DNA of 31,450 nt from an uncultured Holophagaceae bacterium (lineage in GTDB: Bacteria > Acidobacteriota > Holophagae > Holophagales > Holophagaceae), in NCBI GenBank assembly GCA_963923615.1, contig CAWULW010000001.1, forward strand, positions 1 to 31,450, in the 5' to 3' direction. The notes under the pieces are model-generated. The model saw only the letters and a list, made by a program, of their open reading frames with translations. It made no database searches and had not been told where the DNA came from. Below are positions 1 through 31,450 of this stretch, piece after piece. The translations under genes and the position numbers were made by a program. Numbering within the stretch: position 1 is the first letter of the stretch; every line of letters begins with the position of its first letter.

Positions 1-24
1 GCGTCAGATGTGTATAAGAGACAG
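1..24 (+). other. Nextera/Tn5 adapter remnant (sequencing artefact)
   Basis: GCGTCAGATGTGTATAAGAGACAG is the 3' end of the Nextera read-1 adapter, including the 19-bp mosaic end AGATGTGTATAAGAGACAG (6-24). It interrupts dxs mid-gene. Confidence 0.97.
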
Positions 25-25
25 A

Positions 26-934
26 TTTCAGGGGATCTTGCTGAGCTGGAGCATAGCCGAAACCTTTTTTGGTTTGCACATGAAGAAGCACGGGACCATG
101 CTTCATCCTTTCTTTGGCCTGAAGCAGTAATTTTTGGGTGGCTAATACATCATTACCATTGACGGGACCCAGATAATTAAAACCCAAGTCCTCAAAAAGT
201 AAACCAGGAATGAAAATACGCTTGAGCGTTTCTTCACTCCATTTCGCTAGTTTCGCCACGCTTTTACTTAAGGTATCCACCGGAATGGATTTAATAATAG
301 ATTCAATTCGATCACGCCACCGAACATAATATTGACCTGACATCAGTTGATTTAAATAACCTTGGAGCGAACCCACGTTGGGATTAATGCTCATATCGTT
401 ATCGTTTAGAATCACTAAGAAATTTTTTAATTCTAGATAGCCAGCTTGGTTGAGTCCTTCAAATGCCATGCCGGCTGTCATAGATCCATCGCCAATCACC
501 GCAACAACTGCATGGTCCTCTCCCGCGAGATCACGGGCTTTCGCCATCCCAACTCCGGCTGAAATAGATGTGCTCGCGTGCCCCGCGCCAAAATGATCAT
601 ACATGGGACTTTCGGATCGTCTTAAAAATCCCGAGAGCCCCCCATGCTGACGTAAAGTTTTAAATTGGGACTTCCGACCTGTGAGAATTTTATGAGGATA
701 GGCTTGGTGCCCTACATCCCATAGAACACGATCGGACCGTAGGTCAAATTGGTTGAAGAGCGCCACGGTTAACTCAACCGTTCCGAGATTGGAAGCGAAA
801 TGACCTCCCGTCACGCTAATACTATCAATTAAGAATTGACGAACTTCCTGAGCCAGTTGTTCCAATTCTTTGGGCTGAAGTGTTTGAATAGCCTCCGGAT
901 GGGACAAGGAATCTAATAGGGGATAGTGTTTCAC
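26..934 (-). CDS. dxs: 1-deoxy-D-xylulose-5-phosphate synthase, N-terminal part (truncated at contig end; missing from ORF track)
   Basis: Manual translation from GTG at 934, which overlaps the ispA TGA: VKHYPLLDSL..GGHFASNLGTVELTVAL..WDVGHQAYPHKILTGR..DHFGAGHASTSIS..VIGDGSMTAG..ILNDNDMSI..GPVLLHVQTKKGFGY. Open until the adapter. Confidence 0.96.
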
Positions 935-1812
935 GATGCTCTCTTTGTTAAGTGGTGCGCCCAAGCTGTAAGGGCATGGGGGTTAGGAAGATCAGCGAGA
1001 TGCTCAAGAGCATCTTGAGTAACTTGACCCAAGGTGGCCTCTGCTTTCTCAAGACCCATAACCGATACGTAGGTTAGTTTACCCCTCTGGTGATCTTTCT
1101 GAGTGCCCTTCCCTAATTGATGCGCATTTGAAGTTGCATCTAAGAGATCATCTTTGATCTGGAATGCAAGCCCTAGGGCCTCCCCAAAACTACCAAGGGC
1201 GGAGACCTGGCGGGAAGATGCGTGACCGAATATGGCTCCTAGTTCGAGGGCAGCTCGCATTAATTTTCCAGTCTTCAATTGGTGAATTGTAGAGAGCAGA
1301 TGAGCATCAGATACTTGATGTTCCTGTTGCAGGTCAAGGCACTGGCCACCCACCATGCCTAGCCATCCAGCTCCCTGCGCCAAACAGGCCACAGCCGCTG
1401 AGTTTTGAGTTTCAGCGAGAACGGCAAATGCCTCAGTTAAGAGGGCATCACCAGCTAAAATGGCTGGACCCTCGCCAAACACTCTATGATTAGTGGGCTT
1501 CCCTCGTCGGAGATCATCATTATCCATAGCGGGAAGATCGTCATGAATTAAAGAGTAGGTATGTACATATTCCACGGCGATCGCACCTGGCAAAGCAGAT
1601 GCGGCTGCTTGGCCCAAGGCCTCGCATGCCAACATACACAAGATAGGACGAACTCGCTTTCCCCCTGCCTCCAAACTATATTTGATCGCACGCTGAAGTT
1701 CGCTCAACGGGATGCCAGAGGGGACCCGATGAAATCGAGTTACTAATTCTTTTTCAATAAGCGGTACGAGACGAGTTTGATCGTGTGCGACAGAAACTGC
1801 GGGGTCGATCAT
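931..1812 (-). CDS. ispA: polyprenyl (farnesyl/geranylgeranyl) diphosphate synthase
   Basis: GGKRVRP, first Asp-rich motif LIHDDLPAMDNDDLRRGKPT, GQCLD, KTG and second motif FQIKDD; xseB-ispA-dxs synteny. Confidence 0.95.
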   Translation of the reverse strand: MIDPAVSVAHDQTRLVPLIEKELVTRFHRVPSGIPLSELQRAIKYSLEAGGKRVRPILCMLACEALGQAAASALPGAIAVEYVHTYSLIHDDLPAMDNDDLRRGKPTNHRVFGEGPAILAGDALLTEAFAVLAETQNSAAVACLAQGAGWLGMVGGQCLDLQQEHQVSDAHLLSTIHQLKTGKLMRAALELGAIFGHASSRQVSALGSFGEALGLAFQIKDDLLDATSNAHQLGKGTQKDHQRGKLTYVSVMGLEKAEATLGQVTQDALEHLADLPNPHALTAWAHHLTKRAS

Positions 1813-2048
1813 GCGGAATCAGAATCGAGAGGTCTAGTTTCTAATTCACCGTTTAAAGATTGTTTTAAGACATCGACACGTCGCTTAGATTGCTCGAGTT
1901 GAATCTGAAGATCCTTGGCTAGCTTCACTCCTTTTTCGAATTCAACTAGGGATTGTTCTAGTGTTAGTCCATCCGATTCCAACTTTTGCACGACCGATTC
2001 AAGTTGCTCAAGACCCTCTTCAAAACTTTTAGGTTTACTTTCGGCCAT
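1809..2048 (-). CDS. xseB: exodeoxyribonuclease VII small subunit
   Basis: 79 aa with SFEEGLEQLESVVQKLESDGLTLEQSLVEFEKGVKL; GGAG SD upstream; ATGA overlap with ispA. Confidence 0.95.
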   Translation of the reverse strand: MAESKPKSFEEGLEQLESVVQKLESDGLTLEQSLVEFEKGVKLAKDLQIQLEQSKRRVDVLKQSLNGELETRPLDSDSA

Positions 2049-2203
2049 AGAATCTCCAAAGGGATTTTAAAGTTTATACAATTCTAACGCTAATAAACGT
2101 CAGAACGCTCAACGTGAAAAGACCTAGATTTATGGATCACCAGCAGGGCCAAGCAAAGATTCAAAAAGTCAAACCGCCTTTTTTTGGATACAATCATACT
2201 CTT

Positions 2204-2280
2204 TCCGGTGTAGCTCAGTTGGTTAGAGCGCATGACTGTTAATCATGATGTCGGGGGTTCAAATCCCTCCACCGGAGCCA
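2204..2280 (+). tRNA. tRNA-Asn (GTT)
   Basis: Acceptor stem TCCGGTG/CACCGGA, D-arm GCTC..GAGC, anticodon arm CATGA-CTGTTAA-TCATG, TTCAAAT T-loop, encoded CCA. Confidence 0.98.
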
Positions 2281-2289
2281 TATTATGAC

Positions 2290-2314
2290 AAGCCATCAGA
2301 AATGGTGGCTTTTC
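2290..2314 (+). terminator. intrinsic terminator after tRNA-Asn
   Basis: Stem AGCCATC/GGTGGCT followed by a T run. Confidence 0.65.
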
Positions 2315-2410
2315 GTCGCCAAAGGGTTGAGATAGACTAGCCGCACTGTGGAATTGCAGTCCTAAGACTTATCCAAATCAAACTCATTCACTCAAACAGA
2401 GGACTAAAAA

Positions 2411-2890
2411 ATGAAAAAAAATATCCTGTTCGTTTTAGTACTTTTTTCACTTATCGCATGTCAATCTGACCATGATCAGAAGGCGATATTGGGTAAAAAA
2501 AACGTGGCTTTTTATTCCCAAGTTTGGGACGTAGCCATCAATCAAGGACAAATTGATATTTTGGATACCGCCTATGTGGAGGATGCCATTCTCCACACGG
2601 TTCCTGAAATTAAAGGTAAGGCTCAGGCAAAAGCTTATTACGCTAACTTCGTGACGGGATTTTCTGAAAGGAGCTTCACGGTAAAGGACATGTTTGCCGA
2701 CGGGGATAAATTAGTAAAATATTGGCAATTTAAAGGAAGACATACTGGCACATTTTTTGGCATCCCCCCTACCGGAAAAAAGATTGATGTTATCGGATGC
2801 ACGATTGCCAAAATGAGAGACGGCAAAATAGCTGAAGAACAGGACTTTATGGATAACCTCGAATTCATGAAGCAACTTGGGGTTAAATAG
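2411..2890 (+). CDS. SnoaL-like ester cyclase family lipoprotein
   Basis: Signal peptide with lipobox LIAC; SnoaL/NTF2-like motif FKGRHTGTFFGIPPTGKK..GKIAEE; GAGGA SD. Confidence 0.85.
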   Translation: MKKNILFVLVLFSLIACQSDHDQKAILGKKNVAFYSQVWDVAINQGQIDILDTAYVEDAILHTVPEIKGKAQAKAYYANFVTGFSERSFTVKDMFADGDKLVKYWQFKGRHTGTFFGIPPTGKKIDVIGCTIAKMRDGKIAEEQDFMDNLEFMKQLGVK

Positions 2891-2971
2891 CCAAACTCAC
2901 CCCGAGATTATTCTAGGGCCATCACGCATTCTACAGAGTGTTCACCGGCAGGTGGGTTGGACAGTTCTCGC

Positions 2972-3538
2972 CTACTTGGCTCGCTCCATATAGGTCCGGT
3001 CAGCCGTATTGATTTTAATTTTTTCACCCGTCTGGATGTAGGGAGGTACTCCTACGGTAAGACCGTTCTTACATTTAGCCGGTTTGTAAGAGCCTGTTGC
3101 GTTTGCATTTTTCATGACGGGTTCAGTTTCTATAATTTCACTGATTAATGTAGAGGGTAAGTTAACCGATAGAGGGATACCTTCGTTAAACTCGAGTTCC
3201 ACAATCATATTTGACTCTAGGAGATTTAAGTCTTCTCCCATAATGTCTTTGTGAACTTCGATTTGCTCATACGTTTCATTGTTCATAAAAATGAGATTGT
3301 CACCATCAGCATACAGAAATTCCATTTTGTGTTGTTCTAGGTTGGCTCGTTCCACTTTATCTTGGGAACCAAATCGATTTTCACGATTGATACCATCCTT
3401 GAGTCTCTTCATCTTCACGACAACTCGAGCAGGTAGATTGCCTGGGGTTTGATGCTCAATGCTGATAACACGGCAAAGTTCCTTTTCAAAATTAATAATC
3501 ATTCCACTGCGGACTTGGGTCGACAGAATAAAAGGCAT
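2972..3538 (-). CDS. efp: translation elongation factor P
   Basis: 188 aa with KOW loop TPGNL, MEFLYADG, FMNNETYEQ, YKPA..NGLTVGVPPYIQTGEKIKINT; AGGAG SD. Confidence 0.95.
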   Translation of the reverse strand: MPFILSTQVRSGMIINFEKELCRVISIEHQTPGNLPARVVVKMKRLKDGINRENRFGSQDKVERANLEQHKMEFLYADGDNLIFMNNETYEQIEVHKDIMGEDLNLLESNMIVELEFNEGIPLSVNLPSTLISEIIETEPVMKNANATGSYKPAKCKNGLTVGVPPYIQTGEKIKINTADRTYMERAK

Positions 3539-3553
3539 CTTAACTCCTGAGGG

Positions 3554-3628
3554 TGGTGGGCATAACAGGGATCGAACCTGTGACTTCTACCGTGTGAAGG
3601 TAGCACTCTACCGCTGAGTTATATGCCC
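3554..3628 (-). tRNA. tRNA-Val (CAC)
   Basis: Reverse complement has acceptor GGGCATA/TATGCCC, anticodon arm CTACC-TTCACAC-GGTAG, GGTTCGATCC T-arm, encoded CCA. Confidence 0.98.
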
Positions 3629-3652
3629 AAAATAAGCGTTGGCAGAGCCCGT

Positions 3653-3661
3653 AGTTTAACA
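3653..3661 (-). promoter_or_regulatory. putative extended -10 promoter (TGnTAAACT) for tRNA-Val/efp
   Basis: Minus strand reads TG-T-TAAACT 24 nt upstream of the tRNA 5' end. Confidence 0.45.
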
Positions 3662-3714
3662 TCCCCGAAGTATCTTAGGGCGAAGGGTTCGTAGGAAGGA
3701 TGGGGTTGAATAGT

Positions 3715-4923
3715 TTAGAGATGGAGACGCAGGGCATCGACGAGGCGCTTAATTTCCTTCTCTTGTAGGGCACAGATTGCAACACGAAGCCCTTGCTCTA
3801 AGGGAATCAAATAAATATCATGTGTCTGAAGCGCTTGTACTACTTGATCCGGATGAGCATGAGGGAGGGTAACAAAAAAGCCCCCTTCAAAATACGAATG
3901 CTCGATATTGTTTTTACTCAGATACTGCGACAACTGATCCGCGCGATGCACTAAAACAGAAGACCAGTGTCGATGCTCCGATCGAAGTCTCTCCAATCGG
4001 ACTGAATCCCGGTAGAGTTTTTTAACGAGTGATTGAGGAGCCCGAGGAGCATTAGAAAATATTCCGCGACAACTGATGGCAAGTGCCGTTTTTAATTGTG
4101 GGTCTTGTCGCCACGGAAAGACGAGGGCGCCGCAGCGAGCTCCGTAAAGCGTTAGAGGTTTTGAAATAGACAAGGCGGCTCCTAGTAATGCCGGAGTTGA
4201 ACTTGCCCACTGAGCATAATGTTCCAAGATTTGCTTAACGGTCAAAGAGTCTCGAGCATATTCCAAGTAGGCTAGGTCTAAAATGACCGAAACCGGCCCT
4301 TGTTGAGATAAGCGATCGAAGATATTCAAGAGCGTCTGACGATGGGTAGTCGATAGATGTTGGCCGGTGGGATTATGGCAAGGATCGTTGAGCCAAAATA
4401 AAATCCGCCCCTGTTTTTTCATAGTACTTTCTAGTTTTGATTCAAGGGTAGCCATCGAACCGTGATCATCACTCATAGGATAGGCAACGGTTTCCACTCT
4501 GATTTGATTCTCAAACGCGAGTGTTTCGTATGGGGTCCAGCACGGATCGAACGTATGAACGGTTTGACCGGGCTCGAGTAAGTTTCGGAGGCTCACAACT
4601 AGCGCACCAGTGGCACCAGGCGTTGCACAACCCAAAACAGGTGAAGGCGCTTGAGGCCAGTAGTGGTGAGTAATAGCATCGATAAATTCTGGATCACCCA
4701 AGATGGGGGCATAGGGGTGAATCTCTTGAGATGTTAGGGAGTGCCATACCTCTGTTACTGTTTGAAGAGTGACGAGTTGACCCTCCTCATCGAGCAAAGC
4801 ACCGATGGAGAGGTTAATGACAGGATGGCCTTGAGCTTTACGCGACTGGGCTAATGCGTTGATCCTAAAGATAGGATCATCACCCTCGAGATTATGGCGG
4901 GAAGAAATTAGATGAGAATCCAT
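3715..4923 (-). CDS. class I/II PLP-dependent aminotransferase (aspartate aminotransferase-like)
   Basis: INLSIG, TPGATGAL, DPCHNPTG, ILDLAY and PLP-lysine motif SISKPLTLYGARCG. Confidence 0.85.
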   Translation of the reverse strand: MDSHLISSRHNLEGDDPIFRINALAQSRKAQGHPVINLSIGALLDEEGQLVTLQTVTEVWHSLTSQEIHPYAPILGDPEFIDAITHHYWPQAPSPVLGCATPGATGALVVSLRNLLEPGQTVHTFDPCWTPYETLAFENQIRVETVAYPMSDDHGSMATLESKLESTMKKQGRILFWLNDPCHNPTGQHLSTTHRQTLLNIFDRLSQQGPVSVILDLAYLEYARDSLTVKQILEHYAQWASSTPALLGAALSISKPLTLYGARCGALVFPWRQDPQLKTALAISCRGIFSNAPRAPQSLVKKLYRDSVRLERLRSEHRHWSSVLVHRADQLSQYLSKNNIEHSYFEGGFFVTLPHAHPDQVVQALQTHDIYLIPLEQGLRVAICALQEKEIKRLVDALRLHL

Positions 4924-4959
4924 TAAACTATCTTAAGTTCTAAGTGGGCTAGAGGCTTC

Positions 4960-5541
4960 ATGATTATTCCATTTCAAGGTATGGTTCCCAAGATCGGAAG
5001 CCGGGTCTTTGTGCCTGAGAACGCCACCATTCTTGGTGATGTGACCCTCGGAGAGGATGTCAGTATTTGGTTTAATTGTGTGCTGCGTGGGGATGTCAAT
5101 TGGATTCGTATTGGAAACCGAACCAATATTCAAGATATGTCGTGTATTCATGTCACGAATGGGAAATATCCAACTCTGATAGGATCAGGCTGTAGCATTG
5201 CTCACAATGTGATGTTACATGGGTGTACATTACACAACGGAGTCTTGGTAGGAATGAGTTCTACTCTGATGGATGGTGCGGTCATCGGAGAAGGATGTCT
5301 TGTGGCGGCAGGATCATTAGTTCGAGAGGGATTCCAGGCACCTCCGCACTCATTGATTGCGGGATGGCCTGCCGAGATCAAGGGAGTTTTATCTCCTGAA
5401 CAACGGGCTTTAGTTGCTTCCATTCCAGATCGATACGTTCGTTATAAGGAAGCCTACTTTAAGGATGGGTGGCCTATGGCCAAGGCGCCAGACTATCCCA
5501 ACCCCCAAGGGGGCTTTCAAGAGGGTCATCCCTACCCTTAA
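4960..5541 (+). CDS. gamma-class carbonic anhydrase family protein (YrdA/PaaY-like)
   Basis: Hexapeptide repeats; LRGD..TNIQD..CIH..IAHNVMLHG retains the Arg/Asp/Gln residues and three metal-binding His. Confidence 0.9.
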   Translation: MIIPFQGMVPKIGSRVFVPENATILGDVTLGEDVSIWFNCVLRGDVNWIRIGNRTNIQDMSCIHVTNGKYPTLIGSGCSIAHNVMLHGCTLHNGVLVGMSSTLMDGAVIGEGCLVAAGSLVREGFQAPPHSLIAGWPAEIKGVLSPEQRALVASIPDRYVRYKEAYFKDGWPMAKAPDYPNPQGGFQEGHPYP

Positions 5542-5678
5542 TCGGTTTGATTCATTTTGATGAGTCGTATTATGCTAAGAGACGGAATGGATAGAACTTT
5601 TTTAAGCTGCCCCCTACGCAATGACACAGATTAATAAACCTATAGGTGTGAGCGGGGCTCTTGGATAATGTTTCACCT

Positions 5679-6743
5679 ATGACGCACCATTTAATTATTC
5701 GAATTCATATTGATCCCACTCTAGGTTTAGGGCATCTGACTCGAGCTTTGGCCATTTATGAAGAGTGGAAATTATTGGGCGGAAAAACGACCTTGGTAGT
5801 TTCGGGTGATGAACGAGCACGAGAAGTTGGTCGAGGCAAGAATATTCTTTCCGGGGAACTTCCACCAGAGATCATTGATTTGGGTGAAAATAGCTTTGCT
5901 CCCTTAGGAAAGACTATGAAAGGTGAAGTAGTTCTATTTGATCAATGGACTTCCTCGAGAGAACAAATCAAAGAGGCGCATCCCCGTAAAATTGCATTAA
6001 TGGAAGACGATGGAGACGCCTACGAGGAAGCAGATCTTCTGTTCCAACCTTACTTAGAGGGCATTGTATGGCCGGATCATCCCACTCGAACTAAAAACGG
6101 TATCAAATTAAAACCTCATGAAGATATTAGGGGCAAATGCCATGTCCTTTGTGGAGCTACCTATATTGTTGCCAGTCCGATTGTCCGAACACTTCGCCCG
6201 AAGCGCCAGCCTGACCAACCTCTCAATGCCCAAAAAATATTAGTGACTTTTGGCGGAAGTGATGCAATGGGGTTAGCTCAAAAAGCTTTTGATATTCTCA
6301 AGAATCTACAACAAGAGGGTCGCTGGAGAGGAAGTAGCATGATTCTTGCGCCGCAAGGTATTCGAGGTGATTCTTTTCCTGGATGTACAGTTCATACCTC
6401 TATGACTCAACTGAGCGAGAAGATTCAACAATTTGATGTGATTTGGTGTGCAGGAGGCGTGACCCTCATTGACGCCCTTTGTCTTGGCATCCCAGTCGTT
6501 GCTTGGGGACAAAATGAAAGACAAGTTCAGGGATTAACCGAATTGGGTCACCACGGAAGTTGTTTTGGCCTTGGGGAGGGCCCCTCCGCAGATCCCCAAA
6601 CCGTCCAAGATGCCCTAGAACACTGGCTAGGACCTGAGGGGCAAGAAAGTCGACAGGAACAGGTAGCAGCCGGTATGGCCCTAATTGATGGGCTTGGAGC
6701 AACCAGAGTCGCCAAGGAATTATGGAAATTGGCTGAAAAATAA
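5679..6743 (+). CDS. PseG/SpsG-family GT-B fold nucleotide-sugar hydrolase/glycosyltransferase
   Basis: N-terminal IRIHIDPTLGLGHLTRALA, ILVTFGGSD, WCAGGVT..LGIP, NERQ. ATG 5679 preferred over TTG 5661. Confidence 0.75.
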   Translation: MTHHLIIRIHIDPTLGLGHLTRALAIYEEWKLLGGKTTLVVSGDERAREVGRGKNILSGELPPEIIDLGENSFAPLGKTMKGEVVLFDQWTSSREQIKEAHPRKIALMEDDGDAYEEADLLFQPYLEGIVWPDHPTRTKNGIKLKPHEDIRGKCHVLCGATYIVASPIVRTLRPKRQPDQPLNAQKILVTFGGSDAMGLAQKAFDILKNLQQEGRWRGSSMILAPQGIRGDSFPGCTVHTSMTQLSEKIQQFDVIWCAGGVTLIDALCLGIPVVAWGQNERQVQGLTELGHHGSCFGLGEGPSADPQTVQDALEHWLGPEGQESRQEQVAAGMALIDGLGATRVAKELWKLAEK

Positions 6744-6765
6744 GGGGTTCTCGAGTAATTCAAGG

Positions 6766-6794
6766 TTGACCCAAGCAGTTGCCCACGATAATCT
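6766..6794 (+). promoter_or_regulatory. sigma70-type promoter of the rplM operon
   Basis: TTGACC (6766-6771), 17-nt spacer, TAATCT (6789-6794). Confidence 0.6.
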
Positions 6795-6863
6795 AATTTT
6801 TCTGCCCTTGCGAGACCCTGAAGGCTTTGTAGGGCATTTTATTGACTGTTTTTGGAGCAATCC

Positions 6864-7298
6864 ATGGGTACTTTTTTCCCTAGTGCAAGCGATATTAAAC
6901 GCCAATGGTTCTTAGTGGATGCCTCAGGTATTTCCATCGGCCGGGTAAGTTCTGTGGTAGCCGAACTTCTCTCCGGAAAACACAAGCCCACATGGACTCC
7001 CTTTTTAGATACCGGGGATCATGTGGTTGTGATTAATGCAGAAAAAGCGGTTTTTACAGGTAAAAAATCTACCCAAAAAATATATCGTACGACCACAACT
7101 CAACCTGGCTCTATGAAAGAAGTCAAAGCAGGTGTTTTGCGAGAAGCTCATCCAACCCGTGCCATTGAAAAAGCGGTCAAAGGGATGTTACCCAAAGGCC
7201 CCTTGGGAAACGCAATGATAAAAAAATTAATGGTTTATGCGGGTACAGATCATAAACAGAAAGCTCAAAATCCTATTTCATATAGTTTGAAGAAATAA
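6864..7298 (+). CDS. rplM: 50S ribosomal protein L13
   Basis: WFLVDA..GKHKPTWTPFLDTGDHVVVINAEK..KGMLPKGPLG; GGAG SD supports ATG 6864. Confidence 0.97.
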   Translation: MGTFFPSASDIKRQWFLVDASGISIGRVSSVVAELLSGKHKPTWTPFLDTGDHVVVINAEKAVFTGKKSTQKIYRTTTTQPGSMKEVKAGVLREAHPTRAIEKAVKGMLPKGPLGNAMIKKLMVYAGTDHKQKAQNPISYSLKK

Positions 7299-7311
7299 CG
7301 GGAGTATTTGC

Positions 7312-7704
7312 ATGGCCATCAGACATCACTACGGGACCGGACGACGCAAAACAGCCATTGCTCGTACCTTTCTCAAGCCCGGCAGTGGACAAATCATTGT
7401 TAATGGCCGCGAGCTTGCAGATTACTTTCCCAATGCCGTTTTGCGTATGATGGTTCAACAACCTTTTGTTCTTACCGAGAATGTAGATAAGTGGGACATG
7501 ATGATTACTGTCAAAGGAGGTGGAAGTGCTGCTCAGGCGGCTGCCATCCGTTTGGGTATTTCTCGTGCCCTCCTGCAATACAATGAACAGCTTCGTTCTT
7601 TGCTCCGAGGAGCCATGTTACTCACGCGAGACCCTCGCATGAAGGAGCGTAAGAAACCAGGACGAAAAGCTGCTCGACGTCGTTTCCAATTTAGTAAACG
7701 TTAA
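7312..7704 (+). CDS. rpsI: 30S ribosomal protein S9
   Basis: YGTGRRKTAIAR..VKGGG..LLTRDPRMKERKKPG..FQFSKR. Confidence 0.98.
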   Translation: MAIRHHYGTGRRKTAIARTFLKPGSGQIIVNGRELADYFPNAVLRMMVQQPFVLTENVDKWDMMITVKGGGSAAQAAAIRLGISRALLQYNEQLRSLLRGAMLLTRDPRMKERKKPGRKAARRRFQFSKR

Positions 7705-7739
7705 TTTTTGTTCTTTGATACCCTCCCTAGAATATTCTT

Positions 7740-7835
7740 GGGCGGTCTAACCACGGATCCCTTTGGGGATCGAATCGGGCACTCATGCCTATTATCCCTA
7801 GTTCCCTCTCTGAGGGACTTACTGAGGAGGCCTAC
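7740..7835 (+). promoter_or_regulatory. structured 5' leader of rpsB (candidate S2 autoregulatory element)
   Basis: Hairpins GATCCC-TTTG-GGGATC (7756-7771), GGCA-CTCA-TGCC and TCCCTC-TCT-GAGGGA, then a GAGGAGG SD. rpsB leaders are known S2 control sites; no covariance check was possible. Confidence 0.4.
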
Positions 7836-8603
7836 ATGGCTGCAATACAAATGAAAGAACTGCTCGAAGCGGGCGTTCACTTCGGACATCAAACCAAACG
7901 CTGGAATCCTAAGATGAAGAAATACATCTTTGGAGCACGAAACAGTATTTACATTATCGATCTTCAAAAGACTCTACGCCTTTGGAATGCAGCTGCCACT
8001 TATATCACCAAGGCGGCTAGTCAAGGTAAAACATTCATGTTTGTGGCTACCAAGCCTCAGGCTCAAGAAGTTATCGCCGAACAAGCTTCCAGGTGCGGTG
8101 CATTCTATGTCAATAACCGTTGGCTTGGCGGTATGTTAACCAATTTTTCAACTGTCAAGAAGAGCCTGGAGAAATATCGAGAAACCCAAGCTCTATTGGC
8201 AGATCCTGTCCGCTTGGCAGAACTTTCTAAGAAAGAGATTTCCGGCATCACTCGACAGAAAGATAAATTGGAAGAATCTTTCAAGGGTATTCGAGATATG
8301 CGCGCCCTTCCCGATGTTCTTTTTGTCATTGACCCTAATCATGAATCCATCGCGGTCACTGAAGCCAAAAAAATCGGTATTCCGGTCGTAGCGATTGTTG
8401 ATACTAATTGTGATCCCGATATGGTAGATATGATTATTCCAGGCAACGATGATGCCATCCGATCCATTATGCTGTTTACGGAGCGTATTGCGGATTCCAT
8501 CATTGAGGGTCGCGCAGCTCTCAAGGATAAAGGACAAACCGCTTCTATGAAAAATATGATGGCGGAAAAGATCCAGATAGATGAATCTTCTACACCCGCT
8601 TAA
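7836..8603 (+). CDS. rpsB: 30S ribosomal protein S2
   Basis: [43 protein letters not shown]; GAGGAGG SD supports ATG 7836 rather than 7785. Confidence 0.98.
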
Positions 8604-8622
8604 TTAATAGGAGCAATATTCG

Positions 8623-9279
8623 ATGGCCTACACTACTAACGATGTGAAAGAACTACGGGAAAAAACTGGCCTTGGAATGATGGACTGCAAAAAAGCCCTA
8701 GAAGAGAACAATGGCAATATGGAACAAGCCATCGATTGGCTTCGTAAAAAGGGACTTGCAGCCGCATCAAAAAAATCAGATCGTATTGCGTCTGAAGGAT
8801 TAGTGGAAGCCTATATTCATCCTGGTGGACGCGTAGGAGTTTTGGTTGAGGTCAATTCAGAAACAGACTTTGTGGCCCGCAACGAGTCGTTTCAAAGACT
8901 TGTGAAGGAGATTGCTATGCATATTGCAGCCGCAGATCCTGCGCCTCTTTTTGTTTCCAAAAGCGAAGTGACTCAGGAATTTATCAATAAAGAAATCGAG
9001 ATTGCTCGAGCTCAAGCTGAAGCAACGGGAAAACCTGCTGCCATTGTAAATAAGATTGTTGAAGGTAAGTTAAATTCCATCTACAAAGAAGTGTGCTTAT
9101 TAGAACAACCATTTATCATGAACCCAGATCTTACAATCGAACAGTTTGTTTCTCAGAAAACTGCTGAAATCGGTGAAAAATTAAGTATCCGCCGTTTCAC
9201 TAAGTTTGTTTTAGGCGAGGGTCTTCAAAGACGAAATGAGAATTTTGCAGAGGAAGTGAATGCACAAATGGCTAAGTAA
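8623..9279 (+). CDS. tsf: elongation factor Ts (short form)
   Basis: VKELREKTGLGMMDCKKAL..EVNSETDFVARN..RRFTKFVLGEG. Confidence 0.98.
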   Translation: MAYTTNDVKELREKTGLGMMDCKKALEENNGNMEQAIDWLRKKGLAAASKKSDRIASEGLVEAYIHPGGRVGVLVEVNSETDFVARNESFQRLVKEIAMHIAAADPAPLFVSKSEVTQEFINKEIEIARAQAEATGKPAAIVNKIVEGKLNSIYKEVCLLEQPFIMNPDLTIEQFVSQKTAEIGEKLSIRRFTKFVLGEGLQRRNENFAEEVNAQMAK

Positions 9280-9297
9280 GGCTAATGTATGATAATT

Positions 9298-9330
9298 AAA
9301 AATAGACGACGTTAAGTCGTCTATTTTTTT
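9298..9330. terminator. intrinsic terminator (bidirectional architecture) between tsf and pyrH
   Basis: Perfect inverted repeat AAAAATAGACGAC-GTTAA-GTCGTCTATTTTT, with an A run before and a T run after. Confidence 0.85.
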
Positions 9331-9358
9331 ATTAATTCATCTACACTAAAGGAGACTT

Positions 9359-10063
9359 ATGAGATACCAACGCGTACTTCTGAAACTCTCGGGCGAAGCA
9401 TTAATGGGTGATCAGAAGATGGGAATTGACCCTAGTGTAGTGGCCATGGTGGCTGACCAAATAAAAGATATACAGAAGCATGGTGTAGAAGTAGGACTTG
9501 TCATAGGTGGAGGGAATATCTTTCGAGGTGTTGCAGGTGCAACCAAAGGTATTGATCGGGTAACTGCGGATCAAATGGGCATGCTCGCTACGATGATTAA
9601 TGCATTAGCCCTTCAAGATGCTTTAGAACAGAAACAAGTTCAGACGCGCGTGCTCTCGGGTATTGATATGCCACGAATTGCAGAAAGTTATATTCGACGT
9701 AGAGCCATTCGGCACCTAGAAAAAGGTCGAGTCGTTATTTTTGGAAGCGGCACAGGAAATCCCTACTTCAGTACGGATATGGCGGCGGCCCTCAGAGCCA
9801 ATGAAATATCGGCCCAAGTAGTGCTCAAGGCTACTAATGTCGATGGTGTTTATAGCGCAGATCCTAAAAAAGACTCAAGGGCTCAACGCTTCGATAAGAT
9901 TACGTTTCAGGAGGTTTTGGAAAAGGGGTTGAAGGTAATGGATGCCTCAGCTATTGCGCTCTGTATGGACAACGAGTTACCCATATTAGTATTTAATATG
10001 ATGAAACCCGGGAATTTGGTTTCTGCGGTCTTAGGCGATCCAGTTGGAACATTAATTCACTAA
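9359..10063 (+). CDS. pyrH: uridylate kinase
   Basis: [48 protein letters not shown]. Confidence 0.98.
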
Positions 10064-10069
10064 TCTCTG

Positions 10070-11410
10070 ATGTCATCACTTTTTGATCTTATTCCTGATT
10101 CCACAGTGATTGTGGATCCATCAGATTTAGGAGCTTATCGACGAGACGAATCTCATATGCTCGGTTTATTACCTTGGGCATGTATTCGTCCTCGCACTCC
10201 TAAGGCGCTCAGAGCTCTTGTTAAATTCGCGCAACAGGACGGTTGGGCACTTATACCCCGAGGGTCAGGAACCGGTAAAGCGGGGGGGTGTCTGGTTAAT
10301 CAAGAACGATCTATCTTGGTGGATTTTGCAGACTGGCCCGCAGAGTTATCCATTGATCCTATCGGCATGCAATTGACGGCAACGTGCTCCGTACCTCTAA
10401 GGAAAGTAAAGGAGGATGCGGAATCTCATAATCTCTTTTACCCCCCAGATCCGAATAGCTGGATGCACTGCTCTTTTGGAGGAAGTTTAGCTACGAATGC
10501 TGGAGGACCGAATGCTTGCAAATACGGCATGACACGAAACTGGATCGTTAGCGTGGACTGCTTAATGAGTGACGGGGATATTCATACTTTCGGCATTCAA
10601 GGCACTAAAGATAATACCGGGCTCAACTTGACCCAACTGCTTCTGGGAAGCGAAGGAACCTTGGGTTTTATTACTGGTGCGACTGCACGACTTCTACCAA
10701 AACCCAAAGAATTTTTAACTCTTCTTGTGTCTTACGACACCATGAGGGATCTGATTCGACTACCCGGCCATCTATCCTTTAATGGATATAAGCCTTCAGC
10801 CATTGAATTCTTTGATCCATTAGTTCTGCAGGAACTGAGGAGGGAGGGTCCTCCCGAAGCACGTAAAATCCAAGGACATGCTTGTGCTATCGTCGAATTT
10901 GATCACGAAGGTTGCCGATCCGATTCTTTTCTTCTCGCCTGTGAATCTTTATTCCATACGGCTTCACACTTTCAGATCGCCTCTAGTCATCGACAAAGGG
11001 AAGAAATTTGGGCATTGAGACGTTTAACCTCATCTTTTTTAAAAGAAAAATATCCTCATAAAATTAGCGAAGACATTTCAATACCCCTCTCCCAACTTGA
11101 TTCTTTTTTTCATCAATTAGATACATTAAAGATAGACTGTGTCACTTATGGTCACTTAGGTGACGGAAATTTACATGTGAACTTTCTCAATCGAGAACAC
11201 AAACCCATCGAGACTTTTGAAGACGATATTCTGAATCTTTTCAAGCTCACCAAAGAACATGGTGGTTCGCTTTCCGGCGAACATGGTATTGGATTGGCAA
11301 AAAAGAAAGCGTTCTTAGAACTTACCGATCCCTACATATTAAGGTCTATGGCAAATATCAAACAATCTCTTGACCCTTTTAATATTTTCAATCCATCTAA
11401 GGTGTTCTGA
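10070..11410 (+). CDS. FAD-linked oxidase (GlcD / D-lactate dehydrogenase-like)
   Basis: PRGSGTGKAGG, YPPDPNS..GGSLATNAGG..KYG, GSEGTLG, HLGDGNLH, SGEHGIG, NIFNP. Confidence 0.88.
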   Translation: MSSLFDLIPDSTVIVDPSDLGAYRRDESHMLGLLPWACIRPRTPKALRALVKFAQQDGWALIPRGSGTGKAGGCLVNQERSILVDFADWPAELSIDPIGMQLTATCSVPLRKVKEDAESHNLFYPPDPNSWMHCSFGGSLATNAGGPNACKYGMTRNWIVSVDCLMSDGDIHTFGIQGTKDNTGLNLTQLLLGSEGTLGFITGATARLLPKPKEFLTLLVSYDTMRDLIRLPGHLSFNGYKPSAIEFFDPLVLQELRREGPPEARKIQGHACAIVEFDHEGCRSDSFLLACESLFHTASHFQIASSHRQREEIWALRRLTSSFLKEKYPHKISEDISIPLSQLDSFFHQLDTLKIDCVTYGHLGDGNLHVNFLNREHKPIETFEDDILNLFKLTKEHGGSLSGEHGIGLAKKKAFLELTDPYILRSMANIKQSLDPFNIFNPSKVF

Positions 11411-11514
11411 GGAACTTCATCACCCGGTATGCCGACAATTGTGGCACTCCATATTTGAATCAGAACCCATAGAATAGTGAGAGAAAGATACAGCTCTAGA
11501 CTTTAAAGGGTGTC

Positions 11515-12891
11515 TCAGTGCGAATACGTCACGATCTGACAAGTTGGATTAGGACATTTTTTATGTTCGATGTGATACACGAATTCTTCTCTAAATTTAG
11601 CCAGAATGGAATCCATAGGACCACAGGCAGCATCTCCTAGTGCGCAGAGTGTCTTACCAGCAATACGAGGAGTCATGCTAGCGAGAAGGTCCAAATCTTC
11701 GGTCTGTCCCTGTCCATTTTCTATGCGAGTCAGTATCTTTTCCATCCAGTTACATCCTTCTCTACAGGGAGTACATTGGCCACAACTTTCATGGGCATAG
11801 AACCGAATCAACCTAAGGCATACCTGAACCATGCAGGTATCCTCATCGATCACAATGATCCCCCCTGATCCCGCCATAGATCCTCGATCGCGAACCGTAT
11901 CAAAATCAAGAGGACAATCGAAATCTTTTTCGGTGAAAACGGAAGAACTTGCGCCCCCGGGGATAATAGCTTTAATCTTTTTTCCATTGGGAGTACCGCC
12001 TGCAAGATCTTGTACTAACTTATTGAGCGGAGTACCTAACGGAAGTTCGTAGAGACCGGGTCGCTTAACATGACCACTCACACAGAAGATTCGAGTTCCG
12101 GTATTTTTTGGAGTTCCAATCTTGGCATACTCAGCTCCACTCATGCGAAGAATGGGGGCTGCTGCTGCTAGTGTTTCAACATTATTGATGGTGGTCGGTT
12201 GCCCAAAGGCTCCTTTGGATGCAGGAAAGGGGGGTTTAATTCTCGGTTCTCCTCGTCGACCCTCGAGAGAATTCAGGAGGGCTGTTTCTTCACCACAAAT
12301 ATAAGCCCCAGCTCCTCGATACACCAAGAGATCAAAATCAAACCCGGAACCCATAATGTTTTTCCCGAGTAGATTAGCATTTTTTGCTTCTTCAATGGCC
12401 GCTTCGAGCTTCTCAATAAGCCAAAGGAATTCTCCACGAACATAAATAAATCCCATCTGGCACTGCATAGCATATCCAGCAATCACCATACCCTCAATAA
12501 GTTGATGGGGGTTATATTCCATAATCGATCGATCTTTAAACGTTCCGGGCTCTCCCTCATCGGCATTACATACTAAATAGCGTGTGTACTTTTTTTCAGG
12601 AGTATCTTTAGGCATGAAAGACCATTTTAGGCCTGCGGGAAAACCTGCCCCACCTCGGCCCCTAATGCCAGATGCTTTCATTTCATCAATGACTTGGGAG
12701 GGCTCCAGGCTTAGTGCGCGCTTGAGACCTCTATAACCTTCGTGTTCTTTTTGATAAATATTCAATCTCCAATTATCAAGATTGCCTGCACCCCGAAGCA
12801 TAAGATTGGGAAATGCAGGTGTTCCAAAGCCATCGAAGGAATATCGTTGGGGATCTTTTTTTTGCCGAAATGAGGTTGTCACTTTGCCCAT
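11515..12891 (-). CDS. nuoF: NADH-quinone oxidoreductase subunit F
   Basis: SGIRGRGGAGFPAGLKW, NADEGEPGTFKDR, GAGAYICGEETALL, ESCGQCTPCREG. Start uncertain (12891 chosen; 12915 or 12801 possible). Confidence 0.96.
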   Translation of the reverse strand: MGKVTTSFRQKKDPQRYSFDGFGTPAFPNLMLRGAGNLDNWRLNIYQKEHEGYRGLKRALSLEPSQVIDEMKASGIRGRGGAGFPAGLKWSFMPKDTPEKKYTRYLVCNADEGEPGTFKDRSIMEYNPHQLIEGMVIAGYAMQCQMGFIYVRGEFLWLIEKLEAAIEEAKNANLLGKNIMGSGFDFDLLVYRGAGAYICGEETALLNSLEGRRGEPRIKPPFPASKGAFGQPTTINNVETLAAAAPILRMSGAEYAKIGTPKNTGTRIFCVSGHVKRPGLYELPLGTPLNKLVQDLAGGTPNGKKIKAIIPGGASSSVFTEKDFDCPLDFDTVRDRGSMAGSGGIIVIDEDTCMVQVCLRLIRFYAHESCGQCTPCREGCNWMEKILTRIENGQGQTEDLDLLASMTPRIAGKTLCALGDAACGPMDSILAKFREEFVYHIEHKKCPNPTCQIVTYSH

Positions 12892-13445
12892 CCTCGATAT
12901 TGACCTGATCGGCAAGCATCAAGAATACGATCCAGTTCAGCTTCACTTACAAATTCGTCATAGACATCGTGGTTCACCTGGATACAAGGACCGGATCCAC
13001 AAGATGCTAGACACTCTACTTCTTCCACACTCCACATACCATCAGAGCTCACTTCTCCACAATGGGAAACACCTGTTTTCTTTTTGACAAGATCTAAGAG
13101 CCCAACAGCTCCATTGAGTGCACAGGAAATATTAGTACAAACCTGGATATGAAAAGATCCCACAGGGTGCTTTTGATACATGGAATAAAAACTTGCCACG
13201 CCATAGACATGGCCCTCAGGAATATCCAAGGCGTTAGCCACAGCCTTCATTGCCTCAAGGCTCACGAAGCCAAACTCTTTTTGGGCAATGTGTAAAGCTG
13301 GTAACGTTGCGGCTAATCGGTCGGGAAATTTATTAGCAAGATGCCGAATCTCTTGAATCGCCTCAGAACTTAGACTCAATACCGGGCTCACCGGTAATCG
13401 CTCACCGGGGGCTAAGGGTAGAGGGGAATTGGAAGGGGCGCTCAT
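12879..13445 (-). CDS. nuoE: NADH-quinone oxidoreductase subunit E
   Basis: GVASFYSMY, QVCTNISC and ECLASC [2Fe-2S] ligands. Confidence 0.95.
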   Translation of the reverse strand: MSAPSNSPLPLAPGERLPVSPVLSLSSEAIQEIRHLANKFPDRLAATLPALHIAQKEFGFVSLEAMKAVANALDIPEGHVYGVASFYSMYQKHPVGSFHIQVCTNISCALNGAVGLLDLVKKKTGVSHCGEVSSDGMWSVEEVECLASCGSGPCIQVNHDVYDEFVSEAELDRILDACRSGQYRGWAK

Positions 13446-13462
13446 GATTTTTATCTATCTAT

Positions 13463-13491
13463 AGTCTAACGACTTAATGCCCCAAGGTTAA
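13463..13491 (-). promoter_or_regulatory. candidate internal promoter upstream of nuoEF
   Basis: Minus strand TTAACC, 17-nt spacer, TAGACT, within the 109-bp nuoD-nuoE gap. Confidence 0.35.
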
Positions 13492-13554
13492 CCACAAGAC
13501 GTATGTCAAAGTTTTTCATGGAGGGATCAGGGGTTATTGACAGGAGCAATTGAT

Positions 13555-14754
13555 TTAACGATCGAGTTCCCCAGCAATAATATTCATAGCGCCTAACTCT
13601 GCAACTGCATCAGCGATCAGACGTCCGCGTACTTTGGTTGCAAAACTAGAAAATATAGGAAGACAAGGTGGCCGCACCCTAATACGGTAGGGGTTTTTTC
13701 CTCCATCTGAAACAAGATAAAACCCCAATTCTCCATTGGCGGCTTCTGTTGATGAGTACACCTCGCCGATGGGCATTTCCATTCCATGCATAATTAATTT
13801 GAAATGATGGATCAGGCTTTCCATGCGGGTATAAACTTTTTCTTTAGGCGGCAAGGCGATTTTATAATCGTCAATCATAATAGGGCCTGTATCGAGAGAC
13901 TTAATCACTTGGCGAATAATTCGAAGTGATTGCCGCATTTCTTCAACCCGAACTAAATATCGGTCAAAAACATCACCAGTCGTTCCTACGGGAATATCAA
14001 AATCATATTGCTCATATCCCATATAGGGCTGTTTAACTCGAAGGTCTTGTGCAAGGCCACAAGCACGAAGACACGGTCCGGAGTAGCCCCAATTAATGGC
14101 TTCCTGAACAGAGAGTGCTCCAACGCCCTTGGTTCGGTCATGCCAAATCGGATTTTTAGTTAGGAGTTTTTCGAGTTCATCAATAGCTTTGGGAGCCTCT
14201 TTTAGAAACTGTTCACAGAGAGGAATAAATTCAGGAGGTAAATCCCTAAAGAGCCCCCCAACACGAGTAAAGCTAGTATGCAACCTTTGACCAGCAGCCA
14301 TCTCGAAAAGATCATAGACGGTTTCCCTTTGTCGAAACAGGTAAAGAAAAGCCGTGAAAGCCCCGATATCAACGGCATTAATTCCTAAACAGATTATGTG
14401 ATCAGCGATTCGAGCAAGCTCGCTGACTAATACTCTGATCTGTTCAGCACGCCGTGGAATCGAGATCCCAAGCATTTTTTCCACAGTCATGGTGTAGCCG
14501 ACATTATTCATCATGCTACTGGTGTAATTAAGTCGATCCGTCAAAGGGATAAATTGCTGGTAGCTAAGGTTTTCTCCTAGCTTCTCTACACCTCGGTGAA
14601 GATATCCAATTTCGGGGGTTGCTTGAGTAATAATTTCGCCTTCGAGCTCTAAGACAATTCTTAAGGTGCCATGGGTCACTGGGTGCGATGGACCCATGTT
14701 GACGATCATGCGATCTCCATCAAGTTGTGTCTTCGTAATAGCTATGGAATCCAT
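13555..14754 (-). CDS. nuoD: NADH-quinone oxidoreductase subunit D
   Basis: NMGPSHPVTHGTLR, IGYLHRGVEK, DRLNY, GDVFDRY, YRIRVRPP, IAGELDR. Confidence 0.97.
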   Translation of the reverse strand: MDSIAITKTQLDGDRMIVNMGPSHPVTHGTLRIVLELEGEIITQATPEIGYLHRGVEKLGENLSYQQFIPLTDRLNYTSSMMNNVGYTMTVEKMLGISIPRRAEQIRVLVSELARIADHIICLGINAVDIGAFTAFLYLFRQRETVYDLFEMAAGQRLHTSFTRVGGLFRDLPPEFIPLCEQFLKEAPKAIDELEKLLTKNPIWHDRTKGVGALSVQEAINWGYSGPCLRACGLAQDLRVKQPYMGYEQYDFDIPVGTTGDVFDRYLVRVEEMRQSLRIIRQVIKSLDTGPIMIDDYKIALPPKEKVYTRMESLIHHFKLIMHGMEMPIGEVYSSTEAANGELGFYLVSDGGKNPYRIRVRPPCLPIFSSFATKVRGRLIADAVAELGAMNIIAGELDR

Positions 14755-14766
14755 TCAGTTTGGGTC

Positions 14767-15258
14767 CTAATGAGTAAAAGGAGTGGTGCTATCAGACATA
14801 CAAAAAGGATCGCCACCGTCTAAGGGGAAATCTTTGCGAAGAGGATGTCCGGGAAAGTCACTCCAAGTGAGTAGTCGGGTCAAATTAGGATGGCCTTCAA
14901 AGGAAATTCCAAACATATCGTAAACTTCCCGTTCGTACCAATCCGCAGTTTTAAATCGAATAGCTAGACTCGGTAGAGATTCTCCGTCTTGAAGCCGAAC
15001 TTTTACACGGAGCCGCTCTTGTGAATCTAAATTTAACCAGTGGTAGACCACCTCAAATCGCGCCGGGTTTTCGGATTTATCTAGCCAGTCCACAGCGGTA
15101 ATATCCACAAGAAAATGAAATCCTTCTGACATCAATAAATCTACTAAGGTCATCAAAGAACTAGGGGCAATAATAGCTGTCTGATCACCTCGGAAGCGAT
15201 ACGTGTCCAAGATAGGGAGGATCGTCTTTTTTTCGAGTAGTGAATCTAGAATAGACAC
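14767..15258 (-). CDS. nuoC: NADH-quinone oxidoreductase subunit C
   Basis: DITAVDW..RFEVVYH..YEREVYDMFGISFEGHPNLTRLL..GHPLRKDFP; GTG start. Confidence 0.96.
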   Translation of the reverse strand: MSILDSLLEKKTILPILDTYRFRGDQTAIIAPSSLMTLVDLLMSEGFHFLVDITAVDWLDKSENPARFEVVYHWLNLDSQERLRVKVRLQDGESLPSLAIRFKTADWYEREVYDMFGISFEGHPNLTRLLTWSDFPGHPLRKDFPLDGGDPFCMSDSTTPFTH

Positions 15259-15269
15259 GACATCATCTC

Positions 15270-15878
15270 TTAAAAAATGGTGGCTACTTTATCATGGGCT
15301 GCTTGGCGTAACATATGCTGGATTGCCTGCTGACCTGTTAAGTTTTTCTCACTCTGAATTTTTTCTTGAAGATCGAGGCTTTCATAAAAACGACGAACAT
15401 GATCTTTTCTCATGCCTAAGGATTCTTTTTCAATTTTTTCTTGCAGTTTCATAACACCATAAATCATGCTCTCCGGACGCGGAGGGCATCCAGGGACATA
15501 CACGTCCACCGGAATAATGCGATCGATTCCTTGTAGAGTCGCATAGGTACGATACATACCTCCTGAACTTGCGCAAACTCCAACGCTAATGACCCATTTG
15601 GGCTCCGCCATTTGGGCGTAGATTGTACGGAGAATAGGAGCCATTTTGTTAGTCACTGTTCCTAAGACCAACATCATGTCACTTTGACGAGGACTGAATC
15701 GCATCGCCTCGGCTCCAAATCGACTCATATCATACTTGCTCGCCATCACACTCATGAATTCAATAGCGCAACAAGCCGTTCCGAATGGCATGGGCCATAA
15801 ACTATTTTTCCTAGCCCAGTTAACAATAGAGTCGAGGCGCGTGGTTACTACTGCATCATTTAGATTCAAATCTGGCAT
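15270..15878 (-). CDS. nuoB: NADH-quinone oxidoreductase subunit B
   Basis: [47 protein letters not shown]; ATG 15878 is 1 nt after the nuoA stop. Confidence 0.97.
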
Positions 15879-15879
15879 C

Positions 15880-16257
15880 TTATTTTTCCCAATCAAGGGC
15901 ACCTTTGCCCAAAGCATAAACATAGCCTAAGAGGAGTGTGAACAGAAAAAGGACCATAAGACTAAAGGTTTCGGGTGCCTGTTTAAAATTGGCTGCCCAA
16001 GGAAACAAAAAAGCTGTCTCAACATCAAACAAAATAAAGAGCATGGCGACTAAATAAAATTGGACGCTATAGCGATGACGAGCACCTTGCTGTCGAGGAG
16101 GTACGCCACACTCATAGGGTTCCAATTTGGATCGCTGTGGATTATTAGGTTTGAATTTTGGAAGAATAACACCGGATAAAACTAGAACGGCCGTGGCGAT
16201 CACGATGGCAGCAAGGGCTAGAATTAAGAGGGGGACAAAGGGTGCTGCTGCATTCAT
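15880..16257 (-). CDS. nuoA: NADH-quinone oxidoreductase subunit A
   Basis: [35 protein letters not shown]; ATG 16257 with AAGGA upstream preferred over TTG 16284. Confidence 0.96.
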
Positions 16258-16486
16258 GAGTGAAGGTATCCTTGGTGGGTACAAGTCTCATTCTATCGTC
16301 TTTAGGGTACTTATATGCAGCAACCCATGAAAAATCATCAGGGGTCTAGTTTATTAGAAGCGAGAGAGATCTATCTTTGTTCCGAAGAGTAACACTGATC
16401 GATAAGATGAATGGTTTTTATACGAGAGAGATTAACTCATTCAAGCCCGATATTGTGGACTTAGCTGGCTATGATAAAGTGGCGAA

Positions 16487-18976
16487 GTGATTAAAAAGAG
16501 ATTCTTCATCCGCTTTAGAACTATCGTTAGTTACTTATTGGTTCTCATGGGGTACCTACAGGGTCAAGATTTACAGATCCGTGGCCGGCTCTTCTCTTCG
16601 AATTCACGACTCCCTCCCGGGTCCTCTGTTCAACTCATTGATACCCGCGAGAGAATTCGTTCAGTTACGCCTAGCGAGAAGGGGGAGTATCAATTTGAAA
16701 ATCTTTACCCGGGCGCCTACATAATTCGGGTAATGAAGATCAGTCAGCCATTGTGGTCTCAATCGCTAGATCTTCAAAAGAATTTAATCCATTTCGATAT
16801 TGATATTGATGCTGTTCCCACTGCTCAAATTGAAGTCAAAAGTTCTCTGTATATCCCATCCTTTGTGTCATTAGGAAAATTTCAGGGACTCATGGTGGAT
16901 CTACCACAATCTATAGGAGTGGTTACCTCTGGGGTAATTCAGGAAACAGCTGCGGTCGGATTGGAACAAGCGCTAGTTAACATAAGCGGGATTGTACCCA
17001 GTTCATCTTCCAATTATGGTTTTTTTGATAACCAATTAATTCGTGGACTTGGTGCAGCGTACACAAGAGAAGGGCTGAATGATGGACCAACATTTATGGG
17101 TTATCGAAGATCCTTAGCAGACGTGGAGCAAATTGAAGTTTTAAAGGGTCCGGGAAGCGCACTTTTTGGAAGTGCGGGACCCGGGGGAACGATCAATCTC
17201 ACAATGAAGAAGCCCAAAAGGGACTCTTCCGTTATTGGACAGTTCTCGATCGGTAGTTTTAATTCACAGAGGCTTACGATAGATGCGACCGGCCCATTGA
17301 CGAATAATTGGGCTTACCGAATCATTGGCCATCTCACTCAATCAGACGGGTTTAGAAAACTATCTTCTGACACTCGCGAGTGGACTGTTTCCGCGCTTTG
17401 GCAGCCCACAGATGCAAAGTCCTTATTGTTGACCATGGAAAACCGAGATTTGTCCCTGATACCGGATGCGGCTGGAATTCCATTCCATGTCAGTTCCTAC
17501 CGCAACACTTCGGGTGCTTATCCTTTTCACGATCCGACTCTTTTGCGTCTTAACCCTGATCTCTCTTTGGTATCTCCGATGGCCTCTAGCCAAAACGATG
17601 TCGTCCGATTCTCTTTAAATTACATCCATTTGTTGACACCGCGACTTAAATGGGAGACCCGTCTTGCCTATGGGACGCGGTCGTTACATTTTGATCGCAA
17701 TTTCAGTATTCCTGATTTTAATAGTCCGTCAGGATCTCAAAGTCTAGCTAACCGATATCTCCGACAGCAAAATGATCACTTTATTGATAAGAGTTTTCAG
17801 ACTTTCTTTACTTGGAGAGGTCGCTGGGGAGAAAGCGAGCATGAAATTCAATTTGGATCAGATATGTTTTTCTCGGATGGAACAACGTGGCGACGGCAGG
17901 CGAAATTTGCATCCATTCCAGACGCCTATCATCCAAGCTTTCCGGAGGCCCAAGCAGATCTAACATCCGCTTGGGCGTGGATCTTTGATCGAGAAATTAT
18001 GGTCCGACAATCTAGCCTGTACCTTACAGATCAATGGATGATCAATGAATATCTCAAGTTGAGAACGGCTTTTCGGCAAGACCGCTTTCGAATGATAGAT
18101 GAGGGTTCATACAATAATTTGGGTAATAACTCTTTTACTAACACTCTAAACGGTTTGGGGCAGTTTTATATTCCGATCAATGGACTCAATAGTTTGAGTA
18201 CTGCTTTGTCAAAAGAGGATCCACTCCGAACCAATTCAAGCTTTAATAATGGACAGATTGGAATCCTGTTTACCCCCCTCGCTAATTCAAGCTTTTTTAT
18301 AGGATCTGCTTGGGGCAGGCTAGCTAATTTAACTACGGAGGATCCGCGAACAGCGGCTCAACCTGAAAGTAATCGGCAGATCGAGCTTGGAAATCGAACT
18401 CAATGGCTTGAGCAACGGATCAGTCTTACCCTGTCCTTTTACAGAACGATTAGATTTAATGTCCCCAACATAGGATTAGTTTCAGGAAGCCCTGTGATTA
18501 CCTTGATCCCAGAGCAGCGTGTGGAAGGGTTGGACATTGACCTAAGCGCTCGACCATCTACAAACTGGTTTATATTACTTGCCTGGTCTTGGATGAATCC
18601 AACTTATTCCGAGCCCTCGCCTTCTGATGCGTGGCTAAAAGGACAGTCTTTAGCTGGAGCACCCAAGCGAACTGGGCGGCTCTGGTCAAGTTACGAGATT
18701 AAAGAAGGTGCCTTACGCGGTTGGGGCTTAGGTCTAGGTATGCGCCAGCGAGATAGCATAAAAATAGTTTTTCGAGGTGGTCCTTCAAACAGTTTAGGAA
18801 TTATCCCTGGTTATGAAATATGGGACGCAGGTATTTTTTACCGAACCAGTAAATGGGATATTCAATTAAATCTTAAAAATTTATCCGATCAAACTTATTG
18901 GTCTTATGGCATCATCAATGCAGCAGTCCCAGGAGAAGGACGCAATCTCAATTTCGACTTACGTTACCGATTCTAA
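16487..18976 (+). CDS. TonB-dependent receptor (siderophore-receptor-like) with N-terminal carboxypeptidase-regulatory-like domain
   Basis: Signal peptide; GEYQFENLYPGAYIIRV domain; plug motif IEVLKGPGSALFGSAGPGGTINL; C-terminal NLKNLSDQTYW..GRNLNFDLRYRF with terminal Phe. Confidence 0.92.
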   Translation: MIKKRFFIRFRTIVSYLLVLMGYLQGQDLQIRGRLFSSNSRLPPGSSVQLIDTRERIRSVTPSEKGEYQFENLYPGAYIIRVMKISQPLWSQSLDLQKNLIHFDIDIDAVPTAQIEVKSSLYIPSFVSLGKFQGLMVDLPQSIGVVTSGVIQETAAVGLEQALVNISGIVPSSSSNYGFFDNQLIRGLGAAYTREGLNDGPTFMGYRRSLADVEQIEVLKGPGSALFGSAGPGGTINLTMKKPKRDSSVIGQFSIGSFNSQRLTIDATGPLTNNWAYRIIGHLTQSDGFRKLSSDTREWTVSALWQPTDAKSLLLTMENRDLSLIPDAAGIPFHVSSYRNTSGAYPFHDPTLLRLNPDLSLVSPMASSQNDVVRFSLNYIHLLTPRLKWETRLAYGTRSLHFDRNFSIPDFNSPSGSQSLANRYLRQQNDHFIDKSFQTFFTWRGRWGESEHEIQFGSDMFFSDGTTWRRQAKFASIPDAYHPSFPEAQADLTSAWAWIFDREIMVRQSSLYLTDQWMINEYLKLRTAFRQDRFRMIDEGSYNNLGNNSFTNTLNGLGQFYIPINGLNSLSTALSKEDPLRTNSSFNNGQIGILFTPLANSSFFIGSAWGRLANLTTEDPRTAAQPESNRQIELGNRTQWLEQRISLTLSFYRTIRFNVPNIGLVSGSPVITLIPEQRVEGLDIDLSARPSTNWFILLAWSWMNPTYSEPSPSDAWLKGQSLAGAPKRTGRLWSSYEIKEGALRGWGLGLGMRQRDSIKIVFRGGPSNSLGIIPGYEIWDAGIFYRTSKWDIQLNLKNLSDQTYWSYGIINAAVPGEGRNLNFDLRYRF

Positions 18977-18993
18977 GCACTCAAAGAAGACTC

Positions 18994-19488
18994 ATGGCTT
19001 TTTCCGTATTTGAACCCTCACGATCCAAAGCCAGCCTCTTGATATCATTGTTGGCTGTATCGTTGGTTTTCATCTCGTTCATATTAGGGGTCCAGTTTGG
19101 AAAAGGATCGGATTCATCAAGGGCTATCAATACATCGGATTATGTAACTAATCATGACAACCCTTTGGGCAATCAACTTAATGAGGCCATTCAGAATATT
19201 CCAAGTACCAGTGACCCTGTAGCCACCCAATCGACCATGACTGAGCCACCTAAGATCATGTATATGGTGGTCATCGGTCCCCTAGAGGGGCAAAATGAAA
19301 AGGATTCAAAAAGCCTCATTAAACAAATAAATCGAGAGGCTAATTTGATCGCTATTACTACTAAATACAAAGGGAATAACTTTTGGGTACGACTTGTTCC
19401 TTCTTACACGCAATCAGAGGGAAATCGTGTCATTCAAGAACTAAAGCAAAAAGGCTTTAGCGCAAGTCTTCAATCTGAAAAGCGATAG
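18994..19488 (+). CDS. membrane-anchored SPOR-domain protein (FtsN/DedD-like)
   Basis: N-terminal TM (LLISLLAVSLVFISFILGVQFG), low-complexity linker, C-terminal YMVVIG..FWVRLVP..VIQELKQKGFSA resembling SPOR. Start 18994 avoids overlap with the receptor gene. Confidence 0.6.
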   Translation: MAFSVFEPSRSKASLLISLLAVSLVFISFILGVQFGKGSDSSRAINTSDYVTNHDNPLGNQLNEAIQNIPSTSDPVATQSTMTEPPKIMYMVVIGPLEGQNEKDSKSLIKQINREANLIAITTKYKGNNFWVRLVPSYTQSEGNRVIQELKQKGFSASLQSEKR

Positions 19489-19523
19489 AATAAAGATATC
19501 CCCTTTTATTTTTGAGAGTGGTA

Positions 19524-20660
19524 ATGTCACAACCCAAACTAAGGGACAAGTTCCCAATACTCAACCACTCAACTTTTTTGGTATCACATTCTATGGGGGC
19601 AGCTCCCTCCGATAGCCAAAATAAACTTTTAGAATATTGGAACTCTTGGAATAGCTTAGGCATTGTTGCCTGGGAGCATTGGATGCCCTTTGTGGACGAA
19701 TGCCGGGTCCTTCTGGGCAAAATTATTGGAGCCCCATCCACTTCGATCGCTTTTCATCAAAATGTGAGTACCCTCATTCACTCTGTCTTGGGCACTTTTG
19801 ATTGGACTCGGACTCGAAATGAGGTCTTGGTTTCTCAACTTACTTTCCCAACCCTTAAATATTGTCTCGAGGTCCTTAGGGGAACGGGTATTCAAATCAT
19901 TCAGGTCCCTAGTCGCGATGGGATCAGCCATGATCCTTCAGATTTTACGTCCCTTATTAGCGACCGCACAGCTTTGGTTATGGTCGATCATGGTATTTAT
20001 CGATCGTCGGCTTTGGTCGATATTCCTCCTATCACCCAGGTGGCTCACCAGCACGGGGCCCGGGTCCTTGTGGATACATATCAGACTGCAGGAATGTACC
20101 CTTTTTCGGTAACAGATTGGGGGGTTGATTTTGCCGTAGGTGGATCCCACAAGTGGCTATGCGGGGGTCCCGGAGCTAGCTACCTATATGTACGACCTGA
20201 GCTGCTAGGGGCCCTTAAGCCTCGGTTATACGGCTGGATGGCACAACAAGATATTTTTGGATTCACTCCGGAGGTTCAACCCGCTGATGATGCTCGAGCG
20301 TTCATGACGGGTACTTTTGGTATTCCTTCTTTATATGCAGCTAGAACTGGATGGGAAATCATTCTCGAAGTGGGGATTCCGTCTATTCGAAAACATGTGC
20401 TCCATATTAGTCATCACATCATACGCTTGGCACAAGAACGAAACCTCAAAATTAACTCTCCGCTGGAAGACGACGCTCGAGGTGGGCAAGTGTGTATTGG
20501 GATAGATCATGCTCATAAAATTGAATCGCTTCTGGCTAAAGATCGCATTTTTCTAGATTCTAGACCCTACTGTGGACTTAGGATTTCGGGCCATTTTTAT
20601 ACTGAAGAACGTGAGGTTCAAGACTGCTTTAACGCCCTGGACTCCATAATCAAGCGATAA
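19524..20660 (+). CDS. kynureninase-like class V PLP enzyme
   Basis: FPIL..FLVSHSMGAAP, VDTYQTAG, GGSHKWLCGGPG, GWMAQQDIF. Substrate cannot be determined from sequence alone. Confidence 0.75.
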   Translation: MSQPKLRDKFPILNHSTFLVSHSMGAAPSDSQNKLLEYWNSWNSLGIVAWEHWMPFVDECRVLLGKIIGAPSTSIAFHQNVSTLIHSVLGTFDWTRTRNEVLVSQLTFPTLKYCLEVLRGTGIQIIQVPSRDGISHDPSDFTSLISDRTALVMVDHGIYRSSALVDIPPITQVAHQHGARVLVDTYQTAGMYPFSVTDWGVDFAVGGSHKWLCGGPGASYLYVRPELLGALKPRLYGWMAQQDIFGFTPEVQPADDARAFMTGTFGIPSLYAARTGWEIILEVGIPSIRKHVLHISHHIIRLAQERNLKINSPLEDDARGGQVCIGIDHAHKIESLLAKDRIFLDSRPYCGLRISGHFYTEEREVQDCFNALDSIIKR

Positions 20661-20673
20661 TTATTTAGGTATT

Positions 20674-21495
20674 ATGATGGATTTTAAAAAACCTTACACA
20701 GCGAACAGTTTTTTTCTCATCTCGGGCCCTTGTGTCATCGAGAGTCGAGAACATGCTTTAATGATGGCAACCGAATTAAAAAAAATTACCGAGATTCGCA
20801 ACATACCTTTTATTTTTAAAAGTAGTTTTGACAAAGCCAATCGAACCTCTATGAACAGTGCTCGAGGGCCGGGCATGAAAGAGGGGTTGAGTATCTTAAA
20901 GGAGATACGAGAGACCCTCAACATTCCAGTCTTAACCGATGTTCATGAATCTAATCAATGTACAGAAGTCGCTTCATATGTAGATGTGTTACAAATACCT
21001 GCTTTCCTATGTCGACAGACAGACCTCTTGGTTGCCGCAGGACAAACGGGAAAGGTTGTAAATATCAAGAAAGGTCAATTTTTGGCTCCCTGGGATCTAC
21101 AACATGCCGTCGACAAAGTTCGCTCCACCGGTGGATCTCCAATCTGGGTTACCGAACGTGGAACAACTTTTGGGTACGGAAACTTAGTAGTAGATTTCCA
21201 ATCCTTTCCGCATCTCAGATCAACGGGATGTCCTGTAGTCTTTGATGCAACCCACAGTGTTCAGAAACCTGGAGCCTTGGGTACTCGAACTGGAGGAGCT
21301 CGAGATATGATCCCTACCTTAGCTCGAGCTGCTGCAACCACCGTGGATGGTTTCTTTTTCGAGGTTCATCACGATCCTGACCATGCACATAGTGATGGTC
21401 CAAACGCAATGCATCTGGAACAATTTCCAAACCTTTTGGATGAATTATTATTAATTTGGAAAACGTCCCGTTCAAATCGTCAAATAACTACTTAA
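20674..21495 (+). CDS. kdsA: KDO8P synthase (metal-dependent type)
   Basis: GPCVIES, KSSFDKANRTS, QIPAFLCRQTDLL, NIKKGQF, TERG, DATHSVQ, SDGP. Confidence 0.97.
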   Translation: MMDFKKPYTANSFFLISGPCVIESREHALMMATELKKITEIRNIPFIFKSSFDKANRTSMNSARGPGMKEGLSILKEIRETLNIPVLTDVHESNQCTEVASYVDVLQIPAFLCRQTDLLVAAGQTGKVVNIKKGQFLAPWDLQHAVDKVRSTGGSPIWVTERGTTFGYGNLVVDFQSFPHLRSTGCPVVFDATHSVQKPGALGTRTGGARDMIPTLARAAATTVDGFFFEVHHDPDHAHSDGPNAMHLEQFPNLLDELLLIWKTSRSNRQITT

Positions 21496-22342
21496 GTCCT
21501 GCAGCATAAGTCAAATTGAGTAGCGCCATCATACGCGTCACTTTACCGATACTATTATGGCTAGTGTCGGTATGGGCAATTCCACGGGACTTGAGTTCCT
21601 CAAAGTTAAAATTTCCATGCCCGGATAAGTCAAAACAAAGAGCATGATCCTGAATCAAAGAGCTCTGAATGCAATAGCCGGGAGCGGGAACAGCCGATAC
21701 AATGACATCCGCCATAGTAATAAATTTTTCTAAGTGTTTCACCGAAGTGTTTTGATGACACAGAATGGGTGTTGCTTTTAGATTGGCCATCATGGCTGTG
21801 AGAGGTCTTCCAATACGAAGTGAATCGTTGATGACTAAAACCGTTTTTCCAGTGAGCCACTGTTCGCCAAATCCCCGTTTAATAGTTTTTACTACTGCAC
21901 GGGCAGTACAGGGAGTCATACACCGATGATCGGATCCATCCATGCGTTTTCGAAATTTATTCAGATACCCAATGTTGGTCGAATGTAGCCCCTCGATATC
22001 TTTTTCTGGATCTAAAAGATCCATAATTTCATCGTCTTTGAGCCCTGGATATTTGAGGGGATAAAAAACAAAGATGCCTTGGTATTTAGGATCCTGATTC
22101 AATCGAGAGACGGTTTTGACAAGTTCTAAACCTGTTTCCACTTCAATGTCCTGAACTCGGATTCCTAGATCTAGGCAGTCTTTCATTAAGAATCGGTGAT
22201 AGGTAATGCAACCTTCTTCGTTACAGCCTAGGATGACCGCAAGACCAGGCGACTGCCCCAACTGATCAATATTTTTTTGGATAACCCCACGATAGTGTTC
22301 TGAAGTTTCCTGACAGTTTAGTTTTAAGGCTAGATTAGACAA
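21488..22342 (-). CDS. methylenetetrahydrofolate dehydrogenase, Mtd1-type divergent FolD family
   Basis: KDIEGLH, PCTARAVVK, VINDSLRIGRPL, VSAVP, IGKVT; TTG start with AAGGAA SD. Confidence 0.85.
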   Translation of the reverse strand: MSNLALKLNCQETSEHYRGVIQKNIDQLGQSPGLAVILGCNEEGCITYHRFLMKDCLDLGIRVQDIEVETGLELVKTVSRLNQDPKYQGIFVFYPLKYPGLKDDEIMDLLDPEKDIEGLHSTNIGYLNKFRKRMDGSDHRCMTPCTARAVVKTIKRGFGEQWLTGKTVLVINDSLRIGRPLTAMMANLKATPILCHQNTSVKHLEKFITMADVIVSAVPAPGYCIQSSLIQDHALCFDLSGHGNFNFEELKSRGIAHTDTSHNSIGKVTRMMALLNLTYAAGLK

Positions 22343-22402
22343 TGATAATTCCTTACTTTATCTATTCTAATGGATTCTTTCTCAATAATCTAATCTAGAC
22401 TT

Positions 22403-23806
22403 ATGCCTCGAACTCCTGATGACTTAAAAGTTATCCAAAAAAAACTGAATCGTTTATACCCCTATGCAATTTGCATGCTAGATCATCGCAATGCATATGA
22501 GTTAATAGTAGCGACCATCCTGAGTGCTCAGTGTACAGATGCCCGGGTCAATCTAACGACTCCTGCGTTATTCAAGAAATATCCAACTCCAAAGGCTCTC
22601 GCTGCTGCTCATATCCAAGATGTTCAACGACTGATTAAGCCCACTGGTTTTTATAAAAATAAATCTCGATTTCTCATCGCTATGGCTCAGCAAGTGGTGC
22701 GCCATCACCAAGGGCAAATACCTCGGTTAGCTGAGGATTTAGTTCGACTACCTGGAGTGGGGAAAAAAACTGCCAACGTTGTACTCAGCAATGCCTTTGG
22801 TATACCTGCTATGGCAGTGGATACCCATGTAGGTAGATTAGCCCGCCGGCTGGGCTTAAGCTCCTCTAGACATCCGGATCGTGTGGAAAGAGATTTATGT
22901 AATTTATTCAAAAAAGAAACTTGGACTTTGCTACATCATCAACTCATTACTCACGGGCGGACAACCTGCAAGGCTCAAAGTCCTCGTTGCTACGATTGCT
23001 CATTGCAACCCATGTGCCCCACGGGACTTCGAGACAAAAAAGATCCCCATACGGGACATTGGGTGAAAACTGATGAAAGAATTGTTAGCTTGGTGCCTTC
23101 TATTACCGAACTGTTATGCCAATGGGGGCTTGCTTCATCCCTTGTGGGAAGAACTAAATACTGTATTCATCCACAAGAAACGTTAAAGAAAGTGCCCGAA
23201 ATTGGAGGGACGAAAAACCCAAGGATAGAGGATATTTTGAAAGTCAAGCCAACGTTAGTCATTCTTGAACGCATGGAAAACACACTCAAAATAGCGCAAG
23301 AATTAGATGCGGCGAGAATCCCAAGTCTCGTGCTGGATATAACAGATCTAAAAAGTTGGATCAAGGCATATCAAATTCTAGGTCGACGTCTTCACAGAGA
23401 TTCTAAATCTAAAAAGTCGATTGTGGAAGTGAGGAGATCGATTGGCCGACATCGAGCGAGAACACTCAAAGTTCTTATCTTGGTTTGGAAATCACCATGG
23501 ATCATTGCAGGCTCTCAATCATACTGTGGAGGATTGTTAACGGCACTTGGAGGTCGCGTCCTAGGCGATACTAATCAAACCAAGGCCTATCCTCGACGTA
23601 CCCCTCGAGATCTGATGAAGTTAAAACCTGATCTTGTGCTGCTTCCCACAGAACCCTATCCATTTAATGAAGCAGATCAAAAAGAATTAGAAAAGTTATT
23701 TCCCCGTAGCAGAATCGATATTATTTCAGGGGAACTTTTGACTTGGTACCTGAGTCGAACTTCATCAGCGCTTAGATACTTAAAACGGCGTTACTTTACT
23801 GACTGA
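22403..23806 (+). CDS. nth: endonuclease III fused to a BtuF-like helical-backbone metal-receptor domain
   Basis: aa 1-205: LIVATILSAQCTD, HhH LPGVGKKTA, VDTHV, C-x6-C-x2-C-x5-C. From about aa 226: RIVSLVPSITELL..VGRTKYCIHP..IGGTKNP..LLPTEPYPF..GELLTWY. Confidence 0.9.
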   Translation: MPRTPDDLKVIQKKLNRLYPYAICMLDHRNAYELIVATILSAQCTDARVNLTTPALFKKYPTPKALAAAHIQDVQRLIKPTGFYKNKSRFLIAMAQQVVRHHQGQIPRLAEDLVRLPGVGKKTANVVLSNAFGIPAMAVDTHVGRLARRLGLSSSRHPDRVERDLCNLFKKETWTLLHHQLITHGRTTCKAQSPRCYDCSLQPMCPTGLRDKKDPHTGHWVKTDERIVSLVPSITELLCQWGLASSLVGRTKYCIHPQETLKKVPEIGGTKNPRIEDILKVKPTLVILERMENTLKIAQELDAARIPSLVLDITDLKSWIKAYQILGRRLHRDSKSKKSIVEVRRSIGRHRARTLKVLILVWKSPWIIAGSQSYCGGLLTALGGRVLGDTNQTKAYPRRTPRDLMKLKPDLVLLPTEPYPFNEADQKELEKLFPRSRIDIISGELLTWYLSRTSSALRYLKRRYFTD

Positions 23807-25421
23807 ATGTTATGAATTTGAGCATCGCCCGCGGACTTTGATAGCCCAAGCTTCGCTTTATTTCTCGTCCTTCGGAATCCAAAATCAAAACTGTTGGATA
23901 GCCTATGACTTGATAGCGTTTAGCAAGATCCGGTCTAATTTTGTCCATGTCAATCCGAATAGCAACATAGTGACTACGTATATAAGCACGCACTGCTTCG
24001 TCAGGCCAAGTTTTTTCATCTAATTCAAAACAGGCTGCACACCAATCGGCATAGACATCGACTAGGATAGGTCGATTAAGTTTTTTGCCCTGTTCTATAG
24101 CCAATTCTAGGTCTTGGTTCATCCACTCTTGCTTGAAACTTTTATCTAAACCTAAGATCCGCGCGGTAGTCCCCTGAAAAACCGTAGTCTTAAAATGCAT
24201 TTCAGTCAGACGGAGGATAAAGTAAACAGTAAACAAGGTCGTCACCGCTAAAATGCTTCTATGAATTAGTTTTAAGCGCAACGAATCAATCTGAATGTGT
24301 AAATAGATCCAGACAGATAGTACTGCCAAACCTAAACACATCCATAACAACCAAGTAGTTGGGAGAATGGTACGAAGGGTCCATAGGGCAAAAGATAAAA
24401 CCATCAACCCCATAGTTTTTTTTATAAATTCCAGCCAAGCGCCACTTTTGGGAAGTTGCGCGCCTAAAATACCTACCATCATGAAGGGTACCCCCATACC
24501 AAGGGCAAAAATAAATAGTTCGAGGGCACCCAATACGAGGCCCTTGCCTTGCGAAATGGTGATTAAAATGGTTCCTAAAATAGGACCAATACAAGGAGCG
24601 GATAGAGGTCCAAGGATGACCCCTGTTAAAAAGGGTCCCCAAATCCCTGACTGACTCGACCAAGACTGCAGTCGGCTTTGCAGTGAACTCGATAAACTGA
24701 ACTCAAATGCACCTAGAAGCGACGCCCCAAAGATAAAAAATAATGTGCTCATGCCAATAATAAAACTGGCTGAACTTAAAATAGATCCAAATACATTTCC
24801 CGAAAGCGCAGCGATGACACCTAAGGTGGAATAAGTGATCGCCATACCTATGACGAGTGCTAGCGTTAAAACGGCCGCCTTCCTCTTGGAAATGTCCCGT
24901 ATCCCAATGACAGCCATTGTGATGGGAATCATCGGGTAAACGCAGGGGGTTAAAGAAGCTAAAAGACCGGCAAAGAAAATGCTGACTAAAGTCCACCAAG
25001 AAAATGGAGTCTCGAGTGAGGATAAAGATTCGACTGGGCGAACTTTAATTTTTTGCTGAGTAGGCGGGTAACAAATTCCTCCTGGTCCTTCCGTGCAAGG
25101 CTGATAAGTTACCGTCACTTCTAACTCAGGCTCTGAGGTGTTAAACAACATCGGCCATATTAATTCTTGTCGATAAATATCGTCTCCCAATTCATCTTGA
25201 CCTGAGGCTGGAGGCAGCTTGCCCATTCGGATTGCTTGGGGCGAAGAGGTGGACTCGACCTTTAAAAACGCAGTCTTAAGATGGGTCTTTGGTGGGATGA
25301 GTATTACCAAACGATCTTCTTTTTGCTGAATCTGTATTGATGTTTTTGGATGAAAGGCAGTCGGCGTCTGTCCCCACAAATTTGTGAACAGGAATACTAA
25401 GACTGCAAGAAAATTTTTCAT
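23796..25421 (-). CDS. dsbD: DsbD-family thiol:disulfide interchange protein
   Basis: Signal peptide, N-domain Cys pair (QPCTEGPGGICYPP), TM domain LTPCVYPMIP and APCIGP, C-terminal thioredoxin YADWCAAC. Confidence 0.88.
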   Translation of the reverse strand: MKNFLAVLVFLFTNLWGQTPTAFHPKTSIQIQQKEDRLVILIPPKTHLKTAFLKVESTSSPQAIRMGKLPPASGQDELGDDIYRQELIWPMLFNTSEPELEVTVTYQPCTEGPGGICYPPTQQKIKVRPVESLSSLETPFSWWTLVSIFFAGLLASLTPCVYPMIPITMAVIGIRDISKRKAAVLTLALVIGMAITYSTLGVIAALSGNVFGSILSSASFIIGMSTLFFIFGASLLGAFEFSLSSSLQSRLQSWSSQSGIWGPFLTGVILGPLSAPCIGPILGTILITISQGKGLVLGALELFIFALGMGVPFMMVGILGAQLPKSGAWLEFIKKTMGLMVLSFALWTLRTILPTTWLLWMCLGLAVLSVWIYLHIQIDSLRLKLIHRSILAVTTLFTVYFILRLTEMHFKTTVFQGTTARILGLDKSFKQEWMNQDLELAIEQGKKLNRPILVDVYADWCAACFELDEKTWPDEAVRAYIRSHYVAIRIDMDKIRPDLAKRYQVIGYPTVLILDSEGREIKRSLGYQSPRAMLKFITFSQ

Positions 25422-25481
25422 CTCTTTCTAGTATAGATTCAGGAACTTAATATTTATATATTCATGACTTACAATAGATGA

Positions 25482-25829
25482 ATGTCCTACATTTTGACTA
25501 TTCGCCAGCCTTTTGTATCAGATCATTTTCATGATCTACCGGGATTCACAGAAGCGCGACATGGTCATAATTGGCATATTGAAGCATCATTTGAACTACA
25601 GCAACTCGACGATCGACCCTCCATTCATGATGATGTTCACAGATGGATACAATCCGTCGACTATACGCTTCTCAATAATGCTCCGGAGTTGCAAGGGCGC
25701 AACCCAACAGCCGAGCTCTTATCACAATGGGCTTGTGAGTATTTAACTAGTCGAGGGCATCGTGTCACCGAAATACGGATTCATGAGAAGGCAAATTATT
25801 GGGCTCGATGTCGACCCAACCTTGATTAA
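25482..25829 (+). CDS. 6-pyruvoyl-tetrahydropterin synthase (COG0720) family protein, PTPS-III motif
   Basis: T-fold motifs DH..E-A-R-HGHNW, LLN, NPTAELLSQW, IRIHE; no catalytic Cys before HGH. Confidence 0.85.
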   Translation: MSYILTIRQPFVSDHFHDLPGFTEARHGHNWHIEASFELQQLDDRPSIHDDVHRWIQSVDYTLLNNAPELQGRNPTAELLSQWACEYLTSRGHRVTEIRIHEKANYWARCRPNLD

Positions 25830-25909
25830 AGATCTGCGATTAATCTCCGAGGAAAGAGGTGAACTTGCCTTACTTCGGCGTTAAACTTGATGTACTTTAG
25901 GAGTTCTCT

Positions 25910-28369
25910 TTGGCTATCTCTGGGAAGCAACATTTAGGGTCGCTTGCATGGCTTTGGATTGTTCGTCTTTCGGGATTATCATTTGTCCTAATTCTTATTT
26001 TTTCCTTAGCGAGCTACCATTCAACAGATCCGAGTTTCTTTAATACCTCGAATAAAATTGAACCCATTCATAATTTATGTGGAAAACTTGGAAGCTACCT
26101 TGCAAGCCTTTGTTATATGGGATTTGGATTGATGGCTTGGCTGATACCCAGCTGGGTCTTATGGGAAATTTGGCCTAGTGCAAATGAACTGCCTCGATGG
26201 CCCAAACGTCTAGCCTGGTTGGGACTCCTTGTTTCACTCTCCGCAATGTGGTCTTTTGCTCCACAAACATTCTCCTTCCGAATGGGGGGATTTTTGGGTG
26301 CCGTGCTGCAACCCTCACTCCAAAGCTGGTTTGGAACGACAGGGCTTTATGTTTTGTGTCTGACTCTTGCCACCATCTCCTTATTGATCATTTCCCCTAA
26401 GCTTGCGACCTGGATGGGATCTAAAGTAGCCACTTGGGCAAAGAAATATGTATGGCCCAAATTGCAGATGCTCCCCGTACACGGGTTGCGCAAACTATGG
26501 GCACAGTGGATGACTCTCCTCAATTTTTTCAGAGTGAAGCGCCAAGAGGCTAAGGCTCGACAGCAGATTCAATCCCAGATTAGCTTTGACGAACAACGAG
26601 AGGCACTCGAGCGTGCCCAAAAAGCTCATGATGAGAGTCGAAAATCTTCCCTGTCTTCATCTCCGCGGGACATTCTTCCGGAAATACATTCTATTAACTT
26701 AGACGCACCAACTACAGGTGTACCTACAGAATTTAGAAGTGATCTCCTCCAAGGAGCTAGTGGTCCTCAAGCAGAAACCTTTTTAGAGGAGGCCCAAACG
26801 GGAACGGATGGACAAGGTCGTTCTATTGTTCAGCCTCCCTTACCCATGCCCCCCCTACCTGTTTCGCCCAAGGCACATAGAGAAATTAAAAAAAATATCG
26901 ATCGAAGTTTACCTCCTAAAGCCCTTTTTGATGAACCCTCCAAATCTGAAAAGATGGATATGTCGGCTATCAAAAACACTCAGGAGGCTATACTTCAAAA
27001 ACTTTTAGAGTTTAAAATTTCAGGTCAAGTGATCGGCAATCGACCTGGTCCGATTGTGACCGTTTATGAGTTTCAACCTGATCCTGGTATTCCCCTCTCC
27101 AAAATCTTAAATATGGAAGAGGATCTTGCAATGGCACTCCAGGCTGAAGCCATCCGTATGGATCGTATCTCGGGTAAGAATGCTGTTGGAATTGAAGTGC
27201 CTAATGCCCGGCGCGATCTTATTGTTTTCAGAGAAATTATTGAATCGGAATCTTTTATACAATCCAAGAGTTTGCTGACCATGACCTTAGGAAAAGATAT
27301 TGCAGGTTCACCATTGGTCATGGACCTCGCTCGTATGCCCCACTTATTGATTGGGGGTTCCACGGGGAGTGGCAAAAGCGTGGCGGTCAATGCCATGATC
27401 TGTTCCATCCTACTTCGGGCAACGCCTGATGAAGTCAAATTAATTTTGATCGATCCTAAAATGGTGGAAATGGGCATCTACGAAGATATCCCTCATCTTT
27501 GGTCTCCGGTGGTGACTGATATGAAAGAAGCGGGAAGAGTGCTTCGATGGGTGGTAGCACAAATGGAAGAGCGTTATAAACGCTTAGCGTTATTAAGTGT
27601 CCGAACCCTGGAGCAATACAACGAGAAAATTGGGAAACACGGGGGTGTCTTTACGCTTCCCGAGGCTACTCCGAACCCTAAGTGGCCCGATCGTCCATCG
27701 GTTTTGGAGCCGATGCCCTATGTCGTAGTTGTCATTGATGAATTAGCTGATCTCATAATGGTTGCACGAACCGAAGTAGAAGATAGTATCACTCGCATTG
27801 CACAAAAAGCTCGTGCAGTAGGTATTCATCTCATTCTAGCTACGCAACGTCCCTCAGTAGATATTTTGACCGGGGTCATTAAATCTAATCTTCCAAGTCG
27901 ATTAAGCTATCGAGTCAGTACAAAGATTGATTCTCGAACCATTTTAGATTGCTCGGGAGCAGAGAATTTACTCGGACAGGGTGACGGACTTTTCTTGGCT
28001 CCTGGTGCAGCTCGGCCGAGTCGAATTCATGCACCCTTCTTGACCGAAACAGAGACATTGAGATTAGTCGATTGGCTGAAAGATCGTGGACAACCTGATT
28101 ACAATGAGCAACTGATTAAAGTTATCGAAACGGACGAATCTGAAGAAGCCATGGGAATCGGATCGGATTCGAATAGCGGAGGCGACATCTATCAAAAGGC
28201 TATTGAAGTTGTCGTACGTGAGGGAAAGGCTAGTACAAGTTTGTTGCAGCGTAAATTAGGACTTGGTTATGGTCGAGCTGCGCGCATCATTGATCGAATG
28301 GAAAGTGAAGGAGTCATTGGTCCCGATCGAGGCGTAGGGAAGCCTAGAGAAATCTTCCGACAACCCTGA
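25910..28369 (+). CDS. ftsK: DNA translocase FtsK
   Basis: N-terminal TMs, PHLLIGGSTGSGKS, IDPK, VIDELADL, LATQRPS, gamma domain ASTSLLQRKLGLGYGRAARIID; TTG start with AGGAG SD. Confidence 0.97.
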   Translation: MAISGKQHLGSLAWLWIVRLSGLSFVLILIFSLASYHSTDPSFFNTSNKIEPIHNLCGKLGSYLASLCYMGFGLMAWLIPSWVLWEIWPSANELPRWPKRLAWLGLLVSLSAMWSFAPQTFSFRMGGFLGAVLQPSLQSWFGTTGLYVLCLTLATISLLIISPKLATWMGSKVATWAKKYVWPKLQMLPVHGLRKLWAQWMTLLNFFRVKRQEAKARQQIQSQISFDEQREALERAQKAHDESRKSSLSSSPRDILPEIHSINLDAPTTGVPTEFRSDLLQGASGPQAETFLEEAQTGTDGQGRSIVQPPLPMPPLPVSPKAHREIKKNIDRSLPPKALFDEPSKSEKMDMSAIKNTQEAILQKLLEFKISGQVIGNRPGPIVTVYEFQPDPGIPLSKILNMEEDLAMALQAEAIRMDRISGKNAVGIEVPNARRDLIVFREIIESESFIQSKSLLTMTLGKDIAGSPLVMDLARMPHLLIGGSTGSGKSVAVNAMICSILLRATPDEVKLILIDPKMVEMGIYEDIPHLWSPVVTDMKEAGRVLRWVVAQMEERYKRLALLSVRTLEQYNEKIGKHGGVFTLPEATPNPKWPDRPSVLEPMPYVVVVIDELADLIMVARTEVEDSITRIAQKARAVGIHLILATQRPSVDILTGVIKSNLPSRLSYRVSTKIDSRTILDCSGAENLLGQGDGLFLAPGAARPSRIHAPFLTETETLRLVDWLKDRGQPDYNEQLIKVIETDESEEAMGIGSDSNSGGDIYQKAIEVVVREGKASTSLLQRKLGLGYGRAARIIDRMESEGVIGPDRGVGKPREIFRQP

Positions 28370-28403
28370 GGTAAACTAATTTTATCTTTGAATAAGGAAT
28401 CCC

Positions 28404-28967
28404 TTGATCGACCAACTCAAAAGAAATATCCGAGAGTCCTCAGAACTTCAAAGTAGTTTTTTGAATTCTGAGCTCCAACATATCATCCAACTTGCATCGG
28501 AGATGCATGCCGCTATGACTTCCGGTCACAAGATTCTAATCTGCGGAAATGGAGGAAGCGCAGCCGATGCACAGCACTTCGCTGCAGAATTAACCGGTCG
28601 ATATCTCAAGGAAAGGAAATCCTACCCTGCTTTAGCCCTTACTACAGATACTTCTGCCCTTACTGCTATTGGAAATGATTACGGATTTGAATCTGTTTTT
28701 TCTCGTCAAATTGAAGGGCTTGGAAGATCTGGAGATATCCTGATGGCTCTGAGTACGAGTGGACAAAGCCCTAATATCATCCGTGCAGTGAAAACAGCTA
28801 AGGCTCAACATCTTCGAACCATAGGTCTTCTAGGACGAGACGGTGGTCTCCTGAAAGATCTCGTAGATGATGCCTTCATCGTCCCATCGAAAGTAACAGC
28901 CCGTATTCAAGAAATACACGAAATGATTCTGCATTTTTTATGTGAATCTATGGATGCTCTGTCCTAA
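28404..28967 (+). CDS. gmhA: D-sedoheptulose 7-phosphate isomerase
   Basis: CGNGGSAADAQHFAAEL, AIGNDYG, STSGQSPN, RIQEIH. Confidence 0.95.
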   Translation: MIDQLKRNIRESSELQSSFLNSELQHIIQLASEMHAAMTSGHKILICGNGGSAADAQHFAAELTGRYLKERKSYPALALTTDTSALTAIGNDYGFESVFSRQIEGLGRSGDILMALSTSGQSPNIIRAVKTAKAQHLRTIGLLGRDGGLLKDLVDDAFIVPSKVTARIQEIHEMILHFLCESMDALS

Positions 28968-28976
28968 GGGACGACC

Positions 28977-30161
28977 ATGGATACCCAAACATTTTTTCAG
29001 CTTTATGGAGCTGAAATTATATCTTCATTAGAAGATCAGCCCCTAGGGGTTTATCTTCATATTCCTTTTTGTAAAGATCGTTGTACCTACTGTTCTTTTG
29101 TTCGTACACATGAAGAAGGGGATCGTAATCCTTTTATCCATACTCTTATTAGAGAAATTGAACAATGGGGCCAACGACTTAATCGACCACAATTGGATAG
29201 CATTTATTGGGGTGGAGGAACGCCATCTGTTTTATCTGAATCTGAGATTGAGATTATCGTTAAAGCCATTCATGATTCATTCAAACCCACGGTTAACGTA
29301 GAGCATACTTTAGAAGCTAACCCGGGTGATTTATCCCTAGCTTGGTTAATGTCTATTCAGAAACTTGGCTTCAATCGAATCAGTTGGGGAATTCAGACCT
29401 TACATGATGATCTCTTGAAATCACTGGGTCGAATTCATTCTTCTAAGGAGGCGCTGACGGCTTTGGATTGGTCACACAAGGCAGGATTTGATCATGTTTC
29501 AGGCGATTTGATTCTAGGACTACCGAATCAATCTCCCGAATCTGTCTACTCTGACGCACTTAAAATGATCGATGGGGGTATCGATCATCTTAGTGTCTAT
29601 TTGTTAGACCTAGAAAAAGCCTGTGCACTCAAAACAGAGGTGGATGCAGGTAGGGTAATTTTGCCCGATGAGCATGGTGTAGCCTCCCTTTACGAGACTC
29701 TTCAATATCGATTACCTCAACAGGGCTTTATAGCTTATGAAATAAGTAACTATGCAAAAGCGGGTGCCCAATCGAGACACAATTTGAAATATTGGAAGCG
29801 GCAGCCCTACCTTGGCCTAGGACCTAGTGCGGCAAGTCATATTGGTTCCTATCGATGGACCTCGGACTTATCGATCCCTGTGTGGACGCAAGGTATGGGT
29901 CAACTTTCTATTCAGAAACTTGATCCTATCGATGAGTGGATGGAAATTCCTCTTCTAGGACTTCGACTCGGAGAAGGTATTAATTGGGATACATTTTCGA
30001 AACAGGCATTAACGTTAAACGTGGATCCACTGTTGCAAGCATGGACTCACCGCATGAAAGATTTTGAACAAGCCGGATTAGTGATGTTCCAGGACTCACA
30101 CGTCCAACTTACCACTAAAGGAAGGCTGCTATCCAACGAGATCTTTCGCTTGTTTGTCTAA
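28977..30161 (+). CDS. hemW: radical SAM heme chaperone (HemN-like)
   Basis: YLHIPFCKDRCTYCSF with His before the CxxxCxxC motif, GGGTPS, EANP, YEISNYA and the HNxxYW motif (HNLKYW). Confidence 0.85.
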   Translation: MDTQTFFQLYGAEIISSLEDQPLGVYLHIPFCKDRCTYCSFVRTHEEGDRNPFIHTLIREIEQWGQRLNRPQLDSIYWGGGTPSVLSESEIEIIVKAIHDSFKPTVNVEHTLEANPGDLSLAWLMSIQKLGFNRISWGIQTLHDDLLKSLGRIHSSKEALTALDWSHKAGFDHVSGDLILGLPNQSPESVYSDALKMIDGGIDHLSVYLLDLEKACALKTEVDAGRVILPDEHGVASLYETLQYRLPQQGFIAYEISNYAKAGAQSRHNLKYWKRQPYLGLGPSAASHIGSYRWTSDLSIPVWTQGMGQLSIQKLDPIDEWMEIPLLGLRLGEGINWDTFSKQALTLNVDPLLQAWTHRMKDFEQAGLVMFQDSHVQLTTKGRLLSNEIFRLFV

Positions 30162-30190
30162 GACATATTTTATTTCGATAAACTGAACAC

Positions 30191-30646
30191 ATGGTCAACG
30201 AGTTAGTGAGCAATAGAAAAGCTAAATTTCACTACCATCTTCTTGAGTCATGGGAAGCTGGCATCGCTCTGCTTGGAAGTGAGGTTAAATCACTTCGAGA
30301 TGGACAGGGTCAGCTTCAGGATGCTTATGTCGATCATATCCAAGGCGAACTTTGGCTTCGTCAGTGCCATATTGCTCCTTGGACTCGTGCCTCATGGACT
30401 AACCATGATCCCTTACGTAACCGTAAACTACTCCTCAATAAAAGTGAGATTGTTAAAATTGCAAAACATATTGAGCGCAAGGGTCTTACGCTTGTGCCCT
30501 TGTCCATTTATGTTAATGAGCAAGGCAAAATAAAGATTCGCATTGCACTAGCTGAAGGAAAACAAGCTCCTGACAAAAAAGCTGCATTAAAAGCGCGACA
30601 AGCCAAGAGAGAAATGGACCGTGTTCGAAAAGGTGATCGAGATTAG
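30191..30646 (+). CDS. smpB: SsrA-binding protein
   Basis: NRKAKFHY..EAGIALLGSEVKSLR..HDPLRNRKLLL..KGLTLVPL. Confidence 0.96.
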   Translation: MVNELVSNRKAKFHYHLLESWEAGIALLGSEVKSLRDGQGQLQDAYVDHIQGELWLRQCHIAPWTRASWTNHDPLRNRKLLLNKSEIVKIAKHIERKGLTLVPLSIYVNEQGKIKIRIALAEGKQAPDKKAALKARQAKREMDRVRKGDRD

Positions 30647-31449
30647 CGTAACAGTCTTCCGATATCCAGAAAGATTGCTGAACCCATAATGGTAATCAAG
30701 ATAGCAAATCCTGCCATTAGAATACGCTGCTTGACTTGCCAACTAAATGGACGTCGAACCATCGCCTCAATAGTCATAATGGCAACATGTCCTCCATCTA
30801 GCAAAGGGATTGGCAGAGCGTTTAAGATACCTAATTGAAGTGAAATAGCAGCTGCCATGACTAAAAAAGCGGACCAGCCCATTTTGGCCGCTTGGGTACC
30901 TTGTTGAATAATTCCAATCGGTCCTGCGACTTGATCCGATGAAATATCCCAGCGTATTAGGCGTCCTAAAAATGCAAATATTTGGGAGCTGATATCTCCA
31001 AAAAGGTGACCCGCAGAACTTAGGCCTACAATCCAATCTGATGCGACAAAGGGTCTACGTATTTCTTTATACTTCGTGGGCTGAAAGAGAATGCCTAATC
31101 TTCCTTGGCCGTCAATATTTTGAGGGACTGCGTTGAGTAACATTTGATTTCCATTACGATCGATCAAAATGGATAAACGTTGGTCGCCCTTCCCTCTAAT
31201 AAAGTTCACTGCCTGACGGTCATCCGCACCTGGGAATCGCAACTCATTAAGGGCTAAAATCTGGTCACCCTGAAGGAGCCCCGCTCGTTCTGCTGCGCTT
31301 TCCTTGACCACTTGGGCAACTAAAAGAGGTGAGGATTCTGGAGTGCGCGTCAGTATGCGCTGGCTATCTGCTCCAACAATCACAAGCAGCAAGAAAGCGG
31401 TGATCAAGTTGGCAATGATCCCACCGGTGTAAAAAAAGAATTTTTTAAA
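30643..31449 (-). CDS. rseP: RIP metalloprotease RseP, C-terminal part (frame open to window edge)
   Basis: GGIIAN motif, PDZ domain (SAAERAGLLQGDQI), AGPIGI and LGILNALPIPLLDGGH. No stop between 31407 and 31449. Confidence 0.92.
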   Translation of the reverse strand, partial: FKKFFFYTGGIIANLITAFLLLVIVGADSQRILTRTPESSPLLVAQVVKESAAERAGLLQGDQILALNELRFPGADDRQAVNFIRGKGDQRLSILIDRNGNQMLLNAVPQNIDGQGRLGILFQPTKYKEIRRPFVASDWIVGLSSAGHLFGDISSQIFAFLGRLIRWDISSDQVAGPIGIIQQGTQAAKMGWSAFLVMAAAISLQLGILNALPIPLLDGGHVAIMTIEAMVRRPFSWQVKQRILMAGFAILITIMGSAIFLDIGRLLR

Positions 31450-31450
31450 A

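Follow-up and report, generated by a model that had tools for sequence, protein, structure and literature searches.

What is a relative of the periplasmic vitamin B12-binding protein BtuF doing inside the cell, attached to a DNA repair enzyme? The question is raised by one gene in the window, by which we mean the whole 31,450-nucleotide stretch analysed here, from an uncultured Holophagaceae bacterium, a freshwater organism with a very small genome. In this gene a complete endonuclease III (Nth) is followed in frame by a 20-aa tail and linker and then by a signal-less class III (BtuF/HmuT-like) binding-protein domain (Table 1). Full-text literature searches returned nothing on this fusion or on any cytoplasmic class III binding protein, in agreement with a preliminary description of this DNA that knew of no characterised fusion of these domains. 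The fusion is unstudied, and the family to which its C-terminal domain belongs is uncharacterised and undescribed; the fusion proteins are currently annotated as 'endonuclease III' only, which hides the second domain.

Architecture of the fusion protein

Profile matches and invariant motifs bear out the layout first proposed from the open frame, in which a complete Nth, a linker of about 20 aa and a full binding-protein domain share one 467-aa product. The N-terminal half matches the NCBIfam nth model TIGR01083 over residues 9-196 at 254.6 bits (cut-off 211.7), as well as Pfam HhH-GPD (PF00730, 3e-25) and HHH, and the HhH lysine, VDTH aspartate and four [4Fe-4S] cysteines named in the preliminary description are all invariant in 121 homologues. 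With its HhH-GPD fold, catalytic Lys and Asp and C-terminal four-Cys [4Fe-4S] loop, this N-terminal 210 aa is a full member of the E. coli type of endonuclease III. Whereas canonical Nth (about 210 aa) ends at the cluster, the fusion continues with a PTG..DPH.G tail and then a C-terminal binding-protein domain of 240 aa. The genome contains a second HhH-GPD match and no others; this protein, 27% identical and in a 388-aa frame, is probably MutY. Judged by its sequence, the N-terminal half is best read as the cell's sole endonuclease III, a [4Fe-4S] DNA glycosylase/AP lyase with every catalytic residue, and the predicted active Nth half would remove oxidised pyrimidines as usual.

Table 1. Features of the fusion gene and its neighbours, in window coordinates.
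Feature	Position	Strand	Evidence or remark
folD-like neighbour	21488-22342	-	divergent from the fusion gene, 60 bp between
Whole fusion gene	22403-23806	+	open frame, ATG start, 467 codons plus stop (467 aa)
Endonuclease III core, HhH-GPD fold, residues 9-196	22427-22990	+	TIGR01083, PF00730
Catalytic Lys122, HhH motif GVGKKTAN	22766-22768	+	invariant, 121 homologues
Catalytic Asp140, VDTH	22820-22822	+	invariant, 121 homologues
[4Fe-4S] cluster loop Cys189-x6-Cys196-x2-Cys199-x5-Cys205	22967-23017	+	four Cys invariant, 121 homologues
Tail and linker, residues 206-225, 20 aa	23018-23077	+	conserved PTG..DPH.G motif
In-frame GTG (Val221), proposed internal start	23063-23065	+	two of the four genus members have GTA
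Signal-less class III (BtuF/HmuT-like) binding-protein domain, residues 226-467	23078-23803	+	NF038402, PF01497, AF2, Foldseek
Signature loop Cys254-Ile-His256 (YCIHP)	23162-23170	+	Cys unchanged across 150 family members and 121 fusions
Lys271 of GGTK	23213-23215	+	invariant in fusions, at least 90% conserved in the signal-less family
Glu292-Asn293 of (E/D)EN motif	23276-23281	+	E292 invariant in the signal-less family
Trp362-x-x-Pro365-Trp366 (W..PW), C-lobe	23486-23500	+	W362 and P365 invariant in the signal-less family
dsbD-like neighbour	23796-25421	-	convergent, 11 bp overlap with the fusion gene

The gene product is best read as one cytoplasmic two-domain protein. As had been noted, it has no signal peptide: the Nth fold starts directly and the N-terminus has no hydrophobic segment, while the C-terminal domain, internal and behind a cytoplasmic Fe-S enzyme, likewise has no signal peptide or lipobox. 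By the gene layout of the window the fusion gene is monocistronic, and the C-terminal domain is not encoded with a FecCD permease and ABC ATPase. The reported lack of an ABC permease also held, in that no FecCD-type permease lies within the window; the sole FecCD match of the genome sits on another contig. The internal GTG once suggested as a start for separate translation does exist in frame, but separate translation is not a conserved feature, the codon differing within the genus (Table 1). Across the fusions the linker is long, variable and of low complexity; it measures 20 aa here, whereas in other Holophagaceae it spans 20-71 aa, with a median of 42 aa.

Conservation and history of the fusion

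The fusion is true, in frame, conserved and old. Contigs from four independent studies cross positions 22300-23900 and differ by substitutions only, without indels, which bears on the read-level check of the junction that had been called for and upholds the in-frame joining of a complete Nth to a signal-less class III domain. The variants among these contigs are 16 synonymous and 6 non-synonymous (12 and 4 in the C-terminal domain), and dN/dS within the genus is about 0.06-0.08 for both halves. Conservation in relatives, another of the checks proposed at the outset, was likewise found: the fusion is present in 4 of 4 genomes of this genus, which are about 1.2 Mb in size, and in most large-genome Holophagaceae (3-4.5 Mb; Geothrix, Holophaga). 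More than 100 two-domain homologues with 44-49% identity carry the names Geothrix, Holophaga or Holophagaceae. In a 251-genome sample of the phylum, a tally that includes one unpublished genome (G063) on which none of our conclusions depends, matches were found in 15 of the 16 other genomes of family f1, 14 in open frames of 485 aa or longer and one truncated at the edge of its contig; matches outside this family were all 28-39% identical.

On the Nth tree, unfused Holophagaceae proteins nest within a fused clade (97% SH-aLRT), and the absence of the C-terminal domain from them therefore reflects secondary loss. No remnants of the domain were found downstream of the unfused nth genes. The history suggested by these data would comprise a single origin of the fusion at or before the base of Holophagaceae, its retention under purifying selection, through genome streamlining too, with only the linker having shrunk, and clean loss of the C-terminal domain in a few lineages.

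The C-terminal domain and its signal-less family

The NCBIfam model NF038402 ('TroA_like helical backbone metal receptor') matches residues 226-449 at 129 bits (cut-off 30), spanning profile positions 1-217 of 219, and Pfam Peripla_BP_2 (PF01497) scores 56.5 bits (cut-off 27.5). The AF2 model of the domain has a pLDDT of 93.8 and a pTM of 0.89, and a Foldseek search with this model gave TM values of about 0.8 to BtuF, ShuT, RhuT and HmuT. With BtuF, the periplasmic vitamin B12-binding protein of BtuCD-F (PDB 1N2Z, 1N4A, 5YSC), the domain has in common the class III two-lobe fold and the backbone helix. Unlike BtuF, it has no signal peptide, is joined to a cytoplasmic Fe-S enzyme and has no adjoining permease, and its score against the BtuF equivalog NF002894 (34.3 bits) is far under the cut-off of 234.

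The nearest relatives of the domain are stand-alone proteins of 240-280 aa that start at the first beta-strand. It belongs to a large family of such cytoplasmic proteins in Bacteroidota, Acidobacteriota and Thermoplasmatota, with E-values reaching 1e-52 to 1e-30 against 171 representatives; the corresponding clusters in the ESM Atlas are generic 'ABC substrate-binding' ones only, and AFDB clusters bear generic names. The family signature consists of C-x-[HE]-P, GGTK, E-N, W..PW, EP[YF].F and SWY, with P418 among the conserved residues, and the signature residues are retained in all fusions. Here the motifs read YCIHP, GGTK, EN and W..PW, compared to YSDYP, TWQG, GGN and PPF in BtuF. Alignment to YSDYP places the YCIHP loop in the N-lobe, where it would face the cleft, and GGTK stands where BtuF has its Trp66-bearing loop.

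Nth is one of several fusion partners, as the signal-less domain is also found behind DUF1289 (a four-Cys module), DUF5522 (a CC..C..C module) and DUF2064; literature searches for functional data on DUF1289 and DUF2064 found none. Beside stand-alone family members, nth occurs at 1 of 80 loci, and that match is MutY-like, so gene order gives no Rosetta-stone support. Clustering of neighbours across 80 Bacteroidota loci revealed housekeeping genes only, with a PALP-CBS enzyme in 19, plus AccD, aldolases, SmpB, MgtE and PyrF.

B12 context and the probable ligand

The preliminary description had left the ligand as a metal, heme or cobalamin, and of these cobalamin gains support. In two Acidobacteriota genera (genomes G240 and G100) a family member, with E about 1e-35 to the C-terminal domain of the fusion, stands at the end of a cobalamin-riboswitch btuF-btuC-btuD-btuB operon, in which the riboswitch (104-108 bits) is followed by genes for an exported Peripla_BP_2 protein, FecCD, an ABC ATPase, a TonB receptor and finally the signal-less protein. 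A DUF5522-fused family member is divergent from IcmF, with 16 nt between them. The best named match of the signal-less family profile is BtuF, at 1e-25 to 1e-30.

The host genus is a B12 importer: a single cobalamin riboswitch lies upstream of its own genes for an exported Peripla_BP_2 protein and FecCD, which are encoded away from the fusion (about 29 kb off in genome G003). B12-binding-domain proteins are present too, and for two of them the open frame is about 1150 aa long.

Most family members, and the fusion itself, show no B12 context. A riboswitch scan found none at 10 fusion loci, and an Rfam search found none at 19 of 21 other family loci (11 of 11 in a mixed set and 8 of 10 from Acidobacteriota). 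No B12 box was found by regular expression in 109 loci, 80 Bacteroidota loci included, with both positive controls detected. Across Holophagaceae, presence or absence of the C-terminal domain shows no pattern with cobalamin riboswitch count, riboswitches occurring in both groups. We know of no need of Nth for B12, another corrinoid or heme, and the idea in the preliminary description that the module could supply or sense cofactor for the glycosylase is a conjecture. The low BtuF equivalog score, GGTK at the position of the Trp66 loop and the rarity of nth beside stand-alone family members also count against the reading that follows.

Taken as a whole, our reading is that a predicted-active Nth is tethered to a cytoplasmic, probably corrinoid-binding module with loose coupling between the two, and we hold it with moderate confidence. 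The C-terminal domain is probably an intracellular binder of a corrinoid, either vitamin B12 or a precursor, and would act as acceptor or holder of the imported cofactor, the conserved signature motifs lining the inter-lobe cleft. Coupling to Nth would probably be loose: the module would be co-expressed with a DNA-patrolling enzyme and tied to it, with no shared active site. The data above establish the architecture and its conservation, the selection acting on it, the family membership and the B12 setting of some relatives; the identity of the ligand, the location of the motifs in the cleft and the reason for the fusion are what we infer.

Alternative roles of the C-terminal domain

The domain could instead bind another chelate (heme, siderophore-iron or a metal ion), a possible if doubtful alternative to a corrinoid. 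The heme binders RhuT, HmuT and ShuT are among its top Foldseek matches and, with IsdE, would share with it a tetrapyrrole-sized cleft; a single-sequence PDB search ranked IsdE, 4m7o and RhuT over BtuF; and the signature motifs contain Cys, His, Glu and Lys residues that could coordinate a metal. Lys271 and its GGTK loop align with the loop holding the axial ligand in IsdE and HmuT. However, Gly269 aligns with the position of the axial Tyr in HmuT and RhuT, which lies in the loop following strand 3, and these heme-binding proteins are all exported. The family profile, moreover, ranks BtuF over every heme binder, and cobalamin is the sole specific regulatory context found.

Charge and layout suggest a second role, in which the C-terminal domain would be an accessory module contacting DNA or the lesion and wrapping the substrate, like the NUDIX-fold domain of MutY, with no small ligand. 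The Lys/Arg richness first noted for the domain is real: its pI is 9.9 compared to a median of 7.4 for the proteins of the window, which are not basic overall, and fused C-terminal domains are basic (median pI 9.0) where stand-alone relatives are acidic (5.9). In MutY, too, a linker joins the catalytic HhH-GPD/Fe-S core to a recruited C-terminal accessory domain of ligand-binding fold. The accessory folds are unrelated, however, and DNA reading by a BtuF-like domain is a candidate role only. C254, K271, E292, W362 and W366 never vary among the fusions, just as among the stand-alone proteins, which argues for the original biochemical function of the family and against a DNA-contact role. A linker that ranges from 20 to 71 aa and the several Holophagaceae that manage without the domain also count against such a role. 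We consider this role unlikely.

We regard as very unlikely a redox pair in which the Nth [4Fe-4S] cluster would feed electrons to a bound corrinoid or another metal cofactor, or would sense its redox state. The cluster is placed immediately before the BtuF-like domain, and the DUF1289 and DUF5522 fusions likewise have a Cys-rich module in front; DUF1289 (YdhL) is a predicted Fe-S protein, and one DUF1289 fusion gene overlaps the next, a flavoprotein disulfide-reductase-type gene, by 4 nt. Fe-S clusters and B12 occur together in B12 enzymes such as QueG and RdhA. However, the metal centres of DUF1289 and DUF5522 are putative only, DUF2064 fusions have no Cys cluster, a long, variable, low-complexity linker poorly suits a fixed electron-transfer geometry, and the predicted structure of the full-length fusion has a pTM of only 0.68.

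An artefact, or two genes recently read through by accident once a stop codon was lost during streamlining, as had been suggested, would fit the reduced genome (about 1.2 Mb) and short linker but is rejected as wholly improbable, because four independent assemblies agree, both halves are under purifying selection, and the fusion, found in large-genome relatives and ancestral on the Nth tree, is older than the streamlining.

Implications

That the C-terminal domain has been kept in a streamlined genome of 1.2 Mb speaks for a useful role, and our preferred reading, a loosely tethered module that probably binds a corrinoid, bears on how bacteria handle B12. To our knowledge, little has been worked out about how bacteria hold and route vitamin B12 once it is across the inner membrane, and we know of no established bacterial counterpart of the human trafficking proteins CblC and CblD. 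A widespread cytoplasmic B12-carrier fold, sometimes under B12-riboswitch control, is a concrete candidate for post-import B12 handling.

A bolder conjecture, and in our judgement a long shot, is that the signal-less family is the missing bacterial intracellular B12 acceptor or chaperone fed by BtuCD, wired in Holophagaceae to the redox-active [4Fe-4S] cluster of Nth. If true, base-excision repair would be physically coupled to cobalamin redox state or availability, in that either the cluster would reduce bound cobalamin or B12 occupancy would tune Nth on DNA. Stably joined as it is to the only endonuclease III of a whole bacterial family, the domain offers a handle on corrinoid binding, Fe-S/corrinoid redox cross-talk and effects on DNA repair, all in one recombinant protein.

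An endonuclease III gene carries a BtuF-like domain

A single gene encodes endonuclease III (Nth) joined to a BtuF/HmuT-like class III binding-protein domain (C-domain). Residues 9-196 score 254.6 bits against the NCBIfam endonuclease III model TIGR01083 (cut-off 211.7 bits) and also match Pfam HhH-GPD and HHH, and the catalytic Lys122 and Asp140 and cluster Cys189, 196, 199 and 205 are all found. Residues 226-449 align with profile NF038402 ('TroA_like helical backbone metal receptor', 129 bits) from position 1 to 217 of 219 and match Pfam Peripla_BP_2 (56.5 bits, cut-off 27.5); 20 residues separate the last cluster Cys from the first strand of this domain. The gene is monocistronic, with a folD-like gene divergent at 60 bp and a dsbD-like gene convergent with an 11-bp overlap. 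The overlapping 3' ends leave no intergenic terminator space. Because the only other HhH-GPD match in the host genome (27% identical, 388-aa frame) is probably MutY, the fusion looks like the cell's sole Nth.

Features and their coordinates in the window and at loci of the family
Feature	Locus	Position	Strand	Remark
Nth-BtuF-like fusion ORF	window	22403-23806	+	open, 467 aa
CPTG.G...DPH.G tail of Nth	window	23018-23077
dsbD-like gene	window	23796-25421	-	convergent
Overlap of 3' ends	window	23796-23806
IcmF-type gene	L106	1592-4984		1130 aa
DUF5522-fused member	L106	5001-6014
Sulfoacidibacillus ferrooxidans member (P0260/P0274)	L019	6001-7110		369 aa
NUDIX, DUF1289-BtuF-like and Pyr_redox_2 genes	L107	865-3849		overlaps of 11 and 4 nt

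The in-frame fusion proposed in the preliminary description is real: contigs of four independent freshwater-metagenome studies cover 22300-23900 and cross the junction with substitutions only and no indels. The proposed absence of a signal peptide likewise held, as the protein has no hydrophobic N-terminal segment. The frame persists in all four genomes of the genus, with a length of 466-467 aa and 71-79% identity. Both halves are under equally strong purifying selection, since variants within the ORF are mostly synonymous (16 of 22; 12 to 4 in the C-domain) and dN/dS, taken where dS was not saturated, is alike (0.07-0.08 in the Nth half, 0.06-0.08 in the C-half). Independent contigs without indels, the genus-wide frame and purifying selection together exclude an assembly artefact or recent read-through. 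An internal GTG start had also been suggested, but two of the four genus members have GTA at this codon (Val221), which is therefore not conserved.

The fusion is widespread in Holophagaceae

In a word-indexed search, over 100 proteins at 44-49% identity proved to combine the two Pfam domains. Those with names are Geothrix, Holophaga or Holophagaceae, and one ('Holophagaceae bacterium', P0030) shows no difference from the protein encoded in genome G018, tying the host's family (f1) to Holophagaceae. These fusion proteins are already public but known only as 'endonuclease III', the label of every two-domain protein that this search returned; we found no papers on the fusion or on a cytoplasmic BtuF-like family. 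Across a 251-genome sample of the phylum, a tally that takes in one unpublished genome (G063) on which no claim depends, 27 of 162 genera had a C-domain match. Among the other f1 genomes, 15 of 16 matched: 14 matches lie in open frames no shorter than 485 aa, and a contig end truncates the remaining one. All matches outside f1 reached only 28-39% identity, and those examined were stand-alone signal-less genes.

Seven f1 genomes carry Nth without the C-domain. The five C-termini read all stop a few residues past a conserved CPTG.G...DPH motif, and no trace of C-domain remnants was found downstream of nth at the six loci checked. We rooted an Nth-domain tree with sister-family sequences, its support coming from a quick SH-aLRT search only. 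Because the unfused proteins nest within a 97%-supported clade that also contains fused ones, one pairing with a fused protein of its own genus, and the deep branches, including the host genus, are all fused, the fusion is ancestral to Holophagaceae and the unfused state a secondary loss. The linker, with a median length of 42 aa and a range of 20-71 aa in other Holophagaceae, measures 20 aa in the streamlined host. Streamlining, earlier suspected of removing a stop codon, shortened only the linker and did not create the fusion.

The CPTG.G...DPH.G tail is common to Holophagaceae Nth, fused or not (L011, L012, L022-L024), and sister-family Nth lacks it. DUF5522 modules fused to the BtuF-like domain start with a similar Y.DP.TG motif, a match too short for a homology call.

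The C-domain belongs to a signal-less family

Searched exhaustively with phmmer, residues 215-467 matched 9060 representatives at E<=1e-3, of which 171 reached E<=1e-30. Nearly all of the best 150 members are 240-280 aa long, with the match starting at residue 2-25. Their N-termini (M...D.LGR.V.L...P.RIVSLVPS.TE) represent the start of a mature class III binding protein, so that a signal peptide would not fit. GTDB species representatives hold at least 595 family loci, the best 80 of them mostly in Bacteroidota, Balneolales and Rhodothermales, and Thermoplasmatota clusters also appear in the Atlas. Invariant residues are P232-S233, C254 (in [FY]-C-x-[HE]-P), E292, W362, P365 and P418; GGTK, E-N, W..PW, EP[YF]PF and SWY.SR are nearly so, and the 121 fusions retain all signature residues. 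The Sulfoacidibacillus ferrooxidans member is extended at its C-terminus by about 110 aa without a Pfam match and adjoins CCG/Fer4 and flavin-reductase genes.

The AlphaFold model of the C-domain (pLDDT 93.8, pTM 0.89) superposes on E. coli BtuF, ShuT, RhuT and HmuT at TM ~0.8. The domain is BtuF-like in fold but not a BtuF equivalog, since it scores 34 bits against an equivalog cut-off of 234. The family profile ranked 4m7o, an uncharacterised staphylococcal binding protein, first, with BtuF second (1e-25 to 1e-30) and heme binders after. In the alignment Gly269 takes the place of the axial Tyr of HmuT and RhuT, and Lys271 lies in the loop bearing the axial Met of IsdE. A ligand other than a corrinoid is a rival reading.

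We also found the domain behind DUF1289 (a four-Cys module), DUF5522 (a CC..C..C module) and DUF2064/CofC-like domains. It is a promiscuous module of the cytoplasm that frequently comes straight after a Cys-rich element, and in the window protein it likewise follows the Nth cluster loop. Redox coupling of that cluster with a bound cofactor is another rival reading. At L107, a NUDIX gene, a DUF1289-BtuF-like fusion and a flavoprotein disulfide-reductase-type gene overlap, possibly forming a redox module around a cytoplasmic binding domain. A MutY-like DNA-contact role is a further rival reading. Median pI is 5.9 in the mostly acidic stand-alone members versus 9.0 in fused C-domains (9.9 in the window, whose proteins have a median of 7.4). 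This basic pI is compatible with work near DNA but may also come from lineage composition.

Cobalamin context of the family and the host

Two Acidobacteriota genera, both from the same family, have a signal-less member (268-270 aa, E ~1e-35 to the C-domain, full signature) as the last gene of a riboswitch operon. The order in G240 (L120/L127, C31) and G100 (L121/L128, C107) is cobalamin riboswitch (RF00174, 104 and 108 bits, gathering score 31.5), exported Peripla_BP_2 with a hydrophobic, lipobox-like N-terminus, FecCD, ABC ATPase, TonB-dependent receptor and signal-less protein. As both binding proteins lie within it, the operon encodes a BtuF for export as well as a cytoplasmic protein resembling it; gaps of 34 and 4 nt ahead of the latter leave no space in which a signal peptide could be encoded. 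A DUF5522-fused member and an IcmF-type gene, a fused B12 mutase/G-protein gene (B12-binding, MeaB and MM_CoA_mutase), diverge from each other across 16 nt. IcmF also occurs within 7 kb at four of the 80 Bacteroidota loci.

Most contexts of the family are uninformative. The 80 Bacteroidota loci have housekeeping neighbours, nth not being one of them, and no adjacent ABC transporter was seen at the stand-alone loci examined. Rfam scans found no riboswitch at 19 of 21 other family loci or at 10 fusion loci, and a B12-box screen of the Bacteroidota loci that detected both positive controls returned nothing. The B12 link of the family comes from two related genera and one IcmF neighbour. At 19 of the 80 Bacteroidota loci (L026-L105), the gene immediately upstream encodes a PALP and CBS-domain enzyme of the cystathionine-beta-synthase/cysteine-synthase type, in most cases in the orientation of the stand-alone signal-less gene.

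The host is a streamlined freshwater Holophagaceae: genomes of its genus (G000, G001-G003) are 0.9-1.2 Mb versus 2.1-6.3 Mb in the rest of the family, one being a single 1.2 Mb contig that is 96% complete. Metagenome runs carrying the gene (9 studies) are freshwater, lake or aquatic, and one is marine. Among the Holophagaceae sampled, one 4.1 Mb genome with unfused Nth (G015) has nine cobalamin riboswitch matches versus one or two in the others.

We hold the statements on architecture, conservation and the cytoplasmic family with high confidence; the chances that the C-domain binds a corrinoid, its most likely ligand, inside the cell are about even, and any particular reason for the fusion is held far less firmly. 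Despite a 1.2 Mb genome the genus keeps a cobalamin economy: each genome encodes three or four proteins with a B12-binding domain, and two of these occupy open frames of ~1150 aa. Its single cobalamin riboswitch precedes its own 303-aa Peripla_BP_2 and FecCD genes, ~29 kb from the fusion in G003, so the fused domain is a second, intracellular paralogue and not the importer's binding protein. The favoured reading is that the fusion protein is an active endonuclease III carrying a cytoplasmic ligand-binding domain on a flexible linker.
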